Origin: Candidatus Taylorbacteria bacterium RIFCSPLOWO2_01_FULL_48_100
Lineage (GTDB): Bacteria > Patescibacteriota > Minisyncoccia > Phycocordibacterales > UBA10002
Direction of reading: 5' to 3'
NCBI GenBank assembly: GCA_001821135.1
Contig: MHSA01000012.1
Span: 6,341-70,340, forward strand
Length of the DNA stretch: 64,000 bases
Made by a program: the position numbers and the translations under genes. How positions within the stretch are numbered: the first letter of the stretch is position 1; each line of letters begins with the position of its first letter. This document shows positions 1-64,000 of this stretch, in pieces. Under the pieces are notes generated by a model that saw nothing but the letters and a program-made list of their open reading frames with translations, was not told the origin of the DNA and searched no databases.

Positions 1-395
1 AACCCGCCCGAACGATTGACATCGTTCAGTCGGGCGGGCGAAATAACACGGCATATAAAATCTCATTGGAGGGAATGACATTGGTTTTCTTGGGTGCGCT
101 CTCGGATGCGGCGCTCCCTCCAGAAGTAAAGTCGGCGTTTGAAGACGTGGATATTTTGTTTGTGCCTGTTGGCGGCGGAGGCGTACTCCACGCTGGTGAC
201 GCGCATAAGCTTTCGGTCGCGCTTGAGCCGAAAATAATTATTCCTATGCATTTTGGAAAAGAAGGTAGTAAAGAACTAGCGCAATTTCTGAAAGAAAGTG
301 GGGAGAAGGGCGCGGAGCCAGTGGAAAAACTCACGCTCAAGAAAAAAGATATTGAAGGAAAAAAAGGCGAGGTAGTTGTGTTGCAGATAAGTTGA
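1..395 (+). CDS. MBL-fold metal-dependent hydrolase, C-terminal part (gene starts upstream of window)
   Basis: Reading frame is open from the window edge. The C-terminal motifs (ILFVPVGG, HAGDAHKLS, IIPMHF) are typical of UPF0173/MBL-fold hydrolases. Stop codon TGA at 393-395. Confidence 0.55.
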   Translation, partial: PARTIDIVQSGGRNNTAYKISLEGMTLVFLGALSDAALPPEVKSAFEDVDILFVPVGGGGVLHAGDAHKLSVALEPKIIIPMHFGKEGSKELAQFLKESGEKGAEPVEKLTLKKKDIEGKKGEVVVLQIS

Positions 396-407
396 AAGAG
401 AGAATAT

Positions 408-489
408 GCTTCGCGAAAAGCGAAATTTTTTCCTCTTTACCCTCTCTACGGGGGTCCTACGAGATAAAAAATTTCGCTTTTCGCTTCGC
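408..489. terminator. Long inverted repeat with an 18 bp perfect stem (cgaaaagcgaaatttttt / aaaaaatttcgcttttcg) and a ~34 nt loop, between the hydrolase gene and the next ORF
   Basis: Read directly from the sequence. Its role as a terminator, attenuator or other structured element is not known. Confidence 0.35.
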
Positions 490-499
490 ATATACATCC

Positions 500-898
500 A
501 TGTTTAATTTCTTGGAAAAAATGCGGGATTCAGAAAACGCGCCGCGCGAACGCGCAGCGTTCGTCGCGGCACTTGTCTTGACGGCGGCAATTGGCGCAGT
601 GTGGTTTTCGTTGTCGGGCGACGCACCGCTCGCTTCAGAAGCGGCGCCGAACGAGAATGTGCCGGTAGAAGAAATTTCTGCGCCGATAGACACCGAAGGT
701 CCTATCTCAAAGTTTCGCGCGGAGATGGCGGATGCCGCCGTTTTTCTTGCCGGGCAAGTTCGCAAAATCGGCGATTTGTGGAAGGGGTTCAAGTTCAATG
801 CGCCTATTGACTATAAACAATCAGAAAGTGCCGCGTTTCAAGAAAATACAGAAAAGACAGAAAGGGCGGAACAGGCAAAACAAATTCTGGGCGAATAA
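500..898 (+). CDS. hypothetical membrane-anchored protein
   Basis: ORF has one hydrophobic segment (AAFVAALVLTAAIGAVWF). No family recognised. Start codon uncertain (500 or 524). Confidence 0.4.
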   Translation: MFNFLEKMRDSENAPRERAAFVAALVLTAAIGAVWFSLSGDAPLASEAAPNENVPVEEISAPIDTEGPISKFRAEMADAAVFLAGQVRKIGDLWKGFKFNAPIDYKQSESAAFQENTEKTERAEQAKQILGE

Positions 899-980
899 AA
901 GTCGCTCACATTACGCCACAGTTTTCGGTTCTTGTGTGAACTCTCCCATTTACTTGCTATAGCAGATAAATGGGAGAGTG

Positions 981-1009
981 TTGACAAAGAAAAGAAGGTG
1001 TGTATAATT
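981..1009 (+). promoter_or_regulatory. sigma70-like promoter: TTGACA, 17 nt spacer, TATAAT
   Basis: Consensus -35 box at 981-986 and -10 box at 1004-1009, upstream of an ORF with AAGGAAGGAAAATG ribosome-binding site (RBS). Confidence 0.5.
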
Positions 1010-1079
1010 GAGTGTGGAGGCAGTAAAGAAACACATGATGTGTTTCTGTTGAAAAACAGCGTAAAAGGAAGGAAGGAAA

Positions 1080-1580
1080 ATGAAAACCAAAGAACTGCGC
1101 GCCAGAAAGCGCGCAACAGTAGCAAAATTGCCGGCTTCGCTAAAGCGACTTCCTGGAACTGTTATCGTTTCAGCACAGCCGAGATGTATCGTCGCAAAAT
1201 GCTTCACCGACAAATCGGTCTTCGCCTACCGCGACTACAACTTTAACTCGTGGCTACCAAAGACACTTCCCGTAAGCGTGGAGATAGGAGTATCGGGATA
1301 TGAACTCACCGATACCACCACCGAAGCAGAGATGGCGAAAGTCGGCAAGAAATTCACCAACCTCTCGCAGATTGAAAATCTCATTCTGCGAACGGAGAAA
1401 GGTGAAAACCATGGTCTCGTCACCAACGGCTATGCCAATATCTTCTTCTTACAAGTTGGTGCTTCCGTCTTCATGGTGCACGCGTACCGGTACGATGACA
1501 GGTGGTCTTTGTGCCTGTACCGCTTCAGCGCGAGGAACGCGTGGTATGCCGAGAGTCGGTTCTTTTCCCCCGCAACTTGA
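1080..1580 (+). CDS. hypothetical protein
   Basis: Has a good RBS, a consensus promoter upstream and an intrinsic terminator downstream. No recognisable domain. Confidence 0.5.
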   Translation: MKTKELRARKRATVAKLPASLKRLPGTVIVSAQPRCIVAKCFTDKSVFAYRDYNFNSWLPKTLPVSVEIGVSGYELTDTTTEAEMAKVGKKFTNLSQIENLILRTEKGENHGLVTNGYANIFFLQVGASVFMVHAYRYDDRWSLCLYRFSARNAWYAESRFFSPAT

Positions 1581-1606
1581 CCGCCTGAGTTCTTGTCCCC
1601 TTGAGA

Positions 1607-1641
1607 CCCCCTTGCTCTTCCGAGAGCAAGGGGGTTTTTGT
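1607..1641 (+). terminator. rho-independent terminator
   Basis: Hairpin cccccttgctcttccgagagcaaggggg followed by TTTTT. Confidence 0.7.
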
Positions 1642-1683
1642 TTGAGGGGATTTTAATGTTCTTTTATGCTATAATAAAGAGGT

Positions 1684-4164
1684 ATGTCAGATGCTAAAAA
1701 GGCGAAAGGGGGTCCGCTTCCGGATGGTGTTCCTGCCGGAGGGCGGATTGCGGGGCGCGAAATAACGACCGAGATGCGCGAGTCGTATCTTGACTACGCG
1801 ATGTCGGTCATAACTATGCGCGCGCTCCCAGATGTGCGCGACGGACTCAAGCCCGTGCATCGCCGCATTCTCTACGCGATGCACGAAATGGGGCTCGCGG
1901 CGTCTGCGAAGTTTCGTAAATCGGCGGCGGTGGTCGGCGATGTTCTAGGCAAGTACCACCCGCACGGCGACATTTCCGTATATGATGCGCTTGTGAAAAT
2001 GGCGCAGTCGTTTTCTTTCCGATACCCGCTGATTTGGGGGCAAGGAAATTTCGGATCTGTGGACGGCGACTCGCCCGCAGCGATGCGCTATACAGAGGCG
2101 AAAATGTCGCGCGTTGCGGGTGAGCTTCTGCGCGATTTGGAAAAGGAGACGGTTGACTGGCGCCCCAACTACGACGCGACACGCAAAGAGCCGACTGTTC
2201 TTCCGACTGGAGTGCCGAGCTTGGTACTGAACGGCACGCTCGGCATTGCCGTCGGTATGGCGACCAACATCCCGCCACACAACTTAAAAGAAGTGGTGGA
2301 TGCAACAGCGCACATTATAGACAACCCCGATGCGACCACAGAAGACCTCTTGCATTTCGTGAAAGGCCCTGACTTTCCGACTGGCGGCGTTGCTTACAGC
2401 GCGAAGGACATTGCGCACGCGTACGCGACTGGCAAAGGTCCCGTCGTAGTGCGAGGCGAGGCGGAGATTATTGAAGAAAAAGCGGGACATTCACAAATCA
2501 TCATTTCCTCTATTCCGTACCGTGTAAACAAAGCGGAATTGATTATACGGATTGCCGATCTCGTGCGCGACAAAAAGCTTGAAGGTATTAAAGGGCTTCG
2601 CGACGAATCAACAAAAGATATCCGCATCGTGATTGACTTAAAACAGGGTGCGTACCCAGAAAAAGTGCTTAACGCGCTCTACAAGCATACGCAGTTAGAA
2701 GATGCATTCCATTACAACTGCGTCGCGCTTGTGGACGGCGTGCCGGAAACCCTCTCGCTTAAAGCACTTTTGGAAGCGTTCGTTGAACATCGCAAAGAAG
2801 TTGTACGCCGCCGCAGCGAGTTTGACCTCGCGCGCGCGAAGGAGCGCGAGCATATTCTATTAGGGCTTACGATTGCGCTAAAAAACATAGACGCGATTGT
2901 TAAGTTAATAAAAAATGCGAAAGATGTGGACGAGGCGCGCGCGGGGCTGAGCAAAACATTTAAGCTATCGGAAATACAAGCGAATGCGATTTTGGAAATG
3001 CGCCTGCAGAAGCTCGCGGGTTTGGAGCGCAAGAAAATTGAAGACGAACTACTTGATGTGCAGAAGTTAATCGGCGAACTGGAAGACCTTCTTGCGCATC
3101 CGAAAAAGATTCTCGGTGTCGTGCGCAAGGAACTCATTGAAGTCGGCGAGAAGTATGGCGACGAACGGCGGACACGGATTGTTAAAACAGGAGTTGCGGA
3201 ACTTTCTGACGAGGATTTAATTCCCGACGAGGAAAGTGTTCTTGTGTTTACGCGCGGCGGCTATGTAAAGCGCACCGCTCCAGATGAGTACCGCAAGCAA
3301 AAGCGCGGCGGTGTCGGCGTTGTTGATTTGGATACGAAAGAAGAGGACTTTGTTGTAAGCACTCTCTCCGCGTCAACGCACAGCGACCTCTTGTTCTTCA
3401 CCGACCGCGGCAAGGTGTATCAGATGAAAATGTACGAAATTCCCGAAGGGAAGCGCGCTACGCGCGGCAAGTCCATTGCCAATTTCCTTGCGCTTGCGTC
3501 GGACGAGCGCGTTACCTCCATTCTCCCAATGCCTAAAACAACAAAAGCGCTCGCAGGGCTCGCGCTGATTATGATAACGAAAAACGGCATCGGCAAGAAA
3601 GTCGCGGCAGAAAGCTTTCACGATGTGCGCCGTTCTGGACTCATTGCAATTTCGCTAAAAACGGGCGACGAACTCATCTCCGCATCGTTTGTAGAAAAAG
3701 GCGATGAATGCGCCGTCGTAACTTCAGGCGGGCAGTCCATCAGATTTAGAGAATCGGATATTCGCGCAATGGGGCGCGGTGCGGGAGGCGTGCGCACCAT
3801 AAAATTACGAAAAAGCGACATCGTTGCGGGTGCTCAAGTAGTAAAAAGGGGTGTAGAAAAAACAGCACTTTTCATTCTTTCTGAGCACGGGTACGGCAAG
3901 GCGACTTTATTTAAAGAATACAAAACGCAAAAGCGCGGCGGCTCGGGCATCAAGACAGCGAAAGTAACAACAAAGACAGGGAAGGTAATCGCGGCGCGCG
4001 TACTCTCCGACGGAGGAGAAGAAGAGGTGATTGCGATTTCCAAAAAGAGCCAGGTAATTCGTATTGCGGCGTCGGAAATACCGCACCTCGGGCGAGCGAC
4101 GCAAGGCGTGCGCATTATGCGACTCCGCGACGGCGATGCGATTGCGTCAGTTACCGTTCTCTGA
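1684..4164 (+). CDS. gyrA: DNA gyrase subunit A
   Basis: 826 aa. N-terminal catalytic region ([28 protein letters not shown]) and C-terminal beta-pinwheel repeats are present. Confidence 0.95.
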
Positions 4165-4234
4165 ACTGCGCTAGATGTTGATTGGCGGGAAACTCTTGGT
4201 GCCGTAGGTCGATGTTTTTTAGACAATTTCGTGT

Positions 4235-4999
4235 TTGAATATAATTATGCAACCAACTTCATTAACAGAAGAAACTATAAAACACCAATACACACTTCTT
4301 TGTGCCTCGCATGAAAAGTTTCTGAAAAAGTTTGGTGTCAAGTTGCCAAAATTACAAGATACAGAAGGAAATTTTACGAAAGATGCGCTTGTGTTGGTGT
4401 ATCTTTCGCTTGGGTATCCAAAAACAAAGCCCGTCTCAAAAACAGAACTCACACATTTCATACGAAGTTTTTATCCCGATACACCAGATGTACAGCAAGC
4501 AAGGCATCTTGGTGCGCAGAGTGGCTGGTGGATTGTCGCGGGCGGTCGCGACAATATTGTCGCTAGTTTGCGTCGCGGGTGGTATCAACTGCATACTCTG
4601 GAAAAGCCATACCCATCTTTTCACCTAGGTCACCGCATTACAGAAACCGCGAATTGGGCTTTACTAAAAAAACAATATGGTTTTCGGTGCGCAACTTGCG
4701 GTTCAGAAGAAGGTGAGCCGCATCTCCACTGGCCAGCTACAAAAACAAAAATACAAATAGCCCATAAAGATCCTAATAAACCATTAGTTGCTGGTAATAT
4801 CATTCCACAATGCCAAAAATGCAACAGAGCAGATAGAAATAGGTGGGTGTATGACGACAAAGGAAGAGTTATTAAATTAGCAGACGCCAATTTTGTGAGA
4901 AACTTTGATACAATGGTAAGGTGGAAAATATATAAAATACTCTGTAGGGAATTTCGTGATAAAAATCCACACAAAAATGAACGAGAAATTTTTGAATAA
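4235..4999 (+). CDS. HNH-family restriction endonuclease (putative Type II R subunit)
   Basis: C-terminal HNH motif (CATCG...IAHKDPNK...NIIPQCQKCN). AT-rich relative to flanks. Overlaps the downstream methyltransferase gene. Confidence 0.55.
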   Translation: MNIIMQPTSLTEETIKHQYTLLCASHEKFLKKFGVKLPKLQDTEGNFTKDALVLVYLSLGYPKTKPVSKTELTHFIRSFYPDTPDVQQARHLGAQSGWWIVAGGRDNIVASLRRGWYQLHTLEKPYPSFHLGHRITETANWALLKKQYGFRCATCGSEEGEPHLHWPATKTKIQIAHKDPNKPLVAGNIIPQCQKCNRADRNRWVYDDKGRVIKLADANFVRNFDTMVRWKIYKILCREFRDKNPHKNEREIFE

Positions 5000-5960
5000 A
5001 ATTGTAACAGGTGACGCCCTTAAACTCCTTAATGACATTGAGGATGGTTCCATTGACTTGGTTTTGACCGACCCGCCTTATTTCTTAGATAAACTGGACA
5101 ATGAATGGAATCAACAAAAGGTTTCGCTTCGTCTCAAAAGTCAGTTGGTGGTAAAATCGCTTCCAGCCGGGATGAAGTTTGACAGAGAACAAGGAAAACG
5201 GTTTTACGAGTGGTACAGTTTGGTATCCAGTCAGTTATTTCGTGTGTTAAAGCCTGGAGGTTTTTTCTTTTCCTTTTCAAGCCCTCGTCTGTATCACCGC
5301 ATGGCTTCCGCAGTTGATGATGCCGGTTTTGAAGTCCGTGATATGTTTCTTTGGCTCTATACACAAAATCAAATGAAAGCGATGGGGTTGGCGCATTTTA
5401 TTGATAAACTTAGAGTGTCCTCTGCAGAAAAAGACGTCTTAAAAGAAGAACTACGCGGTTGGAAGACTCCGCAAGTCAAGTCGTGTTTTGAACCGATTGT
5501 CATGGCGCAAAAACCAACCGATGGAACATATCTCTCAAATATCCAAAAGCACCATGTAGGATTAGTCAATACAAATATACGAATTGGAGACGGGATGTTT
5601 CCGTCAAATGTCAGTATAACGGAGCCAATTCATAAAGTGCTTGACCGTGCGTTTCTTTTACCGAAACCGTCGCAAGAAGAGCGAGGTGTGGATAATATCC
5701 ATGAGACCGTTAAACCACTTGTTCTATGTCAGTACATCATTGCTCTTACTGCGTTTGCAAAAGATGCTGTTGTGCTTGACCCGTTTGTGGGGAGTGGAAC
5801 TACGGCATTGGCGGCAGATCGACTTGGCAAGCAGTTTATCGGACTCGATATAAATAAATCGTATGTTGAGATCGCGCGTCGACGTCTGAAGAAAAAAGAA
5901 ATAGTATCATCATTCGCTTCGTTTATTCCAATTACACGACAACCGCAATTACTTGCTTAG
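4956..5960 (+). CDS. beta-class DNA amino-methyltransferase (N6-adenine or N4-cytosine)
   Basis: Motif IV (SIDLVLTDPPY) lies near the N-terminus and motif I (VLDPFVGSGTTALAA) near the C-terminus. Overlaps the upstream REase gene by 23-44 nt; an alternative start is at 4977. Confidence 0.8.
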   Translation: MIKIHTKMNEKFLNKIVTGDALKLLNDIEDGSIDLVLTDPPYFLDKLDNEWNQQKVSLRLKSQLVVKSLPAGMKFDREQGKRFYEWYSLVSSQLFRVLKPGGFFFSFSSPRLYHRMASAVDDAGFEVRDMFLWLYTQNQMKAMGLAHFIDKLRVSSAEKDVLKEELRGWKTPQVKSCFEPIVMAQKPTDGTYLSNIQKHHVGLVNTNIRIGDGMFPSNVSITEPIHKVLDRAFLLPKPSQEERGVDNIHETVKPLVLCQYIIALTAFAKDAVVLDPFVGSGTTALAADRLGKQFIGLDINKSYVEIARRRLKKKEIVSSFASFIPITRQPQLLA

Positions 5961-5970
5961 TAAATGCAAA

Positions 5971-6498
5971 ATGTTCTCCAACCCATCACAAATTATTTCT
6001 CAATTAGACCTGCAATCCAGCGCGCGGGTGGCGGATATTGGCGCGGGGAGCGGGGCGTATGCACTTGCGGCGGCGAAAGCGGTCGGGGAGCATGGCAAGG
6101 TTTTTGCGGTAGAAGTGCAAAAGGAGCTTTTGTCGCGCATAGAAAAAGAAGCACGCTCAAAAGGCATTCATAATATAGAAACAATGTGGGGGGATGCGGA
6201 GAGCGCGGGCGGAACGCATCTTGCGGACGGCGCGTGTAATGCGGTAATTATTGCAAATGTGCTTTTTCAAGCGTCCGATAAACAGGCGCTCGCGCGCGAA
6301 GCCGCGCGGATTCTGGAACCCCGTGGTCGCGCGCTTGTGGTGGATTGGTCGGGCTCGTTTGGCGGCGCGGGTCCTGCGCCCGCCGCCGTGGTTTCCAAGC
6401 AAAAAGCGCAAGAGATTTTTGAAAGCGCCGGGTTTGTATTGGAACGCGCTGTGGATGCGGGCGCAAACCACTATGGTATAATTTTTAGGAAAAAATAA
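5971..6498 (+). CDS. class I SAM-dependent methyltransferase
   Basis: Motif I (VADIGAGSGAYAL). GC-rich, unlike the preceding R-M pair. Start taken at the internal Met (MFSNPS). Confidence 0.65.
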   Translation: MFSNPSQIISQLDLQSSARVADIGAGSGAYALAAAKAVGEHGKVFAVEVQKELLSRIEKEARSKGIHNIETMWGDAESAGGTHLADGACNAVIIANVLFQASDKQALAREAARILEPRGRALVVDWSGSFGGAGPAPAAVVSKQKAQEIFESAGFVLERAVDAGANHYGIIFRKK

Positions 6499-6609
6499 TA
6501 CCAATCTGCGAATTATACCAATGATACAAATGTCTACGAATAAGAAATGAATTTTATTAGTAGTCATTAGTAGAATTGGTATGTATTAGTATATTGGTAT
6601 GTCCATCTT

Positions 6610-7872
6610 ATGCGTCCATTCCAAATAATACTTCTCGCCGTTTTTGTGATAGCCGCCATTGCGGGGCTGGTCGCCTTTTCGCTTTTTAAGGGCACGCCCC
6701 CCGCAGGGGGGCTTGCGGAACTTGAAGTATGGGGTTCATTTCCGTCATCCGCGTTTTCAAGTGCGACGGCGGACTTGTCTGGAGATGAGTTTAAAATTAC
6801 ATACAAAGAAATCTCCGCGGCTCGGTTTGAGCAAGAACTCATAGAGGCGCTCGCGGCTGGAAGAGGGCCAGATGCGATTATTTTGCCGTCAGAACTTGTA
6901 GTGCGGCATAGCGACAAAATCGTACTGATTCCATTGGAGACACTCTCGGAACGGCAATTTAAAGACGCTTTTGTGGAAGCGGAAGAGGCGTTTTGGACGC
7001 CAGCCGGCGCGCTCGCGATTTCGCTCGCCGTGGACCCTATTGTTATGTACTGGAATCGCGACCGGTTGAGTGCGGGAGGAGTCGCGCGGCCCCCTCGCTA
7101 TTGGGATGAGGTTCTTACGGCAGTTCCGAAGTTGACACTTCGCAATCGGCTCGGGCAAATCCAATCTGCAGGCATTTCTCTCGGCGAGTTTCGCAACATT
7201 ACGAATGCGAAAGAAATTATCTCCGCGCTCTTTTTCCAAAGCGGCGGCAAGCTCATTTCGCGCGCACCGGAAGGATACGCAGTATCGCTTGAGGATTGGG
7301 CGAATGCCGGAAGCGCACTCGGCTTTTTCACTGAGTTTGCAAATCCTGTGAAGTCGCTATACACATGGAATCGCGGTCTGCCACAATCACGCGACATGTT
7401 TGCATCTGGCGACCTTGCGCTGTATTTAGGCTTCGCGTCCGAATATGCGGGGCTTCGCGAAAAGAATCCGCATTTAAATATGTCCGTCGCGCCATTCCCG
7501 CAAACGCGCGATTCTAAACTCACGGTAACATTCGGCAAAGCGTGGGGGCTTGCCGCATTAAAGACGGGAAGAAATCCAGCTGGTGCGATGCGGCTTGGTT
7601 TCGCACTTGCGGATTCCACGCGAATAACAAGATTGGCGGAAGCGCTCGGCACGGTGCCGCCACTTCGCGCACTTCTGGAACGCAAAGCAGACAGTGCCGC
7701 GAAGTCGGTATTTTACGAGGCGGCTTTGCAGGCGCGTAGTTTCCTAGACCCAAACCCTACGGAAACGGCAAAATTATTCCAATCGGTTGTAGAAAATATC
7801 ACCGGCGGCAGAGGGCAGGTAGCGAGCGGGGTAGGCGACTTGCGGAGTGGATTAGAAAGATTACTAAAATAA
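6610..7872 (+). CDS. membrane-anchored extracellular solute-binding-protein-like protein
   Basis: N-terminal TM helix followed by a ~390 aa soluble domain. Weak resemblance to family-1 substrate-binding proteins. No permease genes adjacent. Confidence 0.4.
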   Translation: MRPFQIILLAVFVIAAIAGLVAFSLFKGTPPAGGLAELEVWGSFPSSAFSSATADLSGDEFKITYKEISAARFEQELIEALAAGRGPDAIILPSELVVRHSDKIVLIPLETLSERQFKDAFVEAEEAFWTPAGALAISLAVDPIVMYWNRDRLSAGGVARPPRYWDEVLTAVPKLTLRNRLGQIQSAGISLGEFRNITNAKEIISALFFQSGGKLISRAPEGYAVSLEDWANAGSALGFFTEFANPVKSLYTWNRGLPQSRDMFASGDLALYLGFASEYAGLREKNPHLNMSVAPFPQTRDSKLTVTFGKAWGLAALKTGRNPAGAMRLGFALADSTRITRLAEALGTVPPLRALLERKADSAAKSVFYEAALQARSFLDPNPTETAKLFQSVVENITGGRGQVASGVGDLRSGLERLLK

Positions 7873-7874
7873 AT

Positions 7875-8315
7875 ATGGAGCAAAACACATTTTCAAAATG
7901 TCTGGAGCGAATGGTCGCATTGCAGCGACCCGAGCGTTACCGAGGACTTTTGCAAAATGTGTTTTGCGGAATGTTTATATATGTTGTTCTTGTTGCGCCA
8001 CTTTTTGCTCACGCCGCTCCGATTGTCCCGTGCGGAAACCCAGGTCAAGAGCCGTGCGGCTTCAATCACTTCCTCATCGGCATCAACAATGTAATTAACT
8101 TTTTGATTATGATTGGCGGCTCCATCGCCGCGATTGTGTTTGCATGGGCGGGAATTCTGATTTTGACTGCCGGCGCGAACGAAAGTCAAGTAACTAAAGC
8201 AAAAGGAATGTTCTGGGCAGTGCTAAAGGGTTTCGCGCTGATGCTCGCCGCGTGGATTTTGGTGAAAATGGTGCTGGTTGGGCTTGGGGTTCCGGATGCG
8301 TTCTCATTGCTTTGA
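7875..8315 (+). CDS. VirB2/TrbC-like pilin family small membrane protein (paralog 1 of 6)
   Basis: Signal-like hydrophobic segment, then the shared core (LTAGANESQVTKAKG...) and a second TM helix. This architecture is shared by all six paralogs. Confidence 0.55.
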   Translation: MEQNTFSKCLERMVALQRPERYRGLLQNVFCGMFIYVVLVAPLFAHAAPIVPCGNPGQEPCGFNHFLIGINNVINFLIMIGGSIAAIVFAWAGILILTAGANESQVTKAKGMFWAVLKGFALMLAAWILVKMVLVGLGVPDAFSLL

Positions 8316-8319
8316 TAGT

Positions 8320-8742
8320 ATGGAGAAAGAGACACCAGATGTTGATAGGCGGCAAACATCTAGTGTCTTGGTGTGGTACAATAACACTCATATGCAAAAA
8401 GTGTTTTGGGTAATAATTGGATTTTTGCTTTCCGCAGGGCAAACATACGCACTGCATACTGGCGGTGGTTTGCCGCATCTTGATAACCCGCTTGGACCTA
8501 CTACCAATACATTTGAAGCGCTTGCGGCGAAAATACTTGTGATTGTTTCCGATATAGGCGGCGTGGTGGCGGTATTCTTTATTATTTACGCAGGGTTTTT
8601 GTTTGTAACTGCTGGCGGAAACGAAGATAAGCATAAGAGCGCGAAAAAGGCGATTTTGTATGCAGTCATCGGCACCGCAATCCTCCTCGGTGCGCAAGCA
8701 CTCGCAAAGATTTTAGAGGCAACGATAAACTCGTTGAAATAA
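8320..8742 (+). CDS. VirB2/TrbC-like pilin family small membrane protein (paralog 2)
   Basis: Shared core VTAGGNEDKHKSAKKAILYAVIGTAILLG. Start codon uncertain (8278, 8320 or 8392). Confidence 0.55.
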   Translation: MEKETPDVDRRQTSSVLVWYNNTHMQKVFWVIIGFLLSAGQTYALHTGGGLPHLDNPLGPTTNTFEALAAKILVIVSDIGGVVAVFFIIYAGFLFVTAGGNEDKHKSAKKAILYAVIGTAILLGAQALAKILEATINSLK

Positions 8743-8745
8743 TAT

Positions 8746-9066
8746 ATGAAAAAAATATACGCAACATTCTTAATACTCTCACCGCTTTCTGTTTTTGCCG
8801 CGCCAGCCGATTTCAAGGGACTGGTTAATTTGGCGCTGGACAACATCAATGTTGCGCTTTTTGCGCTCCTAATTCTCGCGTGGTTTGTTGTATTTGCGAA
8901 AATAGCCGGTTATATAGGGGCGGGTGTGGGAGGAGATGAAAAAAAGATGAGTGCTTTCAAACAAACGGCACTTTTTGGTGTTCTTGGTATTGCGGCATTA
9001 TTAGTGTATTGGGGCGCGGCAAAAATTATTTGTTTAAGTTTGCTTGGCCCAGGCAATTGCAATTAA
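8746..9066 (+). CDS. VirB2/TrbC-like pilin family small membrane protein (paralog 3)
   Basis: Signal peptide MKKIYATFLILSPLSVFAAP. Core IGAGVGGDEKKMSAF plus second TM. Confidence 0.55.
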   Translation: MKKIYATFLILSPLSVFAAPADFKGLVNLALDNINVALFALLILAWFVVFAKIAGYIGAGVGGDEKKMSAFKQTALFGVLGIAALLVYWGAAKIICLSLLGPGNCN

Positions 9067-9070
9067 GCAT

Positions 9071-9487
9071 ATGAAAAAATTCATCTTTTCGCTTTTTTTC
9101 GCATCTCCTTTCTTAGTGTTTGCACAGACGCTTCGCGATCAACTTTTGCTCAACAACCCTGCGGCGCGTACTCCGCTTGGTAACATTGTACTTATACTTC
9201 TAGACCTCTTAAGTTTGGTTAGTTTTATTGTAGGCACTCTGGCACTCATCTGGTTCTTCTGGGGCATCATCCAGTATGTCTTAAAAGCCGACAATGAAGA
9301 AAAACAAACGGCAGCGCGCAGTTATATGATTTACGCAGTTATTGGAATGTTCGTTATGTTTTCTATATGGGGGCTTGTAAACTTGGTGCGCAATACCTTT
9401 TTCTTTCCCGGTAGTCCTTTTATTCGCTTAAATCCAGGTGATATTCCAATAGTGCCTCGGCTTCCTGAGGGGAATACAGGAACATAG
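9071..9487 (+). CDS. VirB2/TrbC-like pilin family small membrane protein (paralog 4)
   Basis: Signal peptide MKKFIFSLFFASPFLVFA. Core ADNEEKQTAARSYMIYAVIGMFVMF. Confidence 0.55.
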   Translation: MKKFIFSLFFASPFLVFAQTLRDQLLLNNPAARTPLGNIVLILLDLLSLVSFIVGTLALIWFFWGIIQYVLKADNEEKQTAARSYMIYAVIGMFVMFSIWGLVNLVRNTFFFPGSPFIRLNPGDIPIVPRLPEGNTGT

Positions 9488-9603
9488 TTTGTCTACACCC
9501 CGCCATTTGCGCAGGTTGGATTAGAGAATTGAATTATGAACCTCGATTGTTATTATGAAAAACAACACACTGAAAGAAAAGATACAGCGATTTTGAACGA
9601 CCC

Positions 9604-9834
9604 GTGTTGATTATAAGGGTTTTTAATAAAGATTTTGTGCTCGTCGTGCCCATTTCAAGCAAGGAAAAGGAAGGACGATATTATTACGCTTTCAGAAATT
9701 CAGCCAATAAGTGTAATGTGGTTGTGCTGTCTCAGATTAAGTCAATCAGCAGTAAAAGGTTGGTGAGGAAGGTGGGGGAGATTGGAGCAACTGATTTTTT
9801 TGCAATCGCCATTCGGTTAAAAGATTTGATATAA
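9604..9834 (+). pseudogene. MazF/PemK-family toxin remnant (C-terminal ~75 aa; N-terminal ~30 aa missing, no ATG)
   Basis: ERPVLIIRVFNKDFVLVVPISS...VVLSQIKSISSKRLVRKVGEIGATDFFAIAIRLKDLI matches the MazF C-terminal half. The frame is open back only to a stop at 9571, with no ATG. No antitoxin gene is recognisable. Confidence 0.5.
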
Positions 9835-9840
9835 CAAACG

Positions 9841-9886
9841 GTGCCCCCTTGCGGGGGCACCTCGAAGCTTCCTTGCGGAAGTATAA
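9841..9886 (+). terminator. two adjacent GC hairpins (ggtgccccc-ttgc-gggggcacc and cttcc-ttgc-ggaag)
   Basis: Perfect palindromes read directly from the sequence, with no strong T-run. Probable terminator or RNA structure. Confidence 0.35.
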
Positions 9887-10035
9887 TGTATCGTTCAGTA
9901 TAGCAAAAGCAATATATAAGTCAAACGGAGTAATCCACACCCCGCCCCTTGCGCTGTTTTTAGATGTTGTATAATAACAAGCGGTCTTAAATAACAAAGG
10001 TCTTTATTATTTATTAGTTTATTAAGGAATTTACA

Positions 10036-10392
10036 ATGAAAAAAGTTCTTGCAGGTTTGGGGTTATATGCGATTCCGTTTTTAGCGTTGGCGCAGGGGAC
10101 TGGAACGCTTGTTAGTGCTGTGAATACAATTGGGAAAATAGTAAATCTCATTATTCCGATTGTTGGTGCAGTTCTACTCGTCTTTTTCTTTTATGGTGTA
10201 ATTGGATATGTTAATGCGGGCGGAGAAGACGAAAAACGAACCGCGGCGCGCAACACTATGATTTATGCAGTTATCGGTATGTTCGTTGCATTTTCTATCT
10301 TCGGATTGATACAACTCTTACAACGGTCATTTGGCGTTGGTGATACAGCGGGGTTAACTCTACCCGGTCAAAGCGGATTCTTTAACTTCTAA
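10036..10392 (+). CDS. VirB2/TrbC-like pilin family small membrane protein (paralog 5)
   Basis: RBS AAGGAATTTACAATG. Signal peptide. Core NAGGEDEKRTAARNTMIYAVIGMFVAF. Confidence 0.6.
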   Translation: MKKVLAGLGLYAIPFLALAQGTGTLVSAVNTIGKIVNLIIPIVGAVLLVFFFYGVIGYVNAGGEDEKRTAARNTMIYAVIGMFVAFSIFGLIQLLQRSFGVGDTAGLTLPGQSGFFNF

Positions 10393-10398
10393 TAGGTA

Positions 10399-10644
10399 AT
10401 GGGACCAGTTAACACCTTCATCAACAAAATCGGGGAGAACATTCTGAACCCCCTGATTTACCTTATGTTCGGGGTTGCATCCCTCACATTCGCGTGGGGG
10501 GTGTATGTGTTTCTCGCGAATCTAGACAATGAAGAAAAACGCAAAGAAGGCGGGTGGGCAATGCTCTGGGGTGTGCTCGGGATGGCGATAATGCTTGGAG
10601 CGAAGGGGATTGTAGCGGTTATAAAAGAGACGATTGGGGTGTGA
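10399..10644 (+). CDS. VirB2/TrbC-like pilin family small membrane protein (paralog 6, short)
   Basis: Core NLDNEEKRKEGGWAMLWGVLGMAIMLG. 81 aa. Confidence 0.5.
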   Translation: MGPVNTFINKIGENILNPLIYLMFGVASLTFAWGVYVFLANLDNEEKRKEGGWAMLWGVLGMAIMLGAKGIVAVIKETIGV

Positions 10645-10652
10645 GAATAAAG

Positions 10653-10765
10653 ACACCCCTCCGCCTCGCGGACTCGGCACCTCCCCTTAGGTTAAGGGCA
10701 GGATTGGAAAAAGAAAAACCCTCTCGCCCTTTTCATAAGGGGGAGAGGGTAGGGTGAGGGGGTGT
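10653..10765. repeat. GC-rich palindromic MITE-like repeat, copy 1 (modules A then B), with a terminator-like hairpin at 10791-10824
   Basis: Ends acacccctc...gagggggtgt are inverted. Near-identical to the copy at 14632-14744. Confidence 0.7.
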
Positions 10766-10830
10766 TTGAAACAGAAAATAAGAAAAAAATCACCCCCTCA
10801 CTTGTCCGACAAGTGAGGGGGTGTGTGTTT

Positions 10831-11466
10831 TCATTCCATCCGTCCGCTGATTTTCAGCGGAAAGTTGGTGAGCGAGAGGAATCGAAGGACATTCGGCTTC
10901 CCGATGTCGGGGTCGAGTCCCGGGCCGATGATGTGGATGACCCCATCCGCATTCACCGCCAGCACGCCTTCGCGCTTCGTTCCGTCGTCTGCGAACGCAT
11001 CCATCTGCGAACGCCTGCCGTAGAGGTTCAGCGGCTCGCTCCACTGCTCAATCGGCGTGTTGATTGTGCCGATTGGAGCGAGGATGTTGATTTGTTTCTG
11101 GTCGCGAGCAACAGGCGGTCCCGCTTGCGTGGTAATTCCTGCCTGCGCTGGCGCTTGTTGCACCTGCGGCGGCACATAGGTGTAATCGCCTTTCCAGAAC
11201 ATTTTCGGCCCGATGATGAAGATGCAGAGCACGGCGGTGAAGGCAAGAAGTGCAGCGAGTTTCGCAAACGCAATTCCCGTTTCCCACACTTTTTTCCAAT
11301 CGCGTTTTTTTGCGGTTACGGCAGGGGCGGGTGTCGGAGCTCCTCCAGGCACTGGCGTTGTCGGGTTTTTCTTAAACCACCCCGAGATTTTCGTCCAATT
11401 TCCAATCAGAAGAGCGATAATCGCCAACCCAACCGCGCTCCAGATTATGATTGTCAGCCATTTCAT
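10831..11466 (-). CDS. hypothetical membrane protein with Pro-rich linker
   Basis: Good RBS (AGGAAAAATCTTATG). Two TM helices. Terminator hairpin downstream. Overlapping plus-strand ORFs are judged spurious. Confidence 0.5.
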   Translation of the reverse strand: MKWLTIIIWSAVGLAIIALLIGNWTKISGWFKKNPTTPVPGGAPTPAPAVTAKKRDWKKVWETGIAFAKLAALLAFTAVLCIFIIGPKMFWKGDYTYVPPQVQQAPAQAGITTQAGPPVARDQKQINILAPIGTINTPIEQWSEPLNLYGRRSQMDAFADDGTKREGVLAVNADGVIHIIGPGLDPDIGKPNVLRFLSLTNFPLKISGRME

Positions 11467-11537
11467 AAGATTTTTCCTTTCGGTTCAGTGCAGGACTTTA
11501 TGTCAAGCAACTGTTCTAATATATATTATAGCAAAAA

Positions 11538-11570
11538 AGACACCCGAAGTCAAGGACTTCGGGTGTTGTG
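11538..11570 (-). terminator. rho-independent terminator for the SPFH-family gene
   Basis: On the minus strand: acacccgaagtccttgacttcgggtgt followed by TTTTTT. Confidence 0.6.
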
Positions 11571-11580
11571 AATTAACGAC

Positions 11581-12774
11581 TTATTTGTTGATTTGGATAG
11601 CGCCGCCTTCTACCCAAGTAACGCCTGTTTTTATTTTGTCGGCCTTCTCAATGTTAAGCCGAGCAATATCAACCGCGAATTTTGCCTGCAGAATTTCCGT
11701 AGTTACTCCAGTTGCGGTTATCTGCGAGGTGAGCGCGGCGGCATCGGCAGTAGCAACGGTTGTTATCGCCTTCGCGTGCTTCTCTGCTTTCATCACTTCT
11801 GCGTCACCCTCAAGCTCAGCGATTTTCTTTGCTTTAAGTGCTTTCGCCGCTGTGTCATCCAATTTTGACAACTGAATCTGGACGACCCGTGAGTCAATCA
11901 GATACACGCCAAACTCTTCAATCAAACCGCGCGGACCGTAGTTGAGCGGGTCTAACGCTTCCCAGAAGAAGTCCGACTGCGACCCGGTAACTCCCAATTT
12001 TATGAACGCTTCATATCCACCTGGATATTTGCGCAGATAGTCAATGACCGCTGCCTGTATCACTTGTTCCAAGAGCGAGAAGAACCGCTCGCGATAAGTA
12101 AAAACAATAGGTTGCGGCTTCACTATTTGAAAATTATTCTGAAGCAAGACGCTTGCTTCAAACAAATCCAGAAATTCCACATCGCGCACGAGCACAGGTC
12201 GCGGAAACTTCCAAAGAAGCGAGGTTTCTTCCGTCGTGTCGCCGGTTTGATTGTGGACCGAACTGTCCAGCCATTTCTCAATTGGGGCGTTTTCGGGTAC
12301 TGCGGTATCCGGACGGATGCGCAAGTGAACCACTTTGAATTTGTGTATTTTCCAAAGCGGATACAACACACTTACCCAATAAAACCCGCATAACTCAGCG
12401 AGTGGTCGTTTTTTTTCTTTCTTATTCATACCGAGGACAGCACCAGTAGTATCTTTGACTTCTCCGGTTCGCACGATGGCGTTACTCACTTGAATATGTT
12501 TTTCATCAAAGGTCGGTTTTCCGTCAGATCCTTTGATTAGTTTGCCGGTCGCGTTTTTATTGGCTTCTCTCACATAGAGCCACCCCATATTTTTTTGTTG
12601 ATAGTGCCATCCGTCAATGTTTTCCAACACATCGTCAAGTTTTCCGCCCTTAACGATAAACTCAATTGTGTCTTGGTCTACAAATGTCGCCTGCTGTTTG
12701 TTTTTCGCGGCGTTGTAGAGGAATAGCACAATGAGCGGTATGAGAATTAGTAATCCGACTATCGTTTCTAACAT
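11581..12774 (-). CDS. SPFH/band-7 (flotillin-like) domain membrane protein
   Basis: N-terminal TM helix. Ala/Glu-rich coiled-coil C-terminus typical of flotillin/HflK-like proteins. The assignment is a weak recollection. Confidence 0.45.
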   Translation of the reverse strand: MLETIVGLLILIPLIVLFLYNAAKNKQQATFVDQDTIEFIVKGGKLDDVLENIDGWHYQQKNMGWLYVREANKNATGKLIKGSDGKPTFDEKHIQVSNAIVRTGEVKDTTGAVLGMNKKEKKRPLAELCGFYWVSVLYPLWKIHKFKVVHLRIRPDTAVPENAPIEKWLDSSVHNQTGDTTEETSLLWKFPRPVLVRDVEFLDLFEASVLLQNNFQIVKPQPIVFTYRERFFSLLEQVIQAAVIDYLRKYPGGYEAFIKLGVTGSQSDFFWEALDPLNYGPRGLIEEFGVYLIDSRVVQIQLSKLDDTAAKALKAKKIAELEGDAEVMKAEKHAKAITTVATADAAALTSQITATGVTTEILQAKFAVDIARLNIEKADKIKTGVTWVEGGAIQINK

Positions 12775-12868
12775 AGTTTTTCCTTTCGTTTCAGTTGTTT
12801 ATTGTCAAGGTTCTCTGTGCGGAAATATAGCACAAGGCGCGCTTGTAGTCAAGCGCGCCTAAAAGAAA

Positions 12869-12911
12869 GCCGACACCGAATGTTTGAAGCCCATCAACAT
12901 TCGGTGTCGGC
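12869..12911. repeat. conserved-loop hairpin family Y, copy 1 (16 bp stem, loop tgaagcccatc)
   Basis: gccgacaccgaatgtt-tgaagcccatc-aacattcggtgtcggc followed by a T-run. The same loop sequence recurs at 25301, 44201 and 47908. Confidence 0.6.
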
Positions 12912-12919
12912 TCATTACT

Positions 12920-13099
12920 TTTTTACCGACTCCCCACCAACTTGAGAATTGCGCCTACGCCGACGATAATCGGCCAGGTAACCGCAGTCGTTTCCGGCGA
13001 GATATAGCCGAGCGCGTCAAATAGGAATACGAGCGCGAAGAGAAGCGTGAGGAGCGGGAGAATCCCTATATGGTGTCCGCCTTGTCCTTGTGAAAACAT
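12920..13099 (-). CDS. small two-TM membrane protein (59 aa), hypothetical
   Basis: Translated by hand from the minus strand (MFSQGQGGHHIGILPLLTLLFALVFLFD...). Below the ORF-track size cut-off. Weak RBS. Confidence 0.25.
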
Positions 13100-13230
13100 A
13101 GTATTAAAAGTTATAAATAATAAAAGCGACCATTGTTTCTTACCACACCATTATCGCACACAATACAAACTTACTTGCACGCAATATGTGGATATGTTAG
13201 GGTGCGGGCAGAATAAAGAAAGGAGTAAGT

Positions 13231-13509
13231 ATGAGTACAAAATACACCCGAGGGTGGATTCGAATGCAAGTTCTGGATGGGATTGTTGAAATTGGAAAGT
13301 TCACACCGGGCATCGCTAACAGCGATACCGAGCTTGAACGACAGGATGTCCTGCTTCTAATGTCGCATCTCTCCGGTCGGTTGAATAAATCGATTGAGTG
13401 GAACAGACCACAGCCGAGGCATGGAATCAAAGTGTCCACAGTTGTTGGGTACTTGGAAATAGTACTCAATAGCAACGGAACGCACGAAGAATCCGAATCC
13501 ATCTCATAA
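13231..13509 (+). CDS. hypothetical protein
   Basis: RBS AAAGGAGTAAGTATG. No recognisable domain. Confidence 0.4.
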   Translation: MSTKYTRGWIRMQVLDGIVEIGKFTPGIANSDTELERQDVLLLMSHLSGRLNKSIEWNRPQPRHGIKVSTVVGYLEIVLNSNGTHEESESIS

Positions 13510-13617
13510 ACCTCGCACAAAGGGTATGTGCGGGGTTTTCTTTTGGAAAAGTGAAATTCGTGTTATTATGCAGCCGTTGTGTTTTTAGACGATGTAAAAC
13601 CAAAGGAAAATACTGAA

Positions 13618-14163
13618 ATGGATGATGTGGAGATTTTGCGCGCTTCGCGCGACAACCCGGCGCTGTTTGAGGTGCTTGTTTCTCGTTATGAAGAAGCATT
13701 TTTGCGCAAAGCGAAATATATCTTAAAGGATGACGAAAAGGCGCAGGATGTCGTGCAAGACGCGTTTGTAAAAATATATCTGAACGCGGCGCGCTACCAA
13801 CCAATGCCGGGCGCATCCCTTAAGTCGTGGATGTATAAAGTGCTCGTCAATTTATGTTTTACAGCGTGGAAGAAAGGGAAGCGCGCTCAAGAGTTTAACG
13901 CGCTTTTAGACCCCGAACTTATGGAACTCGTACGCGATGCCGGCGAGGAGTTGGAACGCGAAGCGCGTTATGACCGTGATACCATTGTGTCGCTTCTCTC
14001 CAAACTACCCGTAACATTAGTGCGGGTTATTGAGTTGCATTTTCTTGAAGGCAAGCCCCAGCGCGAGGTCGCGCGCGCAGTGGGCATTTCGGAAGGGGCA
14101 GTGCGGGCGCGGGTGCACCGCGCCAAGCAGGCGATGAAGAAGTTACTTATTTCATCCCGTTAG
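13618..14163 (+). CDS. RNA polymerase sigma-70 factor, ECF subfamily
   Basis: Region 2 (DVVQDAFVKIY) and region 4 HTH (REVARAVGISEGAVRARVHRAKQAMKKLL). RBS AAAGGAAAATACTGAAATG. Confidence 0.8.
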   Translation: MDDVEILRASRDNPALFEVLVSRYEEAFLRKAKYILKDDEKAQDVVQDAFVKIYLNAARYQPMPGASLKSWMYKVLVNLCFTAWKKGKRAQEFNALLDPELMELVRDAGEELEREARYDRDTIVSLLSKLPVTLVRVIELHFLEGKPQREVARAVGISEGAVRARVHRAKQAMKKLLISSR

Positions 14164-14291
14164 AGATAGGACGCGGATGGATAAATCAACACTTCTTTGC
14201 CAACTTTTTGAGTTTAATAAATTTAAAATAGTATTAATCCTACATTGAGAAGCGTCCGCTATCTCTAACGGGATTCACTAAATACTATACT

Positions 14292-14630
14292 ATGGCTGAA
14301 TATATTGAATCAGTAAGGCGGGATATTATGAGGCGCGTGTATGTCGTATTTTTTGTGCGAAAAGTGGTGAAGCCGTTTGTCATTAAAATGGGCTCGGTCG
14401 CCGCGCTTGCTGTTGCGGTCGCCGCGCTCGTATCCGTGCAAAATGTGCTCGGCAATATGCCGTCTCCTGCTGAGTTTGTATCCTTCGGCAAGTTTATATT
14501 CTCGGCATTTGCAAATACGGAACTCTCCGTGCAGGCGCTCTCGCTCGCGGTTGCTGTGCTCGCCGCATTTGCCGTCCGCGACCTCGCGCGCGTTTCGCGA
14601 CTTATCGGAGTACGACGGGTTGCAATGTAA
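14292..14630 (+). CDS. hypothetical membrane protein (possible anti-sigma partner)
   Basis: Hydrophobic 112 aa ORF directly downstream of the ECF sigma gene. No SD sequence. The anti-sigma role is inferred only from position. Confidence 0.35.
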   Translation: MAEYIESVRRDIMRRVYVVFFVRKVVKPFVIKMGSVAALAVAVAALVSVQNVLGNMPSPAEFVSFGKFIFSAFANTELSVQALSLAVAVLAAFAVRDLARVSRLIGVRRVAM

Positions 14631-14631
14631 T

Positions 14632-14744
14632 ACACCCCTCCGCCTCGCGGACTCGGCACCTCCCCTTAGGTTAAGGGCAGGATTGGAAAAAGAAAAACCC
14701 TCTCGCCCTTTTCATAAGGGGGAGAGGGCAGGGTGAGGGGGTGT
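14632..14744. repeat. GC-rich palindromic MITE-like repeat, copy 2
   Basis: Differs from copy 1 by a single mismatch. Lies between convergent genes and abuts the polX stop codon. Confidence 0.7.
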
Positions 14745-16414
14745 CATCTACCTCGGTTTCTTTTCAACCTCACCAGCATCTTTTCAACAGGAAGCGTATT
14801 TACAATATCTTTTTTCTCCGCCCAGCCGCGCCGCGCTTGTCCTATTCCAAGACGAAGCGCCTTGAAGCCGTCGGGTGAGTGCGCGTCGGAACCGATAGAA
14901 AGAAGAACGCCAGCTTGTACGCATTGCCGTATCAGTTCGTCGTGCAAATCAAGGCGCTCCGGCGCCGCGTCAATTTCCAAAACCGTGCCGTTTTCTTTTG
15001 CGGCGGCAATCACCTCGCTCCAGTCAGCGGCAATCGGAGGGCGTTTGTTCAGCATTCGCGCAGATGGGTGAAAGATAATATCCACGAGCGGGTGTTCAAT
15101 CGCTTTAATGAGCCGTTTCGTTTGTTCTTTCACCGAAAGCTCAAAGTGACTATGAACAGATGCGCCCGCAAAGTCCATTTTTGCGAGCGCATCGTCCGCA
15201 AGGTCCAGCGAGCCGTCTTTTTTTATATTCACCTCCGCGCTTTTCAGGATTCTTAATTTTACGCTTTCAGTTTTTAATTTTTTATTCAATGCGTCAATCT
15301 CTTTCACTTGTTCAGCAAACTCTTTTTCATTCATTCCACCAGTCATCGCAAGCCCCTGCGTGTGGTCGGTCATTGCAATGTATTCCAAGCCGAGTGCGCG
15401 CGCTGCGCGCGCCATCTCTTCTATAGAGCGCGTGCCGTCGGTCCAGTCCGAATGCGCCTGCAAGTCGCCTTTTAGGTCGTTATACCCAATTAGGTCTGGG
15501 AGTTTATTGTTTTGACTCGCTTCCAACTCACCTGTCATTTCCCGTAATTCGGGTTCAATATATTTAAGTCCTAATTTCGCATAAAGTTCTTCTTCTGTGC
15601 TAAATAATCCATGCTCATTTAATTTCCACCCTTTTTTGAGCGCTCGTTCGCGAAGCGCGATGTTGTGCGCCCTTGAACCAGTGAAATGGTTGAGCACCGC
15701 GCCCCATGACTCTGGCTGTACGATACGCACATTGATACGCTCTATTTCTGGAAGTTTAGCAATTTTCTTCATCGTTTCTTCCGGCTTTTCAGATACGGCG
15801 AGTATGTCTATGTCGCCGACCGTTTCTTTCATTCTGCGCACAGAGCCCGCGGCAACCGCCTTTTTCACTTCCGGAAATGCGCCGATTTTATGCTCCAGCG
15901 CGTGCGCGACGGGAAGTACCGCGCCGAGAATCATCCTCCCACCGACTTCGCGGCGGAACGCGATGCCTTTGAGAATCTTCTCTTCGCTTTTCTCGCCGAA
16001 GCCCGGTAGCGCGCGCAGGGTACCTGCGCGCGCGGCGGCTTCCAATTCGTCTAGATTTTTGATTTTTAATTTCTCCCACAGCGTCTTTACTGTTTTCGGC
16101 CCTATACCTTCCACCGCGACGAGCTCGCCGACTGCTACCGGCGTTTTCTTTTTCAGCCGTTCATATTCCGCAAAGGTTCCGCGCGCGAGGAGCTCGGCGA
16201 TGTGTGCGGCAATACCCGCGCCGATGCCGGGTATTTCCTTGAGCGCGCCGGGACCACCTATCGCAAAGGTCTCGTAGAGCGGTTCCTCGCGCGCCTCAAT
16301 CGCCAGTGCCGCGCGCTCGTACGCGCGCGGCTTGAACGGCTCGCTCTCCATTTCATACAACGCAGCCGTCTCGCCGAGCAGTTCCGCAATTCGGGTATTT
16401 GAGAGTTGCTTCAT
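14744..16414 (-). CDS. polX: DNA polymerase X family protein with PHP domain
   Basis: Pol beta-like N-terminus (helix-hairpin-helix GIGPKT, GSVRRMKETVGDIDIL) plus a C-terminal PHP phosphoesterase domain. Confidence 0.9.
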   Translation of the reverse strand: MKQLSNTRIAELLGETAALYEMESEPFKPRAYERAALAIEAREEPLYETFAIGGPGALKEIPGIGAGIAAHIAELLARGTFAEYERLKKKTPVAVGELVAVEGIGPKTVKTLWEKLKIKNLDELEAAARAGTLRALPGFGEKSEEKILKGIAFRREVGGRMILGAVLPVAHALEHKIGAFPEVKKAVAAGSVRRMKETVGDIDILAVSEKPEETMKKIAKLPEIERINVRIVQPESWGAVLNHFTGSRAHNIALRERALKKGWKLNEHGLFSTEEELYAKLGLKYIEPELREMTGELEASQNNKLPDLIGYNDLKGDLQAHSDWTDGTRSIEEMARAARALGLEYIAMTDHTQGLAMTGGMNEKEFAEQVKEIDALNKKLKTESVKLRILKSAEVNIKKDGSLDLADDALAKMDFAGASVHSHFELSVKEQTKRLIKAIEHPLVDIIFHPSARMLNKRPPIAADWSEVIAAAKENGTVLEIDAAPERLDLHDELIRQCVQAGVLLSIGSDAHSPDGFKALRLGIGQARRGWAEKKDIVNTLPVEKMLVRLKRNRGR

Positions 16415-16510
16415 TGCCGTTATTATCGCACACGGGCGGCAATCGCAAAACTTGCGTTTTGTCCATTATTGCGATAGGTTGATAACGGATGTTTTTTGAT
16501 TGGAGGAAAA

Positions 16511-16996
16511 ATGAAAACTACTGAAAAAAAGGAACCAGAAATCAAACTATATGGAATTCCTATCTGGTGTCATCATCACTGCGGAAAAATGGGAATTGAA
16601 AAAACAGAATCTTCTTTATTGAAACTTGCGGGAAGTGCGGCGTTCCTAGAAATTGTGAACCCAACACTTTTCAGTGGAAAGAGATATTGGAAGGTTTTGT
16701 GGGAGATCCTGTTTGCTGTGGAAGAGAAGGTGAACGGACAAGTGCTTTTCTCAGACGCTCATTTACGCGCCGCTTTCGGACTCTCAAATGAAATGAAGGT
16801 GTCTAGCGATTGGTTGTTAGAAAAATATGGTGGTGATGTCGCGGCACAAGGGTGTTTCATTCGCTATCAGCAGTTTCTGAATATTCCGGGTCCGGGAACC
16901 GGTAATGATGGAGATCCGAATATCTCCATTGAAATCAACGAGGAAATGAAAAATGCAATCGCGGCACTGTTGCTTACGAAAAGCGTCGCCAACTGA
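16511..16996 (+). CDS. hypothetical protein
   Basis: RBS GGAGGAAAAATG. No family recognised. Confidence 0.45.
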
Positions 16997-17078
16997 TGTT
17001 GATTCACAAAGGGTTTGCTGTCGCAAGACGGCAGACCTTTTCTTTTTAACTAATTTGCTGTTTTTGGCGGTTTCTAGT

Positions 17079-17342
17079 ATGATGTTATTCGTGAAAAAAG
17101 ACATTCACCCGAAGTATTATCCGGAAGCGAAGGTGTCGTGTTCGTGCGGCGCGGTTTTTGCCGTGGGTTCTACCAAGCCGGAATTGCGCGTTGAAATATG
17201 CGGGAACTGCCATCCGTTCTACACAGGCACCGAAAAAATTGTTGACACGGCGGGCCGCGTTGAGCGTTTTAAGTCAAAAATTGCAAAGGCCGCTAGCTTA
17301 CCGCGCGCGGTGAAAAAGGCGGCGAAGAAAAATAAAAAATAA
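17079..17342 (+). CDS. rpmE: 50S ribosomal protein L31
   Basis: KKDIHPKYY...CSCG...[10 protein letters not shown] matches L31. Confidence 0.9.
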
Positions 17343-17350
17343 GACAAAAA

Positions 17351-17445
17351 TCCTCTCGCCCTTTTCCAAAGTGGGAGAGGGTAGGGTGAGGGGGTGTAAG
17401 AAAAAAACACCCCTCCCTTTCCCTCCCCTTAGGTTAAGGGCAGGG
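17351..17445. repeat. GC-rich MITE-like repeat, copy 3 (module order B then A, permuted)
   Basis: cctctcgcccttttccaaagtgggagagggtagggtgagggggtgt, then acacccctccc...ccccttaggttaagggcaggg. Confidence 0.65.
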
Positions 17446-17451
17446 TAAAAC

Positions 17452-18420
17452 ATGAACCTAGAATCCTACAAAAAGAATCCGCGCACGGCGCATCTTGTGG
17501 AGTCGTACGCGAGGATTGAAAAAGAAGAAGCGGAACTCACCGCGCTCGCGGAGCGCGAGCGCGGTATGAAAGAAATGGCGGACAAAGAGCTCGCCGGTTT
17601 TGCGGAACAAAAGGATGCGCTTGCGGCGCAAATGCGTGCTCTTGCGGAAGCTGCGAGAGAAGAAGAGGCGTTTCCTAACGAACTCATTTTAGAAGTGCGC
17701 GCGGGGGTGGGCGGCGATGAAGCCGCGCTTTTTGCGAAAGAGATTGCCGAGATGTACCGCGCGTTTGCGGAGCGGAGCGGCTGGTCGTGGAGTCCTCTGT
17801 ACCTTTCCGAAAACGGAATCGGCGGGTACAAGGAAGCCGCATTTGAAATCAAAGGCAAGCAGTGCTACAAGTTACTCCGTTTTGAGACCGGGGTGCATCG
17901 CATTCAGCGCGTGCCGGAAACAGAAAAGATGGGCCGCGTGCACACCTCTACTGCATCAGTCGCGATTATGCCCGTGCGCGCAAGCGGCGGCTTTGAGATG
18001 AACCCTTCCGACCTTGAAGTAGAGTTTTCGCGCGCGGGCGGAAAGGGCGGGCAGAATGTGAATAAAGTGGAAACCGCCGTGCGCATTTTGCACAAGCCGT
18101 CGGGAATTGTGGTGCGTTCAACTGCGGAGCGGAGCCAGAGCCGCAATCGCGAAAAGGCACTCCATGTTTTGACGGCAAAACTTGAAGCGCAAACCGCTGA
18201 GGCAGAAGCGAAAAAGAGCGCCTCCGCGCGGCGCGCGCAAATCGGCACAGGGGACCGTAGCGAGAAGATTCGTACCTACAATGTGCTTCAAGACCGCGTT
18301 ACCGACCACCGCATTAAAGAATCATGGCACAATCTGCTTGGCATTTTCGCTGGAGAAATCGGGGAGATTGTGGAAGCGCTTCAGATTGCGGAAAAAGAAG
18401 CCGCGCAGGCAACTATTTGA
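17452..18420 (+). CDS. prfA: peptide chain release factor 1
   Basis: GGQ motif ([12 protein letters not shown]) and an RF1-type PxT-like tripeptide (RVPETE). Confidence 0.85.
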
Positions 18421-18452
18421 TTTTTATATGGTTTTTGATACACTTTTGTTCT

Positions 18453-19169
18453 ATGACTGAAACCAAGCAAGCAATAAATGACCCCGTGATGGACGCGCTC
18501 TTTAAGGTGGGCGCACATTACGGCTATGCGAAAACGCGGCGGCACCCTTCCACTGCACCGTATATTTTGGGGATGAAAAACCGCGTAGAGATTATTGATT
18601 TGGAAAAAACAAAAATCCTTTTGGAAGCGGCAAAAGCGTTTGTGAGTACGCTTGGTGCCGAAGGCAAGACGCTCCTTTTTGTCGGAGGAAAACCGGAATC
18701 GGAAGATGCCGTACGAAAAGACGCAACGGAAATAGGTATGCCGTTTGTCGCCGGGCGGTGGGTTGGAGGTATGCTCACCAACTTCGCGCAAATCCGCTCA
18801 CGCGTGGACACGCTTCTTGACCTTAAGGCAAAGCGCGAGCGAGGAGAACTTGCGAAATATACAAAGAAAGAACAGCTCCTCATCAGCCGCGACATTGAAC
18901 GGTTGGAGAAGTTGTTTGCTGGACTTGTTTCGCTGAAAGCGTTACCGGCCGCACTATTTATTGTTGACCCGAAAGAGGAAAAGACCGCCGCGAGCGAAGC
19001 GAAGCGGCTAAATATACCAGTGGTTGCGCTCGCGAGCTCCGACTGCGATATTTCCGAAATAGCGCATCCAGTTATCGCCAATGATTCTTCAATGGCGAGC
19101 ATTAAATATTTTGTAAATGAAATTGCAAAAGCGTATCAAGATGGAAAAACACAAGGCGTAAGCCAATAA
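18453..19169 (+). CDS. rpsB: 30S ribosomal protein S2
   Basis: MDALFKVGAHYGY...VGGMLTNF; typical S2. Start taken at the internal Met. Confidence 0.9.
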   Translation: MTETKQAINDPVMDALFKVGAHYGYAKTRRHPSTAPYILGMKNRVEIIDLEKTKILLEAAKAFVSTLGAEGKTLLFVGGKPESEDAVRKDATEIGMPFVAGRWVGGMLTNFAQIRSRVDTLLDLKAKRERGELAKYTKKEQLLISRDIERLEKLFAGLVSLKALPAALFIVDPKEEKTAASEAKRLNIPVVALASSDCDISEIAHPVIANDSSMASIKYFVNEIAKAYQDGKTQGVSQ

Positions 19170-19174
19170 GAAAC

Positions 19175-19624
19175 ATGGAGATCACCACAAACCAAATCAA
19201 AGCATTGCGCGCTCAAACTGGCGTCTCGGTGATGCAGTGTCGCAAGGCGCTTACGGAGGCGGGCGGAGATGCAGAAAAGGCGCTCCTCCTTCTCAAAAAG
19301 CGCGGCGCGGAGGCGGCGGCGAAAAAGTCGGGGCGGACGCTTGGCGCAGGCGCGGTTGCTTCTTATATCCACCCAGGCGCAACCGTTGGCGCGCTGGTAC
19401 TTCTTTCATCCGAAACGGATTTTGTATCACGCAATCCGGAGTTCCAGGTGCTCGCGCGCGACATCGCGATGCATGTCGCCGCTATGAATCCAGAAAAAGA
19501 TGCGCTGTTAGACCAGCCGTTTATCAAAACGCCGGACGAGACCATCCGCGCGCTCCTTGAGCGCGCCGTGCAAAAGTTCGGCGAGCGCATTGAGGTTGCC
19601 GACTTCACCAGATTTGCGGTGTAA
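19175..19624 (+). CDS. tsf: elongation factor Ts (short form, 149 aa)
   Basis: ITTNQIKALRAQTGVSVMQCRKAL UBA-like N-terminus. Synteny rpsB-tsf. Confidence 0.85.
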   Translation: MEITTNQIKALRAQTGVSVMQCRKALTEAGGDAEKALLLLKKRGAEAAAKKSGRTLGAGAVASYIHPGATVGALVLLSSETDFVSRNPEFQVLARDIAMHVAAMNPEKDALLDQPFIKTPDETIRALLERAVQKFGERIEVADFTRFAV

Positions 19625-19677
19625 CGAAGTGTATAAAGATAATTCTCCCACGCCTTAAAAGTTATTTCAAGTAAGAA

Positions 19678-20313
19678 ATGAAGACCTTTTTTGTCGATGA
19701 GTCAGGTGATTTGGGGACAAAGGAGAGATATTTCATAATCGCTCTACTTGCTCCTCAAAGAGTAAAGCGTATAACGAATTTCATGAGGAGATTCTGTGCG
19801 GAACATGCTATCCCAGAAGTAAAAGCAAGCCAGCTCTCATTTTCGCAGAAAACATTTATTCTAAATAGACTCTGTAGCGCAAACGATTATACCGTTTCGT
19901 ATATTGTTGCCGATAAAACTCATCTTCAGCCGCAACTCCTTGCAGACAAAAATCTCTGTTACAACTATCTGTTTTCGTTCTTGGTGAGCAAGACGATTCG
20001 GAGTATCAGAGAGGATATAACGATTCTGCTTGATAATCACTCAACAAAAGTTAAGTCAATCAACTCTCTCGCTGATTACATTAGGATAAAAGCAATCACC
20101 CAGTGGGGATATATTGACCGACTATATATTTCTTATGTAGATTCAAAAAATTCAAAAGTAGTGCAGGCGACAGATGTCATTGCGAACGCAATCTATGCAA
20201 AATATATCTATGGGAAGGAACACTTTTACAACATGCTGACTATCAGCGAGTCCGTTAAGTTTCCAGCAAACAGATTCGGCAGTATAGGAGTTCCTGTGGA
20301 TAAGTCCACTTGA
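19678..20313 (+). CDS. DUF3800 family protein
   Basis: N-terminal MKTFFVDESGD motif characteristic of DUF3800. AT-rich relative to neighbours. Confidence 0.5.
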   Translation: MKTFFVDESGDLGTKERYFIIALLAPQRVKRITNFMRRFCAEHAIPEVKASQLSFSQKTFILNRLCSANDYTVSYIVADKTHLQPQLLADKNLCYNYLFSFLVSKTIRSIREDITILLDNHSTKVKSINSLADYIRIKAITQWGYIDRLYISYVDSKNSKVVQATDVIANAIYAKYIYGKEHFYNMLTISESVKFPANRFGSIGVPVDKST

Positions 20314-20414
20314 CTTTTTGCTTATCACGACTATCATTAAGAGTGATATAAATCTTGCGCGGAGCTTACTGTAAGTAAGTGGCGTGTGCCGTCACCGAAG
20401 CACAAGTAATCTTG

Positions 20415-20444
20415 AAAAGCCCTGTGGGGCTTTTCTGCTTTTAA
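20415..20444 (+). terminator. rho-independent terminator
   Basis: aaaagccctgtggggcttttctgctttt. Confidence 0.55.
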
Positions 20445-20578
20445 GGATTGATTGTTTTGGCTTTTTCTGATATGGTCTTAGGAATGAAAGTCAAAAAAAT
20501 CGGAAAAAAGAATTTCGGAAAAGTTACGATAAGGAAGAATGTTTTTAATCTTCCCGCGTTTGCGTAGTTTTTTAAGAG

Positions 20579-20812
20579 ATGAAAAATCTATATAATATCT
20601 CAAAAGGACAGTTTATAACACTTTGGGTGTTCTCTGTACTTATATGGATTCGGATAATTAATCATTCATGTGCTTGGTACGCGTCTTGCTCACGATTTAA
20701 CTTTTCTGACGATACAGAGATTGCTGATTGGCTATCATTCATTATTCCTTTTCTTATTATTTTTTACACCATTGGTTGGATAAATCACAGAAAAGAGATT
20801 AAAGGTAAATAA
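20579..20812 (+). CDS. small hypothetical membrane protein
   Basis: AT-rich 77 aa ORF with two hydrophobic segments. Confidence 0.3.
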   Translation: MKNLYNISKGQFITLWVFSVLIWIRIINHSCAWYASCSRFNFSDDTEIADWLSFIIPFLIIFYTIGWINHRKEIKGK

Positions 20813-20833
20813 ATTATATTCCCCATAATTTTT

Positions 20834-21223
20834 ATGTTCCTCGCACTGACAATTTTTATTATTTCGCTTGCCGGACTTGCGGCGCTGTTTGCGTTTAAGA
20901 TTGCGGAAATAAGCGGCAAGGAGACGCTTCTTCAGTCGCTCTCGCATCGCGGCGACGAGCTCCTTTCGCGCGGTAGGAAGACGCTCGCGCGCAAGAGCAA
21001 AGAAGTACATCATATTCATATAAAGCCGGCACTCAAGAAAGCGGGGGAAGCGGCGCGCGAGGCGATTGCGTCCGGTTGCGAGTGGTGCATCCGAGAAATG
21101 CGCCAGGCGGCGCGGTTACTGCGCGGCAAAGAGCCGACCGCGCCGCCAGGCGGCTCGGTGTCGGTCTTCCTCAAACAAATGCTGGATTTTAAGAATGGAA
21201 AAAAGGATGAATTGGATAAATAA
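20834..21223 (+). CDS. hypothetical membrane-anchored protein
   Basis: N-terminal TM helix followed by a basic helical region. Confidence 0.4.
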   Translation: MFLALTIFIISLAGLAALFAFKIAEISGKETLLQSLSHRGDELLSRGRKTLARKSKEVHHIHIKPALKKAGEAAREAIASGCEWCIREMRQAARLLRGKEPTAPPGGSVSVFLKQMLDFKNGKKDELDK

Positions 21224-21283
21224 AAACATTCTCACATTCTTAAGAATACGAGAATGTTTTTAAGATACGATCGTATCTTAATG

Positions 21284-22147
21284 TCATACTAAATGAATCT
21301 CGCCCATACTTTCTGAAATAAAACCTTTTATTTCTAAAAGTGAGAGCACTGCGTTGGTCTTGCTAACGGGTAATTTCGCAGCGGCAATCAACGCGTCGCG
21401 CTCCATAGGAATCGTGAGGAGTTCTAGGATTTTTATTTCTTCCGCAGAGCAGTCGTCATAATTTTGTTTTTTACCTTCCGCATCGGGTTCTACTTTAAAC
21501 CCAAGCGCAATTAGCAACTCTTCATGTGTGCGCACGGGCGTTGCGCCGAGCCGCATCAAAAGGTGCGGACCTTCCGTCGCGCCGGAGAAAATTGAGCCCG
21601 GTACCGTGAGTACATCGCGATTGTATTCGCTTGCGAGCCGTGCGGTAATAAGAGTTCCAGACCTCTTTTCTGCTTCCACCACAAGCACTGAGTCTGATAG
21701 CCCCGCCATAATTCTGTTCCTTTGCGGGAAGCTATATAAGGTCGCGCGGAAATCTGGCGGAAATTCGGAGAGGAGAGCGCCGCCCGCGGCAACGATGTTG
21801 TCGGCGAGCGTTCGGTTCGCCACGGGGTGCATTATTTTCCGGCTCAGCCCCGAGCCAGGCACTGCAACACAAGAGAGTTTCGCTTCCAATGCGGCGCGGT
21901 GCGCAATGCAGTCAATGCCAAGCGCAAGGCCCGATACAATAACAACCGGGTGACCGTACAGCCCCGAAATGAGCTTCTCGCACGCCTCGCGCCCGTACTG
22001 TGAAAAGCGCCGCGAGCCGACCACGGCGAGCCATTTGTGTTTTTCGGGCGGAAGCACACCTTCCACCCACAGCTTTTCCGGCGGGTCGGGTATTTCGCGC
22101 AGCCGCCGCGGAAATTGCTCGGGCGACATTGTTCTTATGGACGACAT
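21284..22147 (-). CDS. dprA: DNA processing protein DprA (Smf)
   Basis: Rossmann-like DprA core (LAVVGSRRFSQYG...VIVSGLALGID...GTLITARLA). Confidence 0.9.
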   Translation of the reverse strand: MSSIRTMSPEQFPRRLREIPDPPEKLWVEGVLPPEKHKWLAVVGSRRFSQYGREACEKLISGLYGHPVVIVSGLALGIDCIAHRAALEAKLSCVAVPGSGLSRKIMHPVANRTLADNIVAAGGALLSEFPPDFRATLYSFPQRNRIMAGLSDSVLVVEAEKRSGTLITARLASEYNRDVLTVPGSIFSGATEGPHLLMRLGATPVRTHEELLIALGFKVEPDAEGKKQNYDDCSAEEIKILELLTIPMERDALIAAAKLPVSKTNAVLSLLEIKGFISESMGEIHLV

Positions 22148-22176
22148 TTCTTTATGGTATCATTATTCGTATCTCT

Positions 22177-23439
22177 ATGTTGGATATAAAATTCATTCGG
22201 GAAAACAAAGAACTCATCGCCGAGGCGGCGCGGAAGAAGCACATCGCGTTCAAGGTGGATGAGCTGATTACCGCAGACGATGAGCGCCGCGCGGTGCTTA
22301 AAATCGTTGAAGACAAACGCGCGGAGCAGAATCGCAAAAGCGAGCAGATTACGCGCGCGCACGACGACAATAAGCGCCAGGCGTTTGTGGAGGAGATGCG
22401 CGCGCTCAAAGTCGGTCTTCAAGAGGAGGAAGAACGGCTGAAAAAGACGACCCAAAAATGGCAGTCGCTAATGCTTCTAGTCCCAAATGTTCCAGATATT
22501 TCGGTGCCGGAAGGGGTTGGCGAGGAAGACAATAAAGAAATGCGGACATGGGGAGAAAAGCCGGAGTTCACATTTGAGCCAAAGAGCCATATTGAACTTA
22601 TGAAGGCGCTTGATATGGCGGATTTTGAACGCGGCGCGGCTGTGTCGGGCTTTCGCGGATATTTCTTGAAGAATGACGGTGCGCTTTTGTCGCTTGCACT
22701 ATGGCGGCTGTGTATGGATTTCTTTACAAAGAAAGATTTTTCGCCAATACTTGCGCCGTCCTTGGTTCGGCGCGAATCACTTCTCGGAACCGGGTATTTG
22801 CCTCAAGGAGAAGACGATTTATACAAAACGCAAGACGGCGACTATCTTGCAGGCACCGCGGAAGTGCCGGTTATGTCGTATTTTGCGGACACAATTTTGA
22901 GTGAGGAAGAATTGCCGAAAAAAATAATTGCGTTCTCTCCGTGTTTTCGGCGTGAGGCGGGGAGCCACGGAAAAGATACAAAAGGGCTGATGCGTGTGCA
23001 TGAGTTTTTCAAGTGCGAGCAAGTGGTGCTTTGCGAAGCGAGCCATCAGGCGTCTGTTGCTTTACACGAAGAGATAAATCGCAACGAGGAGGAATTTATG
23101 GAAACTCTCGGTATTCCCTATCGTACAGTTATCAACTGTGGCGCTGACCTTGGTCTTGGGCAAGTAAAAAAATACGACATTGAATTATGGGTGCCGTCGG
23201 AAAAACGGTATCGGGAAATAAGCTCCGCCTCATACTTCCATGATTTTCAGACACGACGGCTTAATATTCGCTACAAAAACAAAGATGATAAAGCACAATT
23301 TGCCCATTCACTGAATTGCACTGCCGCGCCAACGCCCCGTCTTTTGATTTCCATCCTTGAAAACAACCAGCGCGCGGACGGGAGCATTGCGGTTCCTAAA
23401 GTGCTGGTGCCGTATTTTGGAAAAGAAGAAATAAGATAA
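22177..23439 (+). CDS. serS: serine--tRNA ligase
   Basis: N-terminal coiled coil (MLDIKFIREN) and class II core motifs. Start taken at the internal Met. Confidence 0.9.
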   Translation: MLDIKFIRENKELIAEAARKKHIAFKVDELITADDERRAVLKIVEDKRAEQNRKSEQITRAHDDNKRQAFVEEMRALKVGLQEEEERLKKTTQKWQSLMLLVPNVPDISVPEGVGEEDNKEMRTWGEKPEFTFEPKSHIELMKALDMADFERGAAVSGFRGYFLKNDGALLSLALWRLCMDFFTKKDFSPILAPSLVRRESLLGTGYLPQGEDDLYKTQDGDYLAGTAEVPVMSYFADTILSEEELPKKIIAFSPCFRREAGSHGKDTKGLMRVHEFFKCEQVVLCEASHQASVALHEEINRNEEEFMETLGIPYRTVINCGADLGLGQVKKYDIELWVPSEKRYREISSASYFHDFQTRRLNIRYKNKDDKAQFAHSLNCTAAPTPRLLISILENNQRADGSIAVPKVLVPYFGKEEIR

Positions 23440-23441
23440 CA

Positions 23442-23632
23442 CTCGGAATGCTGCTTTTGCGGAACCGGAAAATTTCCCCTGCGAGGAAATTTTCCTTATC
23501 CGCTCGCCTCGCTCTTCCTCGCAGATTCGGAATCCATGCCCGCTCGGCTCCTCGCCCGCCCGTACCGAAACGGTACATTTCGGGCGGGCCGTTCCGCAAC
23601 CTGTCTGCCGACAGGCAGAAAGCACATTGCTT
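23442..23632. repeat. TIR-bounded structured element, copy 1 (long form with two extra nested hairpins)
   Basis: Shares ~110 nt at near identity with 43881-44015. Outer 20 bp stem ggaatgctgcttttgcggaac/gttccgcaa..agcacattgc. Begins 3 nt after the serS stop. Confidence 0.7.
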
Positions 23633-23800
23633 TCGTTATAAAAAACATATATCAATATAATCTGCGACCGCGTACTATATTGATATGCGAGCGTATTTCA
23701 GTATTTTGCAAAATACTTGTATGGATTAATTCGTGAGAATTAGAGAATATAAAAAATAAAAAAGCCGCCCTTACGAACGGCCTGTTTTTTCAGATGCGGC

Positions 23801-24388
23801 TTAATAACTTTCCGCTTTTTCTTTAAACTGTTCAAAGTTTTGATACAACTCTGTGCGGAATCCGAAAGCCGCCGCACCTTCTGTATTTTCAACATCATCG
23901 TCCCAAAAAACTACCGCTTCTTTTTTCATTCCGGTTTTTTCTAAGATGTATTGAAAGAATGCGGCATCAGGTTTTTTCGAGCTGACATAAGCCGAAGAAA
24001 ATACGCCATCAAACCAATTACTCAATCCTCGTTTTTCTACAAGATTATCGGTACGATACTTTTCGTTGTTGGTCGCAAGATAGATTTTCACCCCTTTTGC
24101 CCTCAACGCTTGAATGGTGGTCTTAAATCTCTTATCAATTGCGGTGTGTTTCTCTGAAAACCAACAATCTAGAAAAGCATCAACGCCGTCTTTCCACCCC
24201 CATTGTTTCAAGTATTTCCGGAGTTCTTTTTTCAGATCTAATTTTCCTACCACACAGAGTTGGAATTCGTTACGAAAGAATGGGCCAGTGACCTCAGTAG
24301 AAATTCCGTATTCGCGCGCAAGCCGATTACTGAACCGTTCGCCGTGAACAATCATCCCGTCTGCATCAAGAATAAGTGCCTTTGTCAT
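23801..24388 (-). CDS. HAD-superfamily hydrolase
   Basis: DxD motif I (LILDADGMIV) and a later DDD motif. Minus-strand terminator downstream. Confidence 0.75.
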   Translation of the reverse strand: MTKALILDADGMIVHGERFSNRLAREYGISTEVTGPFFRNEFQLCVVGKLDLKKELRKYLKQWGWKDGVDAFLDCWFSEKHTAIDKRFKTTIQALRAKGVKIYLATNNEKYRTDNLVEKRGLSNWFDGVFSSAYVSSKKPDAAFFQYILEKTGMKKEAVVFWDDDVENTEGAAAFGFRTELYQNFEQFKEKAESY

Positions 24389-24471
24389 ATCTTTTCTTTG
24401 TTATGTTTCTATCCAAAAAGTATACTACACGAAATAATAAAAATGTACAGAATGTGTATTATAATACCCAC

Positions 24472-25293
24472 ATGCCTCTACGCTCCGAATTTCGCGGGAT
24501 GCGCCGCAGCCGCCGCGCGCGGCGGCTGCGGCTTCTCGCATGGCGCGCGTTTTTCGGCGCATCCGCGCTTGCGCTCCTCTTTTTCGGCTTGTCGTGGTTT
24601 TCGTTTTACGCGCCTTTCCAAATTAAAAAAGTCGTCATTGTTGGAGTGAATAATTCCTCACGCGTAGAAGAACTTCGCGCCGAGGCGGAGGTTGCCCGTG
24701 CGTTTAGGGAAGAGGGCATACGCCTTTTTTCTCCGACAAACTTTTTGCTGTATCCGCGCGCCGCGCTCGCCGCCGCCGTCGCTTCGTCCTCTCCGCGCAT
24801 CGCGTCTGCCGCCGCCGCGCGCGGCGGCGGGATTGTGATTGTCGTCGTTTCCGAACGCGCGCCGTTCGCAGAATGGTGCTCATCTACAAGCGAATGTATT
24901 TTTATTGACGAAAACGGTTTTGGTTTTCCGAATGCGAAAGGAGACGCGCCCCCGATTTCAAATGTCGTTTTTGTTGGTGAAAGTCCGCGCGCCGGCGCGC
25001 GCTATCTTCTGCACGAGAAGTTTCTTTTGCTTCGCGACATTGTTTATTCCGCAGAGCGAATTGGTTTGATTGTTAAAAAAGTAAAGCAAGAAGAGGGGGA
25101 CGATTTTTCGTTGTCGCTTGCCGATAATGCAGAGGCGCGTTTTGTGTTATCTTTTGAAACCGCAAAAATATTTTTAGAACTCCCGACTATTCTCCAGGCC
25201 GCAAACCTAAAAATCTCAGGCGGCTCGGTATATCCCGCACTTCAATATCTTGATATGCGTTTCGGCGGCCAGGTAGTGTTTAAGAGGATATAA
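24472..25293 (+). CDS. FtsQ/DivIB-like cell division protein (TM + POTRA-like)
   Basis: Basic N-terminus, TM helix, then beta-rich extracellular domain. The assignment is weak. Confidence 0.45.
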   Translation: MPLRSEFRGMRRSRRARRLRLLAWRAFFGASALALLFFGLSWFSFYAPFQIKKVVIVGVNNSSRVEELRAEAEVARAFREEGIRLFSPTNFLLYPRAALAAAVASSSPRIASAAAARGGGIVIVVVSERAPFAEWCSSTSECIFIDENGFGFPNAKGDAPPISNVVFVGESPRAGARYLLHEKFLLLRDIVYSAERIGLIVKKVKQEEGDDFSLSLADNAEARFVLSFETAKIFLELPTILQAANLKISGGSVYPALQYLDMRFGGQVVFKRI

Positions 25294-25300
25294 ATTAAAC

Positions 25301-25336
25301 TAGACACACGATGTTGATGTGCTTCAAACATCTGGT
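25301..25336. repeat. hairpin family Y, copy 2 (reverse orientation)
   Basis: cacgatgttgatgtgcttcaaacatctggtg; reverse complement of the Y consensus. Confidence 0.55.
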
Positions 25337-25387
25337 GCCCCTGCAATTTATCATTAAGCCACGATCGTATCTTAATAATAAAACTAA

Positions 25388-25435
25388 TATACACTATCTC
25401 TGACGGTCGTTAGAGATAGTGTATTCAGTCATTTT
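25388..25435. repeat. hairpin family X, copy 1 (acactatctct...agagatagtgt + attttgc)
   Basis: Also present at 44097-44140. A related long-range inverted repeat (gttagagatag) lies at 14155-14290. Confidence 0.5.
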
Positions 25436-25518
25436 GCAAAATGTTTGTATAAGATATTGCAATAAAAAAGTCGCTTCGGTTTCCCAAAGCGACTTGTCTC
25501 GTCGTATGACGAGATGTT

Positions 25519-26538
25519 CTAGTTTCCCCTTGTTGATAGTTGCCGGACGCGCACGAGTTCTGTCGCTTTCGCGACAAACTCTGCGGCAATCTGGTGCTCC
25601 TCCTTAAACGGCTCTTCGCCTGTCATTGCCTTGCGGAGCAGTACACACGCTCCCGAGTACATCTCAAAGTTGATTGAGGTGTTCGCTTCAATAAGCACGC
25701 GGACGCGCTCTTTGCTGTCGCGGTTCGTCGCCTGCCAGATGAGGGACTTTTCGGCAAGGGACTTAATTCTCTGGCCGTCTGCGTCCTCTGCATCGCGGCG
25801 CACTTCTCCGAAGGTGCTCCCGACATACGACATCCATTCAAGGATATAAAGCGTCATTTCTTCTGTCGGAGTGATCGGGTGCAGGTCTTCTTCATTGAGC
25901 CACCGGTGCAAACTTGGTGCCAGAAAAGGCCGATTGCCGCATTTCTTGCAGACGGCGCTGTCAATGTTGAAGAGATACGCATTGAGCGAAATCTCCGCTC
26001 CGCAGAGGGAACATTTTCGGTCCCACATGAGCCCGTCAAAGTTCCATTTTCCGGTCGGACGGACGCCTTCGCCGGCGAGCATTTCCAGTTGCGTTGGCGT
26101 AGTGCCTTTCAGAAGGTCCCACTGGTCAATTCGTCCCATGTCCAGAAGATTTTCGCATTCGCAGTCTTCGTAGAATTCCCAGCGGATGCCACTCCCCATC
26201 CAACAGTTCGCGAGATTGTTTCCAATCAGAATGCACACTGCTTCAGGGCTGTTATGCGTAACCCCGATGACCCAAGTTCTCCGCGGCTCACGACCCCAGA
26301 GATACCGTACGCGCACTTTATTTTTGTCTCGCGTGCGCTCCGTGAAGTACGCGCGGTAATGCGATTGCCGTTCTGGCGCATGTTCATCCCGAAAAGAAAC
26401 CATGGCGGTTTCTGCATCCGGATACATTCCGTGGAGCATCAAACGATTTTCCACGATGCCCGCACCGGCAATAGGGTGCATCAGTACCGGAATAACCGGC
26501 AGTTTTTGCGTTGCAACTACTTGTTGTTCTGCTTTCAT
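25519..26538 (-). CDS. hypothetical Zn-ribbon protein, paralog of the upstream gene
   Basis: Shares with the 26535..27617 protein the motifs W-E-x-Y, GR-D-x-DL, KG-W-F-DG, C-x-L-C-G and C-x2-C-G. The two genes overlap by 4 nt. Confidence 0.6.
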   Translation of the reverse strand: MKAEQQVVATQKLPVIPVLMHPIAGAGIVENRLMLHGMYPDAETAMVSFRDEHAPERQSHYRAYFTERTRDKNKVRVRYLWGREPRRTWVIGVTHNSPEAVCILIGNNLANCWMGSGIRWEFYEDCECENLLDMGRIDQWDLLKGTTPTQLEMLAGEGVRPTGKWNFDGLMWDRKCSLCGAEISLNAYLFNIDSAVCKKCGNRPFLAPSLHRWLNEEDLHPITPTEEMTLYILEWMSYVGSTFGEVRRDAEDADGQRIKSLAEKSLIWQATNRDSKERVRVLIEANTSINFEMYSGACVLLRKAMTGEEPFKEEHQIAAEFVAKATELVRVRQLSTRGN

Positions 26539-27617
26539 TTTCTTTCCTTTCTTTCTGTTTTGTTGAGTTTTCGGTAATTCAAGATGAGTTCGTTAATGAG
26601 AATCGGCAATGTCTCCACCGCCACTCTCATATCCAAGTGCATTTGCTTGATTTTTGGATTGCCCGGATTCTTTTTCTGTTCTTCCAACCATAACGGCGAG
26701 AACTGTTCGCTGACGCGGACAATGGCTTTCACAAGCACTTCTCCGTGACCGTTGGTCGCTTTGCGTACACATGCGGTGAAGATATCCTCTAGTTCTGGCC
26801 GGACAATAAGCCGAAACAAACTTTGGTCGTACAAACTCTTAAAATTGTCAAAGCATCCGCCAAACCAGTCAAAGACGCTCTGAAAATTTAGATTGCACTC
26901 CAACTGTTCAATCGGCCAGAACGCAACGGAATTTGCAACGGGGTCTATGAAATGCTGGATTCCCGCTTCGCCACTCGGCGAAGGAGTCCAGTGTTCCGTG
27001 ATTCGTTGTCTCTTCCACCGCACTTGCGATATGAGTTCCATGATGATGTCGCGGCTTTTGCCGAGTGGGGTTTCCACTCCGCAACTTTCGCACGGCTTGC
27101 GCGAAACATATAGAACCGATGTTCGGTCAAATACGCCCCCGCACAGCGGACATCGGTGTGTTAGAAGAATCCCGTCAAAGTCCCAGTCGCCCTTTGGATA
27201 GACGCCGCGTTGTATGAGCGACTTTCGCTCATCTAACGAAACATCTCCTGCAAGGTCTTGGTAGTCAAACCGCCCTTGCTCGATTAGTTCCGAGAGAGCG
27301 AAATCGCGGTAGATTTCCCACCGCGCGATAGTTAACTTGCAACCGGATGCAAAGTTCCCGATAAGAACTTTGATTGCCGGAAGATCGTTAATCGTCATAC
27401 CAACGACAGCGTCTTCAAACTTGCGTTCGTGCCGAAGATTCTTAACCTGCCGTATGATTGCCCGCCCATTTTTTTCTTCTATCCAGAAGACCACGCGGTG
27501 AGGCAAATATTCCGAAGCAAATGTGTTTCGGAAAGATGAGAAAAGTTCTTTAGCGTATGCTTCACGATAACCGTCCTGAAATGCTTGATTTGCAATGGCT
27601 GGTAGTAATTCTGTCAT
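26535..27617 (-). CDS. hypothetical Zn-ribbon protein, paralog of the downstream gene
   Basis: See the previous entry. 360 aa. Divergently arranged relative to the membrane protein / Clp-like pair. Confidence 0.6.
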   Translation of the reverse strand: MTELLPAIANQAFQDGYREAYAKELFSSFRNTFASEYLPHRVVFWIEEKNGRAIIRQVKNLRHERKFEDAVVGMTINDLPAIKVLIGNFASGCKLTIARWEIYRDFALSELIEQGRFDYQDLAGDVSLDERKSLIQRGVYPKGDWDFDGILLTHRCPLCGGVFDRTSVLYVSRKPCESCGVETPLGKSRDIIMELISQVRWKRQRITEHWTPSPSGEAGIQHFIDPVANSVAFWPIEQLECNLNFQSVFDWFGGCFDNFKSLYDQSLFRLIVRPELEDIFTACVRKATNGHGEVLVKAIVRVSEQFSPLWLEEQKKNPGNPKIKQMHLDMRVAVETLPILINELILNYRKLNKTERKERK

Positions 27618-27716
27618 TTTTCTCCTTTTTTAAGGTTGAGTTTTAACTATTTTCAAGGTGTCTAGTCATAGAATACACGAAACAAACTCAGTGTCAAGGT
27701 CTTAAAGAAACACTCG

Positions 27717-28142
27717 GTGTATGCATTTGAGGAACCGGATTTCTTTGTGCGTGATATAATGTTCAGTATGAATCTTATCGCGTTTTTTCCGCAGTATTTT
27801 GTGTGGCATTATACTGTCGCGCTCATGGATTTTGCGCGCACTGTGTCTAATTTCTTTTGGTTTCTTTGGAACTTTTTTTCCATAGAGCTCCTCGCGCGCT
27901 CGTTTTTCGTGCCGTGGAAGCGGCTCGGTGAGGAGCAAGGGTCGTTCGTCGGGCGCGCGATTGTCGGCGCGGCTATGCGCGCCATCGGCATCATTGCGCG
28001 GCTCGCGCTGTTCGCGCTCGCCGCGCTTTCTTTCGTAGTAACCTTCTTTGCGTTGATTTTCGCGCTCGCGTTGTGGCTCGTTCTGCCGTTAGTAATTGCG
28101 TTTTTGCTTTTTATCGGTATTCGCTCGCTTTTTTCAATATGA
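27717..28142 (+). CDS. hypothetical polytopic membrane protein
   Basis: Four hydrophobic helices. Its stop codon overlaps the start of the next gene (ATGA). Confidence 0.5.
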   Translation: MYAFEEPDFFVRDIMFSMNLIAFFPQYFVWHYTVALMDFARTVSNFFWFLWNFFSIELLARSFFVPWKRLGEEQGSFVGRAIVGAAMRAIGIIARLALFALAALSFVVTFFALIFALALWLVLPLVIAFLLFIGIRSLFSI

Positions 28143-30622
28143 CATTCACAGATATAAAACAATCCACAAAAGTGTATCGTCTTGGAGTTGCGATTGAGCG
28201 ATTTTTTCCTCTGCCGTCGCGCCTTCGCCTTGCGCGCGCGCTTGGTTTTTTCGTTATTGTTTCTTTGGCAGGCGCGCTCCTCTTTTCAATTTTCACCGCA
28301 AGTCCCGATTTTGCCGCGCGCCTCTCCGTATCCGAAGGATTGCTGACGTTTTTGCGCTATGCTCCCGGCGTTTTTTACATTGCGCTCGCCTGCTGGCTCG
28401 CGCTTTTTGCCGCGAACGCTTGTTACTATTCTTTCGCGTGCCACTCTCGCCCACCGCTTCTCCGCGAGCTGTTTTGGAAACCAGTGCCTCCCGTTTCTTT
28501 TGACGCGGCGGTCTTGATTGCGGAACTTTACGGAAACGATATTTTTCGGCGCTTCGCAGATGTTTTTTTAGGAAAGCAGATTTTCGCTCGGCTTGGAATT
28601 TCGCGTGCGGCAGTGCGCGCGTTTTTAGAGAAACCGCGCATCACAGTTTCGGCGGATACGCTTTCATTCTCACCAACAAACGGGCGTGCATTGCTGCTCG
28701 GGGATGTTGTTTTTGCTCTTTTCTCTCTTGATACGGACGGCGCACTTTTTCTTGCAGAACAAGGCGCATCCGTTCCTACCGCCATCGGCACGGCGGCGTG
28801 GGTTGAGCGCGGTCTTGCGAATATGCGCCGAAGCAGGCGCTTTTGGGGGCGTGAAAATTTGGGAAGGATTCACGGCATCGGCAAGGATTGGGCGTATGGC
28901 TCTGCGTGGCGGCTTTCGCGGTATGGTAAAGATATTTCTCTAGTTCCTGTATTTTCGCGAGTTGGGAGCGCCGAAGCCGCGCTTGCGGCGGATTCGGCAG
29001 AGCAAGTGGAATCCGTGCTTTCACGCGAGCGTGAGGCGAACGCGCTTCTAGTGGGCGATGTAGGTTCTCCTCGCGAAGCGGCAGTCGCTTTTCTTGCGGC
29101 GCGCATCAAGGAAGGGAGCGTACTTCCGCAGTTGGAGCACAAACGAATGATTGTTTTTGATACGGAGGCGTTTATAGCAGATACAAAAAACAAAACCGCC
29201 TTTGAAGGCGAGCTTATCCGTTTGTTTAAAGAAGTTGAATCCGCAGGCAATTTGATTATTATTATTCCTAATTTTCCTGAATTCTTGGAAAGCGCGGCAG
29301 GAATTGGAAGCGACGCGGTACGACTTATGGACGATTTTCTCGCCTCTCCGCGCATTCAACTTATTGCGCTCGCGGAAACAGGAGCTTTTCACCGCACGAT
29401 TGAGCCAAATGCAGAACTTATGAAGCGGTTTGAAAGGATTCTCGTGCCTCCAGCAGACGAACGCGCGGTTCTTCCGTATCTTGAAGATGAAGCGTTGCGT
29501 ATGGAAAGCGGCGGCAGGATTTTCTTTACATATCCGGCGATTGAAGCGGCAGTAAAATCAAGTGCACGGTATTTTATGGGCGATTCGCTTTTGGATAAGG
29601 CAACGGATGTGCTGTATGAGGCCGCGAGCAATGTGAGAAAAGAAAACCGCCGTGCTGTTTTGTCGTCAGATATTTTAGCGGTAATTGAGAAGAGGACTGG
29701 CGTACCTGCTGGTGCGCTAACCGAGTCCGAGCGAACATCGCTACTTGAACTGGAATCAAAATTGCGTACGCGCGTTGTGGGGCAGGACGAAGCACTCGCG
29801 GCGGTTGCGGGCGCGCTTCGGCGCGCCCGCGCGGGCATTGCGAATCCAAACCGTCCGTTCGGCTCATTTCTATTTCTCGGACCGACAGGAGTAGGAAAAA
29901 CAGAAACCGCGAAGGCGCTTGCGTCTTCTTTTTTTGGGACGGAAGACGCAACACATCGGCTTGACCTCTCCGAATATAGGACTGCGGATGCAATGGAGCG
30001 GCTTATCGGTTCGTTCGCAGTAGGAAAGCAGGGTGTACTTTCATCGCTTTTGCGCGAAAAGCCGTACGGCGTTCTCCTTTTAGATGAGTTTGAGAAGACG
30101 ACCGTGGAAATCCGGCACTTGTTTTTACAGGTACTTGATGAAGGATTTTTCACTGACTCGTCGGGCAAACAGGTCAATTGCCGCAATCTTTTGATTATCG
30201 CGACATCAAATGCTGGGAGCGACCTTATTTGGAACGCCGTGCGGCATGGGAGCGATTTGCAAGATGAAAAAAGGCGGATTATAGACGCGCTTATTGAACG
30301 CGGCGCGTTCACTCCGGAACTTCTTAACCGTTTTGATGGCGTCGTGCTATTCCAACCGCTTGTGGGGAAAAATCTGCGCACTGTAGCTAAGCTTATGCTA
30401 CAAAAGCTTGTGAAGCGGCTCAGCGAGCGCGGCATTTTGTTTGTGCCGACCGAGCGGCTGACGGACTTTGTGTCGGATGCAGGCGCCGACCCGCAGTTTG
30501 GCGCGCGTGCGATGCAGCGCGCAGTGCAAGACAAAGTAGAGCGCGCGATTGCCGACAAAATACTTAAAGGCGATATACGCCCCGGCTCGCGTGTAGAATT
30601 GTCGCCAGAAGAATTGCATTAA
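28139..30622 (+). CDS. membrane-anchored ClpA/ClpB-like AAA+ ATPase with degenerate first nucleotide-binding domain
   Basis: C-terminal D2 domain is intact (GPTGVGKTE Walker A, LLLDEFEK Walker B, sensor and arginine finger). The D1 region has a non-canonical Walker A (GDVGSPRE) and Walker B (IIIIPNFPE). N-terminal ~280 aa contain TM helices. Confidence 0.75.
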   Translation: MTFTDIKQSTKVYRLGVAIERFFPLPSRLRLARALGFFVIVSLAGALLFSIFTASPDFAARLSVSEGLLTFLRYAPGVFYIALACWLALFAANACYYSFACHSRPPLLRELFWKPVPPVSFDAAVLIAELYGNDIFRRFADVFLGKQIFARLGISRAAVRAFLEKPRITVSADTLSFSPTNGRALLLGDVVFALFSLDTDGALFLAEQGASVPTAIGTAAWVERGLANMRRSRRFWGRENLGRIHGIGKDWAYGSAWRLSRYGKDISLVPVFSRVGSAEAALAADSAEQVESVLSREREANALLVGDVGSPREAAVAFLAARIKEGSVLPQLEHKRMIVFDTEAFIADTKNKTAFEGELIRLFKEVESAGNLIIIIPNFPEFLESAAGIGSDAVRLMDDFLASPRIQLIALAETGAFHRTIEPNAELMKRFERILVPPADERAVLPYLEDEALRMESGGRIFFTYPAIEAAVKSSARYFMGDSLLDKATDVLYEAASNVRKENRRAVLSSDILAVIEKRTGVPAGALTESERTSLLELESKLRTRVVGQDEALAAVAGALRRARAGIANPNRPFGSFLFLGPTGVGKTETAKALASSFFGTEDATHRLDLSEYRTADAMERLIGSFAVGKQGVLSSLLREKPYGVLLLDEFEKTTVEIRHLFLQVLDEGFFTDSSGKQVNCRNLLIIATSNAGSDLIWNAVRHGSDLQDEKRRIIDALIERGAFTPELLNRFDGVVLFQPLVGKNLRTVAKLMLQKLVKRLSERGILFVPTERLTDFVSDAGADPQFGARAMQRAVQDKVERAIADKILKGDIRPGSRVELSPEELH

Positions 30623-30642
30623 ATTTATGTTATCATCTTGCT

Positions 30643-31695
30643 ATGAAATCCAAAGAAAAACAGGAAGGGTTTTCGGCGTTGTATCGGAAATATAGGCCGC
30701 GGGAGTGGGACGAAGTGGTGGGGCAGGAGCATGTTGTAGATGCACTTCAGGGCGCGCTTGCGCTCGGGAGGGTCTCGCACGCGTACCTCTTTGCGGGCGC
30801 GCGCGGGACGGGGAAGACATCCGTCGCAAGAATTTTAGCTAGAGCTCTTAAAACAGCCGAAATTGACCTATATGAAATAGACGCGGCATCCAGCCGAAAG
30901 ATTGATGATGCGCGCGAACTTCGCGACACGGTGCTGTCGCTTCCGTTTGAATCGCCGTATAAAGTGTACATTCTTGACGAAGTGCATATGCTCACAAAAG
31001 AAGCGTTCAACGCGCTCCTCAAAACGCTGGAGGAGCCGCCTCCGCATATCGTCTTCATTCTCGCCACGACGGAAATTGACAAACTGCCGGAGACGATTGT
31101 GTCACGATGCGAACTCCATTCATTTCGGAAGCCAAACCAAAAGATGCTGGCAGAAATTGTGTCGCGCGCGGCAAAAAAAGAAGGGTACGATATAAGCCGC
31201 GCGTCTGCGGAGCTCATTGCGCTTCTGGGCGACGGCTCGTTCCGCGATGCGTACGGCATTTTGCAGAAAACAATTACTATCTCGGCTGATAAAAAGATTT
31301 CAGAAGAAGAAGTGCTGCGCGTAACAGGCGCGCCAAAGGGAGACATTGCAAATCGCATTATTCAATCCCTAGCCGAGCGCAATACAGAGAAAGGGCTTTC
31401 GGCGATTGCGGAAGCAGTCGCGGCGCACGGAGACATGAAGATATTTGCGAAGCTTATTTTGCAAAAAATGCGCTTTGCCCTGCTTTTGCGCATCGCGCCG
31501 GAAATGGAAAAAGAAATTGCGCGCGAACTCTCCGAAAGCGACTTTGCATTTCTGAAAAAAATTCCCGCAAACGGACTTACCTCGCAGACACTTCTTACTT
31601 TTCTTGAATACTACGACCTTATTGGCCGTTCTCACATTTCACATCTTCCACTTGAATTGGCTGTTATAAAGGTTTGCGAGACGGCAAAAAAATGA
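30643..31695 (+). CDS. dnaX: DNA polymerase III subunit gamma/tau (short form)
   Basis: LYRKYRPREWDEVVGQEH, GTGKTS, DEVHML and SRC motifs. Confidence 0.85.
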   Translation: MKSKEKQEGFSALYRKYRPREWDEVVGQEHVVDALQGALALGRVSHAYLFAGARGTGKTSVARILARALKTAEIDLYEIDAASSRKIDDARELRDTVLSLPFESPYKVYILDEVHMLTKEAFNALLKTLEEPPPHIVFILATTEIDKLPETIVSRCELHSFRKPNQKMLAEIVSRAAKKEGYDISRASAELIALLGDGSFRDAYGILQKTITISADKKISEEEVLRVTGAPKGDIANRIIQSLAERNTEKGLSAIAEAVAAHGDMKIFAKLILQKMRFALLLRIAPEMEKEIARELSESDFAFLKKIPANGLTSQTLLTFLEYYDLIGRSHISHLPLELAVIKVCETAKK

Positions 31696-31752
31696 TATGT
31701 GTATAACTTAAGTATTAGAACAGTGATATGATACTATAATAAATAGTGTCTA

Positions 31753-32442
31753 TTGTTCATGATACAAAAAACAAAAGAAAAGGAAGAAGCACTTACTTTA
31801 AGACGAAATGGAATGTCATATAGCGAGATCTTGAAACGAATTTCCGTTGCAAGATCAACCCTATCACTTTGGCTTCGAGATGTTGGTTTATCGCAGAGAC
31901 AAAAGCAATGCCTAACCGAAAAGAAACTTAAAGGAATGGCGCGTGGTTGGGCCAATATTCGAAATAGAAGAATTAGAAAATCAGAATATATAAAAGAAGT
32001 TGCTCGCGCTGAAGCGGAGCAACTTATAATTGATCCGTTGTGGCTAACTGGAGTTGTTTTGTATTGGGCAGAGGGCGGTAAAGAAAGAAAATGGCGAACA
32101 GGTGAGAAGGTTTCTTTTTCCAATATGGAGTGGCGTATGCACGCCATCTTTCTTAGTTGGATTTTTCAATATGCAGGAAAGGGTATGAATGATTTAGTTT
32201 TTGAGATTTATATTCACGAAAGTGCAGATATAAGGTTGGCTAGGAAATATTGGTCAAGATTACTAAAGATAAAACCAATAGAACTTAGAATTTACTTAAA
32301 GCGGAAGAATAACAATCCACACAGGCACAATATTAATAATGAGTATCATGGTCTTTTGCGTATTTGTGTTAGAAGGAGCGTTGATCTGAATCGAAAAATT
32401 GCCGGATGGATTGAAGGTGTGGTACAGTATTTTAGTAAATGA
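31753..32442 (+). CDS. HTH-domain protein, possibly a homing-endonuclease-like nuclease
   Basis: N-terminal HTH (MSYSEILKRISVARSTLSLWL). AT-rich. The motif LWLTGVVLYWAEGGK is LAGLIDADG-like but lacks the acidic residues. Ends 5 nt before tRNA-Gln. Confidence 0.35.
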   Translation: MFMIQKTKEKEEALTLRRNGMSYSEILKRISVARSTLSLWLRDVGLSQRQKQCLTEKKLKGMARGWANIRNRRIRKSEYIKEVARAEAEQLIIDPLWLTGVVLYWAEGGKERKWRTGEKVSFSNMEWRMHAIFLSWIFQYAGKGMNDLVFEIYIHESADIRLARKYWSRLLKIKPIELRIYLKRKNNNPHRHNINNEYHGLLRICVRRSVDLNRKIAGWIEGVVQYFSK

Positions 32443-32447
32443 TACAT

Positions 32448-32518
32448 TGCCGGCTCGTCTAACGGTAGGACGTCTCCCTTTGAAGGAGAAAATTGGGGTT
32501 CGATTCCCTGGCCGGCAG
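32448..32518 (+). tRNA. tRNA-Gln(UUG)
   Basis: Cloverleaf folded by hand: acceptor tgccggc/gccggca, anticodon loop cuUUGaa, T-loop ttcgatt. CCA not encoded. Confidence 0.8.
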
Positions 32519-32736
32519 TCAGTTTGAGATACATTTATTATTCATTGCGGCTGGTAAATTTACACAATTTTATAGAATAATTACCAATTATTAAATAACA
32601 AAGAAATTGAGTTTGCGAGAAAAATACAAAATGATTTCTGTAAAAATAAGATATTTTAATCTTTTATACTACCCTCAAACAACATGTAAGCAATCACGCA
32701 GTTGATTTTTTTGAGAGAAGAGTATACGATAGTTTT

Positions 32737-33639
32737 ATGAAGACAGTGTCAATTTTTCTAGGAAGCGCGTTTGTAATCTTTTTTGTAGCGCAAAATGCGC
32801 TCGCGCTTGCGCTTGTTATTCCATCACCGAAAACGGTCGGCGCGCCGCTCGCGCTCACAATTGAAGAAGACGGCGATACGATGATTGACGGTGCGCGCAT
32901 AACGCAAATTACCGGCTCAACAATTTTCGCGTCTCAATATTGGGGTACCCTTCCTGTGCGTTGGATTATTCGTACGGATGCGAAAACATCTATTAAACAT
33001 CGCTTTGGAAATCCTATTGTGATGTCTCAATTGGCAGTCGGACATTTTATAAGCGTAGAAGGAAGTTTCAACGGCAGTTCCGACTCGCTCGGTATTGATG
33101 CGAAATCAATAAAAAATTGGTCGGTATCAACTGAAGGTTCTTCTTTTGCCGGAACTGTTGTATCTGTTCCTGATGCTGGAGGGGCGTTCATTCTCCAAAT
33201 TGGAGACGGAAGTACCGTGTTCGTGAAGCCGAAAGCTACTTCAACGATAATGCGTGGCGTGGTTTCAATAATGCCAGCGGCGATTGCGCTCGGCGACCGC
33301 GTGCTTGAGACGACGGGCGTATACAACCACATTGACCGCTTGCTTTCCGCCGAGAATGTAAAGATTTTTCAGGATAAGCAGAAATTCTCACCGCGAAACT
33401 TTGAGGGGAAACTAGTTCGGCTGGACAGTATCAATCTGCCTACTATTATGGTGGTGAATGTTGGCGGGAAGGAATACACAGTGCATCTACCCGACAAAAC
33501 AATCATTCTGCGCAAAGATAAAGCAAAGACAACTCTCCAGCGATTTGTGGCGGGCGATACAGTGCGTTTTTACGGAGCGATTCGCGAAGCGGAGTGGTCG
33601 GTTGTAGATGCGGAAGTTGTTAGAACGCTTGAATTTTGA
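32737..33639 (+). CDS. secreted/anchored hypothetical protein with internal repeats
   Basis: N-terminal signal/anchor sequence. Repetitive beta-rich domain architecture. Confidence 0.45.
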   Translation: MKTVSIFLGSAFVIFFVAQNALALALVIPSPKTVGAPLALTIEEDGDTMIDGARITQITGSTIFASQYWGTLPVRWIIRTDAKTSIKHRFGNPIVMSQLAVGHFISVEGSFNGSSDSLGIDAKSIKNWSVSTEGSSFAGTVVSVPDAGGAFILQIGDGSTVFVKPKATSTIMRGVVSIMPAAIALGDRVLETTGVYNHIDRLLSAENVKIFQDKQKFSPRNFEGKLVRLDSINLPTIMVVNVGGKEYTVHLPDKTIILRKDKAKTTLQRFVAGDTVRFYGAIREAEWSVVDAEVVRTLEF

Positions 33640-33654
33640 TACATTACTCCTGTT

Positions 33655-33737
33655 GCGCCGGTCGTATAGCGGCAATTACAGGAGACTGTAAATCTCCCGA
33701 CCGTTGGTCTACGCTGGTTCGAGTCCAGCCCGGCGCA
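33655..33737 (+). tRNA. tRNA-Tyr(GUA), class II with long variable arm
   Basis: Acceptor gcgccgg/ccggcgc, anticodon loop cuGUAaa, variable arm cgaccgttggtct, T-loop ttcgagt. Confidence 0.8.
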
Positions 33738-33748
33738 TTTTTTACCTT

Positions 33749-34912
33749 ATGAATACGAATGTACGATCTGGTTTGCGCACTTGGATTGAGATTGACCGAG
33801 AAGCAATACGGCACAATTTTACCATATTCAAGAAATTGCTCGCGCCGAAAACAAACCCGCCACGAGTCGGTCGGGTAAAGCTTATGGCAGTTGTGAAGAG
33901 TAACGCATATGGCCACGGGCTTGTTGATTTTTCTAAAGAAATGGAAAAACTCGGTGCGGACTTTCTCGGTGTGGACTCTATGACCGAAGCGCGCGCCTTG
34001 CGACGAGAGGGAATCACTCTCCCAATTTTAGTGCTCGGTTACACTATGCCGGAGTTGTTTGCCGAAGCCGCTAGCAACAATATTTCTTTGACTGTTTCTT
34101 TTTTTGAGACATTAGATGCATTCAAAGAGGTAAAATTCGCCAAACTGCTCAAGATTCATATTAAAGTTGACACAGGAATGCACCGGCAGGGATTTTTGTT
34201 CGGAGAACAAAAATCCCTGATGTCAAGAATAAAAACTCAAAAGTCAAGAATTATCGTAGAAGGTCTTTATACGCACTTTGCAAATGCAAAGAATCCCGCA
34301 TTTCCTGCTGATACGCGCACACAGATTACGGAGTTTGATAAGTGGATTGCTGCGTTTAATAAGGCAGGTTTCAAACCAATTGTTCACGCGAGCGCAACGG
34401 CAGGTGCTATGCTCTTTCCAGAAGCGCATTACGATATGGTACGCATTGGTATCGGGCTGTATGGGCTTTGGCCCGCGCGCGAAGCGCGCGCGTTTCTGCA
34501 GGACAAAATATCTTTGCGTCCTGTTCTTGAGTGGAAGTCAATTGTAAGCGAAATAAAAAAGATTCCGAAAGGCGCACGCATTGGTTACGACTTTGCGGAG
34601 ACATTACAAGCAGATACTACTATCGCTATTATTCCGGTCGGGTATTGGCACGGGTATCCGCGCGCGCTTTCTGCAATTGGGCGTGTGCTGATTAAAGAAA
34701 AAGAATGTAGAGTGCTTGGCCGCGTCAGTATGGATATGTTAATTGTTGATGTAACTGGCGTAAAAAATCTGCGCGTCGGCGACGAAGTGGTTATTATAAG
34801 CAACGACCAAACATCTCCCGCTTCTGCTGAAGGTATTTCGCTACTCACCGACAGTTCATGGTATGAAACCGTTACGCGCCTGAACCCGCTCATAAAGAAG
34901 ATTTACATTTGA
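33749..34912 (+). CDS. alr: alanine racemase
   Basis: PLP-binding site (AVVKSNAYGHG). Overall Alr fold motifs. Confidence 0.85.
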   Translation: MNTNVRSGLRTWIEIDREAIRHNFTIFKKLLAPKTNPPRVGRVKLMAVVKSNAYGHGLVDFSKEMEKLGADFLGVDSMTEARALRREGITLPILVLGYTMPELFAEAASNNISLTVSFFETLDAFKEVKFAKLLKIHIKVDTGMHRQGFLFGEQKSLMSRIKTQKSRIIVEGLYTHFANAKNPAFPADTRTQITEFDKWIAAFNKAGFKPIVHASATAGAMLFPEAHYDMVRIGIGLYGLWPAREARAFLQDKISLRPVLEWKSIVSEIKKIPKGARIGYDFAETLQADTTIAIIPVGYWHGYPRALSAIGRVLIKEKECRVLGRVSMDMLIVDVTGVKNLRVGDEVVIISNDQTSPASAEGISLLTDSSWYETVTRLNPLIKKIYI

Positions 34913-35022
34913 CACACAGTCAAGATTGTGTATAATATATGTCAGTCGAAAATATGCTGATTCTGCCTTGCGGCAGGGCTGTTTTCGCAAAAGTTCATTG
35001 TCAGTAGAAGAAACAAAAACAA

Positions 35023-36471
35023 ATGAAAAATCAAAGATACCTTATTGTGCTACTTCTTTTCGTTGCAGCGTTATTCACGCTTACCGTAAACCTCACCGCC
35101 GCCATCAGTGTTCAGAAGGTGTGGCAGCCGGACTCGCAATTGGCTCCTGCCAATACACGGGTCAGCTTCATGCAGTTCTTGCTTTTATCCGACACCACAG
35201 AGCGTGTGGACGGGATTACCATTCAAACGACAGGCACAGATGTATCCGTATACCGCCAGTCTTTGCTGGAAAACGGGTTCGGAGATATTGTTGGGACAAT
35301 AGGCATTAGGGAGAGTAACACCCAGTTTATGCCGCTTTCTTTAATCGTGAAGGCGGGTGAGCCGGTTTATTTGACACTAAAAGGAGACATGGAGCGGATT
35401 ATTGATTCTGGATACAGCGGAACGATTATTGGCACCGATGTGGTCGCAATCTGGACAGGCGCAACTGTTTCGGGTTCATTGCCGTTGGTGGGTACGCGCC
35501 ATACAGTGAACACATCTCTACAAGTAGGGGGAATCACCTCTACTGGTAGGAAAGGTTCTCATCAAAACATCACCGCGGGCGAAAATCAGGTTTTGGGAAG
35601 TATTGAAGTGACCACTTCCTCTGCAGAAAATATGCTTGTATATGGATTGCCGATTGAAATTCATTCAACTGGAGGAGACCCATCGCGGATTAGAAATTTG
35701 GTGGCAATGGACCAAAACGGAGCAATTATCGCGTCATCTCGCGGTACTAGTGTCTTACGCAAAGAGTATGGACATGCAATGTTCGCGCTTTATTCGGAAA
35801 AAGGCGGTATTGTTCTACCAAAAGGAACATCCACCATTTTCTTTAAGGGTGATACAACCGACGCGTTTTCGCGCGGTGGTACGATTGCGGTTGAAACCAA
35901 TCCGTCAGAATGGAATGCCTACGGCGTTCTTTACGGTTATCAAGGCGCTGTATCTGGTCTTGGTTCCGTATTAAGCGCAACTAGCTTTGTGCGAGTGCCG
36001 CGGTTGGATGTGAGTACGACTTCGCCACAGTATATGCAAGTGAACGCTGGCACCTTACAAGTGCCGACGCTCTCAATCTTGCTTGATGCAACAAAGTCAA
36101 GCGAAGACATACGGGTAACGCAAATTCCGATTCTCATGGTTACTTCGCCACAATGGAAACGCGATTTATCGCAACTGACACTATATGACGGCTCAACTTT
36201 GATAAGTTGGTTCCACGACGATTTGGGATTAGATGACGGCATCGCCCAACTCACACTTTATTTTGGGGCAAATGGGTTTGTGGTGCCGAAAGGTACTGCA
36301 AAAACCGTTACTGTTAAATTAAATATCAGTCCAAACGCAATCGGGTTCTACGGTATTGCGTTGGGTGATTTCGCAAATGTTGATGGTGTGGCGCTACAAA
36401 GCGGCAAAACACCAACGATGTCTGTTACGATTGGATATACGATTGTGCATGCTCAGTCCGGCAAGGGTTAA
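35023..36471 (+). CDS. large secreted hypothetical protein
   Basis: Signal peptide (MKNQRYLIVLLLFVAALFTLTVNLTAA). Ser/Thr/Gly-rich beta domains. Terminator downstream. Confidence 0.45.
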   Translation: MKNQRYLIVLLLFVAALFTLTVNLTAAISVQKVWQPDSQLAPANTRVSFMQFLLLSDTTERVDGITIQTTGTDVSVYRQSLLENGFGDIVGTIGIRESNTQFMPLSLIVKAGEPVYLTLKGDMERIIDSGYSGTIIGTDVVAIWTGATVSGSLPLVGTRHTVNTSLQVGGITSTGRKGSHQNITAGENQVLGSIEVTTSSAENMLVYGLPIEIHSTGGDPSRIRNLVAMDQNGAIIASSRGTSVLRKEYGHAMFALYSEKGGIVLPKGTSTIFFKGDTTDAFSRGGTIAVETNPSEWNAYGVLYGYQGAVSGLGSVLSATSFVRVPRLDVSTTSPQYMQVNAGTLQVPTLSILLDATKSSEDIRVTQIPILMVTSPQWKRDLSQLTLYDGSTLISWFHDDLGLDDGIAQLTLYFGANGFVVPKGTAKTVTVKLNISPNAIGFYGIALGDFANVDGVALQSGKTPTMSVTIGYTIVHAQSGKG

Positions 36472-36490
36472 GTTTTAGATTCTCACGCGA

Positions 36491-36522
36491 CCGCGCAAAC
36501 GAAAGTTTGCGCGGTTTTTTAT
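36491..36522 (+). terminator. rho-independent terminator
   Basis: ccgcgcaaac-gaaa-gtttgcgcgg followed by TTTTTT. Confidence 0.7.
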
Positions 36523-36544
36523 TGTGTGATAATCTACAAAAACT

Positions 36545-36703
36545 ATGTCCCAAGACCGACTTATCAAACTCGTATGTCCTTCGTGCAAGAGGGTTAATTA
36601 TTGGAGCGAGAAAAACAAGAAGAAAGTAGAGCGCAAGATAGAACTAGCGAAGTTTTGTAACTGGTGCAGGAAGCGCACGAAGCACAAAGAGGCGAAGAAG
36701 TAA
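36545..36703 (+). CDS. rpmG: 50S ribosomal protein L33
   Basis: 52 aa, hand-translated: KLVCPSCKRVNYWSEKNKKK...FCNWCRKRTKHKE. Below the ORF-track size cut-off. Confidence 0.8.
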   Translation: MSQDRLIKLVCPSCKRVNYWSEKNKKKVERKIELAKFCNWCRKRTKHKEAKK

Positions 36704-36705
36704 AT

Positions 36706-36777
36706 CGGGCCCACCAGGACTCGAACCTGGAACTCTTCTTTTGGAGAGAAGTGTTTTGCCATTGAAACTATAGGCCC
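36706..36777 (-). tRNA. tRNA-Trp(CCA)
   Basis: Minus strand. Acceptor gggccta/tgggccc, anticodon loop cuCCAaa, T-loop ttcgagt. Its 5' end overlaps the miaA stop region by ~10 nt. Confidence 0.8.
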
Positions 36778-37748
36778 TCGTGCTCAAGCATATCAAATAT
36801 TTGCTTTTTTTGCGATGGGAGAAACCACTGTATTTCTTTATTTCTTTTAAACCAAGTCATTTGCCGTTTGGCGTAGAGGTATATTTCCGTTTGCAACTTC
36901 TCAATCATTTCTACTTTAGTCATATATCCGCGTAAGTAGCGCGATAGATATCGGTACTCAAGTCCGAGCGATTCCATCCGTTTCCACGACAGGCCGCGCT
37001 TATGTAGCCGCCGCGCCTCTTCTATCATTTTATACCTTCTAATTCGCGCGAATAAGCGCATAGAGATTTTCTTTTTTAATTCCGCGGGTGGAAGTGTGAT
37101 GCCGAGCCATACAACATTAAGCGAGCGGACAAAGGCAAGGCGTTCTGAAAAACTGGGGTGGGGGCGTGGCCATTCAATTCTGATTGAATGGGGGGGTCCG
37201 CCTGAGGCGGACAGAACGCTCTTGTCGGCGTCCGCGAGCGCGATTTCGATTGCACGCACAAGACGACGCGGATTGTGTGAATCTATTGTTTCCGCGCGGT
37301 GCTTGTTAAGTGTTTTGAGAAGTGCGAATAATTCCGGCGCGGATTTTTTCTCCAGTTTTTTGCGGAGCGCGGGGTTTGGCGGCACATCGGGAATTTGAAC
37401 GCGCCCGAGCGCGGCGTCTATATAGTGACCCGTGCCGCCGCAGATAATAGGGAGGCGGCCGCGCGCAAAAATCTCTGAGATTTTTGCGCGAGCAAGTTTT
37501 TCATAATCCGCCGCCGTGAATTGTTTTTTCGGATACGCAACATCAAGAAGGTGGTGGGGGACTCTGCGCATTTCTTTTTTGGTAATTTTACCAGTGCCGA
37601 CATTGAGTCCCTTGTACACCTGCCGTGAATCGGCAGAAATTACCTCGCCGCAAAATTTGCGCGCAAGCGTTACCGCGAGCGCGCTTTTTCCACTCGCCGT
37701 CGGTCCGACAACGACAATTATTTTTTTCTTTTTCCGTTCACTGCGCAT
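36768..37748 (-). CDS. miaA: tRNA dimethylallyltransferase
   Basis: P-loop (VVVGPTASGKS) and MiaA core. Confidence 0.85.
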   Translation of the reverse strand: MRSERKKKKIIVVVGPTASGKSALAVTLARKFCGEVISADSRQVYKGLNVGTGKITKKEMRRVPHHLLDVAYPKKQFTAADYEKLARAKISEIFARGRLPIICGGTGHYIDAALGRVQIPDVPPNPALRKKLEKKSAPELFALLKTLNKHRAETIDSHNPRRLVRAIEIALADADKSVLSASGGPPHSIRIEWPRPHPSFSERLAFVRSLNVVWLGITLPPAELKKKISMRLFARIRRYKMIEEARRLHKRGLSWKRMESLGLEYRYLSRYLRGYMTKVEMIEKLQTEIYLYAKRQMTWFKRNKEIQWFLPSQKKQIFDMLEHEGL

Positions 37749-37793
37749 ATACTCTGTTCTCGTCTTGTGCTAATTATCCACATCTTTCTTTAT

Positions 37794-37815
37794 CTTCTAA
37801 TTCGCGCGAATTAGA
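37794..37815. promoter_or_regulatory. perfect 22 bp palindrome ttctaattcgcgcgaattagaa upstream of arsR-like gene
   Basis: Read directly. A second near-perfect copy lies at 38144-38165 and a partial copy at 37030-37050. Candidate operator. Confidence 0.5.
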
Positions 37816-37825
37816 AAGTAAGGGT

Positions 37826-38101
37826 ATGATGTATCGTATCATGAAAGAGTATGAACGGATATTGAAAGCGCTGGCGAATCGGAGACGATTGGCTATTGTG
37901 GCGTTTCTTAAGAAAAAGCGCGAGGCGACCGTGGGTGATATTGCTGAACAAATTAAACTGTCCTTCACTTCAACCTCAAAACACTTGAACATTCTTTCCC
38001 GCACCGACATTTTAGATAAACGCCAAGTAGGACTTGAGGTCTATTATTTTATCGGTAAGAGCGTGCCGCCAGTTATCGTGTCCGTTGTTGCACGGCTGTA
38101 A
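37826..38101 (+). CDS. ArsR/SmtB-family transcriptional regulator
   Basis: Winged HTH (ATVGDIAEQIKLSFTSTSKHLNILSRTDIL). Confidence 0.7.
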   Translation: MMYRIMKEYERILKALANRRRLAIVAFLKKKREATVGDIAEQIKLSFTSTSKHLNILSRTDILDKRQVGLEVYYFIGKSVPPVIVSVVARL

Positions 38102-38143
38102 CAAGGTGTTCTCACCACTTTCTTTTTTCCGTGTTTTTACTTA

Positions 38144-38165
38144 TTTTCTAATTCGCGCGAATTAG
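38144..38165. promoter_or_regulatory. second copy of the arsR-associated palindrome (ttctaattcgcgcgaattagca)
   Basis: Read directly. Located downstream of arsR and upstream of the minus-strand tRNA-Leu. Confidence 0.4.
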
Positions 38166-38270
38166 CACATAGATTTGAGAGTGGATTTCATATAAATATA
38201 TTTGTGAATCTCTAAATTCAGAAATTAAAAACAAAGAAAGCACATACTGTATGCAGTGAGTCAAGTAAGA

Positions 38271-38354
38271 TGCCGGAGGAGAGAGTCGAACTCTCATGAT
38301 GTTGCCATCGCGGGATTTTGAGTCCCGTGCGTCTGCCGATTCCGCCACTCCGGC
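38271..38354 (-). tRNA. tRNA-Leu(CAA), class II
   Basis: Minus strand. Acceptor gccggag/ctccggc, anticodon loop cuCAAaa, long variable arm, T-loop ttcgact. Confidence 0.75.
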
Positions 38355-38460
38355 GCACCTTTAGTGTAGCCGAAATTGTCCACTGTGCAACTTTTCCTTT
38401 CTTGCATTATACTATTAGTATCCATTTGTAGATTAGTACAATTCGTATATTGGTATTTTT

Positions 38461-39438
38461 ATGAACCCAGAAAGTTTTCAGAACAATGCGGTGTTTTGGA
38501 TTGAGACGGACAAAATAAAGCCGAACCCGTTTCAGCCGCGCCGCGAGTTTGACCCCGAGAAACTCCGCGACCTATCCGAGTCAATCCGCGCGTACGGCGT
38601 GCTTCAGCCGCTCGTCGTAACACGCAAGGAGGTGGTGAAAGATGACGGGGGTATTGTTGTTGAATACGAATTGCTTGCGGGCGAGCGGCGCCTCCGCGCC
38701 TCAAAACTTGTCGGATTACCACATGTGCCGGCGCTTATCCGCGCGGGCGAAAACAGCGACCGCGAAAAGCTTGAAATATCCATTATAGAAAACCTCCAGC
38801 GCGAGGACTTGAACGCCGTAGAACGCGCGCGCGCGTTCAAGCGGCTTGCCGACGATTTCGGTTTTAAGCATCACGAGATAGGCACGCGAGTTGGTAAGAG
38901 CCGCGTGTATGTTACGAATACGATGCGGATTCTAGATTTACCAAATGAAATTCTTGACGCGGTTTCAAGCGGTATTATAAACGAAGGACACACCCGTCCG
39001 CTTTTAATGCTCGTAGATCGTCCAGAAGAGCAGACGGTTCTTTTTAAAGAAATCTCGGTGAAGAAGATTACTGTGCGCGAGGCGGAAGAGATTGCGCGGA
39101 AAATTGCCGTTGACCGTGCGCGGAAGAAAGATGTCACTGTTGACCCGGAGCTCGTGGCGATTGAAGGCAAGCTCCGCGAGTCGCTCGGAACGCGTGTGCA
39201 TATTGAAAAGCGCGAAAATGGCGGGAAGATTCTCATTGATTTCTTTTCAACTGATGACTTGCTCGCGATTCTAGCGATGCTGGAATCAAAGGAGAAACGG
39301 AGTCCCTCCGAAATGATTGACCGCCATCTTGCAAAAATGAAAGCGGAAAAGCCGCCAGTCGCGCAAGAAAATACCGAAAAAGACGAACCACAAGAAGATG
39401 AAGAAGAACTCTACTCCGTCCGCAATTTTACCGTTTAG
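38461..39438 (+). CDS. parB: ParB/Spo0J chromosome partitioning protein
   Basis: ParB box (GERRLRA) and HTH region. No parA gene adjacent. Confidence 0.85.
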   Translation: MNPESFQNNAVFWIETDKIKPNPFQPRREFDPEKLRDLSESIRAYGVLQPLVVTRKEVVKDDGGIVVEYELLAGERRLRASKLVGLPHVPALIRAGENSDREKLEISIIENLQREDLNAVERARAFKRLADDFGFKHHEIGTRVGKSRVYVTNTMRILDLPNEILDAVSSGIINEGHTRPLLMLVDRPEEQTVLFKEISVKKITVREAEEIARKIAVDRARKKDVTVDPELVAIEGKLRESLGTRVHIEKRENGGKILIDFFSTDDLLAILAMLESKEKRSPSEMIDRHLAKMKAEKPPVAQENTEKDEPQEDEEELYSVRNFTV

Positions 39439-39520
39439 TTTTTGCGATATAGACAGATTATATATATTATGCTAGGCTAATTATAGAAAAAACAAATCTT
39501 AAAATAAAGAGAGGTTAAGA

Positions 39521-39901
39521 ATGACTGTATTAGATTTGGCGAAACTACTCTTGGAAAAGCAAGGATGGACACATCAGAGATTATCGAAAGAGTGTGGCAC
39601 TAGCAGACAGAATATACAAAGATTAATTTCTGGAAAGCCGCGCAAAAAGAAAGGATTTTATTTGGGTGTTCTAAGTGCCGCGTTTCGTTATGGGCTTGAA
39701 GCTGAGGCGATACATGTGATTGTTGGTTCCACTAAAGCGTTGCCAAGTATTCTTCGCGCAGTAATTATGTATCCGGATATCACCCAAGAAGAACTCGCGG
39801 AAATTCGCGAAGCGGAGAAAATCACGCACATGTATTCATTGCCGATCGAAGTGATTAGTTCAATTGTTACAGCAAACCGTTTGAAGAAAAATAAAAAATG
39901 A
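39521..39901 (+). CDS. XRE-family HTH DNA-binding protein
   Basis: HTH (QRLSKECGTSRQNIQRLISG). AT-rich. Confidence 0.55.
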   Translation: MTVLDLAKLLLEKQGWTHQRLSKECGTSRQNIQRLISGKPRKKKGFYLGVLSAAFRYGLEAEAIHVIVGSTKALPSILRAVIMYPDITQEELAEIREAEKITHMYSLPIEVISSIVTANRLKKNKK

Positions 39902-40002
39902 TTTTTCAGAAACACACCGACGACCAGCAATGGCCGGCGGTTTTCTTTTATAAAGTTATAAACATGTATAGTTTTGTTCTGTTGCACAAGTAGTGCTATT
40001 CT

Positions 40003-40839
40003 TTGTGCATGGGTAGGATAAGAATAATTTTACAGAAAGATGTTCTAGAAAAGATGTATGTAAAAAAGAACCTAACGCCTGTTGAAATTGGGAGGCGATT
40101 GAAATGCAGTTTTAAGACGGTCCGCAATCGCCTAAAAGAATTCGGCATTCCTTTTAAAAATCCCGCATTAGCTCGAATGCGGTATCAAAAGTTTGATTGT
40201 ACACACGATCCATTTATTCGCTCGTACATGCTTGGATTTCGGCTCGGTGATTTGAATGTATATAAAAGGGGAGAACATTCGGAGACAATAGTCGTGCGTT
40301 GTCACACCACCCACAAAGCTCAAGTGTTGGTCATTCAATCATTATTTAATCCATTTGGCCGCGTTTCGGTAACACCTCGAGAAGAGCATTTTACAGTAAA
40401 TTGTTTTCTTAATCGGAGTTTTGAGTTTCTTCTTCCTAAAAACGAGCGGGTTTGGCAGTGGATAAAAGACGGTGATTCTGTTGCGCAGAGTTTCATTGCG
40501 GGTTATGTTGATGCTGAAGCCAATTTTATTATCAATCAAGGGCGTGCTCGTTTTAAAATTGATTCCTATGACTACGCAATATTAGAGTGGATATGTTCTT
40601 GGCTTTATAAGAAAAGCATTTCTTATAGTTACAGGTGCATTCGCAAGAAAGGACCATCGTGGAGAAATCAACCTCCTTTAAACGGAGATTTATGGCGGTT
40701 GAATATCAACGAAGCAGGTTCACTGGAAAGATTTATAAAAGAGATTTTTCCTTTTTTACGCCATGCGCATCGGATTAGGGATGTAAAAAAATGTATCACC
40801 AATATCAAATTAAGAAGAAAAAATGGCTCAATTAAATAA
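40003..40839 (+). CDS. LAGLIDADG homing endonuclease (double-motif) with N-terminal HTH
   Basis: Two LAGLIDADG-type motifs (SYMLGFRLGDLNV and SFIAGYVDAEANF). AT-rich. Overlaps the lepA start by 17 nt. Confidence 0.65.
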   Translation: MCMGRIRIILQKDVLEKMYVKKNLTPVEIGRRLKCSFKTVRNRLKEFGIPFKNPALARMRYQKFDCTHDPFIRSYMLGFRLGDLNVYKRGEHSETIVVRCHTTHKAQVLVIQSLFNPFGRVSVTPREEHFTVNCFLNRSFEFLLPKNERVWQWIKDGDSVAQSFIAGYVDAEANFIINQGRARFKIDSYDYAILEWICSWLYKKSISYSYRCIRKKGPSWRNQPPLNGDLWRLNINEAGSLERFIKEIFPFLRHAHRIRDVKKCITNIKLRRKNGSIK

Positions 40840-42622
40840 CATCAGAAATTTCTGTATCATAAGTCATGTGGACCACGGAAAGTCCACCTTGGCAGACCGA
40901 CTACTAGAGATTACCGGTACGATTGAGAAGCGCAAGATGCGCGCGCAGGTGCTGGATTCTATGGATCTTGAGCGCGAGCGCGGTATTACGATAAAGATGA
41001 CGCCTGTTCGTATGGCGTATCAGGAATACATTCTGAATCTTATAGACACTCCAGGGCATATTGATTTCTCGTATGAAGTATCGCGCGCTTTGCGCGCGGT
41101 TGAAGGCGCGGTGCTTCTTGTGGATGCAACACAAGGCGTGCAGGCGCAGACCATAACTGTGCTACACGCGGCGCAGGCGGCTGGGCTCACCATTATTCCA
41201 GTCGTGAACAAAATTGATTCGCAACTCGCGCGTGTTCCCGAAACGAAAAAAGAAATCGCGTTATTGCTTGGGTGCGGAGAAGGCGAGATTTTAGAGGTTT
41301 CTGGAAAAACTGGGCAATGGGTACCAGAACTTTTGGAGGAAGTTATCAAACGAGTACCACCCCCTCGCCCCGCCGACTCGGCACTCCCCCTTAAACAAGG
41401 GGGAGATGGATTTAGGGCACTTATTTTTGATTTTAAATATTCAAACCACGCGGGCGTTGTAGTGTACTGCCGAGTTTTTGGCGGCACGATGGCGAAGGGC
41501 GCGCGATTGAAGTTTGCCGCGGCGGGCAGAGAGTTCACCGTAATAGAAGTCGGCACCTTTTCGCCGGAAGAAACGGCTGCGAACGCGCTCTCGGCTGGAG
41601 AAATTGGGTACATTGTAACCGGTGTGAAGGAACCGGGTGTTGCGTCAGTCGGCGATACGGTAGTTGAGGTAAAGGGTTCGCTCTCTGCACTCCCTGGCTA
41701 TGCGCGCCCGAGCCCAGTCGTGTGGGCGAGCTTCTTTCCTGAAAGTGGAGACGAATTTAACGCGCTTCGCCACGCGCTCGGGCGGCTTCGTCTCTCGGAT
41801 TCTGCGTTTACTGCGGAAGAAGAGTCGTCGGGTGCCTTGGGGCGCGGATTCCGATGTGGGTTTCTAGGAATGCTTCATTTGGAAATAATTTCAGAGCGGC
41901 TTCGCCGCGAATTCAAAATAAATCTAGTTGTAACGCATCCATCTATCGCATATGAAGTACTAACGAAGCGCGTTAAGAAAATTACTGCGTACACCATTAT
42001 GCAGTTTCCTGAACACGGAGAGGTTGAGGAAGTTCGCGAACAGTGGGTGGCGGCGGAGCTCATTTCGCCGCCCGAATATCTTGCGCCCGTGATGCTCCTT
42101 CTCGGCAAGCACGAGGCGCGGGTTGGGGAGACCGAAAATATAGGCAACCGCTTCGTGGTGCGTTTTGAGGCACCACTCAGGGAACTTATGCGCGGATTTT
42201 TTGATGAACTAAAAAGCGTGTCGTCGGGTTTTGCATCCTTATCTTACCGCCTTCTCCGTGAGCTTCGGAAAGCAGATGTCGTAAAAATGGAAATCCTTGT
42301 TGCAGATGACCCTATGCCTGCATTTGGACGGGTCGTTTCGCGCCGCGCTGCAAACGACGAGGCGGAAGCCGTTGTGGAAAAACTATCAAAAATCCTCCCT
42401 CGCCAACAGTTTGAACTGAAAATACAGGCGCGCGTTGACGGAAAGATTGTCGCATCGCGGCGGCTCACTGCGCTCCGAAAAGATGTAACGGGTTACTTGT
42501 ACGGCGGAGACCGCACGAGGAAAATGAAGTTGTGGAAACAGCAGAAAGAAGGTAAGAAACGGCTTGCCGAGCGCGGGCGAGTAGAGATACCCGCCGAAGC
42601 GTTCGTGAAGATGCTTCAGTAG
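40823..42622 (+). CDS. lepA: translation elongation factor 4
   Basis: NFCIISHVDHGKSTLADRLL G-domain and the LepA-specific C-terminal domain. Confidence 0.9.
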   Translation: MAQLNNIRNFCIISHVDHGKSTLADRLLEITGTIEKRKMRAQVLDSMDLERERGITIKMTPVRMAYQEYILNLIDTPGHIDFSYEVSRALRAVEGAVLLVDATQGVQAQTITVLHAAQAAGLTIIPVVNKIDSQLARVPETKKEIALLLGCGEGEILEVSGKTGQWVPELLEEVIKRVPPPRPADSALPLKQGGDGFRALIFDFKYSNHAGVVVYCRVFGGTMAKGARLKFAAAGREFTVIEVGTFSPEETAANALSAGEIGYIVTGVKEPGVASVGDTVVEVKGSLSALPGYARPSPVVWASFFPESGDEFNALRHALGRLRLSDSAFTAEEESSGALGRGFRCGFLGMLHLEIISERLRREFKINLVVTHPSIAYEVLTKRVKKITAYTIMQFPEHGEVEEVREQWVAAELISPPEYLAPVMLLLGKHEARVGETENIGNRFVVRFEAPLRELMRGFFDELKSVSSGFASLSYRLLRELRKADVVKMEILVADDPMPAFGRVVSRRAANDEAEAVVEKLSKILPRQQFELKIQARVDGKIVASRRLTALRKDVTGYLYGGDRTRKMKLWKQQKEGKKRLAERGRVEIPAEAFVKMLQ

Positions 42623-42745
42623 TTAAAAGATGGGGGTGTAAAGCAGCACCATTGAAATGATAATCAGAAAACATACGACCGCCCAAATGATCCCGACTAT
42701 CTTTTTGTGTTTTTTATTGAGTAGCATGTGGTAGAGTATAACACA

Positions 42746-43132
42746 ATGCACCAATTTCGCACGAGAAAAACATTTCGCGATTTTTTGTATTCGCCTGTTG
42801 CAATCGCGCTTTTGGTTACGCTTGCGTTCTTTTTGGTGCGCATTGTGTGGGGTTCATTCGTCGGGTATCGTGAAGCCGCGCGCGCGCGAGTGGTGGCGGA
42901 AGCGCGCGCACTTGAATTAGAAACGGAGAAAACAAGAGCTTCGGTGCGCGCGGCCACGGCGGGGAGCGCGCGCGCTGCGGAGGAGGAGATACGGGAAAAA
43001 CTGCATATGGCTCTTCCTGGCGAGGAAGTGATTGTAATTACTGATGAAGAAGATTTCTCACGCGATGAAATACTTGCTGACGAAGAGACATTGTTGTGGC
43101 AACGGTTTGTAGATTGGGTTATAAATAGATAG
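42746..43132 (+). CDS. septum formation initiator FtsB/DivIC-like protein
   Basis: TM helix, coiled coil, and C-terminal EEIREKLHMALPGEEVIVI. Confidence 0.6.
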   Translation: MHQFRTRKTFRDFLYSPVAIALLVTLAFFLVRIVWGSFVGYREAARARVVAEARALELETEKTRASVRAATAGSARAAEEEIREKLHMALPGEEVIVITDEEDFSRDEILADEETLLWQRFVDWVINR

Positions 43133-43133
43133 T

Positions 43134-43204
43134 GCGGATATGGTTTAGTGGCAGAACAGGTGCTTCCCAAGCATCGGGCGGGAGTTCGATTCTCCCTATC
43201 CGCA
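43134..43204 (+). tRNA. tRNA-Gly(CCC)
   Basis: Acceptor gcggata/tatccgc, anticodon loop uuCCCaa, T-loop ttcgatt. Confidence 0.8.
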
Positions 43205-43256
43205 TAAGCGATTCTCGTTTATACTGTAACATATTTATTGGCGTAATTTTTAATTT

Positions 43257-43505
43257 ATGACGCAAGAAACAGTAACCATTTATTCAACGCCGTCGTGTGT
43301 ATATTGCAATTCGGCAAAGAAATTCTTCACCGAACGCGGTGTTGCGTACACTGAATACAATGTGGCGGACGACATTAAAAAGCGAGAGGAAATGACTGCA
43401 AAGAGCGGGCAGATGGGCGTGCCTGTAATCACAATCGGTTCACGCACAATTATAGGATTCAATCAATCGTTGCTTGAAGAGGCACTCGGAGGCGTGGTAT
43501 CGTGA
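43257..43505 (+). CDS. glutaredoxin/NrdH-like redoxin
   Basis: CVYC active site and thioredoxin fold length (82 aa). Confidence 0.8.
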   Translation: MTQETVTIYSTPSCVYCNSAKKFFTERGVAYTEYNVADDIKKREEMTAKSGQMGVPVITIGSRTIIGFNQSLLEEALGGVVS

Positions 43506-43598
43506 TGCAAACCTCCTATAGTTCAATAGATAGAACATCCCCGTCCTAAGGGGAAGATGTGGGTGCAATTCCTGCTAGGGGGATGCTATACTTATATT

Positions 43599-43874
43599 AT
43601 GTCTCCAGAAGAAAAAGCACTGCTTCTCAAGACCGCGGAGTTGGTGAAAGAAAATAATTCGCTACTCCGCAAGATGCGACGCGGCGCGCGTTTCCGCGCG
43701 GTTCTCCACGCTCTTTATTGGGTAGTTATTATCGGGCTTTCGTTCGGCGCATATTACTTTCTTGAACCCTACATCGCACAGGTGGAAAAAATCTATTCGG
43801 GCATCAGAGGCGATATAGACAATGTACGCGGCACGGCGGATACCATAGGCGACTTCGGGAAGTTGCTGCAATAA
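43599..43874 (+). CDS. hypothetical membrane protein
   Basis: One TM helix. Followed immediately by the copy 2 structured element. Confidence 0.4.
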   Translation: MSPEEKALLLKTAELVKENNSLLRKMRRGARFRAVLHALYWVVIIGLSFGAYYFLEPYIAQVEKIYSGIRGDIDNVRGTADTIGDFGKLLQ

Positions 43875-43880
43875 AAGACG

Positions 43881-44015
43881 CTCGGAATGCTGCTTTTGCA
43901 GAACCGGAAGATTTCCCCTGCGAGGAAATCTTCCTTATCCGCTCGCCTCGCTCTTCCTCGCAGACTCGGAATCCATGCCCGCTCGGCTCCTCGCCGTTCC
44001 GCAAAAGCACATTCC
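43881..44015. repeat. TIR-bounded structured element, copy 2 (short form)
   Basis: Near-identical to 23442-23556 plus the shared 3' arm. Outer stem ggaatgctgcttttgcagaac/gttccgcaaaagcacattcc. Confidence 0.7.
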
Positions 44016-44096
44016 TCACTCTCGTTATTTATTTCAACACTATTCCAATTAAACGCTATAGCAAGTAACTGGAATAGTTTACTCAATTCAACATAC

Positions 44097-44140
44097 ACTA
44101 TCTCTAGCAATCGCCAAAGATAGTGTATCCAATCATTTTG
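44097..44140. repeat. hairpin family X, copy 2
   Basis: tacactatctctagcaatcgccaaagatagtgta + attttgc. Confidence 0.5.
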
Positions 44141-44200
44141 CCTGCCCGCCGACGAGGAGGGCAAAATGTCTGTATATCCCGACATCCTCTTTGGCACCAG

Positions 44201-44232
44201 ATGTTGATGGTTTCAAACATCTGGTGCGTCTC
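44201..44232. repeat. hairpin family Y, copy 3
   Basis: caccagatgttgatggtttcaaacatctggtg. Confidence 0.5.
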
Positions 44233-44270
44233 GGGACATAGTTTATATTTTGTGATAACATATATTTAGA

Positions 44271-44566
44271 GCCGAGGTAGCTCAGTTGGTAGAGCGTCCG
44301 CCTGAAATCTTCGGGCCTTTCCGCCGCAAGGCGGATAGAAAAGCGGGTGAAATCGGGGAACATCCAATGACAAACAATCGGACAATCCCGAGCCAAGCTC
44401 GCCGAATAGGCGAGAAGGTGTAGAGACTATTCCTTTGGGAAGTACCCTCTTTTTAACAAAAGATGGGGAAGCGCCCGCCCCCTACTCCATCAAAGATGGA
44501 CGGGTGATGATATAGTCCAAATTATGGAAGAGCGGTAGGTCGGCAGTTCGATTCTGCCCCTCGGCA
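44271..44566 (+). tRNA. tRNA-Phe(GAA) interrupted by a group I intron in the anticodon loop
   Basis: 5' exon 44271-44303 (acceptor gccgagg, D-arm tagctcagttggtagagc, anticodon-stem 5' strand tccgc, loop cu|). 3' exon 44527-44566 (gaaga, anticodon-stem 3' strand gcggt, variable loop, T-arm ggcag-ttcgatt-ctgcc, acceptor cctcggc-a). Confidence 0.7.
44304..44526 (+). other. group I intron (~223 nt) within tRNA-Phe
   Basis: Contains group I core-like elements: P-like aaaagcgggtgaaa, Q-like aatcccgagc, R-like tagagactat, S-like gatatagtcc. The last 5' exon base is U, the intron ends in G, and an internal guide GGGC can pair with the exon end GCCU. Confidence 0.6.
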
Positions 44567-44600
44567 TTTGTAAAATTAGGAATTTTTTATAAAAACCACT

Positions 44601-44789
44601 ATGGCAAAAATTAACTGGGGTCAGGCGTCGGTTGACGGGCTAAATAAGACGGTGTTGGAGGAAAAGAAGAGATTGGAGTTGGAGCAAGAAAAAAGAAAAT
44701 TACATCTCTCGGCATCAAAATCTGATATTGAAACAGTCAGAAAAGTAATGAACGCGCTCGGTGTTAGTGTGGATGATTTGGTGAAGTAA
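44601..44789 (+). CDS. small hypothetical protein (coiled-coil, possibly DNA-binding)
   Basis: 62 aa, AT-rich. First gene of a tightly packed three-gene island. Confidence 0.4.
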   Translation: MAKINWGQASVDGLNKTVLEEKKRLELEQEKRKLHLSASKSDIETVRKVMNALGVSVDDLVK

Positions 44790-44793
44790 AAAT

Positions 44794-45339
44794 ATGCTTA
44801 ACAAAATTGATTTTGAAAATATAGTTCGGGATTTCTTATTTACATATAGGAAATTTCTATTCTACGCTTATTTGCACAAAAGGGTAAATCACGACGCATA
44901 CGAAGCAAACAGGATAACTTGGGATACCTTGCTTATTAGCTTAGAATCAGATGCATTACTTGGATTAGCAAAAATACTTTATGACAGGGAAAAAAGCTTG
45001 GGAAGGCCATTCAACGACGGCTCGGGAAAAACATTTAATAACGAAGAATTTAATAACGAAGAATTAAATGAGATTCGCAAAAAAATACTAAACCTGAGAC
45101 ATGATTACCTAGCTCACCAAAATTTATCGAAGATGCGTAATATGGATTCACTTTTGAAGGAAAACCGCTTGACAGGTACAGATGGCGTGAAAATGATCGA
45201 TGCGCTTAAAAGTAGGTTCATTCAATATGAAAAAAATCTTAAGCTCGATGTCAATGTGCAAAAACTATTTACCGAAAGCCAAAATAATGCGCTTAACGAC
45301 CTTGATAGTTGGTTGAAATCTTTTAAGACAGCGCTGTAA
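44794..45339 (+). CDS. hypothetical protein with HEPN-like R-x5-H motif (Abi-like candidate)
   Basis: LRHDYLAH fits the Rx4-6H HEPN signature. 181 aa, AT-rich. Confidence 0.4.
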   Translation: MLNKIDFENIVRDFLFTYRKFLFYAYLHKRVNHDAYEANRITWDTLLISLESDALLGLAKILYDREKSLGRPFNDGSGKTFNNEEFNNEELNEIRKKILNLRHDYLAHQNLSKMRNMDSLLKENRLTGTDGVKMIDALKSRFIQYEKNLKLDVNVQKLFTESQNNALNDLDSWLKSFKTAL

Positions 45340-45365
45340 GTAGAGACAATTTTAGAAATAGATTT

Positions 45366-47819
45366 ATGGCGAAAAAAATATCCAAATCTGGAAATAACTT
45401 TCTAACTGAGCGCGAGGGTCAGATTAAATTTTTCGACGATTTCAAGATAAGTGTCGATGTCGAACTTACTCATAATACCGATGGTGTATATAAGGGTACA
45501 TTATTCGAGTTCAAACTCACCGTATCAGACATTAACAAAGCACTTTTTCAAGCCATAAAATATCTCAGTCACAGACGAATTAGAGGTGAACCAGTGCCAG
45601 CGCAGATCTTACTCGTAGCACTCAACGAAGAGAATGCATATTTATTTGATTCTGGCGATTTCCTTACAGAGATTGAAAAGGTTTATGCTGGTGCTGCTAG
45701 TAAAAATAATGCTGATTTTAGCACTAAGATTAAACCGGAAAAAATTGATTACGGTGAGGCATTTGGCCTGCAACATATCAAAAAAATCCTAAACAAAGAA
45801 CACTTCACTAAAATAAATATTGATGTTTTTGATGTTGTCGGTTGGGCAAATCGATTTTACCGAGAAAACCCATCTGCTAGTAAAATCGAACTTTTCAAGG
45901 AGCTGCGTGCACCAAAACATTTTGCAACTTACATTTATCCATGGACAGGCGATGAAAAAGATTTCAAGTACATCATGGACCTTCTCAATGACACGCAACA
46001 CAAAAAAGAACTCGGTGCCTTTTATACACCACCAGCGTATTGTCGCAAAGCCACGGAATTAGTCCGAAAAGCTATTAGGCAAATACCGGTTGGCCACGAT
46101 TACATTATTCTTGATCGATGCGCCGGTACGGGCAATTTGGAAGAATTCTTAACCGATAAAGCGGTAAAAGATATAACTATCGGTGAGTTAAGCCGCTACA
46201 TCGATAACACTCTTAAAATAAAATATCTGCAGGACAAGGCTGATATTATTGCAATATTTTATAACAAGCGAAATTTTAACGAAATCACCGTTGGAGAATT
46301 GGAGAATCACAAAACCGGTCTCTCACTTTACGATTATATTTTTGACGATGAGCTATCTCATACCATCGTCAATACCTACGAGTTAAAAGAATGGATAGTG
46401 TTGAACTGGCGCATAGGAAATCGTGTCAAGCTCATAATTCCACCGCCACAGGAGATTGATAATACTGAATCGTTAGTCGATGGTGGCGATGCACTAAGTG
46501 TGCAATTTGTTACTGGCCAGAAGTCTATCGGTATGACGGATGAATATAATGATAGCATCGATATGCTTTCGGAGTGTGTCAAAAACAAAAAGACAAACAT
46601 TATTTTATATGAAAATCCGCCCTATCGAGATACGACATCTAATACGCATTTAGCAAGTTCTGGGAAAGGCGCGAATTTTGTTAAGGATGAAATGGCATCT
46701 GAAAAGAGGTGGGGTGCTACGCAAAACGATATTGCCAACCAATTTATTTGGTCAGGATGGAAGCATTATCTCACAAAGCCAGATGATTATTTTGTACTTT
46801 TCAGCCCCATAAAGTATTGGAAATCACTTGGTCTTGGTGAAAAGAAATTCATTGACGGCTTTTTGTTTAACCGCCAATTTTTTCATGCTGGTCCTAGTGC
46901 TATCAGTTGTATTTTATGGAACAATACTAACGACAGTCGTGAGTCGTTAACACTTAAAGCTTTTGATATAGACACGAATAACACACCAGAACAAGAAGAC
47001 GACACAATCGTTTATTTCAAAGATATAACAGTCAACAAAGTACATGAATCGTTGAAGCCATATTTTGATAAACGAAGATTTGATGACGATGTCGATATCT
47101 CCGTTGTTGTCGAACTATCTGGTCTTGAATCGTCTAAAAAGATTACAAAAAAACCAATCTACAACAAAAATATAGTCGGCCATATAAGAATCACAAGCTT
47201 CAATCTTGATCCGATAAGCATGTCATTGACTACAGTGGTAACACATAACGGTCTAACGAAGACAATTGGTTTTTATTTGCGTTCTGACAATTTTATTGAA
47301 AAATTACCTCTATTTGCAGCCAAACTGTATCCGCAAAAAAATTGGTATGAGCGCGACACATACTTTACTACAGCCGATGGTGGTGACCGTTATCTAAAAG
47401 ACAAAGATTTTTTGAAAGCATGTTTTATATTTGCTTGTATTAGTCAGCGCAACCATTGTCGGAGCTTCGATGGTAGCGATGGTCGATTTTACAAGAACGA
47501 GCTTTGTTTTGATAAAGGCACGGTGGCAAGTAGCAAACTAAAAAGCTACAAATTTACTAATCAGGAACTGGATTTGATAGATACTTTTACAGATGTGCTT
47601 ACAAAAGCAAAATCTACTAAAGAGTACAACTCAAAGTACACATATGGAACATATCAAATCGACGAAGAACTTAACACTCGCTATAAAAATGATAACGATG
47701 AATGGATCTACGATTATCCGGAACTCAACACGGCGATTAACAGTTTAAAGACGAAATTAGCTAAGTATTATGAGATCGCTATTCAGCCAAAGCTGTTTGA
47801 ATATGAACTACTAAAATAG
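45366..47819 (+). CDS. fused PD-(D/E)xK nuclease / gamma-class N6-adenine DNA methyltransferase / specificity protein (Type IIG/IIL MmeI-like R-M enzyme, or a BREX PglX-like enzyme)
   Basis: N-terminus D...EFK (VDVELTHNTDGVYKGTLFEFK). Methyltransferase motif X (GAFYTPPAY), motif I (ILDRCAGTGNL) and motif IV (ILYENPPYRD). Long C-terminal region. AT-rich. Confidence 0.55.
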   Translation: MAKKISKSGNNFLTEREGQIKFFDDFKISVDVELTHNTDGVYKGTLFEFKLTVSDINKALFQAIKYLSHRRIRGEPVPAQILLVALNEENAYLFDSGDFLTEIEKVYAGAASKNNADFSTKIKPEKIDYGEAFGLQHIKKILNKEHFTKINIDVFDVVGWANRFYRENPSASKIELFKELRAPKHFATYIYPWTGDEKDFKYIMDLLNDTQHKKELGAFYTPPAYCRKATELVRKAIRQIPVGHDYIILDRCAGTGNLEEFLTDKAVKDITIGELSRYIDNTLKIKYLQDKADIIAIFYNKRNFNEITVGELENHKTGLSLYDYIFDDELSHTIVNTYELKEWIVLNWRIGNRVKLIIPPPQEIDNTESLVDGGDALSVQFVTGQKSIGMTDEYNDSIDMLSECVKNKKTNIILYENPPYRDTTSNTHLASSGKGANFVKDEMASEKRWGATQNDIANQFIWSGWKHYLTKPDDYFVLFSPIKYWKSLGLGEKKFIDGFLFNRQFFHAGPSAISCILWNNTNDSRESLTLKAFDIDTNNTPEQEDDTIVYFKDITVNKVHESLKPYFDKRRFDDDVDISVVVELSGLESSKKITKKPIYNKNIVGHIRITSFNLDPISMSLTTVVTHNGLTKTIGFYLRSDNFIEKLPLFAAKLYPQKNWYERDTYFTTADGGDRYLKDKDFLKACFIFACISQRNHCRSFDGSDGRFYKNELCFDKGTVASSKLKSYKFTNQELDLIDTFTDVLTKAKSTKEYNSKYTYGTYQIDEELNTRYKNDNDEWIYDYPELNTAINSLKTKLAKYYEIAIQPKLFEYELLK

Positions 47820-47907
47820 TATAGAAAATCCCACTCTCTTTCAGAAAGTTATCAGATGTTATGCAAAACCCACAATCGGGCAAAAGGTAATCGTTAAAAA
47901 ATTATAA

Positions 47908-47948
47908 CACACACCCGATGTTTGAAGCCCATCAACATCGGGTGTTGT
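47908..47948. repeat. hairpin family Y, copy 4
   Basis: cacccgatgtt-tgaagcccatc-aacatcgggtg; loop sequence identical to copy 1. Confidence 0.55.
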
Positions 47949-47977
47949 GGAATGGATGAATTGCCTAGTTTGATTTC

Positions 47978-48042
47978 ACCTTCAGTTTTGTCTGCCTGTC
48001 CTTGTCTATTTTCGGGAGCTTGATGATGAGGTCATGTTTTTT
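47978..48042. repeat. duplicated fragment of the hsp20 3' end (last ~20 codons plus stop)
   Basis: The reverse complement encodes IIKLPKIDKDRQTKLKVKSN*, matching the hsp20 C-terminus at 48164-48230. The nucleotide repeat is tgtctattttcgggagctt(g/t)atgatgagg. Confidence 0.6.
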
Positions 48043-48163
48043 GTTATCCACATAAAGGGCTTGCGCGATAATCTATCTTGTGTATAATAGTGCTATTAAC
48101 ACCACTGCCCCTGCTCGCAAGAGCAAGGGCAGTTTTGTATATTCGTTTGCGAAAAGATACAAA

Positions 48164-48637
48164 CTAATTACTCCTGACTTTCAGCTTCGTCTGGCGGTCT
48201 TTGTCTATTTTCGGGAGCTTTATGATGAGGAGGCCGTGCTTTTCGGAGGCCTCTGACGCTTCAACATCTATTTCTTGCGGAAGAAGCACTGTGCGCGAGA
48301 ATGAACCCCAGTAGAGCTCTTTGTGGAAAAAGTCCTCGTTTTCAACTTCGTGTGATTCCTCGCGCTTGCCTTTGATGGTTACCATATCGCGCGTAATAGA
48401 CAAATCTAAATCATCCGGCCGCACGCCTGCGACCATTGTTTTTATAATCAAATCATCAGGTGTCTGATACACATCCACGGCAAGCTCGCCATCCTCGCTT
48501 TCGGAGATGAGTTCTTCCGGCACCTCGCTTTTTAATTCTTTTCCATTCTTGCGCGGCACAAGTTTGCGCACGGGCTCCTTCTCTTCTTCAGGAACTGCGC
48601 CCGTGAGCCGTTCAAAAAATGAGCGTTTACGAATCAT
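48164..48637 (-). CDS. Hsp20/alpha-crystallin family small heat shock protein
   Basis: Alpha-crystallin domain (FHKELYWGSFSRTVLLP...IIKLPK). Confidence 0.85.
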   Translation of the reverse strand: MIRKRSFFERLTGAVPEEEKEPVRKLVPRKNGKELKSEVPEELISESEDGELAVDVYQTPDDLIIKTMVAGVRPDDLDLSITRDMVTIKGKREESHEVENEDFFHKELYWGSFSRTVLLPQEIDVEASEASEKHGLLIIKLPKIDKDRQTKLKVRSN

Positions 48638-48683
48638 GGTTGAAAGTATTGTAACATAGACAGTCAAGCGAGTAATCCACAGG

Positions 48684-49364
48684 TTAGCGTGGGAGGCGCT
48701 TCACCTTCTCAAACACCGCAAGCACGACAATAATAGTCGCCCACGCAACTGCAAATGCAATCATCAGCGCGTTGTCTTTTTCGGTATTGATAATCAAATT
48801 AAACGCGGCGTGCAGAGCAACCGCAACGAGCAAGCCAGCAAAAATCGCCGCGTCCTTAATTTTCTTGCTTTTGTAAAAGAAAAACGCGGCGAACGCGCCG
48901 ATAATAGATGATGCGGCAATGTGGAGAAGCGTCGCGCCGATGAAGCGAAGATTCCCCGTGAGCAAGCTTTTGGTAATATCGCCGTTTGCAAGCGGTGCAA
49001 TGAGGAAGAGAGTATTTTCCAGCGCGGCGAAGCCGAGCGCCGCGGTTAGCATATATATCATCGCGTCAATCGGCTCGTCGCAAAATCTCTTGCGTAGCGC
49101 AAGCCACCACGCGAACCCAAACTTGAACACTTCTTCTATTGTCGCCCACAACACAAGCGTCGTGGAAAAAGCGAAACCCATTTTCATAATAGAACGCTCG
49201 GCAAAGTACGCTGTTCCCGCAGCGAGCATTCCACCGATAAAGGTAAGCACGAGCGCGCCGCGCGGTTCCGGATGCAAGCGGTCTTCCTTCAGCCAAAACC
49301 AAAGCCATAGAAGAGCGGGGAGAACGCCGCCAAGAAGAGCATAAAGAAGTGTTGATGCATTCAT
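48684..49364 (-). CDS. PrsW-family intramembrane protease
   Basis: Polytopic membrane protein with EExxK (TIEEVFKFG) and HxxxN (LHAAFNLI) motifs. Confidence 0.55.
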   Translation of the reverse strand: MNASTLLYALLGGVLPALLWLWFWLKEDRLHPEPRGALVLTFIGGMLAAGTAYFAERSIMKMGFAFSTTLVLWATIEEVFKFGFAWWLALRKRFCDEPIDAMIYMLTAALGFAALENTLFLIAPLANGDITKSLLTGNLRFIGATLLHIAASSIIGAFAAFFFYKSKKIKDAAIFAGLLVAVALHAAFNLIINTEKDNALMIAFAVAWATIIVVLAVFEKVKRLPR

Positions 49365-49370
49365 ACTATT

Positions 49371-51446
49371 TTATGCAAGAGACCATTTTTGCACTATAAG
49401 CATACCTTCTTTTTCTTTCGGCTGCTTCCACAACTGCCAAATTTCTTCCGTAATAAACGGCATAAATGGATGGAGGAGTTTCAGTGTGTTTTCTAAAAGG
49501 TAATGAAGTGTCGCGCCTCGCTCCTGCATTGTTTTGCTTTCCTCAATAATTTCGTCTGCGAGGCGATGCCATAGATAATGATAGATTTTTTCGGCGGCGA
49601 GGTGGAAGCGGTACTCCTCCATATCACTGGTGATGTCGCGCGCAAGCGCGTCAAACTCTTTTTTGAGTGCTTCATCTATTTCACCTGTATTTTCGCGCGA
49701 GAGAATATATCGCGCGATATTCCACACCTTGTTTGCAAAGTGTTTATATCCTTTTATTTTATCCTCTGAAATGTTGGTGTCCGTCCCGGGCGTGTTGCCG
49801 ACAATGAGTGCCATTCGCCCCGCATCCGCGCCAAATTTCTTTGCGACATCTATCGGGTCTATGCCGTTGCCGAGGGATTTTGAGAATTTCCTGCCCTGCG
49901 CATCGCGCACAAGGCCGTTCAAATAAACAGTGCGAAACGGAACAACTCCGAGTGCATATTCCGACATCAGAATCATCCGCGCCACCCAGAAAAATAAAAT
50001 ATCAGAACCGGTTTCCAGCACATCAGTCGGATGGTATGTTTCTAAATCCTTTGTTTTCTCAGGCCAACCGAGCGTAGAAAATGTCCAAAGTCCAGATGAG
50101 AACCAAGTGTCCAGAGTATCTTCCTCTCCGTCAATCGGAATCTTGTGCCCGTACCAAATCTGGCGCGAGATGCACCAGTCGCGCAAGTTCTCAATCCAGT
50201 GAAAATATGTTTTCGCAAAGTGTTCAGGAATTATTTTTATCTCACCTTTTTCCACCGGCTCGCGCATAAGCTCTTTCAGCGTTTTATTTCCGCGCACTGG
50301 AATCGGCTTGTTTACATCTATAAACCACTGCAATTTCGGAAGCGGCTCAATGATGCCGCCAGTGCGTTCCGCAGTCGCAATATTGTGCGTAATGTCTTCT
50401 TCCTTTTCTAATAATCCTTTTTCTTTGAGCCATGCGTTCACAATTTCGCGCGCTTCCGTAACCTTCTTACCTTCTACGAGCGCACCCGCATTTTGCATCC
50501 GCGCATATTCATTGATAATGATGCGTGTCTTGTCCAGGCCGTTCCGCTCCGCAATCTCCCAATCCGTCTGGCTATGCGCGGGAGTTATACCAACCGCACC
50601 GGTGCCGAATTCCGGGTCCACTTCCGTGTCTCCTACAACTTTGATGGAAAGCGGAACGCCGGCAAAGTCGGCGAACGCAAATGTCTGCCCGATATATTCC
50701 TTCAACTTTCCATCGGGATGCACCGCAACGCCCGTGTCGCCTAGTTTTGTTTCGGGGCGCGTCGTAGCAATCGGGATAGGGAAGTCCTTCGCGTAGCGAA
50801 AGGTATACAATTTTGTTTTCTGTTCAACATAAACAATCTCATCGTCTGAAATTGTTGTTTGGCCTTTCGGGTCCCAGTTGACAATGCGATTACGGCGGTA
50901 AATAAGCCCATCATCGTGCATCATTTTAAACATCGCACGGACTGCCTCACTGCGTTTTTCATCAAGTGTAAACGCCTCACGCGACCAGTCGCAACTCGCC
51001 CCCATCGCCTTTATTTGTGAGACGATAGTATCGTGGCTCTCTTTTGCAAATTTTTCCACGCGCTTCAGGAATTCATAGCGCCCAAGGTCGTGCCGTGTTT
51101 TCTTTTCTGTTTTATAAATATCTTTCTCAACGCGCGCCTGCGTTGCAATCGCCGCATGGTCGGTGCCTGGAATCCAGAGTGTCTTATATCCGCGCATCCG
51201 TTTGTAGCGCACCAATATATCTTGAATAGTTAGCATCAGCGCGTGCCCCATATGCAACACGCCGGTTACATTCGGCGGAGGCATAATGATAGTGAATGGC
51301 TTCGGTTCCGGAGCTTTGCCCTGCTTCGCCAAGGCTACGGCAGGGTGCGCCTCAGGCGCAAAAAACCCGCTGTCTTCCCACTGCTTGTAAATCCGCGCTT
51401 CGGTATCAGCGGATTGGTACGGCTTCGTGAGTTTTTCGGGCAGCAT
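49371..51446 (-). CDS. valS: valine--tRNA ligase (reduced, no C-terminal coiled coil)
   Basis: HIGH region (PPPNVTGVLHMGHA) and KMSKS region (KFSKSLGN). Editing domain present. Confidence 0.9.
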   Translation of the reverse strand: MLPEKLTKPYQSADTEARIYKQWEDSGFFAPEAHPAVALAKQGKAPEPKPFTIIMPPPNVTGVLHMGHALMLTIQDILVRYKRMRGYKTLWIPGTDHAAIATQARVEKDIYKTEKKTRHDLGRYEFLKRVEKFAKESHDTIVSQIKAMGASCDWSREAFTLDEKRSEAVRAMFKMMHDDGLIYRRNRIVNWDPKGQTTISDDEIVYVEQKTKLYTFRYAKDFPIPIATTRPETKLGDTGVAVHPDGKLKEYIGQTFAFADFAGVPLSIKVVGDTEVDPEFGTGAVGITPAHSQTDWEIAERNGLDKTRIIINEYARMQNAGALVEGKKVTEAREIVNAWLKEKGLLEKEEDITHNIATAERTGGIIEPLPKLQWFIDVNKPIPVRGNKTLKELMREPVEKGEIKIIPEHFAKTYFHWIENLRDWCISRQIWYGHKIPIDGEEDTLDTWFSSGLWTFSTLGWPEKTKDLETYHPTDVLETGSDILFFWVARMILMSEYALGVVPFRTVYLNGLVRDAQGRKFSKSLGNGIDPIDVAKKFGADAGRMALIVGNTPGTDTNISEDKIKGYKHFANKVWNIARYILSRENTGEIDEALKKEFDALARDITSDMEEYRFHLAAEKIYHYLWHRLADEIIEESKTMQERGATLHYLLENTLKLLHPFMPFITEEIWQLWKQPKEKEGMLIVQKWSLA

Positions 51447-51658
51447 ATTCTTATATATTAACAAGAAAAAACCCGCTTTGCACACCCCCGCATTTTAATT
51501 GCGTATTATAAGATAGGTAATTAGTGAATGCGGTGGTGAGAAGTTGCACTTTTATTGTTTTTGTCATAAAGATCCTTTCTGGTATGTGCTAGCATAGTAG
51601 CATACCTATGTCAAGCGTTTTCATTTTGGCGGAAAACAGGCATACTATCCGCACGCGT

Positions 51659-52726
51659 ATGCTTAAGAACTACTGGAACAAAATTAAGAGCAAGTTTTCT
51701 AACGATATTGCGATTGACCTCGGCACTGCGAACACGCTCGTGTATGTGCGCGGGAAGGGAATCGTCATAAACGAGCCGTCGGTGGTCGCCGTGAATCAAA
51801 AAACAAATCAAGTGGTTGCGGTCGGCTCTGCGGCGAAGGAGATGCTCGGCCGCACACCACAGCACATTATTGCGGTGAAGCCGATGGTTGGCGGCGTCAT
51901 TTCGGATTTTGAGGTTACGGAAGAAATGCTTGCGTATCTTTTGCGCCGCGCCGAAGGCGGAAGCCGAAGCATACTTGGACCGCGCGTGATTGTCGGCGTG
52001 CCGGCTGGTGTTACGAATGTTGAAACGCGCGCAGTGCGCGATGCGACCGAAAGCCGCGGCGCGCGCGAAGTGTTTCTTGTGGACGAAGCGCTCGCGGCGG
52101 CGGTTGGTATGCGCCTTCCTATAAAAGAGCCGGTTGGCACGATGGTTGTGGACATTGGCGGCGGCACTTCCGACATCGTAGTCGTTTCTATGGGCGGCAT
52201 CGTGCGCTCAAAGGGGCTTAAGATTGCCGGCGACCGATTCAACAGCGATATCACCAATTTCATTCGTGCTGAACATAAAGTGCTTATTGGCGAAAAGACA
52301 GCGGAGAGCGTAAAAATTGCGCTTGGTTCCGCAATACCACTGCGCGAAGCGCTTCAGACATCCGTGCGAGGTCGCGACATCATTACAGGGCTTCCGCGAG
52401 AAATCGTAGTAACCGACTCGGATGTGCGCGATGCGCTCGCACCGTCGCTGGACATTCTACTTGAGTCAATTCGTGAAGTTCTGGAAGGAACGCCGCCGGA
52501 GCTCGTATCCGACATTATGCGTCGCGGCGTGCATGTGGTCGGAGGCGGTGCTCTTTTACGCGGATTAAGCGAATTGATTGAAGAGCATATGAAGATTCCA
52601 GTGCATATTGGAGAAGAACCGCTTACGGCGGTTGCGCGCGGCGCTGGCATTATCCTTGAACGGCTTGACGAGTTTTCCGATTTACTAACAGAACCCGACT
52701 CCAATGAACTACCTCCTCTGGCATAA
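51659..52726 (+). CDS. mreB: rod shape-determining protein MreB
   Basis: Actin-fold motifs (IAIDLGTANTLVYV, DIGGGTSD). Confidence 0.9.
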   Translation: MLKNYWNKIKSKFSNDIAIDLGTANTLVYVRGKGIVINEPSVVAVNQKTNQVVAVGSAAKEMLGRTPQHIIAVKPMVGGVISDFEVTEEMLAYLLRRAEGGSRSILGPRVIVGVPAGVTNVETRAVRDATESRGAREVFLVDEALAAAVGMRLPIKEPVGTMVVDIGGGTSDIVVVSMGGIVRSKGLKIAGDRFNSDITNFIRAEHKVLIGEKTAESVKIALGSAIPLREALQTSVRGRDIITGLPREIVVTDSDVRDALAPSLDILLESIREVLEGTPPELVSDIMRRGVHVVGGGALLRGLSELIEEHMKIPVHIGEEPLTAVARGAGIILERLDEFSDLLTEPDSNELPPLA

Positions 52727-53480
52727 GCGTACGCGTGCTGGTCTCCTACGCGCTTTGGGTGGCGCGACGGTTGCAGTCGTTGCTATTTTCTTCTTGCAGT
52801 GGCTCGCACCCAATATGCTCGCGCCGTTTGCGGTGCGCATTGCCGAGCCGTTCTTTTTTGTGGAAGCGTCTATCTCGAGCGCAGGTGAAGGTATTTCCGC
52901 ATTTTTCCGCTCGCGCGCTGGTCTCGCGTCAGAAAATGCAGCACTTAAGGAGGCGCTCGCGGACGCGCGCGCCGAGAATGAATTTATGAAAGCGATTTCG
53001 GCAGTACAGAAAGACGGCGCGGTTTTTTCTGGCGTTGGAGAAAATACAATAATCGCGTCAATCCTTTCGCGCCCGCGCTGGAGCGCGTACGATACATTGA
53101 TTATCGGTGCGGGCGTGGCTGGTGGCGTGGAAGTCGGTATGCGCGCGTTCGCGTCTGGGTTTGTAATCGGGGAAGTTGTGGAAGTTGGAAGTCGTACCGC
53201 TTCGGTTTTTCTGTATTCAACGCCGGATAGAAAAGTGGTCGCGCAGATTGCGGGAAAGTTCCCCACAGAACTTGCTGGGAGCGGCGGCGGGACATTTGAG
53301 GCAATCGTTCCGCGTGGACTACCCGTGTCCGTAGGTGACGGCGCGTTCGCTCACGATATTTCTCCGAAATTGTTTGCGATTGTAGATGCAGTTGCCGAAT
53401 CTGGCGAGGGGACAGCAAAAATATATCTACGCCTCCCCATCAACATTTTTGAACTGCGTACAGTGGAGGTTGGTATGTAA
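52704..53480 (+). CDS. mreC: rod shape-determining protein MreC
   Basis: TM helix, coiled coil and beta-domains. Synteny after mreB. Confidence 0.75.
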   Translation: MNYLLWHKRTRAGLLRALGGATVAVVAIFFLQWLAPNMLAPFAVRIAEPFFFVEASISSAGEGISAFFRSRAGLASENAALKEALADARAENEFMKAISAVQKDGAVFSGVGENTIIASILSRPRWSAYDTLIIGAGVAGGVEVGMRAFASGFVIGEVVEVGSRTASVFLYSTPDRKVVAQIAGKFPTELAGSGGGTFEAIVPRGLPVSVGDGAFAHDISPKLFAIVDAVAESGEGTAKIYLRLPINIFELRTVEVGM

Positions 53481-53495
53481 ATACGAAATATCTTT

Positions 53496-53768
53496 ATGTC
53501 TCTCTACCGCATACTCGCAATCATTGTGCTTTTGGTGTCCGCGACTGTGTCACCGCACCCAATCACGCTTGCGCTCGCGGCAATCGGTATTTTTTTGTTT
53601 CCAAGATTTTGGGAAGCGGTTGCGTGTGGTGTATTTTTGGACGCGCTCTACAGCGTGTCGGAACCGCGTTGGTTCGGATTTCAATTCATATATACGGTTA
53701 TAATGCTAGCATTGATTGTCGCAATAGAGCGGTTAAAAAAATCACTGCGATGGTATTCCAGAAATTAA
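53496..53768 (+). CDS. mreD: rod shape-determining protein MreD-like
   Basis: Small polytopic membrane protein positioned between mreC and the PBP2 gene. Confidence 0.5.
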   Translation: MSLYRILAIIVLLVSATVSPHPITLALAAIGIFLFPRFWEAVACGVFLDALYSVSEPRWFGFQFIYTVIMLALIVAIERLKKSLRWYSRN

Positions 53769-55435
53769 AAAAAACAAAAAGGCGAGGAGGAGAAATATCG
53801 CCCGACGAGATTTTTCTTGACGACATTAATCTTCCAAAGTTTGATAAATCGCAACTGGAGGGGCGTATTGAGCGTCCTCTTGGATCTGGCTCTGCGCTTG
53901 CGTTAGGAGCATTTTTCGTTCTCGCGCTATTCGTATTCGGCGGTCGTCTGTGGCAAATTCAGATTACAGAAGGCGAACAATATGCAGAACGGAGCCGCGA
54001 CAATACGCTTAAAACAACGCCGCTTTTCGCGGAACGAGGCGGTATTACAGATAGAAACAGAGAACCGCTCGCGTGGAATACACCCGACCCCGAGCATCAG
54101 GAATTTTTAGCGCGCAGTTATACGGCGCGCGCTGGCTCGGCGCATGTAATTGGTTTTCTCAAATATCCGACCAAGGACTCATCTGGATTTTATTTTCGCA
54201 ATGATTTTAACGGAATTGCCGGCGCTGAACGCGAATATAACGAAGTGCTTTCCGGCGAAAATGGAGTGCGCACAATTGAACTGGATGTGCGAGGAAGCCC
54301 TATTTCAGAGAGTTTAATTAAACCACCGAAACGCGGAAATGATTTACTGCTTTCCGTGGACGCGCGTCTATCCGAAGCATTGTACGGATTTCTGATGGAG
54401 CGCATTCGCGCGGCTCCATTTGAGGGAGGCGCGGCGGCAATTATGGATGTATCAAACGGAGAGATAATAGCACTGACGAGCGCTCCTGAATATGTACCGC
54501 AAGTTCTATCCGACGGCACTGACTCGCGTCGCATAAATGGTTTTGTATCCGACCAGCAGAAGCCGTTTCTGGACCGCTCCGCGGCGGGCTTGTATGCTCC
54601 CGGCTCTGTCGTAAAGCCGCTCCTCGCCGCCGCGGCGCTTGAAGAAAACATCATCTCGCCAGAAAAGAAGATTTTGAGTACGGGCTCCATCTCAATTCCT
54701 AATCCGTACGACCCTACACGCACTTCCGTTTTCAACGACTGGAAGGCGCACGGGTGGGTGGATATGCGCGATGCGCTCGCCGTGTCGTCTGATGTGTATT
54801 TTTATGAAATCGGCGGCGGATTTGAAGATCAAAAAGGACTCGGCATCGCACTCATAGAGAAATACTTTCGCTTGTTCGGCTTAGGCGAAGAACTAGCCGA
54901 CCCGCTTCTTGGGCAAGCGTATGGAACAATTCCAAGTCCCGCATGGAAGAAAATTTCATTTCCAGACGATCCATGGCGTGTTGGCGACACATACAATACA
55001 TCAATCGGACAATACGGAATGTTAACTACGCCTTTGCAAATGCTTCGCGCGATAGGCGCAATTGCAAACGGCGGAAACCTGCTTGAGCCGTCGCTCATTG
55101 CCGGCGAGACGGCGAGTGCGCGCCGAGTGCCCGTGTCGGAAGAACATTTGCGCGTTGCCCGCGAGGGTATGCGCCGCGCCGTAACGTGGGGTACAGCAAG
55201 CGGGCTTTACTTGCCGTTTGTTTCCATAGCGGCAAAAACAGGAACTGCCGAAATAGGTATTGCAAAGAAAAGAGTTCATTCATGGGTAGTCGGTTTCTTC
55301 CCGAGCACAGCGCCGCGCTATGCGTTTGTCGCGCTTTTGGAAAAAGGACCGAGCGCAAACACAATCGGCGGCGTGTATGTAATGCGGCAATTTTTTGAGT
55401 GGCTCTATGCAACTGCGCCGGAGTATCTGAAATAA
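53750..55435 (+). CDS. mrdA: penicillin-binding protein 2 (elongasome transpeptidase)
   Basis: TM anchor, dimerisation domain, and transpeptidase motifs (SVVKP, SSD, KTGTA). Confidence 0.85.
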   Translation: MVFQKLKKTKRRGGEISPDEIFLDDINLPKFDKSQLEGRIERPLGSGSALALGAFFVLALFVFGGRLWQIQITEGEQYAERSRDNTLKTTPLFAERGGITDRNREPLAWNTPDPEHQEFLARSYTARAGSAHVIGFLKYPTKDSSGFYFRNDFNGIAGAEREYNEVLSGENGVRTIELDVRGSPISESLIKPPKRGNDLLLSVDARLSEALYGFLMERIRAAPFEGGAAAIMDVSNGEIIALTSAPEYVPQVLSDGTDSRRINGFVSDQQKPFLDRSAAGLYAPGSVVKPLLAAAALEENIISPEKKILSTGSISIPNPYDPTRTSVFNDWKAHGWVDMRDALAVSSDVYFYEIGGGFEDQKGLGIALIEKYFRLFGLGEELADPLLGQAYGTIPSPAWKKISFPDDPWRVGDTYNTSIGQYGMLTTPLQMLRAIGAIANGGNLLEPSLIAGETASARRVPVSEEHLRVAREGMRRAVTWGTASGLYLPFVSIAAKTGTAEIGIAKKRVHSWVVGFFPSTAPRYAFVALLEKGPSANTIGGVYVMRQFFEWLYATAPEYLK

Positions 55436-55497
55436 TTATTTTAATTTTCCTGTTTTTGGTGTACTATGTACTTATTAAAAATTCGTTTTAATTTTTT

Positions 55498-55968
55498 ATG
55501 GCTGACACTGTCGTTCGTTTGACGAAAGAAAAGTTTGATGAGCTGTCGCAGGAGCTTGCGTCGCTTCAGACAGCGCGCCGCAAAGAAGTAGCGGAGAATC
55601 TTGAATATGCGAAGTCACTCGGCGACCTCTCCGAAAACGCCGAGTACCACGAGGCGCGCGCGACTCAGGCGCAGTTAGAAGACCGCATTGCAAAGCTGGA
55701 TTATCTATTAAAAAGCGCTACAATCGTGGAAGGCCGCAAGGCGGGCGATGCAATAGGCATCGGCTCCTCGGTGCTATTGCGGCGCGAAAAAGACAGTAAG
55801 GAGCTTACATACAAAATAGTAGGTTCGGAGGAGGGTGACATCACTGCCGGGCGCGTTTCTGCGGACTCACCGCTCGCGCAAGCGATGACTGGTAAAAAAA
55901 TCGGCAATACTTTCTTGGTCAAAACCCCTGCCGGCGAGAGTAAGTATGAAATATTGAAAATTGAATAA
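55498..55968 (+). CDS. greA: transcription elongation factor GreA
   Basis: N-terminal coiled coil (LSENAEYHEAR) and FKBP-like C-terminal domain. Confidence 0.9.
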   Translation: MADTVVRLTKEKFDELSQELASLQTARRKEVAENLEYAKSLGDLSENAEYHEARATQAQLEDRIAKLDYLLKSATIVEGRKAGDAIGIGSSVLLRREKDSKELTYKIVGSEEGDITAGRVSADSPLAQAMTGKKIGNTFLVKTPAGESKYEILKIE

Positions 55969-55974
55969 GTTTTC

Positions 55975-57180
55975 TTACGGCAAGAACTGCTTGAACCATT
56001 CCGAGATAGTATTTTTCGCGCGCCGCGCGCTTTCCATTCCAAACGATAGCGATTGTCCTGTTTCCAAGAGTCCCATATTGGCTAGACCGTATGCTACAGA
56101 CCAGCTTGCATCTTTTATTTGGCTTTTTCCATTTTCTACTGCGAGCGAGTTTGCAATACGAGCAGGAAGTCGTAGCGCCGCTTTCGCGAGGTCGTCTATC
56201 GTTGCTAGCGATGAGCCGCCGCCGGTTAGAACAACTCCAGCGGGAAGAAGCCCGCTCCTCCCGATTTTTTTCAGGTGCGCTTCAATAAGTTCAAATATGT
56301 CAGTGAGACGCGCCGCAATAATTTCATCCAGCTTTTTCTTCGGAAATGTCGTGCCGGTAATCGCGCCGCGCTTCACGCTCTCGGCTTCTTCCAGAGGAAT
56401 GCGGAGCCCAAGCGCGATATCGTTGGTCACATTACCGCCTCCGACCGGGAACACCTCAAGTGAAATAGGTATATTGTTTTCAAACACAGCAATAGAAACT
56501 GTTTCAGAACCGATATTTGCAAGCACAACTCCAGCGACTTTTTGCGCGCGCGTAAGAGTCACTGTGCTAGCCGCAAGAGGCGATGGTACCGTTCTTTCTA
56601 CTGCGATGTCGGCTGCTTCCACTGCTTCCAGAAGATTTTCCATATGTTGTCCCATACAAGAAACAAAGAACGAACGCGCTTCAAGCTTTGCACCCTTAAG
56701 TCCAACAGGTGAAGATGGAATGGATTTACCGTCAATTTTGTATTGCAGGACTGTTTGATAAATAACACGCTTGTTTTGAAGAAATGAAGATGGAATTGCG
56801 TTCTGACTTGCTTCCTCGGCTTTTTCTGCGTCAAGCGCCGTGATTTCAGAGTCAGCACGCGAAACCGCAATACTTCCGGAAGCGGTTATTGACGAAAGCC
56901 CGATTCCGCATACGCCGACCACAGCGCGCCGTGGCGTTACACCAGCTACTTTTGCTGCGGCTGCGACCGCGGCGCGCACCGCCTTTGCTGTTTCTTCCGG
57001 ATGTTCTATATATCCTTGCCGTACGCCGAATGTCTCGGCTGATCCGCAACCTAAAATATTAGGCACTGGGTCGCCTGCCTGCCCTGCGTGCGCAGGCATG
57101 GCAGGCAGACCGTGCGCCATAATGAGCGCTTTCACGCGCGCTGTCCCTATATCAATTCCGCAGGAGATTCTTTGAGCCAC
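55975..57180 (-). CDS. ftsA: cell division protein FtsA
   Basis: Actin-like ATPase with GIDIGTARVKAL N-terminus. ftsZ is not adjacent. Confidence 0.85.
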   Translation of the reverse strand: MAQRISCGIDIGTARVKALIMAHGLPAMPAHAGQAGDPVPNILGCGSAETFGVRQGYIEHPEETAKAVRAAVAAAAKVAGVTPRRAVVGVCGIGLSSITASGSIAVSRADSEITALDAEKAEEASQNAIPSSFLQNKRVIYQTVLQYKIDGKSIPSSPVGLKGAKLEARSFFVSCMGQHMENLLEAVEAADIAVERTVPSPLAASTVTLTRAQKVAGVVLANIGSETVSIAVFENNIPISLEVFPVGGGNVTNDIALGLRIPLEEAESVKRGAITGTTFPKKKLDEIIAARLTDIFELIEAHLKKIGRSGLLPAGVVLTGGGSSLATIDDLAKAALRLPARIANSLAVENGKSQIKDASWSVAYGLANMGLLETGQSLSFGMESARRAKNTISEWFKQFLP

Positions 57181-57193
57181 GAGTTTATTGGCG

Positions 57194-57592
57194 TCATGGT
57201 TCCGGCAGTCTAAAAAATTTACACAGCCGTCTTTCTGACTGTGTCATTGTAGCGCTATGTGTCTCTCCTTTCAAATGGAGCAAACCGTGGATAAATAGGT
57301 ACGAGATGCGAGCAGACGGAAGAACGCCTTCGCGTCGGGCCTCTCGCGCCGCAATTTCCGGACAAATGAAGACCTCGCCGTCGCTTTCAGCCAGTCGGAA
57401 CGCAAGCACATTCGGAACATACGATTTTTTACGATATACGCGGTTCAAGGCGCGCATGCGCGCTTTTCCGGCAAAAATGAGGCATACGGAGAATCTTTTG
57501 CCGACCGTTTTGTTTTTTATGCGCGTAAAAAGCGCGCTTTGTGAGAGCTTTTTGTTACGCGTCAGGTTAGTGATGGAGAGAGAGCCGTTCAT
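57194..57592 (-). CDS. ybeY: endoribonuclease YbeY
   Basis: HGLLHLKGETH zinc-binding motif. Confidence 0.8.
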   Translation of the reverse strand: MNGSLSITNLTRNKKLSQSALFTRIKNKTVGKRFSVCLIFAGKARMRALNRVYRKKSYVPNVLAFRLAESDGEVFICPEIAAREARREGVLPSARISYLFIHGLLHLKGETHSATMTQSERRLCKFFRLPEP

Positions 57593-57846
57593 CTCCGCCT
57601 TTTTTCAACCTCTTTTATTTTTCCGAGCTTGGACATCTCTTCGTATGCTTCGCGTCTGTTGATGCGCTTCAACGCGTGTGTCTTGCGTTTGTATTTTGAC
57701 GGCGCACGCTCAAAAAACCGTATGGAACGGACGCGGTTTAATACGCCAGAACCCTGCACACGCTTGGTAAAACGCCGTAGGAAGCTCACATTGTTTTCGT
57801 TGTCGTCACGAACGACTTCTGCGTTTGCAATCATAGATAGAGACAC
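57589..57846 (-). CDS. rpsU: 30S ribosomal protein S21
   Basis: Basic 85 aa protein (VVRDDNENNVSFLRRFTKRVQGSGVL). Confidence 0.75.
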   Translation of the reverse strand: MSLSMIANAEVVRDDNENNVSFLRRFTKRVQGSGVLNRVRSIRFFERAPSKYKRKTHALKRINRREAYEEMSKLGKIKEVEKRRR

Positions 57847-57863
57847 AGCGTAGCGCGTTTCTT

Positions 57864-58985
57864 TTATTTAAGCAAGCGCTTTAGGAAGCCGGCGAGCTTT
57901 TCAACAGGTAATGTTTCTTGGAAGCTTCGCTCGCGGTCGCGCACGAGCGCTGTATCATCAAGCGCTTCTTTTTGTCCTATAATTATGAAATATGGGGTCT
58001 TCAACGATTCAGCGTGCGCAATTTGCGTGGACAATTTCTCGCATGCGATTGATTGTGCGACGGGAAGCCCCGCATTTCGCAAGAGTTCCATAATGTGCAA
58101 GCTGCGTAGTTTCGCTTCAGCTCCAAGCTGGATGAAATAAATGTTTGGACTGCGCGGCGCGGCGCTTCGCGCCCGCGCTTGCCCAGCGCGCCCGCGTACA
58201 AACAGCGTCGCGCCGAGGCATGGTATTTCGCGTCGCGCTCCTGCGCGGCGCGCTAGGTGGTTGTAACGGAACCCCGATGCGAGCACCTCTCCGTTTTCAG
58301 CGCGCATTTCAAAAATGGTATGCGAGCAAATACCGGCAGGTCCGACAAGGTGTTCTTTGATGTCGTACGGTAGGTTTAATCGCTCCAGATACTCAAGCAC
58401 TTCTTTGAAATGCGCGCGCGACGCATCCGACAAGAAGCTTATTGGCTTCGGCGCATTCTCGCGTAGTGCTACGCAGACGCCGTGTTCACACGAAAGTAGC
58501 GAGCACACATTTTCTTTGAGTGCCTGACGGCATGGCGCGTGCATATCGGCAATATTTTTTCTATAAAATGCAGAAAGTTCGCGTGTAAATCTGCCGAACG
58601 AATCACGGTCTCCAAGCGAGTTGAGGTATAGCGTTACAGGTTCCGCGACAGTTGCGCGAAGCGTTTCAATAGCGGTTTTTATGAGAATTGCTTCCGCTAT
58701 GCTTTTATACGACCCAAGAAGGTCAAGATGCGCCGAGAGCATATCGGATTCCTTCCCGCGCGTTTCGCGGTAGAGCATTACTGGTTGTGGCATTCGGTCC
58801 ATCTTTTCTTCTTCATATCTGCGAATGAGCGCCATTTTTTCTTCCACGCGGTCTTCGCGCTCTACGCGCGCCGCCTCTATCGGCACGAATCCGTAATAGA
58901 TTGGTATTTCGGAGACACGCGAAAGTCCGAACGCAGTGCGCGCTGGCGGTGCGGAAAATGTGCGTTCTGGTACTGGTGGGTGCAT
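57864..58985 (-). CDS. histidyl-tRNA synthetase-like class II aaRS (HisS or HisZ-like paralog; N-terminus divergent)
   Basis: HisRS-type motif (ASGFRYNHL) and C-terminal anticodon-binding domain (PYFIIIGQKEALDDTALVRDRE). Start taken at the internal Met to avoid overlap with lepB. Confidence 0.55.
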   Translation of the reverse strand: MHPPVPERTFSAPPARTAFGLSRVSEIPIYYGFVPIEAARVEREDRVEEKMALIRRYEEEKMDRMPQPVMLYRETRGKESDMLSAHLDLLGSYKSIAEAILIKTAIETLRATVAEPVTLYLNSLGDRDSFGRFTRELSAFYRKNIADMHAPCRQALKENVCSLLSCEHGVCVALRENAPKPISFLSDASRAHFKEVLEYLERLNLPYDIKEHLVGPAGICSHTIFEMRAENGEVLASGFRYNHLARRAGARREIPCLGATLFVRGRAGQARARSAAPRSPNIYFIQLGAEAKLRSLHIMELLRNAGLPVAQSIACEKLSTQIAHAESLKTPYFIIIGQKEALDDTALVRDRERSFQETLPVEKLAGFLKRLLK

Positions 58986-58995
58986 ATGATTAAAA

Positions 58996-59493
58996 TTACG
59001 GAACAAGAGTAGTTGTCGTTGCTCCTGGGAAAAATCCGATTTGCGTAAGCGGCCACAGGCGCAGAAATGCGCGACCCTTGATATTTGCGCGCGGAAGAGG
59101 GCCCCAATAGCGCGAATCAAAACTCTCGTTGCGATTGTCTCCTTCTACGAAATATTCGCCATCTTTAAGAATTACGCTGTTCGTTAGGCCTTGCACGGTG
59201 CTTAATTTCTCAGGAAATAAAAATTCTACAGTTTCCCCCGGGAGCCCTATCACGCGCTTAATCAGATATTTACTCGGCTCAACGGGCGAGCGAAAGATGA
59301 CCACCTCGCTCTTCGTGGGCTCGCGGAATCTGTACGAAAGTTCGTCAACTATAAGATAGTCATTGTTGTGGAACGAAGGGACCATTGAGTCGCCCGATAC
59401 GAGGAATGGTTGAGCAATTAGGAGGCGGAATGGAATAACAATAACTGCGGCAATCACTGCAAAATGGAAAATCTCTGCAATTTTTTTCGCCAT
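58996..59493 (-). CDS. lepB: signal peptidase I
   Basis: SGDSMVP catalytic Ser box, KRVIGLPGE, and GDNRNESFDSRYWG. Confidence 0.9.
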   Translation of the reverse strand: MAKKIAEIFHFAVIAAVIVIPFRLLIAQPFLVSGDSMVPSFHNNDYLIVDELSYRFREPTKSEVVIFRSPVEPSKYLIKRVIGLPGETVEFLFPEKLSTVQGLTNSVILKDGEYFVEGDNRNESFDSRYWGPLPRANIKGRAFLRLWPLTQIGFFPGATTTTLVP

Positions 59494-59576
59494 ACGGATA
59501 TATTATAGCGCGCACGGCGCGCGACACAAGAAAAAAGTTGTGGCGTGACGCTCAATATCGTGGTATGTTATAAAAA

Positions 59577-60095
59577 ATGTTGTACACGATAGTCGGACTT
59601 GGAAATCCTGGAGAAAAATACGAGCAAACGCGCCACAACGCTGGGCGTATGGCGGTTTTGGCGTTGAAAGATGTGTCCGCAAGAATCATAACCCCCGACA
59701 CTTTTATGAATAAGTCGGGAGAGGCGGTGAAGCCACTTATAAAGAACGCGAAACAGGCGGAAAAGCTTGTTGTTGTTCACGACGACCTTGATGTGCCGTT
59801 TGGAACATTCAAGATTTCTTTCAACAAAAGCTCCGGCGGACACAAAGGAGTGGAATCAATCATCCGTGCTGTGAAAACACAGGCGTTCACGCGCATCCGC
59901 ATAGGCATTTCACCCATTACATCAGGAGGAAAATTAAAGAAGCCGAAAGGCGAGGAGGATGTAGAGCGCCACATACTCGGCAAGTTCAAGCCCGCAGAGC
60001 TCGCGGTTCTCCAAAAATTGCACAAAAAAATAAACGAATCCGTTATCTGCCTAATAACCGAGGGGCGTGAAAAAGCGATGAATAGGTTTAATTAG
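59577..60095 (+). CDS. pth: peptidyl-tRNA hydrolase
   Basis: VGLGNPG...TRHNAG N-terminal motif. Confidence 0.9.
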   Translation: MLYTIVGLGNPGEKYEQTRHNAGRMAVLALKDVSARIITPDTFMNKSGEAVKPLIKNAKQAEKLVVVHDDLDVPFGTFKISFNKSSGGHKGVESIIRAVKTQAFTRIRIGISPITSGGKLKKPKGEEDVERHILGKFKPAELAVLQKLHKKINESVICLITEGREKAMNRFN

Positions 60096-61284
60096 ATGTC
60101 TTGTACGACAGTGTCATCCTCTGCTCTTTTGGTTCAAAGATGGTGATGGTGAAGTTATAGGATTTTCCAAGTTCCAACGAAGAGCGCAGTTTCGTTTCAT
60201 CGCCGCCAAACTCGGAAATATGCACGAGCCCGGCGACACCTTCCTCAATAGACGCGAGCGCGCCGTATTTGTTGTACTTTATAATCACGCCCTGCACTGT
60301 GTCGCCTTTCTTAAATCGCTTTTCTGCATCCATCCATGGGTTCGGTTGGAGCGCTTTGATGGAGAGCGAAACCTTGCCATCTTTGATATCTATAATCTTC
60401 ACTTTTACCTTTTCGCCTGTCTTGTAACGCAGGCGCGGATTTTCTACCAACGCCCAATCCATTTCCGAAATATGTACAAGACCTTCAAGCCCGTCTTCAA
60501 TTTTTACAAACACACCGAAATCCACCGCGCCTGTTATCGCGCCGTCCATATCATCGCCAATCGTATACTTGCCGACCATCTGCGCGCGGTCTTTTTCCGT
60601 AAGTGCCTTCTCAGAAAAAATAAGCTTACCTTCTTTTGGAAGCACGGAAATAATCGCCACTGTTAGCTTTTGTCCAACAAGTTTTTTTAGTTCTTCAAGT
60701 ATTTTATCTTTATCTCCATCTTCAACACGCGGGTAGTGGTTTGCGCCGAGTTGGGACGCTGGGAGGAAGCCCTGGATTCCTTGCCATTCCATAATGAGAC
60801 CGCCCTTATTCGCTTCGCCAACCGAGATGTCAAACGATTTGTGTTCGCGCGACGCGGCTTCCGCGTCGCCCCAAAGCATCGCTTGGCGCGCTTCCTTGAG
60901 CGAGAGTTCTATGTAGCCGTGCTTACTGTCCGTCTCAATAACCTTCGCGGTTACAGAGTCGCCAATCAACACTTTCTTAAGAATTTCGCGAGCCGCAAGG
61001 TATTCGCGCCCGTAAATCACGCCAGTGCCAAACGGAGGCAGGTCTATGTAGATGCGGCCGCGAGCGTTCGCAATGACGATGCCTTCGGCGAGGTCGCCGA
61101 CTTTCGGTGGGTTCTTTACTCCTGCGAGCGCTTTTGCGCTAGGAGTCAATTCATTGATAATTTCTTTTCTCTCCTTGTGTTTATAGGAAGAAAGAGTAAC
61201 GGTTTTTGCCTCAGTCACAAAATTAAAAGGTAAGTTACTAATAAGTGCCTTTTCATCCCGACCGTAGTGGAGGGGATTATGCAT
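60088..61284 (-). CDS. rpsA: 30S ribosomal protein S1 (four S1 domains)
   Basis: Repeated S1 OB-fold motifs (G.V..I...G.FV). Confidence 0.8.
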   Translation of the reverse strand: MHNPLHYGRDEKALISNLPFNFVTEAKTVTLSSYKHKERKEIINELTPSAKALAGVKNPPKVGDLAEGIVIANARGRIYIDLPPFGTGVIYGREYLAAREILKKVLIGDSVTAKVIETDSKHGYIELSLKEARQAMLWGDAEAASREHKSFDISVGEANKGGLIMEWQGIQGFLPASQLGANHYPRVEDGDKDKILEELKKLVGQKLTVAIISVLPKEGKLIFSEKALTEKDRAQMVGKYTIGDDMDGAITGAVDFGVFVKIEDGLEGLVHISEMDWALVENPRLRYKTGEKVKVKIIDIKDGKVSLSIKALQPNPWMDAEKRFKKGDTVQGVIIKYNKYGALASIEEGVAGLVHISEFGGDETKLRSSLELGKSYNFTITIFEPKEQRMTLSYKTSN

Positions 61285-61349
61285 ACGCGCCCCTTACGGG
61301 ACAGGCGACTTTAATATAGCAGAAATTATCTGTAATGTATACTACCCTT

Positions 61350-64000
61350 ATGAAGGAAGCGGTGTTTAATGAGTTGTACAAAAATCTGAACGCAGAACAG
61401 CGCGAGGCGGTGGATGCGATTCAGGGTCCTGTGATGGTGATTGCCGGTCCTGGGACGGGGAAGACATCTATACTCACTTTGCGCATCGCAAACATACTGA
61501 AGCGCACCGACACGCCCGCGGACACAATTCTTGCGCTTTCATTTACCGAAGCGGGCGTGTCCGCGATGCGCAAAAAGATATTGGGAATAATCGGGCCGCG
61601 CGCGTACGAAGTGCGGATTCACACCTTTCATAGTTTTGCGAACGACTTGATAAAAAGGTATCCAGAGGCGTTTCCGCGCATTGTCGGCTCTGAGCATATG
61701 GAGGACTTGGAACAAGTGAAGATTGTGGAAGAATTGCTAAACAAGTATGCTTCTGAAAAATTGCGGCCAAAAAACAATCCAACATACTATGTTTTACCCG
61801 TGATTGATGCCATAAGGCAATTAAAACGAGAGGCAGTGTCGCCGAAGGAGTTTGAGAAGTTGTTGAAAAATGTAGAAAAAAATGAAAAGCACACGCGAAG
61901 CAAAGAACTTGCAAAACTCTACCATGCATACGAAAAGGAATTGCGCCGACGGCGTTTGTACGACTTTGAAGATATGATTACAGAGGCGGTGGGTGCGCTC
62001 CAGACGGCACCGGAGTTTAAGCAGGAATTGCAGGAGGAGTATCAATACATTCTCGCCGACGAGCATCAGGATGCGAACCGAAGCCAGAACCGTCTGTTGG
62101 AACTTCTCTGCGATTACGATACTGCTCCTAACTTGTTTATCGTCGGCGACGAGAAGCAGGCGATTTTCCGTTTTCAAGGCGCATCACTGGAAAACTTTTT
62201 GTATTTCAAGCGGCGGTTTCCGAAAGCGCGCATCATCGCGCTTGTGCACAATTATCGCTCCCAACCCACTGTGCTCGTGGCGGCACATTCGCTAATAGGC
62301 AAGTCCGTGGCGGCGGGAAGCATCTTCCACATAGAACTCGCGGCGCGTGCAGGGCACGCGCCGCTCCAAATACAAATTGCCGAAGCAGCAGATGAACGCG
62401 ATGAGCTTGCGTGGCTATCGGGCAAAATTGAGCGGATGATTAAAAAGGGAACTTTACCGGAAGAAATCGCCGTACTTGTGCGCGAGAATAGAGATGCGGA
62501 GAAGGTAGAACGCGCGCTTCGCGCGCGCGGAATACCAGCCGTTCGTCGTGGAGACGCAAATGCACTTGACTCGGTGCGCATAGATGCTTTGCGAAAGTTG
62601 TGCGCGGCAATTCTTGAACCGTCCAACGATGCGCTTCTCGCTCCCGTTTTGTTTTTTGATTTTCTGAAGTTACCCGCGCTCTCGGTTATTGATATGGTGC
62701 GCGATAAAGACAAAGGTTTTCTTATTCGCCGAATGGCGCGGTACGGAAAGGAATGCGAGAAAATGCAGGAAAAAATTTTGGAGTGGAACAAGATTTCGCA
62801 CAACGAACCGCTTGTTGAAGCGGTTGAAAGCATTGCGCGCGAGTCGGGTTTTATTGAACAAATGCTCGCGCGAGAAGACGCGCGTGAAGAGCTTCGCGCA
62901 TATGCGGTATTTCTCGGAAGCGCGGAGCGCCTCGCGGAGCGCGATAAACGCGCGAAGTTGGTCGATTTCACCGCGCGTCTCGCGCGAGCGGAGGCGCACG
63001 GTATCGGTATCGCGGCATCACGCGAAGCGCATAGCGGCGTACAAGTGATGACAGCGCACAAAGCAAAAGGTTTGGAATTTGATGCCGTGTTTATCGTGTT
63101 CGCACAGGAAGGGAAGTGGGGAGGAAGGCGAAGCCGCACGCTGTTCGATTTACCTATATATGCAGATACAAAAGAAAATACAGATGACGGTTCGCACGAC
63201 GAGCGGCGGCTCTTCTATGTTGCGCTTACGCGCGCGCGCAAGGAAGTGTTTGTGAGTTGGCACGCCACAAACGAGGACGGCCGCGCGCTCCTCCCTAGCC
63301 GTTTTATTTTTGAGATGGAGGAAAAGACGAGGGAGCATATACAAATTACATCCCTCCCCCTCGCTCCGCTCGGGTACTCCCCTCAAGGTGAGAATAAAAG
63401 AGATTCCCCTTTGGAAGGGGGTGTCTCCAGTAGGGAGACGGGGGATGTTTTGCAAAACAAGAAATATCTGAACTTTTTATTCCTCAATCAGGGTTTTGCC
63501 GTAACGCATCTCAATAATTTTCTGGAATGTCCTCGCAAATACTTTTTCTTAAACTTGGTGCGCTTGCCGCGCGCACAGTCGGGCGCGGAACTGTACGGTT
63601 CGGCAATACATACCGCGCTCGCGGCGCACTTCAATGCGTACCGTCGCGATGAAGACAAGCCGTTTGCCGACACCTACCGCATTTTTGAGGGCGCACTGCG
63701 GCGCACGCATCTATCGCTTTTGGATTTTAGAGAATATCTGGCGCAGGGGAAAAAAGAGTTGAAGGGTTATCTTTCTTCGCGCGCGTTCCCGCGCGCGTGT
63801 TGGAACGAATATCATATCGCCGGTGTTATGCTGAAAGTTGGAAAAGAAGAATTAGAACTCACGGGCAACTTGGATAAAGTTGGGATGTTATCAAATGGAA
63901 GTGTGTCAGTAATTGACTACAAAACAGGGAAGCCGCGAACGCGGAACGAGATTTTAGGAAAGACAAAAACGAGCGACGGCAACTATTATCGCCAACTCGT
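61350..64000 (+). CDS. UvrD/PcrA-like helicase fused to a C-terminal PD-(D/E)xK (RecB/Cas4-like) nuclease, partial (continues past window end)
   Basis: Hand-translated; not in the ORF track because it is open at the window edge. Helicase motifs: AGPGTGKT, FIVGDEKQAIFRFQGA, VHNYRS, TAHKAKGLEFDAVFIV, LFYVALTRARKEV. Nuclease motifs: LECPRKYFF and SVIDYKTGK. Confidence 0.75.
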   Translation, partial: MKEAVFNELYKNLNAEQREAVDAIQGPVMVIAGPGTGKTSILTLRIANILKRTDTPADTILALSFTEAGVSAMRKKILGIIGPRAYEVRIHTFHSFANDLIKRYPEAFPRIVGSEHMEDLEQVKIVEELLNKYASEKLRPKNNPTYYVLPVIDAIRQLKREAVSPKEFEKLLKNVEKNEKHTRSKELAKLYHAYEKELRRRRLYDFEDMITEAVGALQTAPEFKQELQEEYQYILADEHQDANRSQNRLLELLCDYDTAPNLFIVGDEKQAIFRFQGASLENFLYFKRRFPKARIIALVHNYRSQPTVLVAAHSLIGKSVAAGSIFHIELAARAGHAPLQIQIAEAADERDELAWLSGKIERMIKKGTLPEEIAVLVRENRDAEKVERALRARGIPAVRRGDANALDSVRIDALRKLCAAILEPSNDALLAPVLFFDFLKLPALSVIDMVRDKDKGFLIRRMARYGKECEKMQEKILEWNKISHNEPLVEAVESIARESGFIEQMLAREDAREELRAYAVFLGSAERLAERDKRAKLVDFTARLARAEAHGIGIAASREAHSGVQVMTAHKAKGLEFDAVFIVFAQEGKWGGRRSRTLFDLPIYADTKENTDDGSHDERRLFYVALTRARKEVFVSWHATNEDGRALLPSRFIFEMEEKTREHIQITSLPLAPLGYSPQGENKRDSPLEGGVSSRETGDVLQNKKYLNFLFLNQGFAVTHLNNFLECPRKYFFLNLVRLPRAQSGAELYGSAIHTALAAHFNAYRRDEDKPFADTYRIFEGALRRTHLSLLDFREYLAQGKKELKGYLSSRAFPRACWNEYHIAGVMLKVGKEELELTGNLDKVGMLSNGSVSVIDYKTGKPRTRNEILGKTKTSDGNYYRQL

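Follow-up and report, generated by a model that had tools for sequence, protein, structure and literature searches.

The window, i.e. the whole 64 kb stretch of DNA analysed, belongs to a Candidatus Taylorbacteria genome (Patescibacteria; a tiny groundwater bacterium) and contains an AT-rich island of approximately 3.4 kb in the slot between tRNA-Phe and hsp20, which are convergent genes. The features of the locus are as follows:

44271..44566, plus strand: tRNA-Phe(GAA) with a group I intron, the native left landmark of the insertion
44567..47964: the island, an AT-rich lineage-specific insertion running from the tRNA-Phe 3' end to the relic hsp20 stop codon
44601..44789, plus strand: p62, an ORFan of 62 aa
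44794..45339, plus strand: p181 (181 aa), AbiU2-type HEPN protein and predicted RNase toxin, with R102-x5-H108 and PF18734 matches of its homologues
45366..47819, plus strand: p817 (817 aa), predicted single-chain nuclease-methyltransferase-specificity enzyme of Type IIG/IIL-like architecture
45366..45989, plus strand: p817 residues 1-208, predicted PD-(D/E)xK nuclease domain (D39, E48-x-K50, Q62-xxx-Y66)
45990..46925, plus strand: p817 residues ~209-520, predicted gamma-class N6-adenine methyltransferase domain (motifs; PHROG 3820)
46986..47285, plus strand: p817 residues ~541-640, candidate target-recognition region, the most variable and beta-rich
47912..47944, minus strand: REP-like hairpin of a lineage-native repeat family, in a terminator-like placement 20 nt after the relic hsp20 stop
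47965..48031, minus strand: relic hsp20 3' end of 21 codons plus stop, encoding LIIKLPKIDKDRQTKLKVKSN, a peptide identical to that of orthologues
48032..48176: 145-nt unique stretch between the repeat copies, with a GC-rich hairpin at approximately 48107-48134 followed by a T-run (plus strand)
48164..48667, minus strand: intact hsp20 gene (Pfam HSP20, E 1e-15)

The core gene order ValRS-PrsW-hsp20-tRNA-Phe-p105 was kept in approximately 160 related Paceibacteria loci, and none of these syntenic loci carried p62, p181 or p817 genes at the hsp20/tRNA-Phe slot. The same slot is an empty site in the three closest relatives (L011, L100 and L101), with only 7-13 nt between the hsp20 stop codon and tRNA-Phe, and positions 44567-47964 therefore represent a lineage-specific insertion. 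The GC fraction of the insertion is 0.368 versus 0.485 in the remainder of the window, and no other stretch of 3.4 kb within the 64 kb has so low a value (mean 0.477, sd 0.03). Absence from related genomes, atypical composition and accessory cargo, all features of genomic islands, are thus combined at this locus. An earlier sequence-only reading had described three closely spaced AT-rich genes adjoining tRNA-Phe as a candidate defence island. The spacing of the genes, all on the plus strand (4 nt between p62 and p181, 26 nt between p181 and p817), and the composition agree with this description, and the synteny supports a foreign block missing in related genomes. The intron which that reading had placed in the upstream tRNA-Phe was also recovered, spanning approximately 220 nt (about 44307-44529): the Rfam group I intron model RF00028 matched 44294-44532 at 58.6 bits (gathering score 50), and the exons (44271-44306 and 44527-44566) were a 92-95% match to the intron-less tRNA-Phe of L100, L122 and other relatives, in which the same position holds a tRNA-Phe without an intron. 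The intron-containing tRNA-Phe was not detected by ARAGORN.

The first island gene, p62, appears to be a small ORF confined to this species, with a charged, coiled-coil-like middle and a weak, sub-threshold Pfam match to H-NS_N (E 1e-4); a protein search returned p62 itself alone, and tblastn across all fetched loci gave no match. The second, p181, is predicted from its motif and family matches to be an AbiU2-type HEPN protein, as the sequence-only reading had anticipated in calling it HEPN/Abi-like. R102 and H108 were invariant among 29 homologues, in agreement with the R-x4-6-H pattern, and 26 of the 29 matched PF18734 (HEPN_AbiU2) at E up to 0.01 (best 1.9e-8), with p181 of the window itself scoring 19.2 bits, below the gathering threshold of 26.8. 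AbiU2 HEPN genes have been listed in restriction-modification operons (PMC3710099) and, like those, the p181 homologues adjoin restriction-modification genes, namely AlwI, Eco57I-type IIG and N6_N4 methyltransferase systems. Compared with the HEPN RNases tied to restriction-modification, AbiU2 and PrrC-EcoprrI, p181 shares the R-x4-6-H motif and has family-level HEPN_AbiU2 matches. However, it has no ABC/anticodon-nuclease N-domain of the PrrC kind and, in contrast to PrrC-EcoprrI, the partner restriction-modification system is different in every p181-family locus.

The structural and motif evidence supports p817 as a PD-(D/E)xK nuclease fused to a gamma-class N6-adenine methyltransferase in an MmeI/BpuSI-like architecture, which is the fusion that the sequence-only reading had proposed, and all the motifs it quoted, including the Rx5H of p181, are present. 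The nuclease motif is D39...E48-F-K50, and the methyltransferase motifs X (GAFYTP, 217-222), I (DRCAGTGNL, 250-258) and IV (NPPY, 417-420) follow the gamma-class order X-I-IV, with an insert of approximately 60 aa specific to a subgroup (~265-325) between motifs I and IV. Residues D39, E48, K50, Q62 and Y66, together with GAFYTP, DRCAGxG and NPP, were invariant or at least 90% conserved among homologues of 27-63% identity. AlphaFold models of p817, built on shallow alignments (30 sequences, 60-84% identity), reached moderate confidence (pLDDT 72-76). Their top Foldseek PDB match was the Type IIG enzyme BpuSI (3s1s; E 1e-6, 630 columns), and for the N-terminus the best structural matches were the nuclease domains found in enzymes of Types IIG, IIL and I. 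Among profile databases, PHROG 3820 ('DNA methyltransferase') matched residues 208-275 (E 5e-4). There were no Pfam, NCBIfam, PADLOC or PDB sequence matches, including with a family profile for PDB; the Pfam search extended to E up to 1, and a marginal N6_Mtase match occurred in just one of 27 diverse relatives. The sequence-only reading had held that a lack of nuclease or methyltransferase HMM matches would count against the fusion, and such matches are indeed lacking, but this standard is too strict because structure prediction and conserved motifs back both domains. Variability among homologues of 65-84% identity was concentrated at residues 421-460 and 541-640, the latter having a column conservation of 0.51-0.64 versus 0.8-0.93 in most other 20-residue blocks, and no known target-recognition domain was matched in fold by residues 541-640.

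Among known systems, p817 has the same chain layout as the Type IIL/MmeI family (MmeI, DrdV), i.e. N-terminal PD-(D/E)xK, central gamma-class N6A methyltransferase and C-terminal specificity, and like these enzymes it stands alone, with no companion methyltransferase gene directly beside it. However, it matched none of the MmeI-family Pfam domains (MmeI_N, hel, Mtase, TRD and C), which places it outside that sequence family, and it is shorter than the ~920-1020 aa of MmeI-family enzymes and differs from them in carrying NPPY and, in its subgroup, the insert between motifs I and IV. BpuSI and Eco57I each have a separate methyltransferase as a companion, and p817 differs from this group in having no methyltransferase gene directly beside it and no Eco57I, N6_Mtase or TaqI_C Pfam matches. 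The p817 family as a whole has more than 3400 members and occurs in many Patescibacteria, on some viral contigs and on Limosilactobacillus plasmids, with WP_003676765.1 as one Limosilactobacillus homologue. No methyltransferase gene was found directly beside the family gene in the island, in L001, L004, L091 or L092, or on the 9-kb plasmid pAN417D; in L092, a methyltransferase 3 kb from the p817 homologue is part of a Type III pair. A BREX PglX-like identity, which had been offered as an alternative, was not supported. PglX has no nuclease domain and is partnered by PglZ, BrxC, BrxL and others; p817, by contrast, has a nuclease domain, no BREX partners (PglZ, BrxC/L) were recognised among its neighbours in the window and five other p817-family contexts, and among the methyltransferase matches PglX was no closer than many others.

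To the right of the island, a 54-nt direct repeat (47978-48031 and 48177-48230; 87% identical, 199 nt apart) pairs the relic with the last 54 nt of the intact hsp20 gene before its final codons. The sequence-only reading had noted this duplicate at 47978-48042 versus 48164-48230; the duplication is real, but the coordinates were slightly offset, with the relic occupying 47965-48031. Over 57 nt the relic shares 89.5% identity with L011, and its peptide is identical to the hsp20 of orthologues L011 and L101 despite 12-16 nt differences in 69. The relic is what is left of a second hsp20 3' end that was once functional. The intervening stretch (48032-48176) had no similar sequence in the rest of the window or among 206 loci. 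The REP-like hairpin family has four copies in the window versus 0 expected by chance, and is also found in relatives L011 and L012.

Two alternative explanations concern the origin of these features. A single integrative element that used the hsp20 3' end or tRNA-Phe as its target for site-specific recombination and later lost its integrase would make the hsp20 duplicate an attL/attR pair, the att-site footprint that the sequence-only reading had envisaged. The island does adjoin a tRNA gene and is missing in relatives, and one of the hsp20 ends is foreign or has been displaced, which also happens when an incoming element supplies a substitute for the end of a gene. However, the sole long direct repeat pair lies entirely to the right of the island and brackets only the 145 nt at 48032-48176, no tRNA-Phe or hsp20 fragment was found at the left junction, and, as had already been remarked, there is no integrase gene: no integrase, recombinase or transposase was found among the ORFs or called genes within approximately 10 kb either side. 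Further, p181 and p817 are distributed separately, no co-occurrence of the p62, p181 and p817 genes was found outside the island, and nucleotide similarity of the island genes to other loci ends within approximately 10 nt of each ORF. These results leave the att-site reading unsupported and an integrative element highly improbable, and the three genes are independent mobile modules rather than a conserved operon. An old tandem duplication or replication slip within this lineage, unrelated to foreign DNA, could account for two hsp20 copies in direct orientation just 199 nt apart. This is nonetheless very unlikely, and a simple tandem slip was rejected, given that the two copies (53 of 69 nt shared) are as diverged as orthologues of different species (59 of 69 between L011 and L101) and each is nearer to L011 (57-58 of 69) than to the other; the relic still encodes the exact orthologous peptide, no second hsp20 was found in the approximately 160 related loci, and the intervening 145 nt are not hsp20-like.

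The remaining alternative concerns function, namely that p817 is not a restriction enzyme but an orphan or regulatory N6-adenine or RNA methyltransferase (e.g. RlmJ) whose N-terminal domain of nuclease fold only binds nucleic acid, or else a protective methylase of a phage or plasmid. RlmJ was among the Foldseek matches, and on the viral contig L182 the p817 homologue comes after three genes for DNA methyltransferases, an arrangement like that of phage anti-restriction clusters. Over most of its length p817 is also very highly conserved, more so than is usual in restriction-modification enzymes whose specificity diversifies, and this counts against a restriction-modification role. Against this, a D...ExK triad and QxxxY conserved at 90% or more would be unexpected in a degenerate domain, the N-terminus most resembles restriction nucleases in structure, and the p817 family neighbourhoods are of defence type, with ATPases, PDDEXK proteins, a Type III system and a HEPN protein. 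On balance, a p817 without restriction activity is unlikely.

The island at 44567-47964 is thus probably a small, mosaic, horizontally acquired defence islet, with p817 as a stand-alone restriction-modification enzyme having both an intact D...(D/E)xK nuclease and a gamma-class methyltransferase in one chain, as in Type IIG/IIL enzymes; it would be a real but fairly ordinary islet of its kind. Under this interpretation, p817 would be the main cargo, its N-terminal nuclease (D39, E48, K50) would cut unmodified DNA, its SAM-dependent gamma-class N6-adenine methyltransferase would mark host sites, and the variable beta-rich segment (~541-640) would set sequence specificity. p181 would most likely be an abortive-infection back-up of the kind often parked beside restriction-modification systems; its functional coupling to p817 is a conjecture, as the pairing is seen in this species alone. 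The hsp20 relic may be either donor flank carried in with the island or the native end, pushed aside by a patch of foreign DNA. Furuta et al. (2010, PMC2853133) describe restriction-modification genes that act as mobile units tied to genome rearrangements, and the present locus resembles these units in the insertion of a restriction-modification gene as a unit within conserved synteny, with a duplicated target-like sequence nearby. It differs from them in its long direct repeats, which do not enclose the restriction-modification gene and are diverged (87%) rather than freshly duplicated. A more far-reaching proposal is distinctly doubtful, namely that the p817 family is a previously unrecognised, very abundant single-chain restriction-modification lineage that spreads as a bare cassette the size of its ORF, perhaps aided by its nuclease, and enters arbitrary sites, the interior of the S10-L3 ribosomal operon included. 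In the present genome, it would be wired to an AbiU2-type HEPN RNase serving as a fail-safe of the PrrC kind.

In Patescibacteria, CRISPR is mostly absent and restriction-modification is thought to be relied on (PMC12455944). Members of the p817 family are labelled 'hypothetical' by every source that names them and go unrecognised by Pfam, NCBIfam and PADLOC, so that censuses of defence systems in these bacteria would under-count the family. Because cultured Limosilactobacillus strains carry p817 homologues on small plasmids, the activity and the recognition site predicted for the family are directly testable, and enzymes from a new specificity family might prove useful. As for the locus, it mainly indicates that an islet can lie next to a tRNA gene without being an integrase-type element.

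The interval between tRNA-Phe and hsp20 carries the following features, with three + strand genes named by the length of their products in amino acids (p62, p181 and p817):

44271-44566: tRNA-Phe(GAA), exons 44271-44306 and 44527-44566, placed by match to the tRNA-Phe of relatives
44601-44789, + strand: p62, the ORF that follows tRNA-Phe
44794-45339, + strand: p181
45366-47819, + strand: p817
47965 (own stop, 47965-47967) to about 48031, - strand: hsp20 relic, a partial second copy of the hsp20 3' end
48164-48667, - strand: intact hsp20 (Pfam HSP20, E 1e-15)

The ORFs are separated by 4 nt (p62/p181) and 26 nt (p181/p817), and the block 44567-47964 is the lowest-GC 3.4-kb stretch in the 64 kb, with a GC fraction of 0.368 vs 0.485 elsewhere in the window. 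The three ORFs beside the tRNA, the AT-rich block and the hsp20 duplicate described in the sequence-only reading are all real, with slight correction required for the coordinates of the relic alone.

Synteny was compared using the neighbouring ValRS as a query, yielding 80 species-level genomes, and hsp20 as a query, yielding 80 metagenome contigs. The order ValRS-PrsW-hsp20-tRNA-Phe-p105-(tRNA-Arg)-Grx-(tRNA-Gly)-LepA was kept in almost all of these loci, and none of the scanned genomes and metagenome contigs had p62, p181 or p817 in the hsp20/tRNA-Phe slot, in agreement with the expectation that related genomes would lack the island. In the three closest relatives, L011 (ValRS 83% identical to that of the window), L100 and L101, the distance from the hsp20 stop to the start of tRNA-Phe is 13, 7 and 7 nt, respectively, and 44567-47964 is therefore an insertion specific to this lineage, in a convergent spacer that is otherwise very short. 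A search of the metagenome scan for a closer empty-site strain found nothing above 78% hsp20 identity. The slot in more distant relatives sometimes holds membrane, GlmS-like, UDG-like or peptidase-like proteins, identified by reading translations by eye rather than by profile scan; as these genes are ordinary-looking, the idea of a recurrent defence hotspot was dropped, and on that by-eye reading the slot is variable but no dedicated defence hotspot.

The largest gene of the island, p817, had no match in Pfam, NCBIfam or PADLOC, and nothing usable was recovered from PDB sequences by phmmer with the single sequence or by hmmsearch with a family profile. One of 27 diverse relatives gave a marginal N6_Mtase match, and PHROGs gave a weak 'DNA methyltransferase' match at residues 208-275. 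The family is nonetheless large, with more than 3400 proteins at E 1e-3, and 554 clusters were obtained at 50% identity; the best 120 homologues are full-length and 65-84% identical, and those with names represent various groups of Patescibacteria, every one annotated as 'hypothetical'. The best PDB match found by Foldseek for the AlphaFold model (pLDDT 72.5) was the Type IIG enzyme BpuSI (E 1e-6 over 630 columns), followed by CamA, M.BseCI, PacII and BsaXI, such that structure prediction supports both putative catalytic domains, nuclease and methyltransferase. In an alignment of relatives at 27-63% identity, D39, E48, K50, Q62 and Y66 (D...ExK plus QxxxY) were invariant or at least 90% conserved, as were G217-A-F-Y-T-P, D250-R-C-A-G-x-G and N417-P-P. 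The predicted motifs run X, I, IV along p817, which in methyltransferase classification corresponds to the gamma class. Variation among close homologues is concentrated at residues 421-460 and 541-640, the latter being beta-rich in the AlphaFold model and a candidate specificity region. The nuclease-methyltransferase fusion first read from the sequence is thus upheld by conserved motifs and predicted structure, but not by the Pfam, NCBIfam and PADLOC profiles.

No methyltransferase directly adjoins the p817 homologue in L001, L004, L091, L092 or a Limosilactobacillus reuteri plasmid. The fold matches, the conserved motifs and this standing alone of the gene together argue for a single-chain Type IIG/IIL restriction-modification (RM) architecture; by sequence p817 falls outside every profiled family. 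The homologue is followed by an AAA_15/21 ATPase in L001 and by a PDDEXK_1 protein in L091, and in L092 a Type III pair and an rve integrase are close by. The genes rpsJ (S10) and rplC (L3) usually adjoin each other in the ribosomal protein operon; in L004 (ENA ERZ15185023 contig) a 70%-identical homologue at 8001-10463 sits between them, ahead of the L3-L4 genes, in an insert that also holds several small genes of no known function and a PDDEXK_1 gene. Full-length homologues at 31-32% identity occur on small plasmids of cultured lactobacilli, namely the 9-kb mobilizable plasmid pAN417D of L. reuteri (NZ_CP054661.1, 6557-9022, 'hypothetical protein') and an L. oris plasmid (6248-8641, annotated hypothetical), one of them adjoining an IS30 transposase. 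Relatives were also carried by 20 IMG/VR contigs, on one of which the gene follows three DNA methyltransferase genes and precedes DUF4238 and DUF3800 genes; no homologues were found in GenBank phages. Two homologues, P0133 (1112 aa) and P0227 (1030 aa), carry an insertion of ~340 aa that splits methyltransferase motif I precisely at the DR/CAGTGNL junction. This insertion has Cys at its start, GN or SN at its end followed by Cys, LAGLIDADG-like motifs and weak PF14528 matches (E 0.03-0.1), and resembles an intein that includes a homing endonuclease and interrupts the SAM-binding motif.

For p181, 54 relatives were found. R102 and H108 (R-x5-H) were invariant in 29 homologues, and 26 of 29 matched Pfam HEPN_AbiU2 (best E 1.9e-8), the window protein itself falling below threshold; its initial description as HEPN-like is supported. 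In L095 the relative lies beside an AlwI endonuclease and two D12 methyltransferases, in L098 beside a fusion enzyme of the Eco57I type and in L204 beside an N6_N4 methyltransferase, the remaining contigs being too short or having unrelated neighbours. AbiU2-type HEPN genes are known from R-M operons, where a PrrC-like 'second line' has been hypothesized for HEPN genes (PMC3710099); the similar placement of p181 relatives beside RM genes fits that hypothesis, and indirectly supports p817 as an RM enzyme. Within p181, a perfect 15-nt tandem duplication at 45033-45062 (ATTTAATAACGAAGA x2) encodes FNNEE-FNNEE and lies in an insert that varies by indels between homologues. The protein search found no relatives of p62, which had a sub-threshold H-NS_N-like match only.

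The genes p62, p181 and p817 do not make up a single element. Their joint occurrence was observed in no other locus, the nucleotide match of p181 and p817 with the loci of relatives extends no more than about 10 nt past either ORF, no integrase or transposase was found within about 10 kb, and no att-type repeats or tRNA-Phe fragment frame the island. Two inverted copies of a REP-like hairpin, CACCNGATGTTGATGGNNTTCAAACATCNGGTG, bracket tRNA-Phe plus the island. Its intergenic copies in the window are:

12874-12906, - strand
25305-25337, + strand
44195-44229, + strand
47912-47944, - strand

Four copies in 64 kb compare with 0 expected by chance; the asymmetric loop of the hairpin is conserved, and changes in its stem are compensatory. 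The family also occurs in L011 (7813-7833) and L012 (58-75) and is native to this lineage. A reading of the hairpins at 44195 and 47912 as transposon ends was rejected, as they belong to this genome-wide family, also seen in relatives, and the tRNA-Phe they enclose occupies its native position in the conserved gene order.

The hsp20 duplicate had been proposed as an att-site footprint. The direct repeat (47978-48031 and 48177-48230; 54 nt, 87% identical) lies wholly to the right of the island, its copies 199 nt apart and bracketing 145 nt of unique sequence rather than the three genes, which does not fit attL/attR, and nothing similar was found at the tRNA-Phe junction. Nor is the relic a fresh slip: its peptide LIIKLPKIDKDRQTKLKVKSN* is identical to that of the orthologues in L011 and L101 (12-16 of 69 nt differ), whereas the intact gene ends in KVRSN* and has 53 of 69 nt in common with the relic, a divergence as great as that between orthologues of different species, and no scanned relative had two hsp20 copies. 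The orthologous peptide and between-species divergence point to purifying selection on both ends in separate lineages, one end being foreign. One route that fits is import of 44567-48031, comprising the island and part of the donor's hsp20; the donor would then have had the island in this slot too, and the join would have used tRNA-Phe as its anchor and been illegitimate at the right end. Alternatively, the relic could be native, together with the REP-like hairpin that lies 20 nt past it, with a foreign 199-nt patch having replaced the end of the gene. Over 57 nt the relic and L011 are 89.5% identical, the relic and the intact end are about equally close to relatives, and a sliding comparison of identity to L011, L100 and L101 showed no clear breakpoint in hsp20; sequence identity does not by itself separate the two routes. 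Between the intact stop and the relic, 48069-48140 contains a + strand promoter-like pair (TTGCGC-N-TATAAT, not listed by a consensus promoter scan), then a 12-bp GC-rich hairpin and TTTTGT, and might be either a bidirectional terminator or a very small transcription unit.

ARAGORN did not call tRNA-Phe, the anticodon loop of which contains a group I intron of ~220 nt (about 44307-44529; Rfam 44294-44532, 58.6 bits vs a gathering score of 50). Both exons align at 92-95% with the uninterrupted tRNA-Phe of relatives, and the tRNA is intron-less at the same position in L011, L100, L101 and all other relatives scanned, indicating that the intron was gained recently and separately at this locus. 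The p105/tRNA-Phe spacer (43875-44270) is ~400 nt vs ~30 nt in relatives and folds into consecutive hairpins (z = -7.8); its portion 43881-43995 matches 23442-23556 at 96.5% identity, and hence represents a second short repeat family in the genome. Upstream of lepA, a second low-GC stretch (about 39200-40800; 0.37-0.40) includes one gene of 126 aa that is HTH_3-like and one of 261 aa with no Pfam match, and may be another small acquired segment.

The interpretation as a defence island is supported and that as an att-site footprint is not, 44567-47964 being a small, mosaic islet with a predicted defence role and predicted enzyme activities. Relatives of p817 on plasmids of cultured lactobacilli offer a convenient route to experimental tests. 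The main gene of the islet encodes a predicted stand-alone Type IIG/IIL-like RM enzyme, accompanied by the AbiU2-type HEPN gene and belonging to a large family missed by annotation pipelines; the kind of system is already known, and the novelty lies in the unprofiled enzyme family.
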